Positions 1 to 64,000 of a stretch of DNA of 64,000 nucleotides are shown piece by piece. The translations under genes were made by a program, and so were the position numbers. Each line of letters begins with the position of its first letter. Within the stretch, counting starts at the first letter, position 1. This stretch comes from an uncultured Rickettsiales bacterium (GTDB lineage Bacteria; Pseudomonadota; Alphaproteobacteria; Rickettsiales; UBA1997): contig CAJQHK010000002.1 of assembly GCA_905478165.1 (NCBI GenBank), positions 3,840 through 67,839 of the forward strand, read 5' to 3'. The notes under the pieces were generated by a model that saw only the letters and a list, made by a program, of their open reading frames with translations, made no database searches and was not told where the DNA came from.

Positions 1-585
1 ATTAGATAATAACGAATCCTTGACTAAGGATTGTAGTGCTAAGGGGAGTTTATGATTTGAACATCTTTACCCCTCAATAGCAAGAGGGGTTTGTGGACAC
101 TTATTACACTAGACTTAAGGGTTACTGATGGCTGCTTTAAAACTGAAGATGGGTAATGCAGAATTGCGGGCAAGATTGACGATGTATTCAGCATCTCTGG
201 ACACCGACTAAGTACCGCTAAAATTGAAAACGCCGTAAATAATTATAAAAATATCACAGAATCAACGGCAATTGGAGTTAAGTATACCAAAAAGGACGAG
301 TCTATTTATATTTTTGCCACAAAAAAGAAAGCAGATAAGGTTACAGAATCAGAGGTTAACCAACTAATCTGCGGCAAAATAGACTCCACAGCCAAAACTG
401 ATAAAGCGAGTTTTGTTTTAGACTTGCCAAAGACTTGGTCTGGAAAAATAACGAGAAGAGCCTTGAGAAAGATATCTGGCGGGGACGATAATTTTGGAGA
501 TGCGTCAACCCTAATTAACCCAGACGTAATCAAAAAAAACTACAAGATGCTCAAAAAGAGTTGTTACCAAAAACAAAGACTTTAG
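1..585 (+). pseudogene. AMP-forming acetyl/acyl-CoA synthetase (Acs-like), 3' part, disrupted; left end cut by window
   Basis: Translation of 157-582 reads ..GKIDDVFSISGHRLSTAKIENAV..LPKTWSGKITRRALRKI..GDASTLINP, the Acs C-terminal domain including the catalytic-Lys motif. Upstream homology (..GSL*FEHLYPSIARGV..) sits in a different frame with TGA at 53-55. TAA at 154-156 sits where the Tyr of the D-G-Y motif is expected. Stop at 583-585. Confidence 0.6.
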
Positions 586-668
586 AATGGATATTGATCT
601 AAAAATAATATTCTTATCTAAAACTTATTATATTTACCACTCCTGCAAGCAAAAACTGTAAAACTAAC

Positions 669-684
669 TGTTCCACGTGGAACA
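669..684. promoter_or_regulatory. 16-bp perfect palindrome TGTTCCACGTGGAACA, 12 nt upstream of the uvrB ATG, followed by TTTTT (hairpin/terminator or operator)
   Basis: Read directly from the sequence. An identical 16-mer recurs at 2839-2854. Confidence 0.6.
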
Positions 685-696
685 TTTTTAAATAAT

Positions 697-2709
697 ATGA
701 GCAATACATTTGACCTAAATTCAGAGTTTAAGCCAGCAGGAGATCAGCCAAAAGCTATTGAGTCTTTAGTTGATGGCCTTAAAAAAAATAAAAAAGATCA
801 AATATTACTTGGAGTAACCGGCTCTGGAAAAACATTTACCATAGCAAACATTATCAAAGAAACCGGTCGCCCCGCCCTTATTATGGCCCACAACAAAACC
901 TTGGCAGCTCAAATTTATGGAGAAATGAAAGAGTTTTTCCCTAACAATGCGATTGGTTATTTTGTTTCCTATTACGACTATTACCAGCCAGAATCATATC
1001 TTCCAAAAACAGATACTTTTATTGAAAAAGACGCCTCAATTAACGAACAGATTGACCGCTTAAGGCATTTTACTACTCGAGCCCTGTTCGAGAAGAAAGA
1101 TGTTGTCGTAGTCTCCTCCGTATCTTGCATCTACGGCATAGGGTCTTCAGAATTTTACTCTAAAATGAAGCTAGACCTAAGAGTTGATCAAGAAATAGAT
1201 CGACAAGAGATCTTAAGTCAAATGGCCGTCATGCAGTATAAAAGGAATGACACAGACTTTTCTCGAGGTAATTTTCGAGTACAGGGCGATATAATCGATA
1301 TTTTTCCATCGCATATGGAAGAGTCTGCCTGGAAAATTTCGATGTTTGGTGATCAAATTGAGGAGTTGATTGAGTTTGACCCCCTAACGGGACAGGTTTT
1401 TAAAAATCTAGAAGAAATATCTATCTATCCCAGTTCGCACTACATTACTCCAAAAGAGGCTGTAGTTAAAGCTATACACAACATAAAGTCTGATCTAAAA
1501 ATAAGAATTGATGAATTTTTGGCCCAAGGTAAGGACCTTGAAGCTAGAAGAGTAGAACAAAGGACAAACTACGACATGGAGATGATGCTGGAGACCGGAA
1601 CCTGCAAAGGAATTGAGAATTATTCGCGCTACTTAACTGGTCGTTCGCCCGGAATGAGTCCACCAACTCTATTTGAATATTTACCAAAAGATGCTTTATT
1701 ATTTTTAGATGAATCCCACGCCTCTGTGCCACAAATTGGCGCCATGTATAAGGGTGACTTTTCTAGAAAAAGCAACTTAGTTGAGCATGGATTTAGACTT
1801 CCAAGCGCAAAGGACAATAGACCACTAAAGTTTGAAGAGTGGGAAAAGCTAAGGCCCCAAACCATCTACATCTCAGCAACCCCAGGTAAGTATGAGTTAG
1901 AAAAGTTGGGCGGAGAGGTTGTTCAGCAGCTAATTAGACCCACAGGGTTGGTTGATCCAGAATACGAGATACGACCAGCAAAAGATCAGATAGACAATTT
2001 GCTTGGCGAAATAAGAAAGACTATTAAAAAAGGTTTTAGGGTTTTAGTGACAACATTAACCAAAAGAATGGCAGAAGATTTAACAGATTACCTAAGTGAG
2101 GTTGATATAAAAACAGTTTATATTCACTCAGATGTCGAAACTTTAAAAAGAATTGAAATTATCAACGACCTAAGAAGAGGCATCTTTGACGTGCTGATTG
2201 GAGTAAATCTTCTTAGAGAGGGGCTGGACATACCAGAATGTGCCCTAGTTGCCATCTTAGATGCCGACAAAGAAGGTTTTCTTAGAAACGAAACATCCTT
2301 AATCCAAACTATAGGCAGGGCAGCTAGAAACAAAGAAAGTAAGGTCATTTTGTATGCCGACAAAATAACCAAATCAATTGAAAGAGCTACGGTGGAGACG
2401 GATAGAAGAAGGTTAATACAACAAAAACATAACAAGAAGTATAATATTACACCCAAGACTACAAAAAAATCCTTCTCCTCCCCCTTGGACGCTCTTTATA
2501 AGGACAAAAAGTCAGGAATAACTTATGAGATTGACGAAAAATATGGAGACTTAATTGAAAAAGTTAAAAAAGGCGATGTAGCAGCCCTAGATAAAAAGAT
2601 AGTTGAGACTAGAAAAAAAATGTTAGAACTTGCTAACAACCTTAATTTCGAAGGCGCGGCCAAATATAGGGATGAGATCAAGAACCTTGAAAAACTAAAA
2701 ATAATCTAG
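697..2709 (+). CDS. uvrB: excinuclease ABC subunit B
   Basis: 670 aa. Walker [17 protein letters not shown] motif, helicase motifs and a C-terminal UVR domain ([12 protein letters not shown]). Confidence 0.97.
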
Positions 2710-2804
2710 GGATTACACCTTTGCGCTCAAGCTTATTTACGATATGTTTTAACTTTTTGTCGGCGCGTGCTCAGTTGGGCGCAGCACCAGCTTAGTTTAA
2801 AAAT

Positions 2805-2836
2805 CTTAGCTTTAAGGTTGTGGTACGTTAAAAAAC
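2805..2836 (-). repeat. Intergenic repeat family 1, copy F (motif block; its hairpin module is 2837-2856)
   Basis: Minus-strand reading is TTTTTTAACGTACCACAACCTTAAAGCTAAG. It shares TTTTTTAAC..AACCTTAAAG with copies A-E and G. Confidence 0.5.
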
Positions 2837-2856
2837 ATTGTTCCACGTGGAACAAT
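2837..2856. terminator. Second copy of palindrome (ATTGTTCCACGTGGAACAAT); on the minus strand it is followed by a T-run, making it a possible nuoG-side terminator
   Basis: The 8-bp stem/4-nt loop hairpin is preceded on the plus strand by AAAAAAC, which reads GTTTTTT on the minus strand. It lies in the convergent uvrB/nuoG spacer. Confidence 0.5.
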
Positions 2857-3037
2857 TAAACATTAAAACGGGCAAGGAAGACAGGAAATGCCCAAAGATA
2901 GCGTCTTATTAAAACCTTTTCTTACCAGACCAGTAGTCAACCTAACGCCATTGCTTTATTTATCTTTAGGTTTTTTCTAGCATTGTAAGTGGGAATTAAC
3001 GCGACGACGTACTGCTGATAACTGGAATTACAAAAGA

Positions 3038-5089
3038 CTAGTCAAACTTTCTTAACTTGTTACTGTCAAAAAGTATTTTAGAGTTTCTGGCTACAACATT
3101 AGAGGTAAAGAAGTTATCTTTTTTTGCAAAAATCTTACCACCTCCAACTTCTTCAACACTAAAAATTGGAGCGTCCTGCCAAGTATTAACAAAGACCTCA
3201 TCAATATTGGTAAAATTTAAATTTTCTTGAAGAAAAAGCTCCTTAAAAGAAGAAAAATTTTCAAAGCCCAGATTTAAACCTAATTTCTTGGCCAAATCAA
3301 ATATTACCAACTCCTCGTTTTCTACGCCCTCAATAGCAAAAATTGCCGGATTTGACTCTTGAACTCTACCTTCTATATTGACAAAAAGATTCTCCTTTTC
3401 AGCAAAAGCTGGGGCAGGTATAATTACATCGGCTTCACAGGCCCCACTTTCGCCAAAAGCGCCTTGATAAATCACAAAAGTCTCTTGGAGATCAGAAAAG
3501 TCAATATTATCTTCAGCAAGAAGATAGAGAGCTTTAATTTTACCTTTTTTACAATTATCTAGAATTGTTTTTTTATGAATTTTAGAATCCTTAGAAATAA
3601 AACCAAGATCTAAAGCTCCTGTTAAACTACTATTATCGTGTAAGATATTAAAACCGTTCCAAAGGGAGTCTTGAATAAAGTTATACTTTTTAACAATCTC
3701 TTTGGCTAAAAAGAGAATATTTTGACCAGACCTTCCTAACAAAACCTCTTCACCAAGAATGATCATTGGGTTTTTAGAAGATTCTAAAACTTTAGAAAAA
3801 ACACTCTTGCTAGACAAAATATCTTTTAAGACGGATATATCTCCTCCTAGGTTTTGATATTTGTAAGTTAGGTCAGCATCAACGCCAATTGTTGCTACAG
3901 TTAACCCTCCCATTAAAAACCTCTTTCTGATTCTAGCGTTAATAATTGGAGATGTGACCCTTACGTTGCAGCCGACGATTAAACAAACGTCTGCTTTTTC
4001 AATATTTTCTATACCAGTATTAAAGACGTATGACGCCCTATCTGCCGAACTTAAAATAGAATCATTACTACGACAATCAATGTTGTCGCTGCCTATTTTT
4101 TCCATTAATTTTTTAAGAGCAAAAATTTCATAAGCTCCTGACAAATTACCGCTTAGAGCTGCAATCTCTGATGGATTTAGATTAGAGAATTTATCTCTAA
4201 CAACCTCTAAAGCTTCGTCTTTAGTTGTAACGGTTAATTTACCCCCCTTTCTAACGTAATATTTATCTAATCTTTGATATTTTAAAGCATCATAACAAAA
4301 CCTTGCCTTATCAGAAATCCACTCTTCATTAATCTCCTCATTTATTCTTGGTAAAATTCTCATAACCTCGTTGCCGCGAGAGTCAATCCTAATATTACTT
4401 CCTGTCGCATCCATAATATCAATAGAGTTAGTCTTTTTTAGTTCCCAACTCCTTGCTTTAAAAGCATAAGGCTTAGAAGTAAGAGCTCCAACCGGACAAA
4501 GATCGATAATATTACCAGAAAGCTCTGATTTAATAGAAGTGTCAAGATAGGTAGAAATCTGAGTATCTTCCCCTCGATTGATAGCTCCGAGTTCTGCCGT
4601 TCCGGCAACGTCAGCAATAAAGCGTACGCATCTAGTACAATGAATGCATCTTGTCATATGAGTCTTAATTAGAGGCCCCATATTTTTATCTTTTACAACT
4701 CTTTTTTCTTCAGTAAACTCACTATGATCTTTTCCATAAATATAAGACTGGTCCTGCAAATCACATTCGCCACCTTGGTCGCAAATTGGACAATCAAGAG
4801 GGTGGTTAACAAGTAAAAACTCCATAGCACCCTCTCTAGCTTTTTTAACCATTGGGCTGTCAGTTTTTATTGTCATACCCTCGGAAACATTTATAGCACA
4901 AGAGGCTACTGGCTTTGGGGGACCCCCTTCGATTTCAACAAGGCACATACGACAATTTCCGGCAATTTTTAACCTTTCATGATAACAAAACCGAGGAATC
5001 TCAACGTTTGCTATTTCACAGGCCTGAATTATAGTAATATCTTTAGGAACGGATATTTCTTTATTATCAATAGTAACTCTTACTGTCAT
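3038..5089 (-). CDS. nuoG: NADH-quinone oxidoreductase subunit G (75-kDa Fe-S subunit)
   Basis: 683 aa. N-terminal 2Fe-2S and 4Fe-4S Cys clusters (CYHERLKIAGNCRMCLVE, HPLDCPICDQGGECDLQD, CIHCTRCVRF). Confidence 0.95.
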   Translation of the reverse strand: MTVRVTIDNKEISVPKDITIIQACEIANVEIPRFCYHERLKIAGNCRMCLVEIEGGPPKPVASCAINVSEGMTIKTDSPMVKKAREGAMEFLLVNHPLDCPICDQGGECDLQDQSYIYGKDHSEFTEEKRVVKDKNMGPLIKTHMTRCIHCTRCVRFIADVAGTAELGAINRGEDTQISTYLDTSIKSELSGNIIDLCPVGALTSKPYAFKARSWELKKTNSIDIMDATGSNIRIDSRGNEVMRILPRINEEINEEWISDKARFCYDALKYQRLDKYYVRKGGKLTVTTKDEALEVVRDKFSNLNPSEIAALSGNLSGAYEIFALKKLMEKIGSDNIDCRSNDSILSSADRASYVFNTGIENIEKADVCLIVGCNVRVTSPIINARIRKRFLMGGLTVATIGVDADLTYKYQNLGGDISVLKDILSSKSVFSKVLESSKNPMIILGEEVLLGRSGQNILFLAKEIVKKYNFIQDSLWNGFNILHDNSSLTGALDLGFISKDSKIHKKTILDNCKKGKIKALYLLAEDNIDFSDLQETFVIYQGAFGESGACEADVIIPAPAFAEKENLFVNIEGRVQESNPAIFAIEGVENEELVIFDLAKKLGLNLGFENFSSFKELFLQENLNFTNIDEVFVNTWQDAPIFSVEEVGGGKIFAKKDNFFTSNVVARNSKILFDSNKLRKFD

Positions 5090-5218
5090 ATATTATAAAC
5101 TTGATTGCACCTTTTTAACCCTTACTAAAAAATTGATTTGCTTTGTCTTTTTTATTCAGAAACAACTCCAACCTCCAGTCAAAAACTGATTATAAGAAAA
5201 AATTATCCTGATTTAAGT

Positions 5219-5593
5219 TTATTTAAAAAAACCTCCCACAAAATACCCACCAAACACAGCAACTAAGGATAAGAGGATGGAAAAAAACACATATACAATA
5301 GCCGTCAACAAATGGCTCTGCTCCAACAACCTAAAAACATCTAAAGAAAAGGTAGAAAAAGTAGTAAAGCCGCCAAACAGACCAATTATTAGAAATAATT
5401 TTAAATTTTCATTAACAAAATTATCATTCTTAATAAAATAATAACAAACCCCAATCAAAAACGAGCCTATAATATTAATCGACATAGTTCCTAAGGGAAA
5501 TGCTGATTTAAAATAAAAACTAACAAAATTAGACAGGGCATATCTTGAAACCGAACCTAAGGCGCCACCAAATGCAATAAAAACAAAACTCAT
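5219..5593 (-). CDS. crcB: fluoride ion channel CrcB
   Basis: 124 aa with 4 TM helices. GGALGSVSRY and GGFTTFSTF motifs are typical of CrcB/FluC. Confidence 0.9.
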   Translation of the reverse strand: MSFVFIAFGGALGSVSRYALSNFVSFYFKSAFPLGTMSINIIGSFLIGVCYYFIKNDNFVNENLKLFLIIGLFGGFTTFSTFSLDVFRLLEQSHLLTAIVYVFFSILLSLVAVFGGYFVGGFFK

Positions 5594-5698
5594 AATATAA
5601 AAACTATTTACAGTAAAATATGCTTTATTAAAAATTTTTACCCTTCTTGCTTTGCAAGTATAAGATCGACAATCTCAAAATACACAACCCCACTCTAA

Positions 5699-7585
5699 TT
5701 ACTCAACAACTTTTGGCATAAAACTTTTAGTAATTTTTGGCTTCTTATTTTTTTCTGTTTTGGTTATTTTACGATCCTTTAATAATTTTTTAATCTCACT
5801 ACCAGTTAAGGTTTCGTGTTTTAATAAGGATTGAGCTAGCAACTCTAAATCATCCCTCTTATCTGTTAAGATTTTTTTTGCTTGCTTTGATGCATTTTCA
5901 ATAATTTTTTTAATCTCTTGGTCAATCTTATTGGCCGTTTCTTCAGAAGAGGTTTTTGCCTGCTTATAAGGATTTTCATTGTCGTTACCATGATTTACTG
6001 GACCAATCTTATCATTTAAACCCCACTTCGTTACCATAGAACGAGCCATATCTGTCGCCTGCTCAATATCCGAAGATGCTCCTGTCGTAACATTATCATA
6101 ACCGAAAATCATCTCTTCGGCCACCCTGCCTCCCATGGCAACCGCCAAATCATCTATTAATTTAGCCCTAGTTAGTGAAAACCTATCTTTCTCTGGTAGC
6201 CTCATAACAAGACCCAGAGCCCGACCTCTTGGAATAATAGTTGCCTTGTGTATTGGGTCAGAATTTGGGCAATTAACCGCCACAATAGCATGTCCAGACT
6301 CGTGATATGCAGTTAGAGATTTTTCATCCTCATCCATCTTCATTTTTTTACGCTCCGCCCCCATCATAATCTTATCCTTAGCGTCCTCCATATTTTGCAT
6401 AGTCACCACCTTTTGGTTGTTTTTTGCCGCAACCAAAGCCGCCTCATTAACCAAGTTTGCCAAATCAGCACCAGAAAAACCTGGCGTCCCCCTAGCAATA
6501 ATATTAGAATCAATATTTAAAGATTTAATTTTCTTAATATGAACTCTCAATATTTCGTCGCGACCAACAATATCAGGCTTAGATACCGTAACTTGACGAT
6601 CAAACCTTCCCGGACGAAGTAAGGCATTATCTAAAACATCTGGCCTATTGGTTGCTGCAATAATAATAATACCCTCATTTGCCGAAAAACCATCCATCTC
6701 AACCAAAAGTTGATTTAAAGTTTGTTCTCTCTCGTCATTACCTCCACCAACTCCACTGCCACGATGACGACCAACAGCGTCAATTTCATCAATAAAAATT
6801 AAGCATGGTGCGTTTTGTTTACCCTGCTCAAACATGTCTCGAACACGACTGGCACCAACACCGACAAACATTTCCACAAAATCAGACCCTGCGATTGAAA
6901 AAAATGGCACACTAGCCTCTCCTGCCACAGCTCTCGCAAGTAATGTTTTACCGGTTCCAGGAGATCCTATTAAAAGACAGCCTTTAGGAATTTTCGCCCC
7001 TAGATCAGTATATTTTTTGTGATTTTTAAGAAAATCAACAATCTCAACCAACTCCTCCTTAGCTTCATCAATACCCGCAACATCCTCAAAAGTAACTTTA
7101 TTTTTATTTTCTTGAAGTAGTTTTGCTTTAGACTTTCCAAAGCCAAAAGCTTTTCCACCGCCTCCAGAAGAACCTTTAAAAAGAAAAAACCAAAGACCAA
7201 TCATAATAATAAGTGGTAACCAACCTAGTAAACCTCCGACAATTCTACCAACCTTACTAACTGTTGGTTTAGCGTCTATAGCAACGTTTCTCTCTTCTAG
7301 TTTTTCAATTAACTTTGGATCATCCGGTAAAAATACGTAAAACTTTTGACCATCAGAATTGAAGGTAAGTTCTTTACCTTTTATTTGAACCTCCGCAACG
7401 GATCCGGCGTTAACTTTTTTTGTAAATTCGTGATATTTAATCTCGGTTGCACCGACATTTACACCTGTTAAAAAAAACTCTGAAAATAAAATAAAACCAA
7501 AGAATACTGAGGCCCAAATAATAAAATTTTTCTTATTTTCTGGCTTTTTATTATTTTTATTTTTTTTACTTGGTTTATTGATCAT
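5699..7585 (-). CDS. ftsH: ATP-dependent zinc metalloprotease FtsH
   Basis: 628 aa. AAA Walker [12 protein letters not shown] region and zinc motif HESGHA. Confidence 0.97.
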
Positions 7586-7589
7586 TATA

Positions 7590-8486
7590 TTATTTTTTCC
7601 ACCTATTATGAACCCAAAACCATTGCTCTGGGCATTGTCTTATCCACCCTTCCAAAGTTTTGTTGATTTCTTTGGTGATTTTATAAATTTTCTTATCCAT
7701 TGTCAATTCTTTATCTTTAGTAATATCTAAGGGATCTAAAATCTCCATATTAAAGTTAGTTTCGTTATTTTTACGAATTATTCTTATTGGAACTAGAGGT
7801 ATATTGTATTTTAACACTAACTTTGCTAAAGAGGGTGAGGTTAACGCTTTTCTACCAAAAAAAGGCACCTCAATACCGTCCCCAACCCTTTGATCAGCTA
7901 ACACAATAATAAACTCACCATTCTTTAAAGATTTTATTATCTCTTTATTACCAGTCAAACCCTTACTTATTAGATTAATGTTTTTTCTTTTGTCGATAGA
8001 TATTAATTGATCAACATATTTATTATTAAACGGCCTGTAAAGAGTTTTACACTTAAAGCCATTAAGAGTTAGATATTTTCCCCCAACCTCCCAATTACCA
8101 AAATGAGCAGAAAACAGAATACCTCCTTTTTTTGATCTTTTTAATTTTTGGAAATTTTTTTTAGAATTCTCATCAAGAGAAACTGTTTTATTAAGTTCTT
8201 TTTTAGATTTTTTATTAAAAAAATAATATTCAGTGATAATACGACCTAAATTTTCCCACATATTATCAACGATATTTTCCACCTCTTTTTCTGTTATTTT
8301 TTTTATGGATTTTCTAACATTGTCTTTAGCTAAATTATGAACAGAAAGTCTTTTTCCAACAAGCTTTGTAAGAAAAATTGATAATTTTGTAGATTTTTTA
8401 AATTTTAAAATTTTAAAAATAAAAATAAAAATCTTAACCAGAATATATTCTATAATGTAACGAACTTCTTTAAAAATCTTATTCAT
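7590..8486 (-). CDS. lpxL: lipid A biosynthesis lauroyl/late acyltransferase family (LpxL/HtrB-like)
   Basis: 298 aa with an N-terminal TM helix. The SAHFGNWE motif is the H(X)4E/D acyltransferase motif of the family. Confidence 0.7.
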   Translation of the reverse strand: MNKIFKEVRYIIEYILVKIFIFIFKILKFKKSTKLSIFLTKLVGKRLSVHNLAKDNVRKSIKKITEKEVENIVDNMWENLGRIITEYYFFNKKSKKELNKTVSLDENSKKNFQKLKRSKKGGILFSAHFGNWEVGGKYLTLNGFKCKTLYRPFNNKYVDQLISIDKRKNINLISKGLTGNKEIIKSLKNGEFIIVLADQRVGDGIEVPFFGRKALTSPSLAKLVLKYNIPLVPIRIIRKNNETNFNMEILDPLDITKDKELTMDKKIYKITKEINKTLEGWIRQCPEQWFWVHNRWKK

Positions 8487-8522
8487 CTTGTTGTTATTAA
8501 ATTTCAGCGTATTTTAAAATTA

Positions 8523-9113
8523 TTAGTTAAAGTTTTTCCTCGCTTTAAAAGCTATATTTATAGTGCCCTCATCTAAATAGTCTAATTCACTACCAATAGG
8601 TATTCCGTTAGCTAGTTTTGATATTTTAACACCAAACTCTTGTAAAACTTCAGATAAATAATAAGATGTTGTGACACCATCGATAGTTGGGTTTATAGCA
8701 ATAATCACCTCCTCAACCCCTCCAGCTTCTACCCTCTCAATTAAAGAGTTTATATTTAAATCTTCCTGCGTTTTTCCTAAAATTGCTGACAAAACACCTC
8801 CTAAAACATGATATTTGCCATTAAAAATTTTATTCTTTTCTAAAGCCCAAACATCCGAAACATCTTCAACAACACAGATCAGCTTATTATCCCTTTTTGT
8901 ATCGGTACAGATGGAACAAGTCTCAATAATATCAAGATTACCACAAATATTACAGTTTTTAGTTTGATTTTTAACTAAAATCATGTCATTGATCAAAGAA
9001 TCCATAGTACTATCTTTATTTTGTAATAAATGTAATATAAATCTACGTGCTGACCTTGGTCCAAAAGTTGGTAATTTTGAAATTTTTTTAATTAAATTAT
9101 TAAGATTATCCAT
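8523..9113 (-). CDS. recR: recombination protein RecR
   Basis: 196 aa. HhH N-terminus (LPTFGPRSARR), C4 zinc finger (CNICGN..CSIC) and Toprim domain. Confidence 0.95.
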   Translation of the reverse strand: MDNLNNLIKKISKLPTFGPRSARRFILHLLQNKDSTMDSLINDMILVKNQTKNCNICGNLDIIETCSICTDTKRDNKLICVVEDVSDVWALEKNKIFNGKYHVLGGVLSAILGKTQEDLNINSLIERVEAGGVEEVIIAINPTIDGVTTSYYLSEVLQEFGVKISKLANGIPIGSELDYLDEGTINIAFKARKNFN

Positions 9114-9122
9114 TTTATTATC

Positions 9123-9725
9123 TTAAAAATATTTCACCACACCAACCCTAAAAGTTTTAATATTTGAGTTTAAAATATTTAATCGTGATTTTCTTTCTTG
9201 ATAAGAAGCTCTAAATGCTATATTTAAAATATAAGGATCTATCTGTACTCCAGCTCCATATAAAAAAGCGGTTTCATGAGATTTAAAATTATCCGAATAA
9301 AGTGTTTTATGTATTTTTAAATTATTATTAATATCTGAAATTCCAGCCTCTAGAAACAATTCTATAAAACCATCTCCAACTAATGGGATAAAAAATAAAC
9401 TAGAAAAATCAACTACCATCACTTCTGAGGATGATTTTTTTAATGGATTTTGATCTGTAAAATCACCAGATCTTGCGATGAATTTACTAAAATTAGCATT
9501 AAAACCAATATATTTAATAGGTCTAAGGTGCAATCCTAAAACAATATTGTCAAAATTTTTTAAGTCGCTTTCAAAGTTTTTTCTTTTAAAGTTGTTTCTC
9601 TTTATATAACTAGTCTGATGCTCTAATGTTGTAGCAGATTTAAACATTAAATCTGAGACTGATAAAGCAAGTACCGTTTTTGGTAAAAAGAATGTTAGTA
9701 GTAAAAATATTTTGATTTTTTTCAT
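9123..9725 (-). CDS. small outer-membrane beta-barrel protein (OMP_b-brl/porin-family-like)
   Basis: 200 aa. Signal peptide, alternating beta-strand pattern and a C-terminal aromatic residue (..VVKYF). Confidence 0.55.
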   Translation of the reverse strand: MKKIKIFLLLTFFLPKTVLALSVSDLMFKSATTLEHQTSYIKRNNFKRKNFESDLKNFDNIVLGLHLRPIKYIGFNANFSKFIARSGDFTDQNPLKKSSSEVMVVDFSSLFFIPLVGDGFIELFLEAGISDINNNLKIHKTLYSDNFKSHETAFLYGAGVQIDPYILNIAFRASYQERKSRLNILNSNIKTFRVGVVKYF

Positions 9726-9775
9726 TACTGGTAATAGGTTTTATATTTAAAATTAAATTATAATAATAAATATGA

Positions 9776-10684
9776 ATGTTTAAGAAAAAAGATAAAAAAG
9801 ATAAAGTTAATATATTTAAATATTATTTAAAAAAAATAACAAATATAAAACCTATATTTTATTATATTTCTTTTGTTTTATTTATTGCTTTAACATACGT
9901 AATTGATGGTTTTTTAGAAATAAAATTTATAATTATATTTATCTTCGTCATCACTTCTATCTGTTCTTATTTTTATAAAAAACAAGGGTTTATAAAAGAT
10001 TTTGTTTTAATTATACTTTTCGCCTTAATTTTTAGATCTTTTATTTTTGAACCTTTTCATATTCCATCAGGATCAATGAAGCCAAATTTATTAATCCACG
10101 ATTACATAATCGTTTCTAAGTCTACTTATGGATATAGTAAATATTCTTTACCTTTTGGTTTAAATTTATTTTCTGATAGAATATTTAAAGATAAAGTAGA
10201 GAGAGGGGATGTATCAGTTTTTAAAAAACCAAATGAAACAAATATTAATTATATAAAAAGAATAATTGGATTACCTGGTGATAAGATTCAGATAATAAAT
10301 GGTCATATATTTATTAATAATATAAAAGTTAAAAGTAAGTCAGGAGGTTACTTTAAAGATAAGTTTAAAGATAGTCGAGTATTTACTGTTAAAAAAAATA
10401 ATGAAACACTTCCAAATAATAAGATTATAACAGTTCTAGATTACGGAAACTTTGCAGCGGATAATACTGAAGAATATTTAGTTCCTGAAGATCATTATTT
10501 TGTAATGGGCGATAATAGAGATAATTCTAAAGATAGTAGATTTTCTGACGTCGGATTTATTCCTTATGAAAACTTAGTGGGAGAAGCTAAGATAATATTT
10601 TTTTCGGCAGAACATCCTTTTTTGCAATTTTGGAAATGGCCGTTTAGTATCAGATTTGATAGAATTTTTAAACTAATAAAATAA
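9776..10684 (+). CDS. lepB: signal peptidase I
   Basis: 302 aa. Catalytic Ser box PSGSMKPNL, Lys box YIKRIIGLPGD and GDNRDNSKDSR box. Confidence 0.93.
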   Translation: MFKKKDKKDKVNIFKYYLKKITNIKPIFYYISFVLFIALTYVIDGFLEIKFIIIFIFVITSICSYFYKKQGFIKDFVLIILFALIFRSFIFEPFHIPSGSMKPNLLIHDYIIVSKSTYGYSKYSLPFGLNLFSDRIFKDKVERGDVSVFKKPNETNINYIKRIIGLPGDKIQIINGHIFINNIKVKSKSGGYFKDKFKDSRVFTVKKNNETLPNNKIITVLDYGNFAADNTEEYLVPEDHYFVMGDNRDNSKDSRFSDVGFIPYENLVGEAKIIFFSAEHPFLQFWKWPFSIRFDRIFKLIK

Positions 10685-10686
10685 TT

Positions 10687-11178
10687 ATGTCTTTTCACTT
10701 CAATAAGGAGAATTTAAAAAAATCAAAAGAAATAATATCAAAATATCCTAAAGAAAGGTTAAAATCTGCTATTATGCCTCTACTGGATTTGTCTCAAAGA
10801 CAAAATAATAATTATATATCGAAGGATATTATTGAATATCTATCTGAATTATTAGAATTGCCGGTAATACATATTTACGAGGTTGCTAGTTTTTATTCAA
10901 TGTACAATTTAGAACCTACTGGTAAATATCTAATTCAAATTTGTGGTACTACACCATGCATGCTTCGTGGGTCAAAAAACATTACGAAATCCATAAAAAA
11001 ACATCTTAAAATTGATATAAACGAAACCACTAAAGATAAAATATTTACTTTGAAAGAAGTGGAGTGTTTAGGTGCTTGCGTGAATGCACCAATAATTCAG
11101 GTAAATGATGATTATTACGAAGATCTAGATGAAAATAAAGTCATAAAAATATTAAAAGAATTAAAAAATATTACTTAG
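10687..11178 (+). CDS. nuoE: NADH-quinone oxidoreductase subunit E (24-kDa 2Fe-2S subunit)
   Basis: 163 aa. Cys pattern ICGTTPC...ECLGACVNAP is typical of NuoE. Confidence 0.9.
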   Translation: MSFHFNKENLKKSKEIISKYPKERLKSAIMPLLDLSQRQNNNYISKDIIEYLSELLELPVIHIYEVASFYSMYNLEPTGKYLIQICGTTPCMLRGSKNITKSIKKHLKIDINETTKDKIFTLKEVECLGACVNAPIIQVNDDYYEDLDENKVIKILKELKNIT

Positions 11179-11184
11179 CCTCTA

Positions 11185-12225
11185 TTAAAAACTATTTTTA
11201 TAATTTCTTACCAAATTAACTACATACTCGACATTTTCTACAGGAGTGTCTTTTAAAATACCATGACCTAGGTTAAAAACAAAACTTTCACCATTAAAAC
11301 TATCTAGAATATCAAGAACCTCATTCTTAATCTCTTCCCTTGATCCATAACAAAGTAATATATTATCTAAATTACCTTGAATAACCTTGTTATATTTTTT
11401 CTGAATATTATTTTTAACCCATATTTTAGGTAGATTTTGATCAATTGCTAAACATTCAAAATTTATATTTTGACAGATATTTTGATTCAAGACTCCAGCA
11501 TTCTTAGTAAATAAAATAACAGGAATATCTGGGTATAACTCTTTTATTCTTTTAATTATTTTTTTATTAGGCTCTAAAACCCACTTATTAAACTGATTCT
11601 CCGGCAATATACCAGCCCAAGAGTCAAAAAGCTTAACAATCTCAACCCCAGCTTTAATCTGAAAAGATAAATAAGTGACTATGGACTCTATTAATATGTT
11701 TATTAATTTTTGAAAAAAATCTTCTTCCTTGATGGCTATAGATCTAATTTTTTCAAAATTTTTAGAAGAACCTCCTTCAACAATATAAGTAGCAATAGTC
11801 CAAGGAGATCCACTAAAACCTATAAGATTGGTTTCTTTAGGTTTCTTTGATTTAACGATATCTATAGTTTCAAAAACCGGATTTAAATAATTCTCAATAT
11901 TGTTAAAATCAAGACTATCTAACTCTTTTTTTTCTGTAATTGGTTGTAATTTTGGACCATGATTTTTAATAAACTCTGTTTTTATACCTAATGCGTCTGG
12001 AATTACTAATATATCAGAAAATAAAATTGCTCCATCGAGATTAAATCTGTCTATTGGTTGTAGAGTTATTTTTGCTGCTAATTTGGGATTGTAACAAAGA
12101 TCTAGAAAGTTTTCTTTTTTTAATCTAATTTCTCTATATTCTGGTAAATACCTTCCAGCTTGTCTCATGAACCATATTGGAGGAGTTGAGAATTTTTCTT
12201 TTTTTAAAGTTTTTAATAATTTCAA
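11185..12225 (-). CDS. hemE: uroporphyrinogen decarboxylase
   Basis: 346 aa. N-terminal PPIWFMRQAGRYLPEY signature. Confidence 0.95.
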   Translation of the reverse strand: MKLLKTLKKEKFSTPPIWFMRQAGRYLPEYREIRLKKENFLDLCYNPKLAAKITLQPIDRFNLDGAILFSDILVIPDALGIKTEFIKNHGPKLQPITEKKELDSLDFNNIENYLNPVFETIDIVKSKKPKETNLIGFSGSPWTIATYIVEGGSSKNFEKIRSIAIKEEDFFQKLINILIESIVTYLSFQIKAGVEIVKLFDSWAGILPENQFNKWVLEPNKKIIKRIKELYPDIPVILFTKNAGVLNQNICQNINFECLAIDQNLPKIWVKNNIQKKYNKVIQGNLDNILLCYGSREEIKNEVLDILDSFNGESFVFNLGHGILKDTPVENVEYVVNLVRNYKNSF

Positions 12226-12715
12226 AATATATATTTATATTAATTGTAGTAATAAGGAGGTGTCTTAAGTTCATAATAATAATTTAACAAATTTATTAAC
12301 AATAACATATTCTTACTAAGCCTTACTGTAATTACTACTTTTTCACCTCCAAGTAAGATTGTAATTTTTTTTTAAATTTTATCAATAGTTAATAAAATCA
12401 TTGGTAATATGTTTGTATTTTTTAGTATCTATTTATTTTACGCGAGTTGTTAATAGGTAATACTTTATTAACAACTTATTAACATTTTTTCTTGACGAAT
12501 AAAAAACAAGGCTTAGATTGAATTCTGTTTTTATCGTTTCTTATATTAAGTTTTGAAGCGGTATATTTTGATGTTCAGATGTCATATAAGGATTGTTAAG
12601 ATAAAAATTATATCTTTTTCTATATATTACCTACCTTAGTTTTTCATAAAAGCTGAAAATAAACTATAAACATTTACTTTTAAGGTAATTTCTTCATTTT
12701 ATTTCATTTATCAAT
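12226..12715. other. Candidate chromosomal replication origin / complex regulatory spacer between divergent hemE and rho
   Basis: 490-bp very AT-rich spacer upstream of hemE. It has TTAA-N7-TTAAC at 12468-12483, a 10-bp inverted repeat at 12446-12455/12466-12475, and five 7/9 matches to the DnaA box TTATCCACA. See finding. Confidence 0.3.
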
Positions 12716-14113
12716 ATGACCATAATTAAAACTACATCTTCTACTAATGGTAGAAGGTTTTTAAAAACTAACAAAGAAGTTAGTGATAACAATTCTACTC
12801 AGGAAGAGTTTAATTCTAAAGATAGTGACCAAACTTGTAAAGAGGTGGAAACTTTAGAACTAAAAACTCTTAAAGCTAATAGTGTTGAAGAAATTTTAGA
12901 ACTAGCTAAGACATATAATGTTGAAAATGTCAGTGACCTTGGGAAGCAAGAAGTAATTTACCAAATTTTAAAGAGTTTTTCTATGAAAAACTATAATAAC
13001 ATTGTTGTAGGTGAGGGGGTTTTAGAAATTTTAACTGATGGTTTTGGATTCTTAAGAACTAACGAAACTAATTACCAACAAGGTTCAGACGATATATATG
13101 TCTCTCCCAATCAAATTAAGAGATTTGGACTTAGAACTGGTGATGTTGTTACTGGACAAGTTAGGGCTCCAAAAAAAGGTGAAAGATATTTTGCTTTACT
13201 GAAGGTAGAAAAAATTAATCATGGAGATGTCAGTTTAGCTAAAAATAGAGTTTTATTTGATGATTTAACACCATTATATCCTAATGAAAGGTTGGTCTTG
13301 GAAAATGATATTAAGGCTAACGCCTTAAGTTCAAGATTGATTGACTTAACTTCTCCACTTGGTAAGGGACAAAGAGCTCTTATTGTCGCTCCACCTAGGA
13401 CTGGTAAGACATTTTTAATGCAAAATATTGCTAGATCAATTACTACGAATCACCCGGAGGTAACTTTAATAGTCTTATTAATTGATGAGAGACCGGAAGA
13501 AGTTACTGATATGAGGAGATCTGTAAAGGGTGAGGTTGTTAGTTCGACTTTTGATGAGTCCGCTATAAGGCATGTGCAATTAGCAGAGATGGTAATAGAA
13601 AAAGCCAAAAGATTAGTTGAAATGAAGAAGGATGTTGTTATTTTACTTGATTCAATTACAAGATTGGCAAGAGCTTACAATACTATAGTTCCCTCTTCTG
13701 GTAAAGTTTTAACTGGCGGTGTTGATGCTAACGCTTTGCAAAAGCCGAAAAGGTTCTTTGGTGCAGCAAGAAATATTGAACAAGGAGGATCATTAACAAT
13801 TATTGGTACAGCTTTAATTGATACTGGATCAAGAATGGACGAGGTTATTTTTGAAGAATTTAAGGGTACTGGTAATTCGGAAATCGTTCTTGATCGTAAA
13901 TTATCTGATAAAAGGATTTATCCAGCGATTGATGTTACTAAATCTGGAACAAGAAGGGAGGATTTATTGATGGACAAGGCGACACTTTCAAAAACTTGGA
14001 TGATAAGGAAAATCATAGGATCTATGAATTCTGTTGAAGCTATGGAATTTTTGCTAGAAAAGATAAAAAATACTAAAGATAATAAAGAATTTTTTACCTC
14101 CATGAATATGTAA
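12716..14113 (+). CDS. rho: transcription termination factor Rho (with ~45-aa N-terminal extension)
   Basis: 465 aa. Rho N-terminal domain, RNA-binding CSD-like region and Walker A PPRTGKT. The first ~45 residues are hydrophilic and have no E. coli counterpart. Confidence 0.96.
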
Positions 14114-14189
14114 GAATAGTTATTTATCTTTAATATATTTACCAACTACTTAATAAGTGTTATAAAGTTTAAAAATAAAAAATATTCCA

Positions 14190-14687
14190 CTATAAATCTC
14201 GTAAGTTATTTTTATTATATTGAACAATAATAAAGTTAATAAAGGTGTAAATAATAATTGACATAATAAACTCCGTTATAAAATTATATATATTGTAAAA
14301 TTGTAGGTTTTGAATTGATAAAAATCCTAACTTAAGTAAGGAAAATACTCCTAAAAACAATCCGAATTGAATAATATTTTTTTTAAAATTATTAATATTT
14401 TTTTCTTGGTAATTGAAGAATAAAAACACTTTAATTAATAATATATATATCAGGGATGAAAGGCCAATTGAGGTGTTATTTAAAGAATCTACCAAAACCC
14501 CTATAATAAAAATAAACCAAATTGGAAGAATACCAACTCTGTATATAGTAAAGAAGAAGATAAGCATTATATCAAGATTAGGTACTAACCTGATATTGTT
14601 AGTGATATAAATATTATCTATATTTAATATTGTAAAAAATATAACTAACAACTTTAATGATATATTTTTATAGAACGATCTTTGCAT
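14190..14687 (-). CDS. integral membrane protein, MreD-like
   Basis: 165 aa with 4-5 TM helices. The segment IIGVLVDSLNNTSIGLSSL resembles the MreD G..D....G motif. No mreBC lies adjacent. Confidence 0.4.
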   Translation of the reverse strand: MQRSFYKNISLKLLVIFFTILNIDNIYITNNIRLVPNLDIMLIFFFTIYRVGILPIWFIFIIGVLVDSLNNTSIGLSSLIYILLIKVFLFFNYQEKNINNFKKNIIQFGLFLGVFSLLKLGFLSIQNLQFYNIYNFITEFIMSIIIYTFINFIIVQYNKNNLRDL

Positions 14688-14760
14688 GTAATTATAATTA
14701 TAATTATAATATTAATTTATTTTTCATTATAATAAAACTTTTTTTTAAATCAAAAATATT

Positions 14761-16089
14761 ATGAACACTAAAGTTAATTTAACCCCAAAAGAAATAGTTG
14801 CAGAATTAAATAAGTATATAGTTGGTCAAGATTTAGCTAAAAAATCTGTTGCCACAGCTCTTAGAAATAGATATAGAAGGAAAGAAGTAGGTAACCCCCT
14901 TAAAGAAGAAATTGTTCCAAAGAATATTCTTGCAATTGGTCCGACTGGAGTTGGTAAAACTGAGATTGCCAGAAGATTAGCAAAACTGGTTGAAGCCCCA
15001 TTTATTAAGGTTGAGGCTACAAAGTTTACTGAAGTTGGTTATGTTGGTCGTGACGTTGAGTCAATAATTAGAGATCTTGTAGAAATTGCTATCAATCAAG
15101 TTAGTAATAAAAAGAGAGAGGAGGTTCAAGAGAAAGCTAAAGAAAAAACTAAAGAAATTATTTTAAATATTTTAATTGGTAAAGAGTCTTCGAAAGAAAC
15201 TAGGGAAAAGTTTGAGAAATTATTAGAAACAGATTACCTTGATGATAAGGAAATAGAAGTTGAAGTTAAGGAGAGTTATAATTCTTCACCATTCTCTTCG
15301 AGTTTTGACGTTCCTGGGGGTCAAGCTAGTATGATAAATATTAGTGATATGATTGGAAAAGCAATTGGGGGCGATAAAAAGAAAAAGATTAAATTAAAAG
15401 TTGCTGATGCTAAAAAGATTTTAGTGGATGAGGAGTCAGAAGATTTAATTGATAAAGACGATATTACTAGAATTTCTGTTGATTTAGTGGAAAATGAGGC
15501 AATTGTCTTTATTGATGAGTTTGATAAAATTTGTGCTAAAAGTGTAAATAGAGGTAGTGGAGATGTTTCTAGAGAAGGCGTACAAAGAGACTTACTTCCT
15601 CTTGTTGAAGGAACTTCTGTGAGTACAAAATATGGTATAATAAAAACGGATCATATTCTGTTTATTGCATCGGGCGCTTTTCATACTGCTAAACCATCAG
15701 ATTTACTTCCTGAATTACAGGGTAGGTTTCCAATTAGGGTTGAGTTACAACCCTTAACAGAAAAAGATTTAGTTAGAATATTGGTTGAGCCAGAATGTAG
15801 TTTAGTAAAACAATACATTGCTTTAATGAGGGTTGAAAATGTTGAGTTAAATTTTACCGATAGTGGTGTAAAGCAAGTTGCCAAAATGGCTTATAAATTA
15901 AATTCTGAAGTAGAAAATATAGGAGCTAGAAGATTATATACCTTACTTGAAAAAATTTTAGAAGATATAAGTTTTGAAAACTGTAATTGTAAAGAGGTTG
16001 TTAAAATTAAAATAGATCAAAAGTTTGTTGATAAATCTTTAAAAGATTTGATAGGGGGTAAGATAGATTTATCTAGATTTATTCTTTAG
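14761..16089 (+). CDS. hslU: ATP-dependent protease ATPase subunit HslU
   Basis: 442 aa. Walker [17 protein letters not shown]-domain insertion and C-terminal ..DLSRFIL. Confidence 0.96.
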
Positions 16090-16197
16090 AAATTAATTAT
16101 AGATCTTCCTTTTTATTTTTTTACCTAAGAATCTTAAAAAACCATTTCTCATTATTTTAAATTGAAAATAATAATTACTATTGTTATATTGATGTTT

Positions 16198-16566
16198 GAA
16201 GGGTGGGTAGTCGCTTATTTTTTAATAAGAGGAAAGTCCGGACTCCTAAAGGGAAAATGCCAGCTAACAGCTGGGCATTAAAAATAGTTTATTCTATCGA
16301 TAATGACGGAAAGTGCCACAGAAAATATACCGCCATCTTAATGGTAAGGGTGAAAATGTGAGGTAAGAGCTCACATATATTATTGGTAACAGTAATGTAG
16401 GTAAACCCCATTTGGAGCAAAACCAAATAGAGACATGCGTATACCCTTTTGCATATCATGTCTGGGTAGGTTGCTTGAGGTTGTTGGTGACAGCAATCCT
16501 AGATGAATGGCTATCACTGATTATTTTTTATTTTCAGTACAGAATCCGGCTTATAGCCCTTCTTTA
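16198..16566 (+). ncRNA. rnpB: RNase P RNA, bacterial type A
   Basis: Universally conserved blocks are present: GAGGAAAGTCCGGACTCC, GGTAAGGGTGAAA, AGATGAATGGCTATCAC, ACAGAATCCGGCTTATAG. P1 pairs GAAGGG.. with ..CCCTTC. Ends are approximate (+/-5 nt). Confidence 0.92.
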
Positions 16567-16664
16567 TCTCGTCAAAACTTATTCCTTATAAGAAGGTTTT
16601 TGACTCACTTTTAATAAGAAATTTTTTGTTAAAAGTGTAGTTGAGTTTTAACAACCAGCGCTTC

Positions 16665-17450
16665 TCAATTAGCAACGTCTAACTGAATCGTAAAAACCTC
16701 TTCTTCAACTGTGTGATTAAATTTTTCAGAAAAATATTTTATATCAAGAAATTGAACATCCCTTCCTAATGTTTGAATTTTAATGTACTCCTGATTATCA
16801 TTGATAATCTTTTTAAGTTCATCGCTACAAGAGATTTTAATGTTAATGTGGTCAGAAATATTAAAATCTTTTTCTTTTCTGTCTTGCTGAATCAGTCTTA
16901 CTATATCTCTAGAAATACCTTCACTTTTTAGTTCTTTTGTTACGTTTAAATCTAATTCAATAAGACAGTTATTACTTGAGAGTGGAAAGGTTTTTTCTGG
17001 GTCTTTAGGGGTTAGTTTAATTTCAAAATCATCTTTTGATAAAATTTCATTGGCAATTTTGATGTCACCATTTTTTAACTTAGTCCACTCATTATTTTTG
17101 GCGGCGCTTGATATTTCTTTTGTTTTTTTTCCAAATTTAATGCCAATTATTTTGAAATTTAGTTGTAACTTAAACTCTGCAAGTTCGGAAATGTTGTCGT
17201 TAAGTTCTATATTTTTAACATTAACTTCGTCTTTAATGATATTTTTAAAGTCAGATATGTCTTGAGATTTTTTGCTAATAATTTTTAAATTAGATAGAGG
17301 TAGCCTAACTCTTAACTTATGTTTATCTCTAATAAAAAGCGCTGTAGAACATATGTTTCTAACTAGGTCCATATTTTCAACCAACTTCTTATCTGACTTA
17401 ATAAAAGATAGGTTTGGAACTCTTTGTAAATGTACTGATTTATTATTCAT
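16665..17450 (-). pseudogene. ileS: isoleucyl-tRNA synthetase (type 2), free-standing C-terminal ~260-aa fragment
   Basis: The 261-aa ORF starts at ..KSVHLQRVP.. It carries DEVNVKNIEL, LDLNVTKELKSEGISRDIVRLIQQDRKEKDFNISDHINI and EYIKIQTL, which match the C-terminal region of type-2 IleRS. The catalytic, editing and anticodon-binding parts are absent, and the purM stop is only 67 nt upstream. Confidence 0.6.
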
Positions 17451-17517
17451 GGTTATTTGTAAATATATTTTAGGATCGCTGAAGTTTGTGATTCTTTTTG
17501 ATATTTTTCTATTTCCC

Positions 17518-18513
17518 TTAATTAACTATTCCAATTTTTGTTATTTTCTCACCCTCATTAGTTAATATTTTTGTAAGTTCTTTTACATCCTTTTTTTCAC
17601 AGATGGCAACCATACCAATACCACAATTAAATACTTTTTGCATCTCTTTTTCAGAAATACCACCTTTTTCTTGTAAAAACTGAAATATTTTTGGCCTCTT
17701 CCAGGAGAAAAAATCAATATCAATTGAGTGGTTTTTCGGAATAATTCTCATAATATTGTCAACTAATCCGCCGCCAGTAATATGGGCAAAAGCTTTAATT
17801 TTGTTGGTTTTTGCTGCTTTTAAGCATGACTTAACATAAATTCTAGTTTCTTTTAAGAGAACTTCTCCAATTGACTGTCCATTGTCAAAATTTTCTGATA
17901 AATTAATATTTTGATCAGAAATAATTTTATTAACCAGTGAAAATCCGTTAGAGTGAACGCCATTAGATGCCATTCCTAAGATGACGTCGCCATGATTGAT
18001 ATTGTTTTTTGGTAAAAGGTCTTCTTTTTCAGCGGCGCCAACACAAAATCCAGCTAAATCATAGTCACCATCTTTATAGACCGCTGGCATTTCTGCTGTT
18101 TCGCCGCCAATTAAGGCGCAATTTGCTTGTTTACAGCCATTAACTACTCCTTTAATAATTTCTTGACCAATATCAAGAGATAGTTTGTTACAAGAGAAAT
18201 AATCTAGAAAAAATAAAGGTTCGGCATTTTGAACTATTAAGTCATTAACCGACATAGCTACCAAGTCAATTCCGATAGTGTCATATTTATTGAGTTTTTG
18301 TGTTAATTTTACCTTGGTTCCAACCCCATCATTGCAAGAGACTAATATTGGATTTTTATAGCCACACTTTTGTAGGTCAAATAGACCGCCAAAACCTCCA
18401 ATATCTGGGCTTGATCCTGCTCTAGAAGTGCTTTTAACTAGAGATTTAATATTATTAACAAATTGGTTGCCCTTATCAATATCTACTCCTGATTTTTTGT
18501 AATTTTCGCTCAC
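17518..18513 (-). CDS. purM: phosphoribosylformylglycinamidine cyclo-ligase (AIR synthetase)
   Basis: 331 aa. SGVDIDKGN, DGVGTK and GGETAEMP motifs. Confidence 0.95.
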   Translation of the reverse strand: MSENYKKSGVDIDKGNQFVNNIKSLVKSTSRAGSSPDIGGFGGLFDLQKCGYKNPILVSCNDGVGTKVKLTQKLNKYDTIGIDLVAMSVNDLIVQNAEPLFFLDYFSCNKLSLDIGQEIIKGVVNGCKQANCALIGGETAEMPAVYKDGDYDLAGFCVGAAEKEDLLPKNNINHGDVILGMASNGVHSNGFSLVNKIISDQNINLSENFDNGQSIGEVLLKETRIYVKSCLKAAKTNKIKAFAHITGGGLVDNIMRIIPKNHSIDIDFFSWKRPKIFQFLQEKGGISEKEMQKVFNCGIGMVAICEKKDVKELTKILTNEGEKITKIGIVN

Positions 18514-18650
18514 TGTTATTTTGTCGTTATATTATAACCCTAAAAACGGCAAAAATTAATTTTAACTGCTGTTTTTTTGGGTGGTGCTAAGTTGTATTTT
18601 ATGTTTAATAAAATTAATTATCAATTATTGATCTTACAACGCTTTGCGCT

Positions 18651-18699
18651 TGTAACGCATTATATAGTAAAGTACTTTAAGGTTAAAATTGTCAAAAAA
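18651..18699 (-). repeat. Intergenic repeat family 1, copy A (promoter-like, oriented toward purM)
   Basis: Minus-strand reading is TTTTTTGACAATTTTAACCTTAAAGTACTTTACTATATAATGCGTTACA. Confidence 0.6.
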
Positions 18700-18932
18700 C
18701 TTCACCCCCACTAGCGCAGGCAGGAATTTTTTAATAATTTATGAATAAAATATTTTGAAAAAAACTGCCTTAAAGCCAGAAAAAGGCGTTAATTTAATAA
18801 TTGCCTATTAAAAAACCGTTATTAGAATGGTTTTCGTTATATTTAGAGTTAAGTAAGTTTAATACATTGTTTTATATTGACGGTATTTTATATTTCCCTC
18901 CAAATTTCTTATTAATTTAAATTTTTAAAAGC

Positions 18933-19136
18933 ATGGCTACAGGTAAAATTAAATGGTTTAATCCAACCAAAGGATACGGGTTTATAGTTCCTGATGAAGG
19001 GGGGGTAGATATTTTTCTTCATATTAGTAATTTAGGTGACGAAGATGCTCATTCTATAGAAGAGGATCAAGCAATTTCTTATGAAGTTGAAGATAATAGA
19101 GGTAAAAAATCAGCTGTTAACGTAAAGTTAGGCTAG
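18933..19136 (+). CDS. cspA: cold-shock protein (CspA family)
   Basis: 67 aa. RNP-1 KGYGFI and RNP-2-like motifs. Confidence 0.93.
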
Positions 19137-19223
19137 TTTTTTTACAAAAATTAATTCTTTTTGAGAATTAAAGGCGCGCCACTTTGGTAGAAGTTTAATC
19201 TTAGATATTAATTTTCTAACATT

Positions 19224-19583
19224 ATGTCTAATTACGACCGGAATAATGTTTTTGCAAAAATAGTTCGGGGAGAAATTCCTTCTACCAAGATCTACGAGGA
19301 TAAAGAAATTTTAGCTTTCGAGGATGTAAATAAAGTGGCGCCAGTTCATATTTTGGTCATTCCTAAGGGTGAATTTGTTTCATTTTCAGATTTTGCTTCA
19401 AAGGTTGGGCCTACTAAGGTTGGCAACTTTTTTATAAAGGTGGCTGAAATTGCTTCTGACCAAGATCTCAATGATTCTGGATATCGGTTAATTACTAATA
19501 ATGGTAGAGAGGCCGGTCAGACAGTTTTTCATTTTCATGTTCACATTATTGGAAGAAAAAAAATGAACGAATTGCTACCCTAA
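19224..19583 (+). CDS. HIT-family (histidine triad) nucleotide-binding protein
   Basis: 119 aa with histidine triad HFHVHII. Confidence 0.9.
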   Translation: MSNYDRNNVFAKIVRGEIPSTKIYEDKEILAFEDVNKVAPVHILVIPKGEFVSFSDFASKVGPTKVGNFFIKVAEIASDQDLNDSGYRLITNNGREAGQTVFHFHVHIIGRKKMNELLP

Positions 19584-19634
19584 AACTTAAATAACCTGTC
19601 AACAACTTTGTTAGTACTAAGTTTAGGTAGATTT

Positions 19635-20215
19635 TAAAGATTTTATAATTTGGGACTGTCCCAATCATTGCGTTTTATTTGCCACTCTCTGGTCAATATC
19701 CGAACATTCCTACGGGGTATTTTTGTAGATTCTGAACCTCGAAGTCTTTTATTACTATAAATATACAATCTAAAAGTCTAGATTCTTTTTCGAATGAGTT
19801 TTCGTTCTCTGTTGCGGCTCTTATTTTTTTTGTTGAGATTCTCTATTTGATTGGTGGTATAGATCGTTCTCCTTATCTCTTTTGGGAATTGGCATAACTC
19901 TATGGCTAGCTCATTTACTTGAATTCGTCCTTTGTTTAATAGTTCAATGGTAAGTGGCTTGAATTCTCCATTCCTAGTTCTGGGAATGTTTATTGTTAGG
20001 TTGTTTCTAGAAAGTGACGAAAAGCTTCTATTGTAATATCCATTACCCTTATCATCCTCTTCTTCTATTCCCTTTAGATATTCTTATCTTTCTAAGGTCA
20101 TTAAGGATTCCATTACTGCTATGGAGAATTGATCCATATTCATAGAGTCTTGAACATTAAATAAGTTTAATATTGAGGCTTCTATTACCTTACTACATTG
20201 AGTTATTTTTGTATT
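19635..20215 (-). mobile_element. IS256-family transposase remnant, internally deleted, with stops and frameshifts
   Basis: Minus-strand translation is ..DDKGNGYYNRSFSSLSRNNLTINIPRTRNGEFKPLTIELL..QFPKEIRRTIYTTNQIENLNKK.., then frameshifted ..IRAATENENSFEKESRLLDCIFIV... The N-terminal NGYY.R..L.IPR.R.GEF block is joined almost directly to the C-terminal IYTTN.IE.LN block, so the central DDE region is missing. Confidence 0.6.
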
Positions 20216-20677
20216 TTTTTATAATTTATGTTTTTTAAAATTAAAAATTATTATTTAAAATAGTTAGATATTTATTCTAAATAATCTATTAAAAAACATA
20301 ATGGAAAGGATGCGCCCCTGCAATCCATTATTAGCCCAAAACGAGGGAGTGTGCAATTATAGACCCTACCTATAACGTTGTCAGTTGTGGTTGTGACCGC
20401 TAACCACAAAAGTCTACAGGATTTTTTGGTTATATAATGTATGTAATGGTTATCAGTATTTTTTGTCTCGGGCTGTTAATAAGCGCTATAATGTGGGTAC
20501 CACTCCGGACTCTTGATCTAGTTTTGTTATATAAATTGCCTAGAAAGGTATTTTCCTTGGCGGTAGGAAGTAAAAATGAATTTCAATTAAATATTTTATA
20601 AACTCCCTTGTGTTGCCATGTATGCTTATTAGGGATTTTAGTAAATATGTAAGTGTTTATATTGGTAGTCTTAAATT

Positions 20678-20753
20678 TGGTGGAGATAAGGAGATTCGAA
20701 CTCCTGACCTCCTGCGTGCAAAGCAGGCGCTCTACCAACTGAGCTATATCCCC
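20678..20753 (-). tRNA. tRNA-Ala (anticodon UGC), CCA encoded
   Basis: Minus strand reads GGGGATATAGCTCAGTTGGTAGAGCGCCTGCTTTGCACGCAGGAGGTCAGGAGTTCGAATCTCCTTATCTCCACCA. It folds as a full cloverleaf and has the G3:U70 identity pair. Confidence 0.95.
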
Positions 20754-20756
20754 ATT

Positions 20757-20812
20757 AATCGTTAAGAATAAAAATTCTTACTAATAAGGCTCAAGGTTAA
20801 TAATTGACAACA
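20757..20812 (-). repeat. Intergenic repeat family 1, copy E (oriented toward tRNA-Ala)
   Basis: Minus-strand reading is TTGTCAATTATTAACCTTGAGCCTTATTAGTAAGAATTTTTATTC.., directly upstream of the tRNA 5' end. Confidence 0.5.
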
Positions 20813-20860
20813 GTATTTGCAATAGAAAATTATTTTAATTTGACATTATGCCGGTTATCA

Positions 20861-20894
20861 AACTTAACTACACATTTAGCAAAAAGATTTTTCT
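20861..20894 (+). repeat. Repeat family 2, copy 1 (AACTTAACTACACATTTAGCAAAAAGATTTTTCT)
   Basis: About 80% identical over ~55 bp to 29005-29060; the core is TTAACTACACATTTA. Confidence 0.55.
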
Positions 20895-21039
20895 TTGAAA
20901 TTTTTTTAGAAGATCTGGCGGGGGCCGCCCCAAATCTAACTTTTATTTAAAATTTTCTTAAAAATATTAATTTATCATAATTGCAGTGAATTTAGTTAGA
21001 AATTCGCTGCATTTTTGTTAATATTTGTGGTTTTTTGGC

Positions 21040-21595
21040 GCTGGGTAGAGCTCATTCAAAACTATCATTCTTTTAAAATTGCGAGAAATGCTTTTCATTA
21101 ATATGGTGAACTGATTTTTTTCTATTCCGTTATATCTGACTCTGTGGTTAGTTTTGGAGGGCGCTCTTTCCTGAGGAGATCTTAGTTTGGCTACAACTAT
21201 ACTCAATACAGCCCTTTGGAAAGTATTGTTGATGACAATAAGGATCTTTATTACAAGAACTTAAGAGGTTGTCAAAAAACTTTAGATAGCAAAAATATTA
21301 AATTTGAAAATTGGCTAACATTTTTATTGCAATCTCTAAAAAAATAAAAAAATAAAAAGATAATTTAGAGAAAAAAATTAAAGTTGAGAAAATTCTGCAG
21401 GAAAATTTTGATAAATTACATTTTCAGATCTTGGAAATTCTTAAAAATCATAATTCCCTTTCAGTCTCTGATATTCAAAAACTTTCAGGCGCTAATTATA
21501 ATACTTTAAAAGTTAAGTTGAAGTCTTTGGTTAAGATGAAAAGAGTTGTCTCCTTGGGTAAGGGAAGAGGTGTTATTTATCAGATAAAAATATAA
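21040..21595 (+). pseudogene. Fic/DOC-family protein remnant (C-terminal two-thirds, multiple stops)
   Basis: Translation is ..SPLESIVDDNKDLYYKNLRGCQKTLDSKNIKFENWLTFLLQSLKK*.. followed by ..FQILEILKNHNSLSVSDIQKLSGANYNTLKVKLKSLVKMKRVVSLGKGRGVIYQIKI*. The YY..L and W..FFL blocks plus a C-terminal winged-helix tail are typical of long Fic proteins. The HPFxDGNGR region is no longer recognisable. Confidence 0.5.
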
Positions 21596-21814
21596 ATCAT
21601 GAAAATAACTGAATTTGTTTTACAAAATATTAATAGCATTACTTTGATTATTGCTATATTTGCTGGTTTTTTGCCTTTGTAAAATGGGTTGATTCAAGAA
21701 ATAGAGAGATAAGAAGGGAGGAGCGTAAAGAATTAATAATAGGCACGAGTATATAGGGCTAGAAAATTAGTTGCAAGCTTTTATTTACTTAGATTAAAGT
21801 TTTTTTAGTAATTA

Positions 21815-21844
21815 TCGTGGGTAAAGATATGGGAATTTAAGATA
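21815..21844 (+). repeat. 30-bp copy of the IS right end (TCGTGGGTAAAGATATGGGAATTTAAGATA)
   Basis: Identical 30-mer at 22707-22736, where it covers the last codons and stop of the transposase ORF. Confidence 0.8.
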
Positions 21845-21876
21845 ACAGCGGCTCTATTGACAAGCAGATAAAGTTT

Positions 21877-22716
21877 ATGTCAGTTGTATCTGCCGATAAT
21901 AATCTGCCTCTATATTTTCGCTATAATGCAGGCAGTATTGTAGACATCTCAACCCTTACAAATACCATTAAAGAGCTTAAGGCTCATAACACTACAGCTA
22001 AAGCTGTATTATTAGATGCAGGATTTTATTCTAATGATAATATTGAATTATTACAAAAAAATAAAATCAATTTTATTATCAGACTTCCATCTGGCAGAAA
22101 ACTATTTAAAGAAGTAATTGATAATGAAAAAATAGATCTGGCCTCCAATGCAGTAAAAGTATCCAAAAAGAGAGTGGTATTTATCAAAGAAAAAGAGATT
22201 AAGCTAAACAATAAAAAGGTCTATGCCTATATTATACTTGATCCAAAGAAAAAGGCCGATCTAGTAAATAGCTATTTATCTGAAAAAATAGATGATAAGC
22301 AAAAAATAAATGACGCTGAAATGTCTAAGATTATAAGCCAAAAGGGTTTGTTTGTAATAATATCTTCAAAAAAACAGAAAACAGACAATATCCTAAATTT
22401 GTACTATACCAGACAAAAGGTTGAAAGAATGTTTGCTTTCTCAAAGTCAGACCTCAATCTTCTAGCACTAAGAGTACATAGTGAAGAAGCTCTAAGGGGA
22501 CATTTATTCTTACTGTTCTTGTTATCTTACTTTTTTATGAAGATCCATCAGAAGCTAAATAAAGAATTTACCGTAGAGCAGGCATTTATTATACTCTCGG
22601 CGCAGAAGGCAAAGATATATGAAAAGCAGATATTTGTACAAGAGGCTACAAAAAAACAGAAACAGATTTTTGAGCTTCTTGGCTATGATATGCCAGAGGA
22701 GATTGCTCGTGGGTAA
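21877..22716 (+). mobile_element. IS4/IS1634-family DDE transposase, 5'-truncated copy (C-terminal ~280 aa)
   Basis: Blocks LLDAGFYSNDNIELL and YYTRQKVERMFAFSKSDLNL..RVHSEEALRGHLFL are the D and Y-R-E regions of IS4-like DDE transposases. The N-terminal half is absent. The frame is closed by TAA at 21838-21840, inside the duplicated IS-end repeat. Confidence 0.65.
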
Positions 22717-22736
22717 AGATATGGGAATTTAAGATA
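22707..22736 (+). repeat. 30-bp IS right end (second copy)
   Basis: Identical to 21815-21844. Confidence 0.8.
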
Positions 22737-22810
22737 TAGCATAAATCGCAAAAAATCCTAAAACTTATCAGGTTAATTGGTGTTAAAGACATTTACCTGA
22801 AAAAGAAAAA

Positions 22811-23030
22811 ATGAAGCATGTTATCCCGCAATCAGGATCAGTTTATGCTGATAAGGGCTATTATGATAAAAGCGCCAAAGCCGCAACAGCTAAAAAAATC
22901 TTCACCTGTCTGCAATGAAAAAAACAACATGAAAGACAAGGGTCTTGATAAATGGTACTGAAAACTAAGATCACCTTATAAAAGAGCATTCTCCAAAACA
23001 AACCACGGAGTCATACCAATTTCCACCTTT
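22811..23030 (+). pseudogene. IS5-family transposase fragment (frameshifted)
   Basis: Translation is ..SGSVYADKGYYDKSAKAA.. and, in another frame, ..DKWY*KLRSPYKRAFSKTNHG... These match the ADKGY and R..vE..F..K blocks of IS5-like transposases. Confidence 0.45.
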
Positions 23031-23336
23031 AAAGCAGTTTTTTTCGAAATATTTTTATGCATAAATTATTAAATTATGCAATTCCCTTGGTAGGGTAACA
23101 CCTTTCGGTGTAGCTCAGTTAGTGTAGAGTGTGGAGATAGCAGCAAAAGAGGTGCAAGGTAGAACATAAGACGTTAAAAATTGAAGTAGATAATTAGTTG
23201 TGTTTTAAGGATATCTTTGTATATTTAATTCTTTACTATCGAAGTATTATTTAAAAATCTAGCTTCGTCTAATTTTGACGAAATTATTTATTTTTCAACT
23301 GATTTTGGTAGACAACTTAATTAAATTACTAAAACA

Positions 23337-24620
23337 ATGCGTTATTTAGCTTTAACCAAGCTTGAAAGAGAGCAGATGATAAAAGACACTGGCATTAGTC
23401 ACGTTGACGAACTTTACGCTGCCGCTCCAAAAGAATTTATTCTAACTAAAAAAATTGATGAACTACCTGACCATAAGGGTGAAATTGAGGTTGAGACCCA
23501 TTTAAGGGAGTTATCGGAAAAAAATAAACCAGCCTCTTCTATGCCATTTTTTCTTGGTGCTGGCTGTTACTACCATCACGTTCCCGCTGCCGTTGATCAT
23601 TTAATTCAAAGGTCAGAATTTTTAACTGCCTATACTCCATATCAACCAGAAATTTCTCAAGGCACTCTGAAAACTATTTTTCAATTTCAAACTATTATTG
23701 CTCGCTTAACTGGAATGGAAGTTTCTAACGCCTCTCTTTATGATGGTGCGACCGGTCTTGTTGAGGCTGTTTTAATGGCGGTTAGGATCAAAAAAAATAA
23801 GAGAAAAGTTGCCATTTTAGGTGATTTAAATCCAGATTATTTAGCTGTGTTAAAAACTTACACTGATTTGGCGGAGATTGAGTTAATTTCTAAAAATGAG
23901 ATTGATAAAAATACAGCTGCTGTAATCACTGCTTATCCAGATTTTTATGGCAACACTTTAAATCTAGAAAAAGTTAGGGTACAGGCTGACGAGGTCGAAG
24001 CTTTAATGATTGTAGTGGTTACAGAAATCTTGTCTCTTGGGTTGATGGAGGCACCAAAGATGGCTGACATTGTAACTGGCGAAGCTGCTTCAATTGGTGT
24101 AGGCATGAATTTCGGCGGCCCACATCTTGGTTTTTTTGCGTGTAAAAAGCAATATGTCAGACAAATTCCCGGCAGAATTTGTGGCGCAACTGTTGATGAG
24201 GATAATAAAGAGTCTTTTGTTTTAACTCTAAATGCCAGAGAACAACATATCAGAAGAGAAAAGGCGACTTCTAATATTTGCTCTAATCAAGGCCTTTGTG
24301 CTGTCGCCTTTACCATTCACTCATTTTTACTTGGTGAAATTGGTTTTAAAGACTTAGCTTTATTAAATCACCAAAAAGCCTGTAAATTAGCTGATATTTT
24401 AGCAAAAATTAGAGGAGTAGAAGTAACTAATGATAGTTTCTTTAATGAGTTTACCATTAAGTTAAGTAAGGATGCTAAAGAGGTAAATCAGAAATTATTA
24501 GAAAGGGGTGTTATTGGCGGCTTAGCGCTGGATAATAATTTAATGGTTATTGCTGTGACAGAACTAACCAGCGAAAAAGATATGGAAATTTTAGCAAAAC
24601 ATCTTAAAGAAATATTGTAA
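23337..24620 (+). CDS. gcvPA: glycine dehydrogenase (decarboxylating) subunit 1
   Basis: 427 aa. Blocks GAGCYYHHVPA and YTPYQPEISQG. Confidence 0.93.
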   Translation: MRYLALTKLEREQMIKDTGISHVDELYAAAPKEFILTKKIDELPDHKGEIEVETHLRELSEKNKPASSMPFFLGAGCYYHHVPAAVDHLIQRSEFLTAYTPYQPEISQGTLKTIFQFQTIIARLTGMEVSNASLYDGATGLVEAVLMAVRIKKNKRKVAILGDLNPDYLAVLKTYTDLAEIELISKNEIDKNTAAVITAYPDFYGNTLNLEKVRVQADEVEALMIVVVTEILSLGLMEAPKMADIVTGEAASIGVGMNFGGPHLGFFACKKQYVRQIPGRICGATVDEDNKESFVLTLNAREQHIRREKATSNICSNQGLCAVAFTIHSFLLGEIGFKDLALLNHQKACKLADILAKIRGVEVTNDSFFNEFTIKLSKDAKEVNQKLLERGVIGGLALDNNLMVIAVTELTSEKDMEILAKHLKEIL

Positions 24621-26146
24621 TGAATGAAGTCTTATTAAATAATACAGAAATAGATTCTGAAGAAAATTTTATACCAAAAAATGTCGGCTTAAATGCTGAA
24701 GAAGATCTGCTTTTTAGAAAATCAAGAAAGGGATCTTGTGGTGTCGATTTGCCAAAAATTGCTGATTTTAAACTAAGAATTTCTGGTAAAAAAAGGGTGG
24801 AAATTGGCCTTCCAGAGCTAACTGAGCCAGATGTAATTGGTCATTTTGTTAATTTATCTTCTGAAAATTACTCAATTGATGCCGGATTTTACCCCCTTGG
24901 ATCTTGCACTATGAAACATAATCCTCGTCTGAATGAGAAGGTAGCAAGGTTTGCTGGATTTGCCAATATTCATCCATTACAAGATGAGTCAACAGTTCAA
25001 GGCGCTTTGGAGTTGATGTATGAATTACAAAATTGGTTGAAAATTATGACAGGTTTACACTCAACTTGTCTAGCTCCTGCTGCCGGTGCTCACGGCGAAT
25101 TAGCTGGTATTTTAACTATTAGGGCGGCTCTTATTGCAAAAGGCGATGCTCGTAAAATTATTTTAATTCCAGATTCTGCTCATGGCACAAACCCAGCAAC
25201 TGCCACAACCTGCGGTTATGATATTAAAATTATCGCTTCGAATAAGAAAACAGGTGAAGTTGATTTTGACGAGTTTAAAAAATTAGTTGAAGAATATGGT
25301 AAGGATATTGCTGCCATTATGTTAACTAATCCAAACACTTGTGGCAAATTTGAGTCAAGAGTAAAGGATATTGCCGACATTATTCATGAGATTGGTGCTT
25401 ATTTTTATTGTGATGGCGCTAATTACAATGCCATTGTTGGTAAGATTAAGCCTGCTGACATTGGTGTTGATGTTATGCATTTTAACTTACATAAAACATT
25501 TTCTACTCCGCATGGTGGTGGAGGTCCCGGTTGCGGTCCGATTGCCGTTTCTAAAGAGTTAACTGACTTTACCCCATCTCCAATTGTAGTTAAAGAAGGT
25601 AATACATATAAAATTTCAGCTCCAAAGAGTACGGTTGGCAAGATTAAGGGATTTCATGGTCAATTTGGTATGATGGTTCGCGCCCTTTCTTACATGATGT
25701 CTCATGGAGCAGATGGTTTAAAACAGGTTGCGGAAGATGCCGTTTTGTCAGCAAATTATATTTTGGCAAAATTAAAAAATCATTACAATGTGCCATTTGA
25801 TGGGCCTTGTATGCATGAATGCCTGTTAAATGACAAGATTCAGAAGGAAAAAGGCATTACGACCTTAGATATTGCTAAAGCTTTGGTTGAGTATGGTATG
25901 CATCCGATGACAGTTTTCTTTCCCTTAGTTACTTCTGGCGCAATGTTAATCGAGCCAACAGAAACTGAAAATAAGGTGGTTATTGACAAGTTTATTAACA
26001 CCATGATATATATTGCCAATGAGGTTAAAAGCGATAATGGCAATAAATTCCACTCATATCCGATTTCTACTCCTCGACGGAGGGTGGACGAGGTAAGGGC
26101 CGCTAAAAATGCCATCCTTACATTTGATCAATTAATTAAAAATTAA
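24620..26146 (+). CDS. gcvPB: glycine dehydrogenase (decarboxylating) subunit 2
   Basis: 508 aa. PLP-Lys region NLHKTFSTPHGGGGPG. Its start overlaps the gcvPA stop (TAATG). Confidence 0.93.
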   Translation: MNEVLLNNTEIDSEENFIPKNVGLNAEEDLLFRKSRKGSCGVDLPKIADFKLRISGKKRVEIGLPELTEPDVIGHFVNLSSENYSIDAGFYPLGSCTMKHNPRLNEKVARFAGFANIHPLQDESTVQGALELMYELQNWLKIMTGLHSTCLAPAAGAHGELAGILTIRAALIAKGDARKIILIPDSAHGTNPATATTCGYDIKIIASNKKTGEVDFDEFKKLVEEYGKDIAAIMLTNPNTCGKFESRVKDIADIIHEIGAYFYCDGANYNAIVGKIKPADIGVDVMHFNLHKTFSTPHGGGGPGCGPIAVSKELTDFTPSPIVVKEGNTYKISAPKSTVGKIKGFHGQFGMMVRALSYMMSHGADGLKQVAEDAVLSANYILAKLKNHYNVPFDGPCMHECLLNDKIQKEKGITTLDIAKALVEYGMHPMTVFFPLVTSGAMLIEPTETENKVVIDKFINTMIYIANEVKSDNGNKFHSYPISTPRRRVDEVRAAKNAILTFDQLIKN

Positions 26147-27018
26147 TGGACGAGCGCCCTAATCTCTTACACAAAAGTGAGTTAAAAAAAGACTCTCTAA
26201 TTAAACTAATTATCAGCTTCTTTAAAGATAAGAGGAGTTATTTTTCTTCTAGATTAAAAAATATCATAATTAAATCTTACAATGTCAGGGTAATTGGTGT
26301 TGAGCAGAAAAGTATGATTGATAATATTTTAAAAATTAGTCAAATTAGGGTTGGTGATATCATGGTACCAAGGAGCAATATTAATGCTGTTGAAAAAAAA
26401 ACTAGTCTCGAAGAAATCAAGAAAGCTATTTTAGAAAAAGAACATAGTAGGATGCCTGTTTATCACAAGAATCTTGATAATATTTTAGGTTTTATTCATT
26501 GCAAGGATCTAACTAAATTTATTAATGATGACAGGGCCAGGTTTAAGATCTCCGATGTCAGTAGAAAGATTCTTTACGTTCCGCATTCCATGAAAATCAC
26601 TAACCTTTTAGTAAAAATGAGATCCTCAGGGGTTCATATCGCTATAATTTTAGATGAATATGGAGGAACCGATGGCATCATAACGCTTGAAGACATTATT
26701 GAGGAAATTGTTGGCGAAATTAAGGATGAGCATGATATTTTAGAAGATAATATTTACCTAACTAAGAAAAAAATCAGTGATAATGCTTTTCATTTTGGAG
26801 GTAGGGTTGATATTGAGGAGGTTGAAGAGATTTTTAACACAAATATTGCTGAAAATGAGGATGATGATTTTGAAACTGTCGGTGGTTTTATGTTTTTTAT
26901 TTTAAAAAAGATTCCAGAAATTAGTGAGTCCTTCAAAAGGGGCGGTTTATCTTTTAAGGTTCTGGACTCCGACTCTAAGTCGATAAAACTCATAGAGGTT
27001 ACAAAAATTAATAACTAA
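26146..27018 (+). CDS. corC: CBS-pair + CorC_HlyC domain protein (CorC/TlyC family)
   Basis: 290 aa. Tandem CBS domains (VGDIMVPR.., HSRMPVY) and a C-terminal transporter-associated domain (ETVGGFM). Its start overlaps the gcvPB stop (TAATG). Confidence 0.85.
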   Translation: MDERPNLLHKSELKKDSLIKLIISFFKDKRSYFSSRLKNIIIKSYNVRVIGVEQKSMIDNILKISQIRVGDIMVPRSNINAVEKKTSLEEIKKAILEKEHSRMPVYHKNLDNILGFIHCKDLTKFINDDRARFKISDVSRKILYVPHSMKITNLLVKMRSSGVHIAIILDEYGGTDGIITLEDIIEEIVGEIKDEHDILEDNIYLTKKKISDNAFHFGGRVDIEEVEEIFNTNIAENEDDDFETVGGFMFFILKKIPEISESFKRGGLSFKVLDSDSKSIKLIEVTKINN

Positions 27019-27058
27019 ACTTAAGCGATTAAATTATATAAAATACAATAAAATTAAC

Positions 27059-28354
27059 ATGATACCGAGATATTCAAGAGAAGAGATGGTTAACATTTGG
27101 TCCGATGAAAATAAATATAAAATTTGGCTAGATATCGAAATACACGCCGCAACCGCCATGGAGAATTTGGGACATATTCCAAAAGGAACTTCAGCGCAGA
27201 TTGCTAAAAATGCCAAATTCGATGTTGATAAAATTTTAGAAATTGAAAAGGTTACCAAGCATGATGTTATTGCTTTTTTAACTAATATTGCCGACTCAAT
27301 TGGTGACGCATCTAAATATGTTCATCTTGGTATGACTAGTTCCGACATATTGGACACCTGCCTTTCTAAGCAACTAACTGAGTCAGCCGATTTATTACTT
27401 GAGGATTTAGATAAATTATTAGCAGTCCTTAAAAAGCAAGCCTTTGCACACAAAAAATCTGTTTGTGTTGGCCGCTCCCACGGTATTCACGCTGAGCCAA
27501 CTTCTTTCGGCTTAAAGATGGCTAGATTTTATGCAGAATTTAAAAGATCAAAGAATAGGTTACTGGCAGCCAGAGAGGAGATTGCTATTTGTGCCATCTC
27601 TGGACCAGTTGGAACTTTTGCCAATATCGATCCAAAAGTGCAAGAATTTGTAGCTGACAAGATGGGTTTGAAGGCTGAAGACATATCAACTCAAGTAATT
27701 CCTAGGGATCGTCATGCACATTTTTTTTGCGTTTTATCAGTAATAGCATCTTCAATTGAAAATATTTCAGTTGAAATAAGGCACTTACAAAGAACTGAAG
27801 TTTTGGAGGTTGAAGAATTTTTTTCTAAAGGTCAAAAAGGATCATCCGCCATGCCACATAAAAGAAATCCTGTCTTGTCTGAGAATTTAACAGGTCTCGC
27901 TAGAATTATCAGGTCTTCAGCCACTCCAATGTTAGAAAATGTTGCTCTATGGCACGAAAGAGACATTTCTCATTCTTCGGTTGAAAGAATGATGGCTCCG
28001 GATGCTTTGGCAGTTGCCGATTTTGCTTTAAATAGATTGGTGGGATTGGTTGAGAATCTAATGATCTATCCAGACAATATGATAAAAAACCTAGAAAAGT
28101 TAAATGGCCTAGTTTTCTCTGGTCAAGTTATGCTTACTCTTATTGAGGAGGCAAAAATTTCTCGTGAAGAGGCTTATAAAATTGTCCAAGAGAGCGCTAT
28201 GAAGGTTTGGAGCGAAGGAAAGAATTTTTTAACACTATTAAAACAGAACACCTTAATTGTAGGAAAATTAGGTGAAGAGAGGTTGGAATCCATTTTTGAT
28301 TACAACTTTTATATTAAAAATACAGATGTAATTTTTGATAAGGTTTTTAGTTAA
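27059..28354 (+). CDS. purB: adenylosuccinate lyase
   Basis: 431 aa. Fumarate-lyase signature GSSAMPHKRNP. Confidence 0.96.
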   Translation: MIPRYSREEMVNIWSDENKYKIWLDIEIHAATAMENLGHIPKGTSAQIAKNAKFDVDKILEIEKVTKHDVIAFLTNIADSIGDASKYVHLGMTSSDILDTCLSKQLTESADLLLEDLDKLLAVLKKQAFAHKKSVCVGRSHGIHAEPTSFGLKMARFYAEFKRSKNRLLAAREEIAICAISGPVGTFANIDPKVQEFVADKMGLKAEDISTQVIPRDRHAHFFCVLSVIASSIENISVEIRHLQRTEVLEVEEFFSKGQKGSSAMPHKRNPVLSENLTGLARIIRSSATPMLENVALWHERDISHSSVERMMAPDALAVADFALNRLVGLVENLMIYPDNMIKNLEKLNGLVFSGQVMLTLIEEAKISREEAYKIVQESAMKVWSEGKNFLTLLKQNTLIVGKLGEERLESIFDYNFYIKNTDVIFDKVFS

Positions 28355-28381
28355 AAACAAATATTCTTAAATTTTGCTATA

Positions 28382-28960
28382 ATGCCAGTAGAAAAAATAG
28401 AATATCTTGTAAAATTAGGTTGGTACAAGTCGTTTGAGGCTCAAAAGCCAGTTGACGCCAACGGTAACCCAGAGTTTTGGTTTAATTATTCTTTTACTTC
28501 TTTTTTAGAAAAAAAACTTTCAAAAGATCTTGAAATTTTTGAATATGGCTCTGGTCACTCAACTATTAAGTTTTCTAAATATTGTAAAAACATTATTTCA
28601 GTTGATAATGACCTAGGTTGGCATAATTATTTAAAAAATATACAATTACCAAATTCTACCCTAATTTTTCAGGATGATCTTGATCTTTATCCTTTAGAAA
28701 TTACTAAGTTTAATAAAAAATACGATATCATAGTGATAGACGGCAAAAGAAGAAATGCCTGTAGTATGCTAATTTTAGATTATTTAAAAGATGGTGGGGT
28801 AATAATTTTTGATAATTTAGAAAAGGGTTATCAAAAATCAATTGATTTATTCTTGGGTAGCGGCTTTAAATTGCTGGAATTTACCGGCATCGCTCCACTT
28901 AAGAGTCAGGCAACTATTACCGGGGTTTTTTATAGGGAAGATAATGTTTTTATGATTTAG
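28382..28960 (+). CDS. putative class-I SAM-dependent methyltransferase-like protein (polysaccharide-modification type?)
   Basis: 192 aa. Motif-I-like IFEYGSGHST and acidic-loop-like VDND/VIDG segments. The assignment rests on motifs only. Confidence 0.4.
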   Translation: MPVEKIEYLVKLGWYKSFEAQKPVDANGNPEFWFNYSFTSFLEKKLSKDLEIFEYGSGHSTIKFSKYCKNIISVDNDLGWHNYLKNIQLPNSTLIFQDDLDLYPLEITKFNKKYDIIVIDGKRRNACSMLILDYLKDGGVIIFDNLEKGYQKSIDLFLGSGFKLLEFTGIAPLKSQATITGVFYREDNVFMI

Positions 28961-29025
28961 GGACGGTGCGGAAAGTTCTAATTTCTATTTAAGTAAAGCT
29001 ATCACATGACCAATAACAATTACTA

Positions 29026-29058
29026 AATTTAACTACACATTTAACAAAGAAGTTTTCT
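29026..29058 (+). repeat. Repeat family 2, copy 2 (AATTTAACTACACATTTAACAAAGAAGTTTTCT)
   Basis: See 20861-20894. Confidence 0.55.
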
Positions 29059-29175
29059 AAAAAATTGAAAATTTACTTAATAAAATGCCTAATCAAGTTT
29101 GGACTGAGAAGTTAAAATTAGGATCAAATTCTATGGTTTAAAAATTATAGATTTTATTCGAACTAAAGGCTGAAT

Positions 29176-30228
29176 TTAGCTAGCACCTCTTATTCTTTTT
29201 AATATTGAAATTATTCTTTCAAAAATAATGTCGTTTGAGTAATTTTGATAAGAATTTTGATAAGAATTTTCTATTAATTTAGCAGTCAATTCAGGTTTTT
29301 TTTCTAGATTTTTTAACGCCTCCACAACTTCACTTGTTATATTTAATTTTTGATTAATTATTATAGCATTCTCCATATTCTTTAAAATCATTCTGGATCC
29401 ATCGGTATCGCTGGCAATAATTAATTTTTGATATTTAGCGGCTTCTAAGAATACCATGCCAAAAGTTTCTTCAGTGGAAAGTAAAATAAAAACATCGATC
29501 TGGTCAAAGAGTGTTTTCTGAGTTACCCAACCAAGAAGCTCAATATTTTTTTCTAAATTTAGTTTTTTTATTAATTCTTTGAGTTTTTTTTCCTCTTTGC
29601 CGGTGCCTGCAATTTTTAATTTAATCTGATAGTCAAGGTCTAAAAGGGATCTAACTAACCTTACTAGAGTATCAAAATTTTTTTCTGGCGACAACCTTCC
29701 CATAGACCCAAGAGTGATTACTTTTGACTTAGAAATTGTAATATTTTTGGACTTAAGTGGCTTTTGTTTGATTTTTATTGAATTAGGTATTAAAAAATAA
29801 TTCTCCTTAATGGATTTTTTCTTAATTTTTTCTAAAATTTTATCATTTACAGCGAAAATAATATCCGCCCTTAATGACCTTTTGATATTATTGCTATGAT
29901 TAACGGCAATTAATGGAATCTTTAGGAAAGTTAAGGCTTTTTTTGCGATCACTATGCTTCTTCCGGCATGAGAGATAACATAATTTGCTTTAAAATTTTT
30001 GATAATTTTTCTGATTTTTAAAATACAGAAAATATCATGATAGCCAAATTTATTTTCTATTTCGATAAAATTTATATTACTATTTTCTAAATCAAGAATA
30101 AAATCGGCATTTTTTTTAATGATAGTCAAAACTTGGCAATTATTTTGTTGCAACATTTTAGAATAATTAACAAAAGATTGTTCAACTCCGCCATTTTTAT
30201 CGCTTAATAATATATTAACTATTTTCAT
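29176..30228 (-). CDS. glycosyltransferase family 4 (GT-B, RfaG/WaaG-like)
   Basis: 350 aa. The C-terminal block E(X)7E-like (STEETFGMVFLEAAKY) is typical of GT4. Confidence 0.75.
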   Translation of the reverse strand: MKIVNILLSDKNGGVEQSFVNYSKMLQQNNCQVLTIIKKNADFILDLENSNINFIEIENKFGYHDIFCILKIRKIIKNFKANYVISHAGRSIVIAKKALTFLKIPLIAVNHSNNIKRSLRADIIFAVNDKILEKIKKKSIKENYFLIPNSIKIKQKPLKSKNITISKSKVITLGSMGRLSPEKNFDTLVRLVRSLLDLDYQIKLKIAGTGKEEKKLKELIKKLNLEKNIELLGWVTQKTLFDQIDVFILLSTEETFGMVFLEAAKYQKLIIASDTDGSRMILKNMENAIIINQKLNITSEVVEALKNLEKKPELTAKLIENSYQNSYQNYSNDIIFERIISILKRIRGAS

Positions 30229-30961
30229 AAATTACTTTGTAAAAATATAATCCCCAAGGTGGTGCATTTGGTCCAGATTTTGTTCTATCCTTAGCTTTAA
30301 GAATATTGTTAATTTCTGCTGGATCAATATTTTTTTTAGAAAATTGGACTAAGGTTCCTACGATGTTTCGAACCATATGATGTAAAAATGATTTGGCTGC
30401 GATTTCAATAATAATTAGATCATTTTTTTTTATAATTTTTATATAATCAATTTGACGAATTGCGTTTTCTGCCTGACATTCTGAATCTCTAAAGCTGGAA
30501 AAATCATGTTTACCAATTAGGTAGTTTGCCGTCTTTTCTACTAAACTTAAATCTAGTGAAAATGGTATGTGATAAAGGCGATTTTTGTCAATTGCTGGCG
30601 ACGCTCTACGATTTAGAATTTTATACTGATAAATTCTTTGTTTAGCAGAAAAGCGAGCATGAAAATCTTCCAAAACCTCTTCGCAATCCAAAATTGATAT
30701 GTCGTCAAATTTAAGAAAAAAATTTAAAGCCATTTGAATTTTAAAAGGATCAAAACTTTCTTCTAAATCAAAATGTGCTACCTGACCCAAGGCATGAACC
30801 CCAGCATCGGTTCTGCCAGAACCCATTATCTTGATATTTTTTTTGGTAAGATTCTTTAGGGAGGACTCGATTTGATCTTGGACTGTTATTGCATTCTTTT
30901 GCTTTTGCCAACCAGAATATATGGTACCATCATATTCTATGATTATCTTGTATCTTGGCAT
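30215..30961 (-). CDS. truA: tRNA pseudouridine(38-40) synthase
   Basis: 248 aa. Catalytic GSGRTDAGVHA motif. Confidence 0.95.
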   Translation of the reverse strand: MPRYKIIIEYDGTIYSGWQKQKNAITVQDQIESSLKNLTKKNIKIMGSGRTDAGVHALGQVAHFDLEESFDPFKIQMALNFFLKFDDISILDCEEVLEDFHARFSAKQRIYQYKILNRRASPAIDKNRLYHIPFSLDLSLVEKTANYLIGKHDFSSFRDSECQAENAIRQIDYIKIIKKNDLIIIEIAAKSFLHHMVRNIVGTLVQFSKKNIDPAEINNILKAKDRTKSGPNAPPWGLYFYKVIYENS

Positions 30962-30976
30962 ATATTCTTATGACAA

Positions 30977-31849
30977 CTACTTAAACCTTGTCCAGCTACA
31001 ATTTTCTTCTACCTTATCAAAAACATTGTCAATTAAATTTTCAGAAAAAGTATCTAACTTAGTTGATAATAAGTCCTTTATCAGACCCTTTTTTTTCTCT
31101 TTAATTTCAACAAATTCTATTTTTTTTCCAAATTTTTTCCCCATAATTTCTCTCATATTACCAATTTCATCTATTAATCCAATTTTTTTACTTTCGGTTC
31201 CCGACCAAAATGCTCCAGTAAATAAGGTGGAATCTGGTTTTTTAAGTTTTTTACCTCTGGCGTCTTTGACAATACCTTTGAAATTGGCAAAAATATCTTT
31301 CTGTACCGCTTTAAGAATTTTGATGTTATCAGGATCTTCTGGTGAAAATGGATCCAGAACTGCTTTATTTTTTCCTTCGGTATAAATTCTCCTTTCAACG
31401 CCAATTTTTTTGATAGCTTTTTCAAAGCCAAAGCTTGATGAAATAACTCCAATTGAGCCAATTATTGATGAGTCATGAGCGTAGATCTCATCACCTGCAC
31501 AAAGGATAAAATATCCTCCAGAAGCAGCGACGTCTCTGGCGAAAGTAAAAACAGGAATATTTGTCTCCTTAGAAAGCTCCTTGATTCTTTGAAAAATTAA
31601 TTCCGACTGCACTGGAGAACCGCCTGGTGAGTTGACATTAATGGCGACTGCTTTAAATTTTTTTTCTTTAAAGGCTTTCTCTAGTAACGGATTAACATTA
31701 TCAATATTTATACCCTTATCGAGCTTACTAACATTGCCTATTACGCCATTAAGGTTAATTACTGCAATCTTGTTGTTTTTATTTGGTATTATTTTTTTCA
31801 CCAAATTGCACAAAAATGACATTGGGCATTTTTTTTCCTTTTTTGACAT
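30977..31849 (-). CDS. sppA: signal peptide peptidase SppA, 36K type (S49)
   Basis: 290 aa. Blocks NSPGGS and AASGGY. Confidence 0.85.
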   Translation of the reverse strand: MSKKEKKCPMSFLCNLVKKIIPNKNNKIAVINLNGVIGNVSKLDKGINIDNVNPLLEKAFKEKKFKAVAINVNSPGGSPVQSELIFQRIKELSKETNIPVFTFARDVAASGGYFILCAGDEIYAHDSSIIGSIGVISSSFGFEKAIKKIGVERRIYTEGKNKAVLDPFSPEDPDNIKILKAVQKDIFANFKGIVKDARGKKLKKPDSTLFTGAFWSGTESKKIGLIDEIGNMREIMGKKFGKKIEFVEIKEKKKGLIKDLLSTKLDTFSENLIDNVFDKVEENCSWTRFK

Positions 31850-31864
31850 GATTTATTTATTAGG

Positions 31865-32419
31865 TTATTCGGAAATTTGCTCTACAGACTCAACCTCCGG
31901 AATGTAATGTTTTAACATATTTTCAATTCCATTTTTTAAGGTAATAGTTGAGCTGGGACATCCAGAACAAGCTCCTTTGAGGCTTAAAAAGACCACTCCA
32001 TTTTCAAAAGAGTGAAAGACGATATCTCCGCCATCCATTGCAACTGCCGGCCTTACTTTCATTTCAATTAATTCTTTAATTTGCTTAATTATGTCATCCT
32101 CTTCTTCATCCGCAATATCTGAATCTTTTTTGTAAAACACCTCTTGTCCAGAATTAATGAAATCCATTAGGCCGGATATGATGTCAGTTTTGATATTCAG
32201 CCACTCAAAACCACTTTTTTTTGTAATTGTTACAAAATCTTTACCTAAAAATATAGATTTTACGCCATTTATTTCAAAGATTTTTTCTGCCAATGGTGAT
32301 TCTAGCTTAGCATCCTCTAGAGTTTTATATTCTGATATTTTCGTACCCGCAATGTCCATCTCATCAGGTATAAATTTTAGACTTTCTGGGTTTGGAGTAT
32401 TTTCAATTTGTATAAACAT
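31865..32419 (-). CDS. NifU-like Fe-S cluster scaffold/carrier (Nfu_N + NifU C-terminal domain)
   Basis: 184 aa. N-terminal IQIENTPNPESLKF and C-terminal CSGCPSS motif. Confidence 0.85.
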   Translation of the reverse strand: MFIQIENTPNPESLKFIPDEMDIAGTKISEYKTLEDAKLESPLAEKIFEINGVKSIFLGKDFVTITKKSGFEWLNIKTDIISGLMDFINSGQEVFYKKDSDIADEEEDDIIKQIKELIEMKVRPAVAMDGGDIVFHSFENGVVFLSLKGACSGCPSSTITLKNGIENMLKHYIPEVESVEQISE

Positions 32420-32421
32420 AT

Positions 32422-32745
32422 TTAAAATAATTTTTTGAATTTATTTTCTAATTTTTTTCTTTCTGACTTAAATTTACTTTCTACTGTACCGGTTTTGCCA
32501 GTAATTTTTTTTGTAACCTTATCAACTTTTTCAAGTAAATCTTGCTTCACCCCCCTTACCTCTTCTAGGAGTTCGTCTTTAGTTTTGTCGATTTTTGATT
32601 CTATTTTGTTTTCAAAATTTTTAATTTTTGACTCAACATGATTCTTTGTATCAACTATGGCTACTGTAGCAATGTAACCAGCAATTGCGATTGATACCAT
32701 TGAGACCGCTATAATCCCTAAAAATAATGTATGAAGTTTTTTCAT
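32422..32745 (-). CDS. hypothetical membrane-anchored coiled-coil protein
   Basis: 107 aa. One N-terminal TM helix followed by a Lys/Glu-rich helical repeat. No family recognised. Confidence 0.4.
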   Translation of the reverse strand: MKKLHTLFLGIIAVSMVSIAIAGYIATVAIVDTKNHVESKIKNFENKIESKIDKTKDELLEEVRGVKQDLLEKVDKVTKKITGKTGTVESKFKSERKKLENKFKKLF

Positions 32746-32772
32746 AATTGATAAATTTTACTCCTCTATGCT

Positions 32773-33585
32773 CTAAGTTAGACTATTTCTATCCAACACT
32801 CCCCCAATTTTGACTATATTGATATTTTTTGCAAGACCAGAATCATGAATTTCTATTATAGATCCACAAAATGTTGCCTCTTTTTTAGCTGGAACCATTT
32901 TGCCAACACGTCTCTTGCTTAAGAAACTTTTGAGTGGGACATCTGTTTGCATGCCAATTATACTATCATAATCACCGCACATTCCTGCATCTGTTTGATA
33001 GGCCGTGCCTTCTGACATAATGTGGTGGTCATTAGTTGGGATGTGGGTATGACTGCCAATGACTGCCGATATTTTGCCATCTAGAAACTTACCCATGGCC
33101 ATTTTTTCTGAACTGGCTTCGGCATGAAAATCAACAAAAATAGCATCCACATCTACGCCTAATTTGTAATTTTTTAAAATATTATCTATGGATTCAAAAG
33201 GGCAATTTAAGTTGTTTTTGATAAATACTTGTCCCAAAAGATGGATGACTAAAACCTTTTTATTGTTAAGGGAGGTAAAAATTCTAGCTCCAGTGCCTGG
33301 TGATGATTTAGGAAAGTTGAGAGGACGCAATATCCTCTTTTCCCTCGTGATATAATTTAACATCTCCTTTTTGTCCCAGATATGATCGCCTCCGGTTAAA
33401 ACGTCAACACCAATTTCAATAAAATCTTTGGAGTTGTTTTCATTAACACCAAAACCGCCAGACGCGTTGTCGACGTTGGCAATTATAAAATCAAGATTAT
33501 GCTCTTGTTTTAATTTTGGTATATTAATTAGGGCGGATTGTCTACCGCTCCTTCCGACTATGTCGCCACAAAATAGAATTTTCAT
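32773..33585 (-). CDS. ymdB: YmdB-family metallophosphoesterase (2',3'-cyclic-nucleotide phosphodiesterase)
   Basis: 270 aa. N-terminus MKILFCGDIVGRSGR plus GDH and HAE metal-binding blocks. Confidence 0.85.
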   Translation of the reverse strand: MKILFCGDIVGRSGRQSALINIPKLKQEHNLDFIIANVDNASGGFGVNENNSKDFIEIGVDVLTGGDHIWDKKEMLNYITREKRILRPLNFPKSSPGTGARIFTSLNNKKVLVIHLLGQVFIKNNLNCPFESIDNILKNYKLGVDVDAIFVDFHAEASSEKMAMGKFLDGKISAVIGSHTHIPTNDHHIMSEGTAYQTDAGMCGDYDSIIGMQTDVPLKSFLSKRRVGKMVPAKKEATFCGSIIEIHDSGLAKNINIVKIGGVLDRNSLT

Positions 33586-34958
33586 TATTTTTTACCTAAC
33601 ATACCTCCCAGACTGGATAGATCTTGATTTCCAGTAAACTTTTCAAGATCTGACTTGTTCATTTTGCCAACTTTTTTTACCATTTTTTGCATTTGTTTTA
33701 ATTTTTTGATTAATCTATTAACATCTTGCATAGTTGACCCCGATCCATTTGCTATTCTTTTTTTACGAGAGGAGCTTAAGGTTTCTGATTTAGACCTCTC
33801 TGCGAATGTCATTGAGTAAATTATTGCTTCTTGCATTTTAATTTCTTTTTCTAGGTCGGAATTTTGCATCATTTCCTTAATTTTTCCAGCACCTGGTAAG
33901 AACCCAATAATAGACCCTATTCCTCCCATTCTTTTCATATTTTTAATTTGCTTTAACAAATCTTCAAATGTAAAAGTGCCCTTTCTTATCGACTCTTCAG
34001 CTTTTTTCATTTCGTCTTCGCTGATTTTTTCACTAGCTTTCTCTACCAACGAAACGATATCTCCCATACCAAGAATTCTAGACGCAATTCTTTCTGGGTC
34101 AAAAATCTCTAACTCCTCTACTCCCTCTCCAGATCCAAGAAACTTAATCGGACAATTTGTTACAGCTCTCATGGTAATGGCTACGCCGCCCCTAGAATTG
34201 CCATCTATTCTGGTTAAAATAACTCCGTCAATATTAAGTCTATTATTAAAATCATTAGCTACATTGACGCCATCCTGACCCATCATTGAATCAACAACTA
34301 AAATTGTTTCATCTGGTTTGGAAATCTTTTTAATATTTTCAAGCTCTGACATCAATTTTTCGTCAATATTAGTTCTTCCCGCACTATCTAATATTAAAAT
34401 CTCATAAGATTCATCCTTAGCTTTCTTTAGAGCCCTTTTGGTAATTTCGATACTATTTTGATTTTTTATTATTTCTAAGCTATCGGCACCGACTTGTTTA
34501 GCAAGAATCTCCAACTGCTCCATAGCCGCCGGTCTCGATGTGTCTAATGAGGCTAAAAGGATTTTATTTTTATTTTTCTTTTTGAGTAAAAAGTTTGCTA
34601 ATTTGGCTGAGGTAGTGGTTTTACCTGAACCCTGTAAACCTGTCATTAAAATAATGTTTGGCTCTTTATCTGTTAGGTTTATCTCTGAAGATTCTGATCC
34701 AAGTAGATCAATTAATAGATCATTAAAAATTTTAACAACCATATCTCCGCTTTTGACATTTTTAACAATATCTTGGCCAATGATTTTTTCTTTAGCTTTA
34801 TTTATAAATTCTTTAGCTACCGAAAGAGAGACGTCAGCTTCTAATAATGATATCCTAACCTCTCTCATCGCTTCGCTTACGTCTCCTTCGGAAATATTTT
34901 TTTTGCTGGAAATTTTTTCAAATATTTTTGAAATATTACTGCCTATTGCGTCAAACAT
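33585..34958 (-). CDS. ffh: signal recognition particle protein Ffh
   Basis: 457 aa. NG domain GLQGSGKTTT and DTSRP, with a Met-rich M domain. Confidence 0.96.
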   Translation of the reverse strand: MFDAIGSNISKIFEKISSKKNISEGDVSEAMREVRISLLEADVSLSVAKEFINKAKEKIIGQDIVKNVKSGDMVVKIFNDLLIDLLGSESSEINLTDKEPNIILMTGLQGSGKTTTSAKLANFLLKKKNKNKILLASLDTSRPAAMEQLEILAKQVGADSLEIIKNQNSIEITKRALKKAKDESYEILILDSAGRTNIDEKLMSELENIKKISKPDETILVVDSMMGQDGVNVANDFNNRLNIDGVILTRIDGNSRGGVAITMRAVTNCPIKFLGSGEGVEELEIFDPERIASRILGMGDIVSLVEKASEKISEDEMKKAEESIRKGTFTFEDLLKQIKNMKRMGGIGSIIGFLPGAGKIKEMMQNSDLEKEIKMQEAIIYSMTFAERSKSETLSSSRKKRIANGSGSTMQDVNRLIKKLKQMQKMVKKVGKMNKSDLEKFTGNQDLSSLGGMLGKK

Positions 34959-34960
34959 GA

Positions 34961-35362
34961 TTATTTACTAATTGCTTTAATTATTAATTCTGGAATTTTA
35001 ACTGGTCGCTGTCTTTTTGTATCAATGATTGCCAAAACTACCCTAGCCCTGTTAATTAAAATATTGTTACAATGTATTTCTTGATCTATTATAATGGAAG
35101 CTTTTTTAATTTCAGCAACTTTAGTTTTAGCGGTAATTATGTCATCTATTTTTGCCGATTTTATAAATTTTATCTCCATAGAGCTGACAACAAAAGCAAG
35201 ATTTAATTTTGTTTTTAGGTCGCTTTGCAAAACTCCACCCTCTCTAAGAAAATCGGACCGAGCTCTTTCATAAAATTTTAAATAATTTGAGTGATACACT
35301 ACACCCCCCCAATCTGTATCTTCAGTATAGATTCTAAAATTAATATTCATTGATATTGACAT
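34961..35362 (-). CDS. ybgC: YbgC-type acyl-CoA thioesterase (4HBT fold)
   Basis: 133 aa. Block YTEDTDWGGVVYHSNYLKFYERAR. Confidence 0.85.
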   Translation of the reverse strand: MSISMNINFRIYTEDTDWGGVVYHSNYLKFYERARSDFLREGGVLQSDLKTKLNLAFVVSSMEIKFIKSAKIDDIITAKTKVAEIKKASIIIDQEIHCNNILINRARVVLAIIDTKRQRPVKIPELIIKAISK

Positions 35363-35410
35363 TCTTTAAAGTTTGTGAAAAACTGATTAATTCCAGTCTT
35401 AGAGTATTAT

Positions 35411-35449
35411 AAAATTTCCCATCTATAATACTGGATAGATAATAGACAT
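35411..35449 (+). repeat. 38-bp repeat AAAATTTCCCATCTATAATACTGGATAGATAATAGACAT (family-1 Box2/TATAAT module)
   Basis: About 30/38 identical to 36530-36567 in the same orientation. It contains TATAAT at 35424-35429. Confidence 0.6.
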
Positions 35450-35453
35450 AAAT

Positions 35454-36476
35454 TTGCACATATCTAAAAAAACATCTATGCTAAAAATAAGAAATTTTTC
35501 AGTTTTATTATTATTCATCCTTTCTTCCTGTCTTTCAATTAGAAATTTTGAATCTTATCAAAAAGTACCACTTTCAGAGTCTGAATTCTTACCTACAAAG
35601 ACAGAATTAGAAGGTGAAGTTAAAAAGGTTGTGGTTTTTCCTTTTGATACCGGCGACAATAAGGTGGCAAAGAATGCTAATGTTAATAAGGTTGCCATTA
35701 CTGCTATAGAAAATATTTTAACTGAAAATAAGTTAATAAAATTAATAGACAGGAATTCTGCTAAAAAATTAGAAAAGGAAATAAGACTTTCTGAGATGAA
35801 AAAAAGTGGAATTTATAAGGGGCCGCAAATTGCTGATTACGCGATAATGGGCACGCTTTCCAATGTCGGTTTTACTTCTAAATATAAGGCGGCAATGCCG
35901 GGTTACAAGCCTGGCGAGGGTTATTATGTTAGTCCAGCTCATTTTGAGTACAAATCTGATGTAGCTGGCAATATTAAGGTCTATGAACTACCCCTGATGT
36001 CGGTGGTTGAAAATATTGCTTTTGAGGGTGGGGCAATTCGAAAAGAGAACGCTAAAAATGAAGGGGTTTCAATCCTTGGTATTGTCGATATTAAGGGTAA
36101 GAGAGATGCGGGCATAAAAAGAGATGATAATCTGGTAAGGCAAGCGGCTAAAAAATCTATTAATTATATCTCTCGTAAACTAAAAAATGCTTTTGCCAAA
36201 AAAGGCTATGTTCTGGAAAAGCGAGTTTTTAAGAAGAAGGTAATTTTTAAAATCAGCTTAGGACACAAGGACGGGCTAAGAAAGGGTGATAAATTTGATA
36301 TTATCGGTAAATTTGAGGAGAATAACGACATCACGAGAGAGTCCGAGATTGAATCCAGGATTTTAGCAGGCGGCAAGGTGAGTGACAGGGTAAATGATAG
36401 ATCTTCTTGGATTTTAATCAATAAGGATGGTTATGATAAAATAAGACTTGGCGATGCGGTAAAAATTAAATATTAA
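35454..36476 (+). CDS. lipoprotein, CsgG/LpoB-like fold suspected
   Basis: 340 aa. Lipobox LSSC. The segment KKVVVFPFDTGD..AITAIENILTENKLIKLIDR..LEKEIRL follows the CsgG-like pattern. A more likely start is the ATG at 35478 (MLKIRNF..). Confidence 0.35.
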   Translation: MHISKKTSMLKIRNFSVLLLFILSSCLSIRNFESYQKVPLSESEFLPTKTELEGEVKKVVVFPFDTGDNKVAKNANVNKVAITAIENILTENKLIKLIDRNSAKKLEKEIRLSEMKKSGIYKGPQIADYAIMGTLSNVGFTSKYKAAMPGYKPGEGYYVSPAHFEYKSDVAGNIKVYELPLMSVVENIAFEGGAIRKENAKNEGVSILGIVDIKGKRDAGIKRDDNLVRQAAKKSINYISRKLKNAFAKKGYVLEKRVFKKKVIFKISLGHKDGLRKGDKFDIIGKFEENNDITRESEIESRILAGGKVSDRVNDRSSWILINKDGYDKIRLGDAVKIKY

Positions 36477-36529
36477 TATCGGTTGCATTTACTTTTGAAT
36501 AAATAATCAAATTATCATGAGTGGGCAGT

Positions 36530-36567
36530 ACCAATTCCCACCTATAATACTGGGTAAGTAATGGCAT
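36530..36567 (+). repeat. 38-bp repeat ACCAATTCCCACCTATAATACTGGGTAAGTAATGGCAT
   Basis: This is the partner of 35411-35449. Together with 36578-36603 it forms an inverted pair. Confidence 0.6.
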
Positions 36568-36577
36568 GATCTAGAAT

Positions 36578-36603
36578 ACGTTATAAAGGGGAGTTGGTAT
36601 AAT
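36578..36603 (+). repeat. Family-1 Box2 module ACGTTATAAAGGGGAGTTGGTATAAT, 26 nt upstream of the HAD gene
   Basis: Matches ..ATTATAAGTGGGAATTGGTAT (copy B) and the reverse complement of 63905-63925. Confidence 0.5.
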
Positions 36604-36628
36604 TTGTAAGAATTTTAAAATTTATTAA

Positions 36629-37474
36629 ATGATTTTTAAAGAAAATTTATTAGAGATCTATCAAGATTATACTCATTTTATAATTGATATTTGGGGAGTT
36701 ATTCATGATGGTAGTCACGTCTATCCTGGCGTAATTGAAAATCTAAGGAAAGTTAGGGAGTCTGGTAAAAAAATATGCTTCCTATCTAATGCCCCAAGGA
36801 GGGCGGCTAAGGTTGAAATGTTATTAAATAAGTTTGGCATAGAGAAGGATTTTTATGACTTTGTATTAACTTCTGGCGAGGCAACATTTTTACACCTAAA
36901 GGAAAATCAAGATTTTGGTTGGGAATATTTTTATATGGGCGAAAATAAGGACCTTGATTTACTTGATGGCCTGAATTACAAAATGACCGACATGAAGTTG
37001 GCAAAATTTATTGTAAATACCGGTCTTGGCGATGAATTTCCAACTGTAGATTCTAGGATGAATGATTTGGAGGAGGGTTTGAAATATGACTTGCCTATGA
37101 TTTGCGTTAATCCAGACTTAGTAGTTGTAAAGAAGTCGGGTTTAGAAATACTTTGCGCCGGTATTCTGGCTAAAAAATATCAAGATATGGGTGGTAAGGT
37201 GGTTTTTTTTGGCAAACCATATAAGTCAGTTTACGATAGGGTTAAAGATTTGTTCGGCGACATTAATAAGGCAAAAATTTTAGCTATTGGAGATGGTATA
37301 GAGACTGACATTGGTGGTGCGAATAAAAATAATATCGACTCAGCCTTGATTGGCGGAGGAATTTTAGGTAAAAGACTTGGTGTAAAATATAGGCAACTAC
37401 CAGAGAATAAAATCATGAAAGATGTTTGTAAAGAGTATGGTATCATACCTAAATTTATATTAGGCGGTTTATAA
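36629..37474 (+). CDS. HAD-superfamily subfamily IIA hydrolase
   Basis: 281 aa. Motif I FIIDIWGVIHDG, motif II LSNAPR and motif IV GDGIETD. Confidence 0.8.
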   Translation: MIFKENLLEIYQDYTHFIIDIWGVIHDGSHVYPGVIENLRKVRESGKKICFLSNAPRRAAKVEMLLNKFGIEKDFYDFVLTSGEATFLHLKENQDFGWEYFYMGENKDLDLLDGLNYKMTDMKLAKFIVNTGLGDEFPTVDSRMNDLEEGLKYDLPMICVNPDLVVVKKSGLEILCAGILAKKYQDMGGKVVFFGKPYKSVYDRVKDLFGDINKAKILAIGDGIETDIGGANKNNIDSALIGGGILGKRLGVKYRQLPENKIMKDVCKEYGIIPKFILGGL

Positions 37475-37643
37475 TGTAACCTTCTGGAATTTAAAATCTC
37501 CTTTGATATTACTCTATGTTTTAACTTTGGGATACTCACTTACTTTAAGTAAGTTGTACTTTTTAATTTAAAAGAATAAAAAATCTCTGCGGACATTTTG
37601 AATCCACACACTCCAACAATTTTAAAAACGACAGTTAAAAGTT

Positions 37644-38663
37644 ATGAAAATAGAAAAAATATTTTTACCCACCTTACTATTGTGTATTACGGTTTGGTTA
37701 CTATTTGCCGTAAAGTCGGTTTTGTCGCCATTTATATTTTCCGCAATTATTGCCTACTTATTTAGCCCTATAATTCTAAAATTAGAAAATTTTGGAATTG
37801 CTAGATCCGCATCCTCTTTGGTAATTTTGATATTATTTTTTACAATTTTAGTTATTATTTTCACAAGTCTGTTGCCATCTTTGTTTTATGAATTGACCCA
37901 ATTTTTAAAAAAATTACCTATATATATTGACAATTTATTAGATAAAATATCAATTTTAACTGATTTTGAGCTGAAGGATAATCTAGTTTCTGATGCTGCT
38001 CTGTCAAAGATATTGTCATTTTCTAATAATGTATTTGGCAATATTGCCAATTCTACTAATATTGCTATCGACGTTATTGCTTCTTTTGTTATTACGCCGA
38101 TAATTACCTTTTATTTTTTAAGAGATTGGGAAAGGATTATTTTGTTTGTAAAGGATTGTTTACCAACAAAATATAAAAATAATATAGAGCAGATTATGAT
38201 AGAAATCGATCAAATTATCTCTAAATATCTTCGTGGTCAATTAATGGTTTGCTTGGTTCTAGGATTTATTTATGCCACATCCTTAAATCATCTAGGATTA
38301 AATTATGGTTTTTTAATTGGAGTTGTTACTGGCCTATTATCATTTATTCCTTATGTGGGAATGTTAATTGGGGTCGTCTCTGCATGTACTATTGCCTTAT
38401 TCCAATGGGGTTTTGTGCCAATGTATTTTGGCCTAATAGCATTAATATTCATTATTGGTCAGGTTGTGGAATCTAACTATTTTACCCCAAAATTAGTTGG
38501 TGATCAGGTTGGGATTCATCCAGTTTGGATTATTTTTGGTCTTTTTGCTTTTGGCATATTATTTGGTTTTGCTGGATTGTTAATGGCAATCCCCTTAACC
38601 GCCATTTCTAAAATACTTCTATGCCATTGCAGCAAACTATATAGAAAAAAATATATAAAATAA
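37644..38663 (+). CDS. AI-2E family transporter (PerM/YdiK-like, UPF0118)
   Basis: 339 aa with ~8 TM helices and the family-typical C-terminal blocks (IPYVG, PVWIIFG). Confidence 0.8.
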   Translation: MKIEKIFLPTLLLCITVWLLFAVKSVLSPFIFSAIIAYLFSPIILKLENFGIARSASSLVILILFFTILVIIFTSLLPSLFYELTQFLKKLPIYIDNLLDKISILTDFELKDNLVSDAALSKILSFSNNVFGNIANSTNIAIDVIASFVITPIITFYFLRDWERIILFVKDCLPTKYKNNIEQIMIEIDQIISKYLRGQLMVCLVLGFIYATSLNHLGLNYGFLIGVVTGLLSFIPYVGMLIGVVSACTIALFQWGFVPMYFGLIALIFIIGQVVESNYFTPKLVGDQVGIHPVWIIFGLFAFGILFGFAGLLMAIPLTAISKILLCHCSKLYRKKYIK

Positions 38664-38800
38664 GAGTTCTTGCAATATATGTTATTTTACAGAACCTTAG
38701 TAGGATCTTCTCTTGTTGCTACCCGCCTTAAGGAGAGATTCCTATAATAATGCTTGCAAAATATTTTGTTTATTTCATCATGAACGTCTTGTATTTCTTT

Positions 38801-38876
38801 GCCCAGATAGCTCAGTTGGTAGAGCAAAGGACTGAAAATCCTTGTGTCGGCGGTTCGAATCCGTCTCTGGGCACCA
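38801..38876 (+). tRNA. tRNA-Phe (anticodon GAA), CCA encoded
   Basis: GCCCAGATAGCTCAGTTGGTAGAGCAAAGGACTGAAAATCCTTGTGTCGGCGGTTCGAATCCGTCTCTGGGCACCA folds as a full cloverleaf. Confidence 0.95.
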
Positions 38877-38954
38877 CTTATTACACTCATCACACCTTCT
38901 TTTTACATAATTTTTGCTAATATTATTTTATAATATTTTGAACTTTATGTGGCC

Positions 38955-39405
38955 CTAATTTCTATTGAATTTTCTTTCCTTCATGATTTTTGGAAAATAA
39001 TCTTGTGTTAATTTTGAGTTTTTAGGTGGGGATAGGAGCGATTCCTCATCATATAATTTTAAGTAATCTAGCTTATCATCGATCAAATATTGAAAATAAG
39101 CTATTATGCCAAAATCAACCTCTCCTGCTTTTAGTTTTTTTATAAGATCATAAGTCTTTAATTTTAGAAGATAGAATTTAACATTTGGGAATTCTTGATG
39201 TATCTTATCAACAATTAAGGGTAAATCGTTGTAATAAGGGCTATTTTATACCTACTTCATTATTGTTAATATTCTCAATTTTCTTTATTTACTGACTACG
39301 TGCAGAGTGAGAAATAAAGCATTTCTGTTAAGCTTTTCTAAAGTGCTTTAATTCATTTGCGGCAATTAGACTACTCAAAATCTCTGATGTTTATTATAAG
39401 TAATA
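38955..39405 (-). pseudogene. LysR-family (OxyR-like) regulator remnant, divergent from ahpC
   Basis: Minus-strand translation gives HTH remnants ..LIAANELKHFRKA*QKCFISHSARSQ*IKKIE.. and a substrate-domain piece ..LPLIVDKIHQEFPNVKFYLLKLKTYDLIKKLKAGEVDFGIIAYFQYLIDDKLDYLKLYDEE... There are several stops, and only ~450 of the ~900 nt expected remain. Confidence 0.55.
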
Positions 39406-39497
39406 ATATATACTATACTTATAAGTTAATTTCTTTACACTTAGTTCTATGATCAATTTTGATCGTAATTTTATTAACTTATATTAAATAATTAATC

Positions 39498-40046
39498 ATG
39501 CTAACTATTGGAGATAAGTTTCCAGCTTTTGACTTAAAAGCTGTTAAATCTGGTAAGTACCCAGAAAGTCCAAATGATGCTTTCATCAATATTGACGATG
39601 AAACTAACAAAGGTAAATGGCAGGTAATCTTCTTTTGGCCAAAAGATTTTACTTTTATTTGTCCAACTGAAATTGCTGCATTTGGAAAATTAAATGAAGA
39701 TTTTATTGATCGTGATACAGTGTTGCTTGGAGCTAGTACTGATAGTGAATTTGTTCATCTAGCTTGGAAAAGGGATAATGAAGAATTATCAGAACTTCCA
39801 ATTCCAATGCTTGCTGATGTTGGTGGAAAATTATCATATAATCTCGGAATTTTAAATAAAGATGAAGTAGCGGCAAATCGTGCAACCTTCATTATTGATC
39901 CAGATGGAATCATTAGATTTGTATCAGTTACAGATCTGAATGTTGGTCGTAATCCTGATGAAGTTTTAAGAGTTTTAGACGCTCTTCAAACTGATGAATT
40001 ATGCCCATGTAACTGGAAAAAAGGTGAGGACACTATTAATGTTTAG
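39498..40046 (+). CDS. ahpC: peroxiredoxin AhpC (typical 2-Cys, AhpD-dependent type)
   Basis: 182 aa. Peroxidatic Cys in FTFICPTE and resolving Cys in ELCPCNW. Confidence 0.93.
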   Translation: MLTIGDKFPAFDLKAVKSGKYPESPNDAFINIDDETNKGKWQVIFFWPKDFTFICPTEIAAFGKLNEDFIDRDTVLLGASTDSEFVHLAWKRDNEELSELPIPMLADVGGKLSYNLGILNKDEVAANRATFIIDPDGIIRFVSVTDLNVGRNPDEVLRVLDALQTDELCPCNWKKGEDTINV

Positions 40047-40116
40047 AATTTATAACAACTCGAGCTTGTAAAAGCAGGTAAGACCTAAAAATATTAATCA
40101 AACAAAGGAAAATAAA

Positions 40117-40635
40117 ATGACAAAAAATATAGAATTTAAAGATTACGCCAAAGATATAAAATTAAATTTATCCAACATCCTAAAGATTGACCCAGAGTCA
40201 TCTTTAAAAGAAAATCAAATCTATGGAATAGCTCTCTCTTGTTCTTATACTACTAAAAATTCTGATTTAGTAGAATTTATTTTAGAAAAAGCAGAAGACA
40301 AAATTAGTGAAGAAGAAATAAATGCAGCAAAAGCAGCTTCTTCGATTATGGCCATGAATAATATTTATTATCGTTTTGCTCACTTGGTAAGCGATAAAGA
40401 ATATCTTAAGATGCCCGCAAAGCTTAGAATGAATATTATTGGAAATCCTGGAATTGATAAGGTTGATTTTGAATTATATTCTTTAGCTGTATCAGCTATT
40501 AATGGTTGCGGCCTATGTATCGATTCTCACGTGAAGCAACTAGTAAATTCTAAGGTTGATAGATCGACAATTGCCAACACAATTAGAATCTCAAGTGTAA
40601 TTAATGCTGTGGCGCAAACTTTGTTTATTAACTAA
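40117..40635 (+). CDS. ahpD: alkyl hydroperoxide reductase AhpD
   Basis: 172 aa. CxxC motif in INGCGLCIDSH (carboxymuconolactone decarboxylase fold). Confidence 0.9.
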   Translation: MTKNIEFKDYAKDIKLNLSNILKIDPESSLKENQIYGIALSCSYTTKNSDLVEFILEKAEDKISEEEINAAKAASSIMAMNNIYYRFAHLVSDKEYLKMPAKLRMNIIGNPGIDKVDFELYSLAVSAINGCGLCIDSHVKQLVNSKVDRSTIANTIRISSVINAVAQTLFIN

Positions 40636-40727
40636 GTTTAAAAGAAAAAATGACTCATAACAGGCGGAGTTTTAAACATCCAGCATTCGAAGATAGGCAA
40701 ATAATTTATGGCTATTTCTTAAAATGA

Positions 40728-41078
40728 GTGGGCAGCCCTGAAATTACTGCAAGCGATAATTATGAGCTTTACAATTTAAATGAGAAACTTCCGATCAATG
40801 ACCTAAACAGTCATTTTTTAGTTAAAGTTTATGGCTATTCCATGAAGGATGCAGGCATTTTACCCAACGACCTATTGTTAGTTAATAGAAAAAAAGAGGC
40901 TAGAGATGGTGATATTATTGTGGCGTCAATTAATGATGGTGCAGTAGTGAAGAGGTTGTCAGTTGAAAATGGAATTACTAAACTAATTTCTGATAATGAC
41001 GATTATGACAATATTGAAGATCAAACTTTGAATATTCATCCATGGGGCGTGGTTACTAAAGTTATTCGGGATTGTTAA
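40728..41078 (+). CDS. S24 peptidase, UmuD-like (open only from a GTG just upstream of the expected self-cleavage site)
   Basis: 116 aa with the Ser-Lys dyad (YGYSM ... VVKRL). The same frame upstream carries ATG at 40650, 25 codons, and then TGA at 40725-40727. See finding. Confidence 0.6.
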   Translation: MGSPEITASDNYELYNLNEKLPINDLNSHFLVKVYGYSMKDAGILPNDLLLVNRKKEARDGDIIVASINDGAVVKRLSVENGITKLISDNDDYDNIEDQTLNIHPWGVVTKVIRDC

Positions 41079-41087
41079 ATTTATAAA

Positions 41088-41504
41088 ATGACCGATTTAA
41101 TCCTTCTTTTTGCATCATCATTTATAGCTGCAACAATATTTCCTGCAGGCTCTGAGGTTGTTTTGGCAACTTTAAATATTACTGGTGATCATGACAAATT
41201 CTTACTGCTAACAATAGCAACAGCAGGGAATGTTCTAGGAGCTTTGGTAAATTGGTTTATTGGCTACTATCTGATCAAATTTAAAGATAAAAAATGGTTT
41301 CCGTTAAAAAAGAAACAGCTCAAGAAATATTCTGGCATTTATCAAAAATGGGGAGTTTGGTCATTATTGTTGGCGTGGCTGCCTTTTATTGGTGATCCAT
41401 TGACAGTGATGGCAGGAATATTTAAAGCTAATATTTGGCTGTTCTTATTATTGGTAACTATTGGCAAGGCCAGTAGGTATTTATTCATCATTTCAATCTT
41501 TTAG
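41088..41504 (+). CDS. yqaA: YqaA-family (DedA-related) inner-membrane protein
   Basis: 138 aa with 4 TM helices. The N-terminus FASSFIAATIFPAGSEVVLATL resembles E. coli YqaA. Confidence 0.75.
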   Translation: MTDLILLFASSFIAATIFPAGSEVVLATLNITGDHDKFLLLTIATAGNVLGALVNWFIGYYLIKFKDKKWFPLKKKQLKKYSGIYQKWGVWSLLLAWLPFIGDPLTVMAGIFKANIWLFLLLVTIGKASRYLFIISIF

Positions 41505-41556
41505 TAAAGAATGTAAAGCTATCAACTTCACATCAATTTCAGCGCTAACATAGAAA

Positions 41557-41577
41557 TTATAATCGGGAAATTAGGTA
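41557..41577 (+). repeat. Family-1 Box2-like module TTATAATCGGGAAATTAGGTA in a non-coding spacer
   Basis: Similar to TATAAGTGGGAATTGGTA. No ORF lies downstream on the plus strand. Confidence 0.35.
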
Positions 41578-41779
41578 AATCTTACCTTCCTAATAGGCAA
41601 TTATATCTGTACTGGCTCGGCTAAGAAGAATATTGATACCAGAATTGAGTGACGCCATTCAAACTCACTAAGGGCATGTCCCGAATCAAATATCAAAAGT
41701 AACCTTTAACTAGATTCTACGATGTTTTCTTGCTTAAAGAAGATGCGTTATGCCGTATATGAGAAGGTGGGTCTTGATA

Positions 41780-42529
41780 TTATTCTTCTTTATTTGAGTA
41801 TATCGACATTACAAAATTAACAAATAAACTGGCACTAACAGCAACAAGAACCGCCAAAACACCATATAAAAACTCCTTATTTAAAGCCATATTACTTACT
41901 TTGGCACTAAAGCCAACCTTATTAACATAAATTGGAATTAACTGAAAGGCGCCCAAATTCCCCTCTTCCATAAGATAAATTTCGACATTATATACGCCTT
42001 CAGAAATATTTTTTGGAAATTTTAACATTACTTTAAATAAATTTTCATCCAAAAAATCAATATTGTCGGAATTTACCATATAAAGATCTTGTTCGGTTAA
42101 ATTTTTAGTAAATTCTATTTTAAACTCCTCTTTTTGTGAGGCATTTTTGTGATCAGGAATATTAAAATCAATATTCTTCTTGGACATCTCTAAGGCTGAA
42201 AATAAACGAGAATCACGAAGAGCTCTATGGTCGCCAAAGGTTGTATAATAACTGTAGACATCCTTAAGTTTTAACCTGTCCTCGTTAACCCAGACACCTA
42301 AAATTTGTCCCTTCTTACTAACCATGTAGTCTTTTTTTGGCCCACGAACCACAATAAAAATATCTCCAAAAACATCCTTACTACCGAACAGAAGTATCTC
42401 CTGACCAATGAAGTTAGTGTCGATTTCAATTTTACTTGATGAAATGCCAGAGATAATTGATTTGGCCGAGATTTCAAGCGACAAGCATGTTAAAAATAAT
42501 AATATTAATGATCTGTGTAATGTTGTCAT
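41780..42529 (-). CDS. alphaproteobacterial conserved membrane protein (Alph_Pro_TM/TIGR02186-like)
   Basis: 249 aa. Signal peptide, a ~200-aa periplasmic part and a single C-terminal TM helix. This architecture and size match the family as I remember it. Confidence 0.4.
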   Translation of the reverse strand: MTTLHRSLILLFLTCLSLEISAKSIISGISSSKIEIDTNFIGQEILLFGSKDVFGDIFIVVRGPKKDYMVSKKGQILGVWVNEDRLKLKDVYSYYTTFGDHRALRDSRLFSALEMSKKNIDFNIPDHKNASQKEEFKIEFTKNLTEQDLYMVNSDNIDFLDENLFKVMLKFPKNISEGVYNVEIYLMEEGNLGAFQLIPIYVNKVGFSAKVSNMALNKEFLYGVLAVLVAVSASLFVNFVMSIYSNKEE

Positions 42530-42624
42530 AAAATTTGATTTTTATCTCAGAACAAAGCTGCTTCACAACCGCATTTTCAAGTAAGAAGTCTGAATTAGCT
42601 GGATTTTTATCTTACAAAGAAATT

Positions 42625-43521
42625 TTAAACTGAGTATAATAATTTAGTTTTTTTAATGTAGAATTCTGGAAAAATAGACTTTAGATTGTCAAAAGCCAAA
42701 TCTAAATCAGATTTTTTTACAAAAACACCAAAGCAAGTTGCTCCGCTACCGGATAATTTTGCACTAATAATATTTCTTTGCAATCTTAGATTTTCTAAAA
42801 TATCGACAATTTTAGGGCAAAATTTTATAGCAACCTGCTCAAGATGATTTTTCCGACATTTTATCATCGAGATCAGATCTAATTTTTGCTCTTTCTGAGT
42901 ATCTTCTTCTAAAAGTTGATAATTTTGAAAAATCTTACCAGTATCAATTGAAATTTTTGGATTGATAATTAATAAATAAAGATTTTTTTTATCAATGTTT
43001 ACGCTCCTAATTACTTCTCCGACTCCAGAAACTAAAGCTATCTTCTTGTGTAAGCAAAATGGCACATCAGACCCAATTTCAAGGGCAATTACCCTCAATT
43101 CTTCTCTGGAAATTTTTAAATCATACAATTTTATTAAAATTTCAATCAAAGTTGCGGCATTTGCTGATCCTCCACCCAAGCCAGCTGCTATTGGAATGTT
43201 TTTTTCTAATTTAATATTAATATTTGGAATAAAATTATATTTTTTGGCGAATAGATTTACTGTCTTAATTAGAATATTATCCTCCTTTTTACCTAAAAAT
43301 TTTAAATTTTGCTCTCCAATAATTTCTAATTCTAATTTATTAGATTTTTCTACTGAGATTATGTCAAAAATATCAACAAATGCCATCAAACTATCAATTA
43401 AATGATAATTTTTAGAATTTTTACCGGTAATTTCTAAAAAAAGATTTATTTTTGCAAATGACCTGGCAATGATAGCGCTCCGCCTTTTTAAGGAAGTTTT
43501 TTTCAAAATACTTTTATTCAT
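42625..43521 (-). CDS. ispE: 4-diphosphocytidyl-2-C-methyl-D-erythritol kinase
   Basis: 298 aa. GHMP kinase motif PIAAGLGGGSANAA. Confidence 0.9.
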   Translation of the reverse strand: MNKSILKKTSLKRRSAIIARSFAKINLFLEITGKNSKNYHLIDSLMAFVDIFDIISVEKSNKLELEIIGEQNLKFLGKKEDNILIKTVNLFAKKYNFIPNINIKLEKNIPIAAGLGGGSANAATLIEILIKLYDLKISREELRVIALEIGSDVPFCLHKKIALVSGVGEVIRSVNIDKKNLYLLIINPKISIDTGKIFQNYQLLEEDTQKEQKLDLISMIKCRKNHLEQVAIKFCPKIVDILENLRLQRNIISAKLSGSGATCFGVFVKKSDLDLAFDNLKSIFPEFYIKKTKLLYSV

Positions 43522-43563
43522 AAATTATTAAAAAATATCCGTCCTGTGTTAATGGGGTGTAGC

Positions 43564-43616
43564 AACAATTCCCAAACCTTAGCGACATCTTTGGTTTAAG
43601 GTGGACCTTGGTATTA
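43564..43616 (+). repeat. Intergenic repeat family 1, copy G (oriented toward typA; internal deletion)
   Basis: AACAATTCCCAAACCTTAGCGACATCTTTGGTTTAAGGTGGACCTTGGTATTA aligns with copy B at both ends. Confidence 0.5.
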
Positions 43617-43716
43617 TTATATTGCCAAATTTAAACAATCCAAGTAATAAAATCCTTTGAATTATTAAATATACTCCCCTATATTCTCTTATTCAATTTT
43701 AATTAATATTTTACTG

Positions 43717-45525
43717 ATGTTTAGAAATGTAGCGATTATTGCCCATGTAGATCATGGCAAAACCACTTTAATTGATGAAATGCTTGGTCAAAGCGGCACT
43801 TTCCATGAGAATAAAAAAGTGGAAGAAAGAGTGATGGACAGCAATGATTTAGAAAAAGAAAGGGGGATCACTATTTTAGCTAAATGCACAGCTATTAATT
43901 GGAAAAATGATAAAATTAACATCATTGACACCCCGGGTCATGCCGATTTTGGTGGTGAGGTAGAAAGAATCTTAAATATGGCTGACTCTGTAGTCCTATT
44001 GGTTGACGCCGCTGAAGGTCCTATGCCACAAACAAAATTTGTCTTATCAAAAGCTCTAAATCTTGGCCTCAAGCCAATGGTTATTATTAATAAAATTGAT
44101 AGAAGTGATTCCCGTCCAGATGAGGTTTTGGATGAAATTTTTGACCTATTTGTTTCGCTTGACGCTAATGAAGATCAGCTAGATTTTCCCGTCTTATATG
44201 CTGCATGTCGTGATGGTTGGTGCGTTAAAGATTTAGAAACCGATGAGAGAAAAGATCTTAATCCACTTTTTGATTTAATTTTAGAGCATGTCAAACCTCC
44301 AAAATTTGATGACAAAGCACCGTTTTCCATGCTCGCAACTCTGATTGAGTCAAATCCATTCTTTGGAAGAACTTTAACCGGTAGAATTTATAGTGGCGTC
44401 GCTAAAAATGGCATGAATTTCAAAGCTATAGATCTTGATGGAAAAGTGGTCGACCAAGGAAGGATTACTAAATTACAAATTTTTAGAGGTGTTGACCCTG
44501 TTGCTGTAGAAGAGGCGAAAGCAGGTGATATTGTAAAAATTTCTGGCCTAGAAAAGGCTTCGGTTTCCGACACTTTATGTGATGGAACTGTTAGTGAACC
44601 AATCAAATCAACAAAAATTGACCCACCAACAATGGCAATTTCGATCTTGGTTAATTCCTCACCTCTTGCTGGCATGGAGGGTGAAAAAGTAACGTCTCGA
44701 GCAATTCGCGATCGCTTATTCGCAGAAGCCGAGTCTAATGTGGCGGTTACCATCAAAGAAGGTTCTTCAAATGACGGTTTTGAGGTTGGTGGTAGAGGAG
44801 AGTTGCAATTGGGCGTCCTAATTGAAAATATGAGAAGAGAGGGTTTCGAATTATCTGTATCAAGACCGAGAGTTTTGTTTAGGGAGGATGAAAACGGCAA
44901 AAAACAAGAGCCGATTGAAGAATTGGTGGTTGATGTTGATGAGGAATTTAGTGGTTCAGTGGTTGAAAAAATTGCATCTAGAAAGGGTGAGATGACAGAT
45001 ATGAGGCCATCTGGAGGGGGTAAAACTAGAATCACCTTCAAAGTTCCCTCTCGTGGATTAATCGGTTATCAAGGAGAATTCTTAACTGATACCAGGGGAA
45101 CTGGAATCATGAATCGTATTTTTGATTCTTACCAGCCTTACAAGGGGCCTCTTTCCTTTAAAAGAAACGGTTCATTAATTTCTAATGATTCTGGCAATGC
45201 CACCGGTTATTCCATATTTAACTTACAAGATCGTGGCATAATGTTTATTGGCGCTGGAGACAAGGTTTATGCTGGCATGATAATTGGTCAAAATGCCAAA
45301 AGCAATGATTTAGAGGTAAATATTATTAAAGGTAAGCAATTAACCAATGTTAGAGCTAGTGGCACTGATGAGGCAATTAGGCTAACGCCACCTAAAAAAC
45401 TTACCTTAGAAGATATGATTACCTACATCAATGATGATGAGTTGGTTGAGGTAACTCCAAAATCTCTGAGACTTAGGAAGTTATATCTCACTACTAACGA
45501 AAGAAAAAGAATGGGCAAAAAATAG
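43717..45525 (+). CDS. typA: translational GTPase TypA/BipA
   Basis: 602 aa. G1 AHVDHGKTT and G3 DTPGHADF. Confidence 0.96.
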   Translation: MFRNVAIIAHVDHGKTTLIDEMLGQSGTFHENKKVEERVMDSNDLEKERGITILAKCTAINWKNDKINIIDTPGHADFGGEVERILNMADSVVLLVDAAEGPMPQTKFVLSKALNLGLKPMVIINKIDRSDSRPDEVLDEIFDLFVSLDANEDQLDFPVLYAACRDGWCVKDLETDERKDLNPLFDLILEHVKPPKFDDKAPFSMLATLIESNPFFGRTLTGRIYSGVAKNGMNFKAIDLDGKVVDQGRITKLQIFRGVDPVAVEEAKAGDIVKISGLEKASVSDTLCDGTVSEPIKSTKIDPPTMAISILVNSSPLAGMEGEKVTSRAIRDRLFAEAESNVAVTIKEGSSNDGFEVGGRGELQLGVLIENMRREGFELSVSRPRVLFREDENGKKQEPIEELVVDVDEEFSGSVVEKIASRKGEMTDMRPSGGGKTRITFKVPSRGLIGYQGEFLTDTRGTGIMNRIFDSYQPYKGPLSFKRNGSLISNDSGNATGYSIFNLQDRGIMFIGAGDKVYAGMIIGQNAKSNDLEVNIIKGKQLTNVRASGTDEAIRLTPPKKLTLEDMITYINDDELVEVTPKSLRLRKLYLTTNERKRMGKK

Positions 45526-45568
45526 AGTTTCAACTCTATTCCCATTTTTTACTCAAAACTATAAAATA

Positions 45569-46429
45569 TTAAGAATATTTCTTGATTATTGGTAATATGT
45601 TCTTTTTTAGTTCTGGATCTTTCATGGCAAAAGCAAGGTTTGCCTCAATATAACCCACAACATTCCCGCAATCAAACCTTTCTCCTTGATATTCCTTGTA
45701 ATAAAATGGCAATTCTTTAGAAACTTCCTTCATAGCGTCGGTTAGTTGAATTTCATTACCTGCGCCAATTTTCTTTTTTTCTAAGTAATTAAAAATTTCT
45801 GGCTGCAAAATATAACGACCGCTAATTGCAAGATTTGATGGTGCCTTATCGATCTCTGGCTTCTCAATCATATCAATAACTTTATCATCCTGATAAGAAA
45901 TAATGCCATATTTATCAGTGCTAGACTTTAAAACCTTAGCAACCGAAATAACATTACATCTCTCTTTCTTTTTTTGATATAAATCAATCATGTCTTTTAA
46001 AAAATTACCCGGACTTTTTTCATAAATCATTTCGTCAGCTAAAATTACTACGAAAGGCTCATTCTTAACAAAGTTTCTAGCACACCAAATAGAATGACCA
46101 AGTCCAAGAGGGCTACCTTGTCGAATAAAAGAAATTTTACCAGGCTCAGATGGTAGCCACCCAGATACAGACTCTAGTTCGTGACCCTTACTCTTTTGAT
46201 CAAGAGTATCTTCCAATTCATACGATTTATCAAAGTGATTATTAATAATATTTTTATTGCGACCAGTGATAAAAATAAACCTCTCAATTCCTGCCGCCTT
46301 CGCCTCCTCAAAAGCATATTGAATTATTGGCTTATTGGCAACGGGCATCATTTCTTTAGGCATAGATTTTGTTGCTGGCAAGAATCTGGTGCCAAAACCC
46401 CCTACTGGAAAAATTGCAGTTTTAATCAT
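45569..46429 (-). CDS. galU: UTP--glucose-1-phosphate uridylyltransferase
   Basis: 286 aa. N-terminus FPVGGFGTRFLPATKSMPKEMMPV. Confidence 0.93.
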   Translation of the reverse strand: MIKTAIFPVGGFGTRFLPATKSMPKEMMPVANKPIIQYAFEEAKAAGIERFIFITGRNKNIINNHFDKSYELEDTLDQKSKGHELESVSGWLPSEPGKISFIRQGSPLGLGHSIWCARNFVKNEPFVVILADEMIYEKSPGNFLKDMIDLYQKKKERCNVISVAKVLKSSTDKYGIISYQDDKVIDMIEKPEIDKAPSNLAISGRYILQPEIFNYLEKKKIGAGNEIQLTDAMKEVSKELPFYYKEYQGERFDCGNVVGYIEANLAFAMKDPELKKNILPIIKKYS

Positions 46430-46444
46430 AATTAATTTTATTTT

Positions 46445-46969
46445 TTATATAATATGATAACTCTTAGCGTTAAATAACTGATAATGCCACCATTCATTAC
46501 GATAAAAATCCCACCCAGAAGATAGCATAATAGACAGCAATATTGATCGATTCTTTTGCTCTAAAATCGAAACATCTCTTGATCCATGGTGGGCCTTGTT
46601 ACTAAAATCATCAAATTCAGTGCCCATACTTAGTTCATTACCATCACTATTAACTAAAGTTAAATCAACGGCAACTCCACGACAATGAGGAATGGATCCG
46701 GTTTTTGGGTTTGAAACATAGTCTCCAGGAAACTTATCATAAAGATATTGTTGGTATTTTATCGGTCTATAAGCATCAAAAATTTTTAATTTATAACCTT
46801 TTTCTTTCGCTAATTTTATCGATTCACGCAATTTGTTTGCAGCCTCTATGTGCAAAAAATTATAGCCCTTATCATAAATTAAATCATTCATGATATTATT
46901 TTGGGTAAAATATTTTAAATCCAATATTACACCAAACTCCTCCTCCGTAATTTTAATCAAATCTTTCAT
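46445..46969 (-). CDS. ddpX: D-alanyl-D-alanine dipeptidase (M15D, VanX/DdpX-like)
   Basis: 174 aa. Zinc ligands in SIPHCRGVAVDLT and EWWHY. Confidence 0.8.
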   Translation of the reverse strand: MKDLIKITEEEFGVILDLKYFTQNNIMNDLIYDKGYNFLHIEAANKLRESIKLAKEKGYKLKIFDAYRPIKYQQYLYDKFPGDYVSNPKTGSIPHCRGVAVDLTLVNSDGNELSMGTEFDDFSNKAHHGSRDVSILEQKNRSILLSIMLSSGWDFYRNEWWHYQLFNAKSYHII

Positions 46970-47469
46970 AAGAGATTTAGTTTATTAATTATGATATAAC
47001 CAACCTCTAGATTAACCTCTTTTACTATGTCATTATTAAATGGCAAAATGTTCAGTTGCTTGCTATAATTGTCATCAGTAAAATTAACTTCAAATAAATC
47101 TCCGGCACCAAAATTCATAACATTTGCAATGGCGCCTATTTCTTTGTCAGAAACGTCCCTAACTTTCAGACCAGTCAGGTCATGATAATAAAATTGATCA
47201 TCTGATAAGTTTTTTAACTCCTCTTTACTAATAAAAAGATCAAGATTTCTAATTTCTTCAGCCTGATTGCGAGTACTAATGTTATTAATTTTTGCTATAT
47301 AAATATTTTGTTTTATATTTCTAATTAATTTTAATTTATAATTCTTTCCAACTTTTGTAAAAATTGAGTTATATTTTTCCAAATCGTAAGAATCTTCCAA
47401 ATAACTAACTAACTTGACCTCGCCCCTTATGCCATGAGGAGATGTAATTTTGGCAACTAAAATATGCAT
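46966..47469 (-). CDS. rimM: ribosome maturation factor RimM
   Basis: 167 aa. N-terminal ITSPHGIRGEVKL and a PRC barrel. Confidence 0.9.
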   Translation of the reverse strand: MHILVAKITSPHGIRGEVKLVSYLEDSYDLEKYNSIFTKVGKNYKLKLIRNIKQNIYIAKINNISTRNQAEEIRNLDLFISKEELKNLSDDQFYYHDLTGLKVRDVSDKEIGAIANVMNFGAGDLFEVNFTDDNYSKQLNILPFNNDIVKEVNLEVGYIIINKLNLL

Positions 47470-47491
47470 AATTTATTAATATATCTAATTT

Positions 47492-48181
47492 ATGATGAAA
47501 AAAATATTTCTATTTACAATCATTATAGTCACCTTTTCTTGCAACTACTTTAATCCAAGCAACCAAAGTCAAACCTATATTAGAATCGTTGATTCTAATG
47601 GTAAACCAAAAAAAGTTAAAACCTTCCCCCCAGAGCTAAATATCGGATATTTAGCGGCACAAAAACAAGAAAAACTCTATCCACATCGGGACAGAATCGA
47701 ACAGCAAGTACAAAAAAAAGAATATCAAGATCCAGACCCAACAAACAACCTAATAAGTCAAAATCAAAATTACCAAAACACAATCCCGTCAAAGCAAAAT
47801 AGTAACTATAGCGCGATCCCTGAAAAACAACGTGACAATAAAACGCCAGCACCAATAACTTATAAGCTAAGTGGTCAGGGTCTGGAGCAAAAAAGCTTAA
47901 AAAACAACAACAAGCCAACAGTAAAAAAAACCTCTAAAACACGAGTTAGTAAAGGAGATTTGTTAATTCAAATAGCTTCATTTAGCAACAGAAGTAAAGC
48001 TCTGCTAGCGCAAAAAAAAGAAAATATTAAAAATAGTAAAATTATCTCTGTTAAGGTTGGTCAAAAAATTTATCATAAATTGGTAGTTGGACCTTTTAAA
48101 AATAAAAAAAATAGCAACATAACTCTTAATAAATTAAAAAGATTGGGTTATAAGGACGCATTTTATTATAAATTTAAATAG
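47492..48181 (+). CDS. SPOR-domain lipoprotein with Gln/Asn/Pro-rich linker
   Basis: 229 aa. Lipobox TFSC and a C-terminal SPOR domain (LIQIASFSNRSKA..YHKLVVGPFKNKKN..LKRLGYKDAF). Confidence 0.8.
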   Translation: MMKKIFLFTIIIVTFSCNYFNPSNQSQTYIRIVDSNGKPKKVKTFPPELNIGYLAAQKQEKLYPHRDRIEQQVQKKEYQDPDPTNNLISQNQNYQNTIPSKQNSNYSAIPEKQRDNKTPAPITYKLSGQGLEQKSLKNNNKPTVKKTSKTRVSKGDLLIQIASFSNRSKALLAQKKENIKNSKIISVKVGQKIYHKLVVGPFKNKKNSNITLNKLKRLGYKDAFYYKFK

Positions 48182-48252
48182 CAAAGCTTTTGTAATGCAA
48201 TGGCTATTCTAAGTTTTTTAGAAAAAATAAAAGGTCAATGTTGCAGTTAAAT

Positions 48253-48312
48253 TTAACAATTTTAACCTTAAAGTATTTTGATATATAATGCATTATAAGT
48301 GGGAATTGGTAT
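48253..48312 (+). repeat. Intergenic repeat family 1, copy B (most complete; oriented toward the 48334 gene)
   Basis: TTAACAATTTTAACCTTAAAGTATTTTGATATATAATGCATTATAAGTGGGAATTGGTAT contains the perfect palindrome TATAATGCATTATA. Confidence 0.65.
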
Positions 48313-48333
48313 TAGACCAAAACTAACCCTAAT

Positions 48334-49302
48334 ATGAATAGAGAATCAGTAAAAAAAGAGTTTTTAGATAATTATTTTGGGCCATCATCCTATAAAACAA
48401 GCTCCATCCCAAGAGACTGCTCACCTAGATCCTATGACAGAATATCTAGTGATAATAAAAATTTTATTTTAATGGACGCCCCTATCGATACAATAGATAT
48501 TGAGCCATTCATTATAATCGACTCCATCCTGCGTAATAATAATTTTTCTGCACCAGAAATATATAAGGTAGATAAAAAAAATGGACTCCTGCTGTCGGAG
48601 GATTTTGGCAATAATAGTTTTAATCACATATTATCACACCTAAAGGGCAAGAATTTAAACCTAAAAGAAGAGGCAATTTATCAATGCACGACTGATTTAT
48701 TGATAGAGTTGCATAAAATAAACTTATCTTGCGTCGATTTGCCAGAATATAATAACAAATTACTACTAAAAGAATTGGAAGTATTTGTCGATTATTATCT
48801 AAAATTCATTGAGCACAGAAACCTATCAAAAAAAGAAAGACAAGAATTTGAAGAAATATGGTTAGAATTATTTCAAAAACTATCAAATGATAAATTTTTA
48901 GTGCTCAGAGATTACCATGCTGACAATCTATTTTTCTTAGAAAAAAGATGTTCTTACAAAAGAATTGGCCTCATTGATTTTCAAGATGCAGTTTTGGGCT
49001 CTAGAGCCTACGACCTAGTGTCACTCCTGCAGGATGCCAGAAGGGATGTGTCAAAAAATTTAGAACAAAATATGATTAATCATTATATAAGGAGCGCCAA
49101 TATAGATTCTGTATCATTTGTGACGGATTACAAAATTTTGTCTCTACAAAGAAACGTTAAAATATTGGGCGTCTTCGCGAAGCAGGGGTTTTTATATAGA
49201 AACAAAAGATATCTTGATTTAATGCCAAGAGTATTGCAGTATGTACTAAGAAGTTTAGAAGAGAAAAATTTTAACAATCTTAAATTACTATTAAAATGGT
49301 GA
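48334..49302 (+). CDS. aminoglycoside-phosphotransferase-fold kinase, AmgK-like (anomeric MurNAc/GlcNAc kinase?)
   Basis: 322 aa. Catalytic loop LRDYHADNLFF and DFQDAVLGSRAYDLVSLLQDAR. Confidence 0.6.
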   Translation: MNRESVKKEFLDNYFGPSSYKTSSIPRDCSPRSYDRISSDNKNFILMDAPIDTIDIEPFIIIDSILRNNNFSAPEIYKVDKKNGLLLSEDFGNNSFNHILSHLKGKNLNLKEEAIYQCTTDLLIELHKINLSCVDLPEYNNKLLLKELEVFVDYYLKFIEHRNLSKKERQEFEEIWLELFQKLSNDKFLVLRDYHADNLFFLEKRCSYKRIGLIDFQDAVLGSRAYDLVSLLQDARRDVSKNLEQNMINHYIRSANIDSVSFVTDYKILSLQRNVKILGVFAKQGFLYRNKRYLDLMPRVLQYVLRSLEEKNFNNLKLLLKW

Positions 49303-49790
49303 GAGATTTTAACGACCCAAATTCACTATATAACAGCAATATACTGAATCAAATAGCCTCTGAATTAAAAAAAGAGAGGCAGGATATAGAAGAGTTGTCC
49401 GTCATATTGCACGATCTAAACGAATCTTTCCAAGACTCTTCTAAGTCAGATATATCAAACCCTGTCAAACTAACGTTAAAATTAAAAAAACTAAATTCAA
49501 ATTATAGAGAAATATTCTTTAATTTAATTAACATAGCCATCAATGATTCAAAAAATGGCTCTTTTATCACCTTAGATTACAGCAAGATCTACTATTTTGC
49601 GAACCTAAGACAAGTCAAAGCTCTTAATCTTATATATAAAAATATTCTTAACTCTAGAGATGGTGGTGGAGAATTTACTGAGAAAGAATTTAAAAATTTT
49701 ATTACGAAATGCTCCAATATAGTAAATGAAATTGTGTCAAAAATTATTATTAGGCCAGACACCCACCTAATAATCAGAAAACCAAAGTAA
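49296..49790 (+). CDS. hypothetical protein
   Basis: 164 aa. Its start overlaps the upstream stop (ATGGTGA). No recognisable motif. Confidence 0.4.
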   Translation: MVRDFNDPNSLYNSNILNQIASELKKERQDIEELSVILHDLNESFQDSSKSDISNPVKLTLKLKKLNSNYREIFFNLINIAINDSKNGSFITLDYSKIYYFANLRQVKALNLIYKNILNSRDGGGEFTEKEFKNFITKCSNIVNEIVSKIIIRPDTHLIIRKPK

Positions 49791-50035
49791 CAGCCAATAA
49801 TAACCTGAGTATTTTTTAAATATTTCCTCTTTTAGACTTTGTTTTTAGTCGAAGTCGTATTTAAGCTACTTCAAGATTAAAAATGAAGTCTAAAAGGAAA
49901 AAGATAGGGAAAATATTTAGGTTATTGATGACCATTGTCTAAGATCAATAGATACCCAGTACGTGTAAATTCATAATTAGCCATTTACGATTTTATATTT
50001 TTACTTACAAAGATCTCTAACCTAGGCGAACAACA

Positions 50036-51265
50036 TTAAACGGACATTAGGTAATCAATTATCTTTTTTATAAAATTATTTTTAACCTCAAAATCTGTCT
50101 TTATCTCCTTCTTCATTACTTGTTTTAAAAAAGTAATCATACCTAGGGCAACAGAGAATGAGGGGTTGTTCAAGTCTTCTTGAAGGTTTTTAATTCCAAC
50201 GGGGTTGCCAATAGTAACATTCTTGCCAAAAATATTTTTAACTAATTTTTCGATACCAATCATGTTAGAGACACCTCCAGATAAAATAATATTGTGAATT
50301 GAGTATGAAGAATATCCAGACTTTTCTAAGTCATCTTTGATCATATAAATAATTTCCTCCAATCTTGCTGCCATAATATTCTTTAGCTCAATCTTGGTTA
50401 ATTGAATTAACTTGTCAGGATACTCCTCACCATTGTCGAATTTAAAATTAACCAACTCTTTCTCTTTTATCGGACTAATGATCAATGAGCTATTTAGCAG
50501 CTTAATGCTCTCGGCAATATTTAAATTAACATTTAATATTGACGCTATATCTCTAGTAATGTGCATTCCACCCAGCCTGCAATTGCCGATGTGATGTAAC
50601 TTGTTGTCAACAATAATCGCAAATGAAGTTGAGCCTCCTCCAATGTCAATGACTAAAGTACCAAAATTTAACTCATTCTTGCTCATCACACCAAGTGAAG
50701 CGGCGTAAGCATCAGAAATATAGTTATTAACGCAGATTGTAGAAAGCCTCATACAATTCTCTATGTTTTTAATAATACTATTTTGAGCTGATATAATATA
50801 AAATTTAGCAGATAGGTGGTCACCAGACATATATCTTGGGTTTAAAACCTTAGTGACGTGATCTATCTTGTACTCCAAAGGAATTAGGTGAATAATCTCC
50901 CTCTTATCGCTTTTAAAATCTGATTTAATATCAAAAACTAAGGATGTTATGTCAGAGTTATTGACAATCTTTGACGATATTTTGTTACTAACTAATTTTG
51001 TGACAACATCTAGTCTAAAGCCAGAAACATTTACCGCTAATTTACTTATATTAAAGCCGGCCATTTTTTCTGCATCAGAAATGGTTTTAGTAATAGCGAG
51101 TTGAGCTAGCTTCATGTCAGTTATGGCGGAAGAAAATATCCCAACAGACTTTCTATAGCCATAGCCAACGACTCTAATATTTTTATCAGAAATTTCGGCA
51201 ATAATACATACCAACTTGGTAGTTCCTATATCTAAGGCTGCAACTATTTTGCCTTTAATAGACAT
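50036..51265 (-). CDS. ftsA: cell division protein FtsA
   Basis: 409 aa. Actin-fold phosphate motifs ALDIGTTK and VIDIGGGST. Confidence 0.93.
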   Translation of the reverse strand: MSIKGKIVAALDIGTTKLVCIIAEISDKNIRVVGYGYRKSVGIFSSAITDMKLAQLAITKTISDAEKMAGFNISKLAVNVSGFRLDVVTKLVSNKISSKIVNNSDITSLVFDIKSDFKSDKREIIHLIPLEYKIDHVTKVLNPRYMSGDHLSAKFYIISAQNSIIKNIENCMRLSTICVNNYISDAYAASLGVMSKNELNFGTLVIDIGGGSTSFAIIVDNKLHHIGNCRLGGMHITRDIASILNVNLNIAESIKLLNSSLIISPIKEKELVNFKFDNGEEYPDKLIQLTKIELKNIMAARLEEIIYMIKDDLEKSGYSSYSIHNIILSGGVSNMIGIEKLVKNIFGKNVTIGNPVGIKNLQEDLNNPSFSVALGMITFLKQVMKKEIKTDFEVKNNFIKKIIDYLMSV

Positions 51266-51484
51266 GATTAATTAAAAGGAAGTTAGAAGATCACTAAGAA
51301 CGCAAAAAAACAAAAGTAACTAAAAAATTATTTAATTGCAAGCTTGATGTTAAATACTGCAATATAATTTCGGCTTAAATAAAAACTTGAAAATTGTTAA
51401 TAATTATTTGATAATTAAACTTAATATCAAATCTAATTTAAAGATAAGAAACTTTAACAAGATATTTTTTAACAAAAAAATACA

Positions 51485-52030
51485 ATGAACAAAAAAAATA
51501 CGCCATTAATGCCAAAAGCTACGTCTATTTGGTTAATAGATAATACGTCCTTAACGTTTAAGCAAATTTCTGAATTTTGCGATATGCACATCCTGGAAAT
51601 TCAAGCAATTGCTGACGGAAATATTGCCTCAAACATCCTGCCTCAAAGCCCGATATCATCAGGTCAATTGACAAAGGAAATTATTACGAAATGTGAAGAA
51701 AATCCGGACCTAAAAATTACAATCAACGAAAAGGCAATAATTGAAGCAAAAATTAAGGGTAAAAAAACTAGATATATTCCTATCGCCAGAAGAGGGGATA
51801 AGCCAGATGCAATCATGTATATCACTAAAAATTACCCAGATATCGACAAAAACAAAGTAAAAAAACTTATTGGAACAACCTCCAATATGATAGATTCAAT
51901 TACCAACAAAACATATTGGAACTATAAGGAGTTAAAGCCAAGAGACCCTGTTTTGCTAGGTCTTTGCAGTCAATCAGATTTTAATAAATTATTGGAAGAA
52001 TCTGGAGTTAAAACAGATCAATCAAACTAA
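51485..52030 (+). CDS. DUF1013 protein (alphaproteobacterial TrcR-like)
   Basis: 181 aa. The N-terminus PLMPKATSIWLIDNTSLTFKQISEFCDMHILEIQAIADG is strongly DUF1013-like. Confidence 0.8.
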   Translation: MNKKNTPLMPKATSIWLIDNTSLTFKQISEFCDMHILEIQAIADGNIASNILPQSPISSGQLTKEIITKCEENPDLKITINEKAIIEAKIKGKKTRYIPIARRGDKPDAIMYITKNYPDIDKNKVKKLIGTTSNMIDSITNKTYWNYKELKPRDPVLLGLCSQSDFNKLLEESGVKTDQSN

Positions 52031-52032
52031 TT

Positions 52033-52497
52033 ATGTCTATAGAAGTTGGTAGTGTTGCACCTTGGGTTACGTCATATTGTGAAGATGGTACTAAAATTGA
52101 ACTTAGTGAATTAAGAGGTCAGAATGTAGTTCTTTATTTTTATCCAAAAGACGACACTCCAGGTTGCACTATTGAAGCGCAAGATTTTACAAAATATCTG
52201 CCAGAACTTGAAAAATTAAAAACAATAATTCTGGGGGTCTCAAAAGATTCTAAAGCCAGTCACTGTAAATTTATTGAAAAATACAATATTGGCTTTAACT
52301 TAATCGCAGATGAAGATAAAAAACTGTGCGAAACCTACGAAGTTTTGAAAGAAAAGTCAATGTTTGGTAAAAAATATCAAGGTATTGAGAGAAGCACTTT
52401 CTTAATTGATGACAACGGAAATATTATAAAAATATGGAGAAATGTTAAAGTTAAAAATCACGCTGAAGAGGTTATTAAAACTATCAAAATCACATAA
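52033..52497 (+). CDS. bcp: thioredoxin-dependent peroxiredoxin Bcp
   Basis: 154 aa. Block YFYPKDDTPGCTIEA. Confidence 0.92.
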   Translation: MSIEVGSVAPWVTSYCEDGTKIELSELRGQNVVLYFYPKDDTPGCTIEAQDFTKYLPELEKLKTIILGVSKDSKASHCKFIEKYNIGFNLIADEDKKLCETYEVLKEKSMFGKKYQGIERSTFLIDDNGNIIKIWRNVKVKNHAEEVIKTIKIT

Positions 52498-53565
52498 TTG
52501 ACAAACCGCACTCCTGAAAACATTAATATTGGTATTTTTGGTGGAGGCCAACTTGGTGACATGCTTTCTCGTGCAGCTCAAAACCTTGGATATAAAACAA
52601 CGATATTTACCAATGACAAAAACTCTCCTGCCATCAAGAACTCAACCAACTACATTCTGTCAAGTTATCAAGATAAAAAAAATCTCTTAAAGTTTGCGGA
52701 AGAGGTTGATGTTGCAACGTTGGAGTTTGAGAATATTCCGTCAGAATCCATAGATTTTATTGAAAAGCATTGTCCAATCTTCCCAAATAGTAGGGTTCTG
52801 AGTATAGCTAAGGATCGACTTTTAGAGAAATCATTTATGGCAAAAAATAATATTAAAACTACCAGATTCTCCTCCGTCAATAATCAAGATAATTTTTTAG
52901 AACAATTGCAAAAATTTAATTATCAAGCAATTTTAAAAACCAACCAAATGGGCTATGATGGTCGAGGTCAATATCTAATTAAAGATCGTAACTACCTACC
53001 AGAAATTAATTTTTATAAAGAAAAATATATTTTAGAGGAATTTGTGCCCTTTGAAAAAGAAATTTCAGTGATGATTGTTCGTGACCAATTAGGGGTGACT
53101 TCTTGTTATGATCCGTTAGAAAATAAACATAAAAACGGAATTCTTGACACCAGCTCCTACCCTGCCATTATAAGTGATAAAACAAGAAATAATGCCAAAA
53201 TTATTGCCCAAAAAATTATTGAAAACCTAGATATGGTTGGACTACTTGGAGTTGAATTTTTTGTACTTAAGGGTGGTGAGTTGTTAGTTAATGAGATAGC
53301 GCCAAGGCCTCATAACTCTGGTCATTTTTCAATGGATGGAGCAGAAACTTGTCAATTTGAACAATTAATTAGAGTTATCTGTAAATTACCACTTGGAAAT
53401 GTAGATTTTAATAAAAAAGGATATATGAAAAATCTTGTGGGTGATGATGTATTAAAAATAGACAAATTAACCAACGGACAATCATACAAAACTTATCTAT
53501 ACAATAAGAAGGAAATAAAACCAGGTAGAAAAATGGGGCACATCAACTTTATCAATAATGACTAA
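52498..53565 (+). CDS. purK: N5-carboxyaminoimidazole ribonucleotide synthase
   Basis: 355 aa with a TTG start. ATP-grasp blocks (GYDGRGQ, EIAPRPHNSGH). Confidence 0.92.
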   Translation: MTNRTPENINIGIFGGGQLGDMLSRAAQNLGYKTTIFTNDKNSPAIKNSTNYILSSYQDKKNLLKFAEEVDVATLEFENIPSESIDFIEKHCPIFPNSRVLSIAKDRLLEKSFMAKNNIKTTRFSSVNNQDNFLEQLQKFNYQAILKTNQMGYDGRGQYLIKDRNYLPEINFYKEKYILEEFVPFEKEISVMIVRDQLGVTSCYDPLENKHKNGILDTSSYPAIISDKTRNNAKIIAQKIIENLDMVGLLGVEFFVLKGGELLVNEIAPRPHNSGHFSMDGAETCQFEQLIRVICKLPLGNVDFNKKGYMKNLVGDDVLKIDKLTNGQSYKTYLYNKKEIKPGRKMGHINFINND

Positions 53566-54454
53566 GCTAGAATATATGAATCAAAAAGATGGTTTTCTTG
53601 GAATTAAAGAAAATTATCTAAAAAAGGCTGAAGATGCAAAAGTTATAGTAATTCCGTTTGGCATGGAATCTTCTTCAAAGTTTAATACAGGAACTAGAAC
53701 GGGACCAAGGGCAATAATTAGAGCCTCTCATCAATTAGAATTATTTGACGAAGAGTATGATGTTGAAAGTTATAGAGATATTGGGATAAGAACGCTAGCC
53801 GAACATAGAATTGATTATAATACCGCAAGCGCCTTAAGCGATCTTGAGAGCATGGTGGAAAAGGTGATAGCAAAAAACAAAATTCCACTAATATTAGGGG
53901 GAGAGCAAACCTTAACCTCTGGAGCTATCAAGCCATTCATAAAAAAATACGAAGATCTTGCAATATTACATTTTGATTCCCACACCAACCTAAAAAATCC
54001 AGATTCAGAAGGTGGATACTCCGCCCTCTCTTCAATTAGAAAAATTACAGAAAATAAAATTTCTAAAATTATATCTTGCGGTATCAGAAGTATGTCAAAA
54101 GAAGACAAGGAGTTTATTGATCAAAATCAAGATATCTTTGAAATATATTATGCCAAAGATATGGATAGGTGGGATAAGAGGGAAATAACGTCAAGCCTTA
54201 AGGGAAAAAAGGTTTACTTAACATTTGACCTTTCGGGATTTGACTCAAGCGTTATGCCGGCAACTGGAATGCCAGAGCCAAATGGATTTTTCTGGCCAGA
54301 TGTCATGAGAATTATAAAACAAGCAGCTAAAATTAGTGATATAGTTGGGATTGATATAGTTGAATTGGCGCCAATTTCATATTTACATTCCTGTGATATT
54401 TTGGCCGCTAAATTGGGGTATAAAATTTTAAGCCACATTTTCAATCAAAAATAA
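53558..54454 (+). CDS. speB: agmatinase / arginase-family ureohydrolase
   Basis: 298 aa. Mn ligands HFDSHTN and DLSGFD; also DIVELAP. Confidence 0.85.
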   Translation: MTKLEYMNQKDGFLGIKENYLKKAEDAKVIVIPFGMESSSKFNTGTRTGPRAIIRASHQLELFDEEYDVESYRDIGIRTLAEHRIDYNTASALSDLESMVEKVIAKNKIPLILGGEQTLTSGAIKPFIKKYEDLAILHFDSHTNLKNPDSEGGYSALSSIRKITENKISKIISCGIRSMSKEDKEFIDQNQDIFEIYYAKDMDRWDKREITSSLKGKKVYLTFDLSGFDSSVMPATGMPEPNGFFWPDVMRIIKQAAKISDIVGIDIVELAPISYLHSCDILAAKLGYKILSHIFNQK

Positions 54455-54500
54455 AGCTCCTACATTAGGACCGCCTTTTTCAAGAATTCACACCCTATCA

Positions 54501-55073
54501 ATGTACATAATATCTGGAAAATATAGAGGAAAAAAACTATTAGAACCAGAAAGATCAGATAAATTACGACCAACTAGTAATAAAAATCTTAAAAATATCA
54601 TAAATATCTTATATTCAGGTGGTTTATTAGAAAGTTTAGACATAAAAATTGCAGAAATTAAATTGCTAGACTTGTTTGCTGGAACTGGAATTTTTAGCTT
54701 TGAAAATTTATCTCAAAACATCTCATCTACAACATTAGTTGACATCAATCAGAAAAATTTGAATATAATTAGAAGAAACTCTAAACTAATCGGCGAAGAG
54801 GGTAATATCCATACAATAAAATGTGATTTAAAAAATGGACTTCCCAAATTAAAACAAAAATACAATTTGATCTTCATTGACCCTCCATACAACAAAAACT
54901 TCACAGAAAAAATTTTTTTAGATTTAGAAAATCTTAATTATCTTGAAAAAAAACACCTAATCATTGTAGAGAGCTCTAAAAAAGAAGAGTTAAAGTTTAA
55001 TCGCTATAAGTTTAAAATTCTTAAAGAAAGGGTTTACGGCAATAGTAGATTTGGTTTTCTTACAAAATCATAA
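54501..55073 (+). CDS. rsmD: 16S rRNA (guanine966-N2)-methyltransferase
   Basis: 190 aa. Blocks DLFAGTG and DPPY. Confidence 0.88.
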   Translation: MYIISGKYRGKKLLEPERSDKLRPTSNKNLKNIINILYSGGLLESLDIKIAEIKLLDLFAGTGIFSFENLSQNISSTTLVDINQKNLNIIRRNSKLIGEEGNIHTIKCDLKNGLPKLKQKYNLIFIDPPYNKNFTEKIFLDLENLNYLEKKHLIIVESSKKEELKFNRYKFKILKERVYGNSRFGFLTKS

Positions 55074-55172
55074 TAGTTTATAAAAAGGCAATCTTTGTAT
55101 GTATAAAAATCTTTTTTATAGATAAGTTGTTTACTTTTTTCTTCATTTTTTTAATATTGTACCATTTGCTAT

Positions 55173-55262
55173 TTATAATGCAGTATATATCAATATATTT
55201 TAAGGTTAAAATTGTTAAAAAACTACTGTCTTTTGTTAGTAGGGTATGAGGCTTTTTGGTAA
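55173..55262 (-). repeat. Intergenic repeat family 1, copy C (points away from hisG, toward the rsmD 3' end)
   Basis: Minus-strand reading is AAAAAGCCTCATACCCTACTAACAAAAGACAGTAGTTTTTTAACAATTTTAACCTTAAAATATATTGATATATACTGCATTATAA. It is homologous to copy D throughout. Confidence 0.6.
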
Positions 55263-55329
55263 TCAAAAACTTAAAAGATGAAGTTAGGTCATGCTATCAC
55301 TTAATGTCTAAATATAAAATAAAAATGTA

Positions 55330-55980
55330 ATGAGCAAAGAATTAATATTGGCAATTCCAAAGGGCCGAATATTGAAAGACTTATCTAAGATATTAGATCG
55401 CTCTGATATTAAAATTGAAGATGATTTTTTTGATGAAAATTCTCGTAAATTACTTTTCTCTTCTAACATAGGCAATCTTAAGGTTATTAAAATTAGAAGC
55501 TTTGATATCGCTAATTTTGTTAGACTAGGTGCTGCAGATATTGCAATCTGTGGTCACGATGTTTTAGAAGAGTTTTCGTCAGATCAAATTTACCCTTTAT
55601 TAGACTTAAACATTGGCAAATGTCGCTTGTCAATTGCGGCTAACAATTCTAGCAAGAAGGATTTTCGTAATGAAAGTCATGTTAGAATAGCGACTAAATA
55701 TGTTAACATATCAACCAAATATTTCTCTAATTTAGGAATTCAGGCCGAAGCAATTAAACTAAATGGTGCTATGGAACTGGCACCAAGATTAGACTTGTCT
55801 GACTATATCGTAGATTTAGTCGATAGTGGCAGAACATTAAAAGAAAATAATTTAGTCGAGATAGAAAAAATAATGGACGTCAGTTCTTATTTGATAGCTA
55901 ATGTAAACTCCTTTAAGACAAAAAAGAATGAAATCAGCAATATTATTGAAATATTAAAAAATATTAATGTCACTAATTAG
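55330..55980 (+). CDS. hisG: ATP phosphoribosyltransferase, short (HisZ-dependent) form
   Basis: 216 aa. N-terminal LAIPKGRILKD and the PRPP-binding block DLVDSGRTLKEN. Confidence 0.9.
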   Translation: MSKELILAIPKGRILKDLSKILDRSDIKIEDDFFDENSRKLLFSSNIGNLKVIKIRSFDIANFVRLGAADIAICGHDVLEEFSSDQIYPLLDLNIGKCRLSIAANNSSKKDFRNESHVRIATKYVNISTKYFSNLGIQAEAIKLNGAMELAPRLDLSDYIVDLVDSGRTLKENNLVEIEKIMDVSSYLIANVNSFKTKKNEISNIIEILKNINVTN

Positions 55981-58900
55981 CAAAATTCAGTATTTTGCAA
56001 GTTTTGCAACCAAGATTCTATTTTTTGCGATAATCATTGTCTCTTTAAACTCTTGCGACCCCTCTAACACTGAAACTGGCGCCATTAGTTTAGAAGAGCT
56101 GCAAAAATTCGACCCAATTGATAAAGGAATTAGATATCCGTTTGAAGGTGTTTCTGATGAAGATTTTGATCAAGATGGATACGAGAATGAAGAAGGTGAC
56201 CGAAATATAAAATGGGGTCGAAAAAGTTCTGATTGGCACCATGCCTGTGCTTCTGAAGAAATTCAATATAGTCTTTCTGGAGATATAATGGGAGCTATCC
56301 CCTTTGAACTAAAAATGGGAGTCTTTTTTGTTAATGCAGCCTTAAGTGCCATTAACCACGAGGGTTTCGACCCAATCACGGCTGTAACAGATCTAATGGG
56401 TCTTGATGGAGCTTTTACTGATCATTATTGGGACATGTGGAATCCTTCATGCTCTGTTATTGCAGCTGTTCAAGGAGTTGCTTTGTTAGCCGCTAATGAG
56501 GCCGCTACTTTGGCTTGCGATTCTTCGCCAGCTTCTGGACCTTCAAGTAAATTCAAGAAACTTAAAAAAGCCGCTATATACACAACTAAATTATCTGCAA
56601 AAATTGCATCATCAGCTGGTGGAGTAGGGCTAAAAAATATCCGGGATGCATATATTCTTGGTCATAAGTGCTTTGCTGCCCAAGGTTGGGCCGCTAGTAT
56701 GGCTGCTTCTGCCGCACTTGTTTGTGGCGGCGGTTTTGCAACTGGGGGGTGCGCCCCTAGTCTTGCCGCATCGTCTAAGGCGCAAACTTCTGCAATCCTA
56801 TGCTGCAGTGCTTCTGCCGCTTATGTTGCAGTTTTAACTATAGCACTAAATACAATTAAGATAAAATATGCTGCTGCCAGAAGGCATCAAAAGAAAGTTG
56901 TTGTCTGTGGTCATGATTGGTATGGATGGAAAGATAAAAAATACACCAAAAAAGGTGATAAAATATCCACGGAAGTAAGAGGGGATTACCACTCAAATAT
57001 CAGCTCCTCCACCGAAGATAATGTAAAATTCTACTCTTATCACAAGGTTTTGTTGGAAATGAACGCTAAAAATACATTAATTAGGAAAATTGAAAACCAA
57101 CCATATAGAGAATATGTTTACGGTGGTCGCGAGATAGCAGACCCAACAGACTCTGATGATGGTGGCTGTTTAATGCCGGACATTGATAAAGATAAATTGA
57201 AGAAGTTGTTTGGCTATTATGATACAAATAATGTCGCTGGCAAAGAAGAGATCAGACAAAGATACTATTTTAAAGGTTCCAACACAGAGCCTAATTTTGC
57301 TTGCCAGAGATTTCAATTGAGTAAAAACAAAAAGTTTAGCGAGGAGGAGCGAGCAAAATTTCTTGAAGCCTATAATTGCTGCAACAACAGAGGTAAAAAC
57401 ATAATTTGCCTTGAATATCTTAATGATTATAGCGCACGATTTACAGAAGGTGGAACAAAATATGATGGCCTAGTGCAGCCATATATAAAACAAGAACCCC
57501 CAAATGACCCCTCTATCCTGTATAAGGTTGCTGAATTCGGATATAATTCTGCAGCAAAAGAGGCAAACAACCCAATTAGAAAAAATATAGACTTTTGCGA
57601 AGTTGGTAGTAGACAATGTTCTCTTGGTGGAGGTCTAGACATTCCTATTGCTTACGAAGCTTATGAACACCCTTTAAGTGATAAATATATTTGTGCCAGG
57701 AGTTATTCTGTCTGCCCCTATAATTTTACCGTTGGAACGGGAACTGCCATGGGAGGTTCTGACATAAATTTTGACATAGATCGCGAACTAGGCTCTACCA
57801 AAATATTCAACAGTATTATTAAACTTAATATATCTTTTTCAACCTCAAAAAGAGAGAAAAACCCCAATAATGACTATGATTGTCAGTACCTCAATCATTG
57901 CACTATTGTTCCTGGCAATTTAGAAGGTATAGAATATGGCATAGCACATAATGAAGATAATTATTTTATACCGAGCGCATGCTCAGACGGAAGAGGAGAC
58001 TCTCAAAACTATCATTTCCAAAATAACTTATTAAGCAAAAAACTTGGCACAAACTCTTTAACAGCTCCTTTGGCGCAATGTATTACCGAGAGCTTTAATA
58101 ACTTACTATTAAATCAATATGGCGAAGACTCGGTTGAAGGATCGTACTTAGAGGGTGACGTTAGGAATTTGCCATCATTTTTTAGCACAATACAAGGTAA
58201 CTTACAGGATATTTTAAGGGCAATTTTAATCTGCGCTTTAGCGCTAATGGGCTATAGAATCTTATTAGCCGGAGGTGTGGAGAAGAAAGAAATCATGGGC
58301 TTTATTATTAAGTTAGCTTTTGTTTTATATTTCGTTTCTGGTAGTGCTTGGAAGACTATTTTTTCTGAAGGCTTAATCGCTATTAGTACAGAATTATCTA
58401 CGGCTCTAATCGAGATCGACGGTGAGGATGTAGATATTTTTTTAAATAAAGAAGAGATTGATTTAGTGAAAAAAGCGATTAACGGCGGTGTAGATCTCAA
58501 TAAAGTTGAGTCTATAACAGATCTAGATATAGATATATATTTTGGTATCGATAAATTACAGGATGGCAAACTATTTAAACTAAAAAATAAACCAGAGAAC
58601 GGTTATTACTTCCAGAAGGAGGGTAACGACTCTATTTACAACATTTCAAGCAATAATATTTGCAAATTTCCAAGATATAATAAGATAGGTGATGCCGATA
58701 TTACTCCTTCTTACCCTGATGGTAAGGAGTATATAAAGATATTTGACACATTAGATTGCATGATATCTTACGCTCTTGGTATAAGCGCTCTCTCTAGTGG
58801 ATCAAGCTTCTTTTCGACTATAATGATGTCGCTTTTAAGCGGTTTTATTGGAATGTCTTTTGCAATAGCATCGTTATTTTTTGCCATCTCGCTGCTATCG

Positions 58901-64000: not shown

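Follow-up and report, generated by a model that had tools for sequence, protein, structure and literature searches.

The dispersed repeat described here is very probably a MITE, a non-coding element of about 170 bp which was mobilised by an IS630-family transposase, inserted mostly into intergenic DNA and is now decaying. It is carried by an uncultured Rickettsiales bacterium whose source assembly (G000) consists of 1,198,634 bp in 31 contigs with 31.2% G+C, and the window, the stretch of 64,000 nucleotides that was analysed, corresponds to C2:3840-67839 of this assembly. The structure of the element, its copy number, the duplication of its target, one clean empty site, a matching IS and the random orientation of the copies are all observed directly. 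A first-pass annotation of the window had suggested either a spreading promoter/terminator module or the regulon signature of one DNA-binding protein. The spreading itself is borne out by terminal inverted repeats, a 3-bp duplication, a site that is empty in a sister species and a cognate IS630 element. The arrangement of the copies is not that of a regulatory system, and nothing indicates that they act as a shared regulatory signal.

Structure of the element

Extension of the core matches into their flanks across the assembly reveals a non-coding unit with a consensus of 169-170 bp. The block TTGACAATTTTAACCTTAAA...TATAATGCATTATAAATGGGAATTGGTA, on which the first-pass annotation was built, does recur, but it makes up only the right third of this inverted-repeat element, namely its rightmost 60-70 nt. 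The element is bounded by terminal inverted repeats (TACCAATTCCC...GGGAATTGGTA) of approximately 20-25 bp, the left one reading TACCAATTCCCAYCT... and the right one ...GGGAATTGGTA, which are found in both of its subfamilies, SF1 and SF2. Since flank extension yields a unit of 169-170 bp, the "GTGGGAATTGGTAT box" that had been described as a separate motif is this terminal inverted repeat. Read from the left, the element begins with the terminal repeat TACCAWTTYCCAYCT..., which is followed by a left arm and a central hairpin of the form AAAAAG-CCTTRCACCCTATTAACATAGGGCRG-TTTTTT, in which a GC-rich stem lies between an A-run and a T-run. The hairpin and T-run that had been noticed ahead of the block in copies C and D are thus real and form the middle of the element. 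Between this hairpin and the right terminal repeat sits the right arm, the block of the first-pass annotation. Full copies measure 148-171 bp, well below about 300 bp and too small to hold a transposase. Inside the block lies a near-palindrome, TATAATGCATTATA, the outer half of which (ATTATAAATGGG...) forms part of the terminal end that the MITE has in common with the IS described below.

The left and right arms are complementary and pair with each other, and a whole copy therefore folds as one long hairpin, with a predicted energy of -58.3 kcal/mol for SF2 (z=-9.8) and -41 kcal/mol for SF1 (z=-4.8). Folds with z-scores of this strength could also belong to small RNA genes, or to hairpin RNAs processed by RNase III, that had multiplied through duplication, and some MITEs of other bacteria are known to yield sRNAs (PMC10969869). 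Such an origin is nevertheless very unlikely for the present family, as a search of Rfam with the element returned no family match (chance matches only, to plant miRNA precursor hairpins at E-values of 0.1-0.4), the orientation of the copies is random and many of them are truncated. Terminal repeats and a target duplication moreover account for the spread of the element without any RNA function.

Copy number and subfamilies

The exact core TTAACCTTAAA occurs 18 times in the assembly, 15 of these occurrences having about 110 nt of homology in common, and a profile made from them found dozens more. A census with two subfamily profiles at a cut-off of E<0.01 gives 103 non-overlapping loci in the genome, counting copies and fragments, of which 43 belong to SF1, the TTAACCTTAAA type that the first-pass annotation had seen, and 60 to SF2. 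The element is full length at 36 of the 103 loci and fragmentary at the other two thirds; chimeras and deletion derivatives occur as well, such as the SF2/SF1 chimera of copy A and a form at window positions 36530-36600 that retains only the ends. Pairwise identity averages 73% among 11 full copies of SF1 and 91% among 13 full copies of SF2, making SF1 the older wave and SF2 the younger. On a crude map of ORFs of at least 90 aa, 99 of the loci are intergenic and the midpoint of the remaining four lies inside an ORF. In total the family occupies 11.6 kb, which corresponds to about 1% of the whole genome and 7% of the intergenic DNA. Roughly 7% of the intergenic DNA of this reduced genome is thus transposon debris, which annotators of the lineage should mask.

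Copies in the window

The core is present without mismatch at window positions 18676, 48262, 55199 and 63945, each time surrounded by tens of conserved bases. It is this long flanking homology, in copies A to D, which is significant (nhmmer E-values of 1e-13 to 1e-37); for the 11-mer core by itself, with up to one mismatch, the seven occurrences found compare with 8.6 expected from shuffles and amount to no enrichment. The list of copies labelled A to G in the first-pass annotation stands in part, as profile searches confirm A, B, C, D and G.

Copy B, listed on the plus strand at 48253-48312 as AATTTAACAATTTTAACCTTAAAGTATTTTGATATATAATGCATTATAAGTGGGAATTGGTAT, occupies 48252-48311, with a profile match over 48252-48310 (nhmmer E=1.9e-13), and consists of the right arm only, corresponding to positions 111-169 of the SF1 profile. 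Within it are TTAACC-N16-TATAAT and the terminal repeat ...GTGGGAATTGGTA, after which comes TTA. Directly upstream, the 70 nt from 48182 to 48251 resemble a decayed remainder of the element. Copy C (55161-55330, minus strand) is a near-full SF1 element with a profile match from 55161 to 55322 (nhmmer E=2.3e-37, profile positions 9-169); it is antisense, lies between two plus-strand genes and abuts the ATG of hisG (55330) with its decayed left end. The hisG leader consists wholly of MITE DNA (copy C, 55161-55330), an arrangement that is common to the sister species G003. Copy D, also on the minus strand, is a full SF1 element that is cut by the end of the window: the part at 63907-64000 matches with an nhmmer E-value of 1e-23, and on the contig the copy runs to about 64070-64074 in window numbering (G000:C2:67745-67913; nhmmer E=2.1e-38, profile positions 5-169).

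Two further copies have a mixed composition. Copy A (18640-18782, minus strand) is a chimera in which an SF2-type arm and the central hairpin are joined to an SF1-type right arm between decayed terminal repeats, and one stretch is accordingly matched by the SF1 profile on the minus strand (E=2.4e-13, 18640-18719) and by the SF2 profile on the plus strand (E=4.3e-16). Copy G occupies about 43477-43614 on the plus strand, upstream of typA, with an SF2-like arm to the left of the hairpin and a diverged arm to its right. The SF2 profile matches it over 43481-43562 (E=2.6e-18), and the segment at 43564-43616 given in the first-pass annotation is the diverged right arm, which ends ...GGTGGACCTTGGTA and then TTA, with the right terminal repeat at 43600-43614. 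A copy that the annotation had not included lies on the minus strand at 23014-23109 and corresponds to the right-hand half of SF2 (profile positions 69-169; nhmmer E=9.6e-17).

The separate modules that had been reported as consisting of the box alone fare unevenly. The pair at 36530-36567 and 36578-36603 is accounted for by a single 71-bp mini-copy with a deleted interior (36530-36600, plus strand; SF1 profile positions 2-46, E=1.1e-6), in which the left end TACCAATTCCCACCTATAATACTGGGTAAGTAATGGCATGATCTAG is fused to the right end ...TTATAAAGGGGAGTTGGTA. The module at 35411-35449 (plus strand, AATTTCCCATCTATAATACTGGATAGATAATAGACAT) is a possible solo left-end fragment with a weak match to SF1 profile positions 5-39 (E=0.25), and those at 2980-2998 (E=6) and 41557-41577 (no match) are at best relics. 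Copies E (20757-20812, upstream of tRNA-Ala) and F (2805-2856, beside an ordinary hairpin and T-run) gave no match in the profile search even at E<50 and, judged by this search, are not members of the family.

Target duplication and distribution among relatives

Among 35 full copies, 13 are flanked by identical 3-mers immediately outside TACC...GGTA, compared with 6.5 expected (P=0.0015). TAA or TTA follows the right end of 28 of the 35, and in 14 copies the left flank also reads TAA or TTA, the middle base agreeing between the two sides in 12 of these. The duplicated target is therefore three bases, TAA or TTA, and not the TA dinucleotide. At base resolution this can be read from a single clean empty site in G003, a sister species of the same genus with approximately 90-93% nucleotide identity in shared regions and an assembly that is 66% complete. 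There contig C18 reads ...gagacataTAAtgttaaat... with a single TAA, where the filled counterpart on G000:C25 reads gagacataTAA[TACC-169 bp-GGTA]TAAtgttaaat. A second SF2 copy, C5:52392-52560, is likewise missing from G003, in a spacer too diverged for the duplication to be read, and the C19 and C1 regions fall outside the 66%-complete assembly and provide no empty-site comparison.

The SF1 copies A, C and D are found at the same sites in G003, the orthologue of D being on G003:C1, and copy C in G003 is 90% identical, a value equal to that of its flanks. Beside the orthologue of copy D there are about 181 extra bases (G003:C1:17201-17381, loci L223 and L226), which may be a nested insertion. 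At the site of copy B, the genes for a SPOR-domain protein and an APH-family kinase are 0-17 nt apart in the congeners G001, G002 and G004, compared with 152 nt here. The 152-nt spacer (48182-48333) is hence a lineage-specific insertion, and MITE B has split what was probably an operon junction. At the site of copy A, G002 and G004 have a spacer about 170-190 nt shorter than here. Related genomes thus differ in the copies they carry, B and A being absent from more distant congeners and the C25 and C5 copies from G003. In a comparison of 40 relatives, high abundance of the family is confined to G000 and G003; G001 and G002 retain relics, G004 has no copy, and another genus (G013) has a diverged relative of the family. 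An exact 23-mer of the block was found outside this genome only in a G003-like record among 185,579 species genomes.

This distribution also bears on the second suggestion of the first-pass annotation, that the block is the operator of one host protein which co-regulates purM, the kinase gene, NDUFA12, tRNA-Ala and typA. A conserved near-palindrome does lie inside the block, and several of the window copies are located upstream of genes. The homology, however, extends over 170 bp, far beyond the need of an operator, and includes terminal repeats and a target duplication; congeners are devoid of copies at the same sites; the adjoining genes are functionally unrelated and half of the copies face away from them; and the sequences before tRNA-Ala (E) and at 2805 (F) do not belong to the family. 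A regulon is for these reasons extremely unlikely. Since the outer half of the palindrome belongs to the terminal repeat common to the IS, the protein expected to bind it is the transposase. The false lead of a regulon with a shared operator is thereby removed.

The probable parent insertion sequence

A search for DDE_3 (PF13358) identified a truncated IS630-type gene in G009 with an end, TTA|TACTAAATCCCATCTATAATAG, that is close to the SF1 end. With the G009 protein as query, seven ISs were recovered from MAGs of related uncultured alphaproteobacteria, six of 1,090-1,107 bp and one (L125) of 887 bp. All seven (L116, L117, L118, L120, L121, L123 and L125) share 19-22 nt of their ends with the MITE, and such ends are also found in L135 and L178. 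The ends of L116, L117 and L120 (TACCAAATCCCATTTATAAT...) are SF1-like, and those in L135 and L178 (TACCAATTCCCATCTTTAA...) match the first 19 nt of SF2 exactly. Like the MITE, the ISs are flanked by TAA or TTA, with matching TWA triplets in three of the six full copies in which both flanks are visible. The sequence shared between MITE and IS is confined to the terminal 20-25 bp, the arms and the hairpin being unlike the interior of the IS.

Domain matches indicate that the parent is of IS630 type, with a predicted DDE_3 transposase and an N-terminal HTH. In L120, orfB matches DDE_3 (E=1e-23) and orfA matches HTH_33 (E=5e-12) and, more weakly and below Pfam's cut-off, HTH_Tnp_Tc3_2. The layout of the ORFs was read in two of the ISs: an ORF for the HTH part is followed by one for the DDE part, overlapping in L120 (1041-2034) and adjacent in L116 (469-1462). 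A transposase split into two ORFs in this manner suggests programmed frameshifting or decay. The 31-contig assembly of the host holds no intact cognate transposase. What it does hold is an intergenic relic of 141 bp (C12:37493-37633), which aligns to residues 39-85 of L120 orfB and has 81% amino-acid and 77% nucleotide identity to the IS.

Other candidate parents were considered and rejected. The host has an IS630 remnant of its own at C3:235-1160 (locus L108), the ends of which (TATAGCCAACTAAATTAAGC) are unrelated to those of the MITE. This remnant is degraded, with an HTH_Tnp_IS630 ORF and fragments of DDE_3, and a full SF2 copy is located 440 bp away. On G003:C62 a transposase of 285 aa with a DDE_3 domain was found, around which no matching ends were recognised. 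The TWA duplication had also suggested an IS5/Harbinger-type parent, an idea that was given up once the IS630-type elements with their matching ends had come to light; neither G000 nor G003 has a match to PF13586 (DDE_Tnp_1_2), and what this profile matches in G002 and G013 bears no relation to the repeat. The usual target duplication of the IS630 family is TA and not three bases, and a literature search for a three-base duplication in IS630 found nothing relevant. The three-base TAA/TTA duplication by an element of IS630 type is thus the one unusual trait, and of modest interest.

It is proposed that an IS630-family (DDE_3) transposase acted in trans, recognising the terminal repeats and inserting the element at TAA or TTA in AT-rich intergenic DNA with duplication of the three bases. 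An older SF1 wave would have preceded the split from the sister species, and a younger SF2 wave would account for the copies that differ between both species. That the copies were mobilised by this very transposase, and that they no longer move, we infer: given that this genome keeps only the 141-bp relic of the cognate IS, they are probably immobile and decaying.

Promoter-like and terminator-like signals

The TTAACC-N16-TATAAT that had been pointed out in copy B is indeed present and scores 10/12 as sigma-70-type hexamers. Such matches are common in the AT-rich DNA of this genome (118 found versus 92 expected in 20 kb), and the TTAACC...TATAAT motif is entirely missing from SF2. At many right junctions the sequence is TGGTATAAT, an extended -10 that is composed of the end of the element, TAA and T. 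The central hairpin of SF2 has a predicted folding energy of -11.9 kcal/mol on the forward strand (z=-3.1) and -20.5 kcal/mol on the reverse (z=-5.4) with T-runs on both sides, which makes for a MITE with a built-in bidirectional terminator-like hairpin, a trait of modest interest in its own right; the decayed copies of the window fail a simple terminator scan. Stem pairing reaches 84.4% compared with 80.8% in shuffles, and covariation 0.200 compared with 0.145, neither being attained in any of 500 shuffles, although related sequences can yield such values without structure. The excess of stem pairing hints at some constraint beyond pure decay.

From these signals one could propose that the host has domesticated the element and keeps its copies as cassettes, each a bidirectional intrinsic terminator with an outward sigma-70-type promoter that insulates or restarts transcription. 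The A-run/stem/T-run folds on both strands, the somewhat better kept stems, the hexamers of copy B and the extended -10 at many right ends all speak in its favour, as does the placement of copy B, which fills the whole spacer before the APH-kinase gene, and of copy C next to the hisG ATG; Correia and SPRITE elements furthermore provide precedents (PMC10969869). The genome-wide arrangement of the copies argues in the opposite direction. Relative to the downstream gene, 48 copies have the same orientation and 53 the opposite (p=0.69), which is random, the outcome that the first-pass annotation had named as counting against its proposal, and those that keep the promoter-like arm are divided into 30 and 29. 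The claim that the copies are aimed at genes is not sustained by these counts, and the statement that five of seven point at the next gene had leaned partly on the non-members E and F, with C in fact antisense between plus-strand genes. The quality of the hexamers is also independent of orientation, the best -35/-10 match in SF1 averaging 9.36/12 when facing the gene and 9.31/12 when facing away (mean 9.3/12), and there is no bias towards co-directional, convergent or divergent intergenic regions, the distribution fitting spacer length or number (p=0.23 and 0.12).

The pattern of conservation is equally hard to reconcile with a selected promoter. Conservation is about even along the 170 bp, with G and C positions decaying fastest, and in the orthologous pair of copy C the -10-like box is lost in G003 with the adjoining AT-rich block left intact. 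The spacer between the hexamers, which had appeared more conserved than a promoter needs, consequently reflects common descent, since the whole 170 bp is conserved to about the same degree. Taken together with the missing motif in SF2 and with fragments at two thirds of the loci, these results make domestication of the family unlikely. We consider it quite improbable, too, that the parent represents a new IS630 branch duplicating TWA whose hairpin has been selectively kept and co-opted as a gene-boundary insulator, with outward promoters at the TGGTATAAT junctions.

The reading as a decaying MITE leaves room for local effects, and the promoter-like hexamers and the terminator-like hairpin may affect single neighbouring genes. 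Any such effect on transcription we infer from sequence features, and copies B and C should influence their neighbours, because B with its decayed remainder makes up the whole leader of the kinase gene and C abuts the hisG ATG. With leaders that are all MITE DNA, hisG and the APH-family kinase gene offer test cases for the tolerance or use of insertions in streamlined genomes.

Comparison with known elements

The repeat is a classical bacterial MITE, in most respects unremarkable selfish DNA, and does not belong to the RUP, Correia, SPRITE or RPE families. Its closest parallels in terms of origin are RUP (repeat unit of pneumococcus) and other IS630-derived bacterial MITEs. RUP is a short non-coding element the ends of which match the IS630-family IS IS630-Spn1, with mobilisation presumed to occur in trans (PMC3049150, PMC2229807). 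Terminal repeats that match an IS630-family IS, many intergenic copies, several subfamilies and presumed mobilisation in trans are features of both. Unlike RUP, the present element duplicates three bases, TAA or TTA, resides in an uncultured alphaproteobacterial host with a small genome, has no sequence similarity to RUP and carries arms and a hairpin unrelated to the interior of the IS.

Correia elements of Neisseria are inverted repeats of about 100-150 bp or more, which lie mostly between genes, carry sigma-70-like promoters close to or at the termini and form long hairpins upon transcription (PMC10969869). They resemble the present element in size, intergenic location and long hairpin, and the junction -10 (TGGTATAAT), here predicted from sequence, is analogous. 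The effects of Correia elements through promoters, IHF sites and RNase III have been shown experimentally, whereas those of the present family are predicted from sequence. Sequence, host and target duplication differ as well and the copies here have no orientation bias, so that Correia elements are an analogue only. SPRITE is a small dispersed repeat with a core that resembles an intrinsic terminator (PMC10969869, PMC3049150). Whereas SPRITE is little more than a terminator-like hairpin, the hairpin of the present family is the centre of a MITE with terminal repeats and an IS-type parent. Rickettsia palindromic elements are palindromic repeats of about 150 bp in the small, AT-rich genomes of alphaproteobacteria (PMC10969869). 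RPEs frequently reside within genes, in frame, and code for a peptide, in contrast to the 99 of 103 intergenic loci seen here, and no transposase is known for RPEs, whereas a cognate IS was found for the MITE.

Other features of the window and related records

The window also contains an IS at 21725-22750 with a DDE_Tnp_1 (IS4/IS5-type) transposase ORF (21877-22716). About 0.9 kb of it is present in more than 40 copies with approximately 88% identity in the congener G002, and the 120 nt that precede it have at least 25 further copies there. RNase P RNA of class A is encoded at 16195-16569 (273 bits), tRNA-Ala at 20678-20753 and tRNA-Phe at 38801-38876.

Contigs of these aquatic alphaproteobacteria with small genomes are present in several public records named 'Ulvibacter sp.' or 'Rickettsia typhi', including L001 and L227-L233 (JBLHPX01) as well as L117, L118 and L171 (CAMDRL, CAMCSJ and CAMASZ). 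They have MITE and IS copies in common, and TypA is 98% identical in one of them. These labels look wrong or the bins contaminated.
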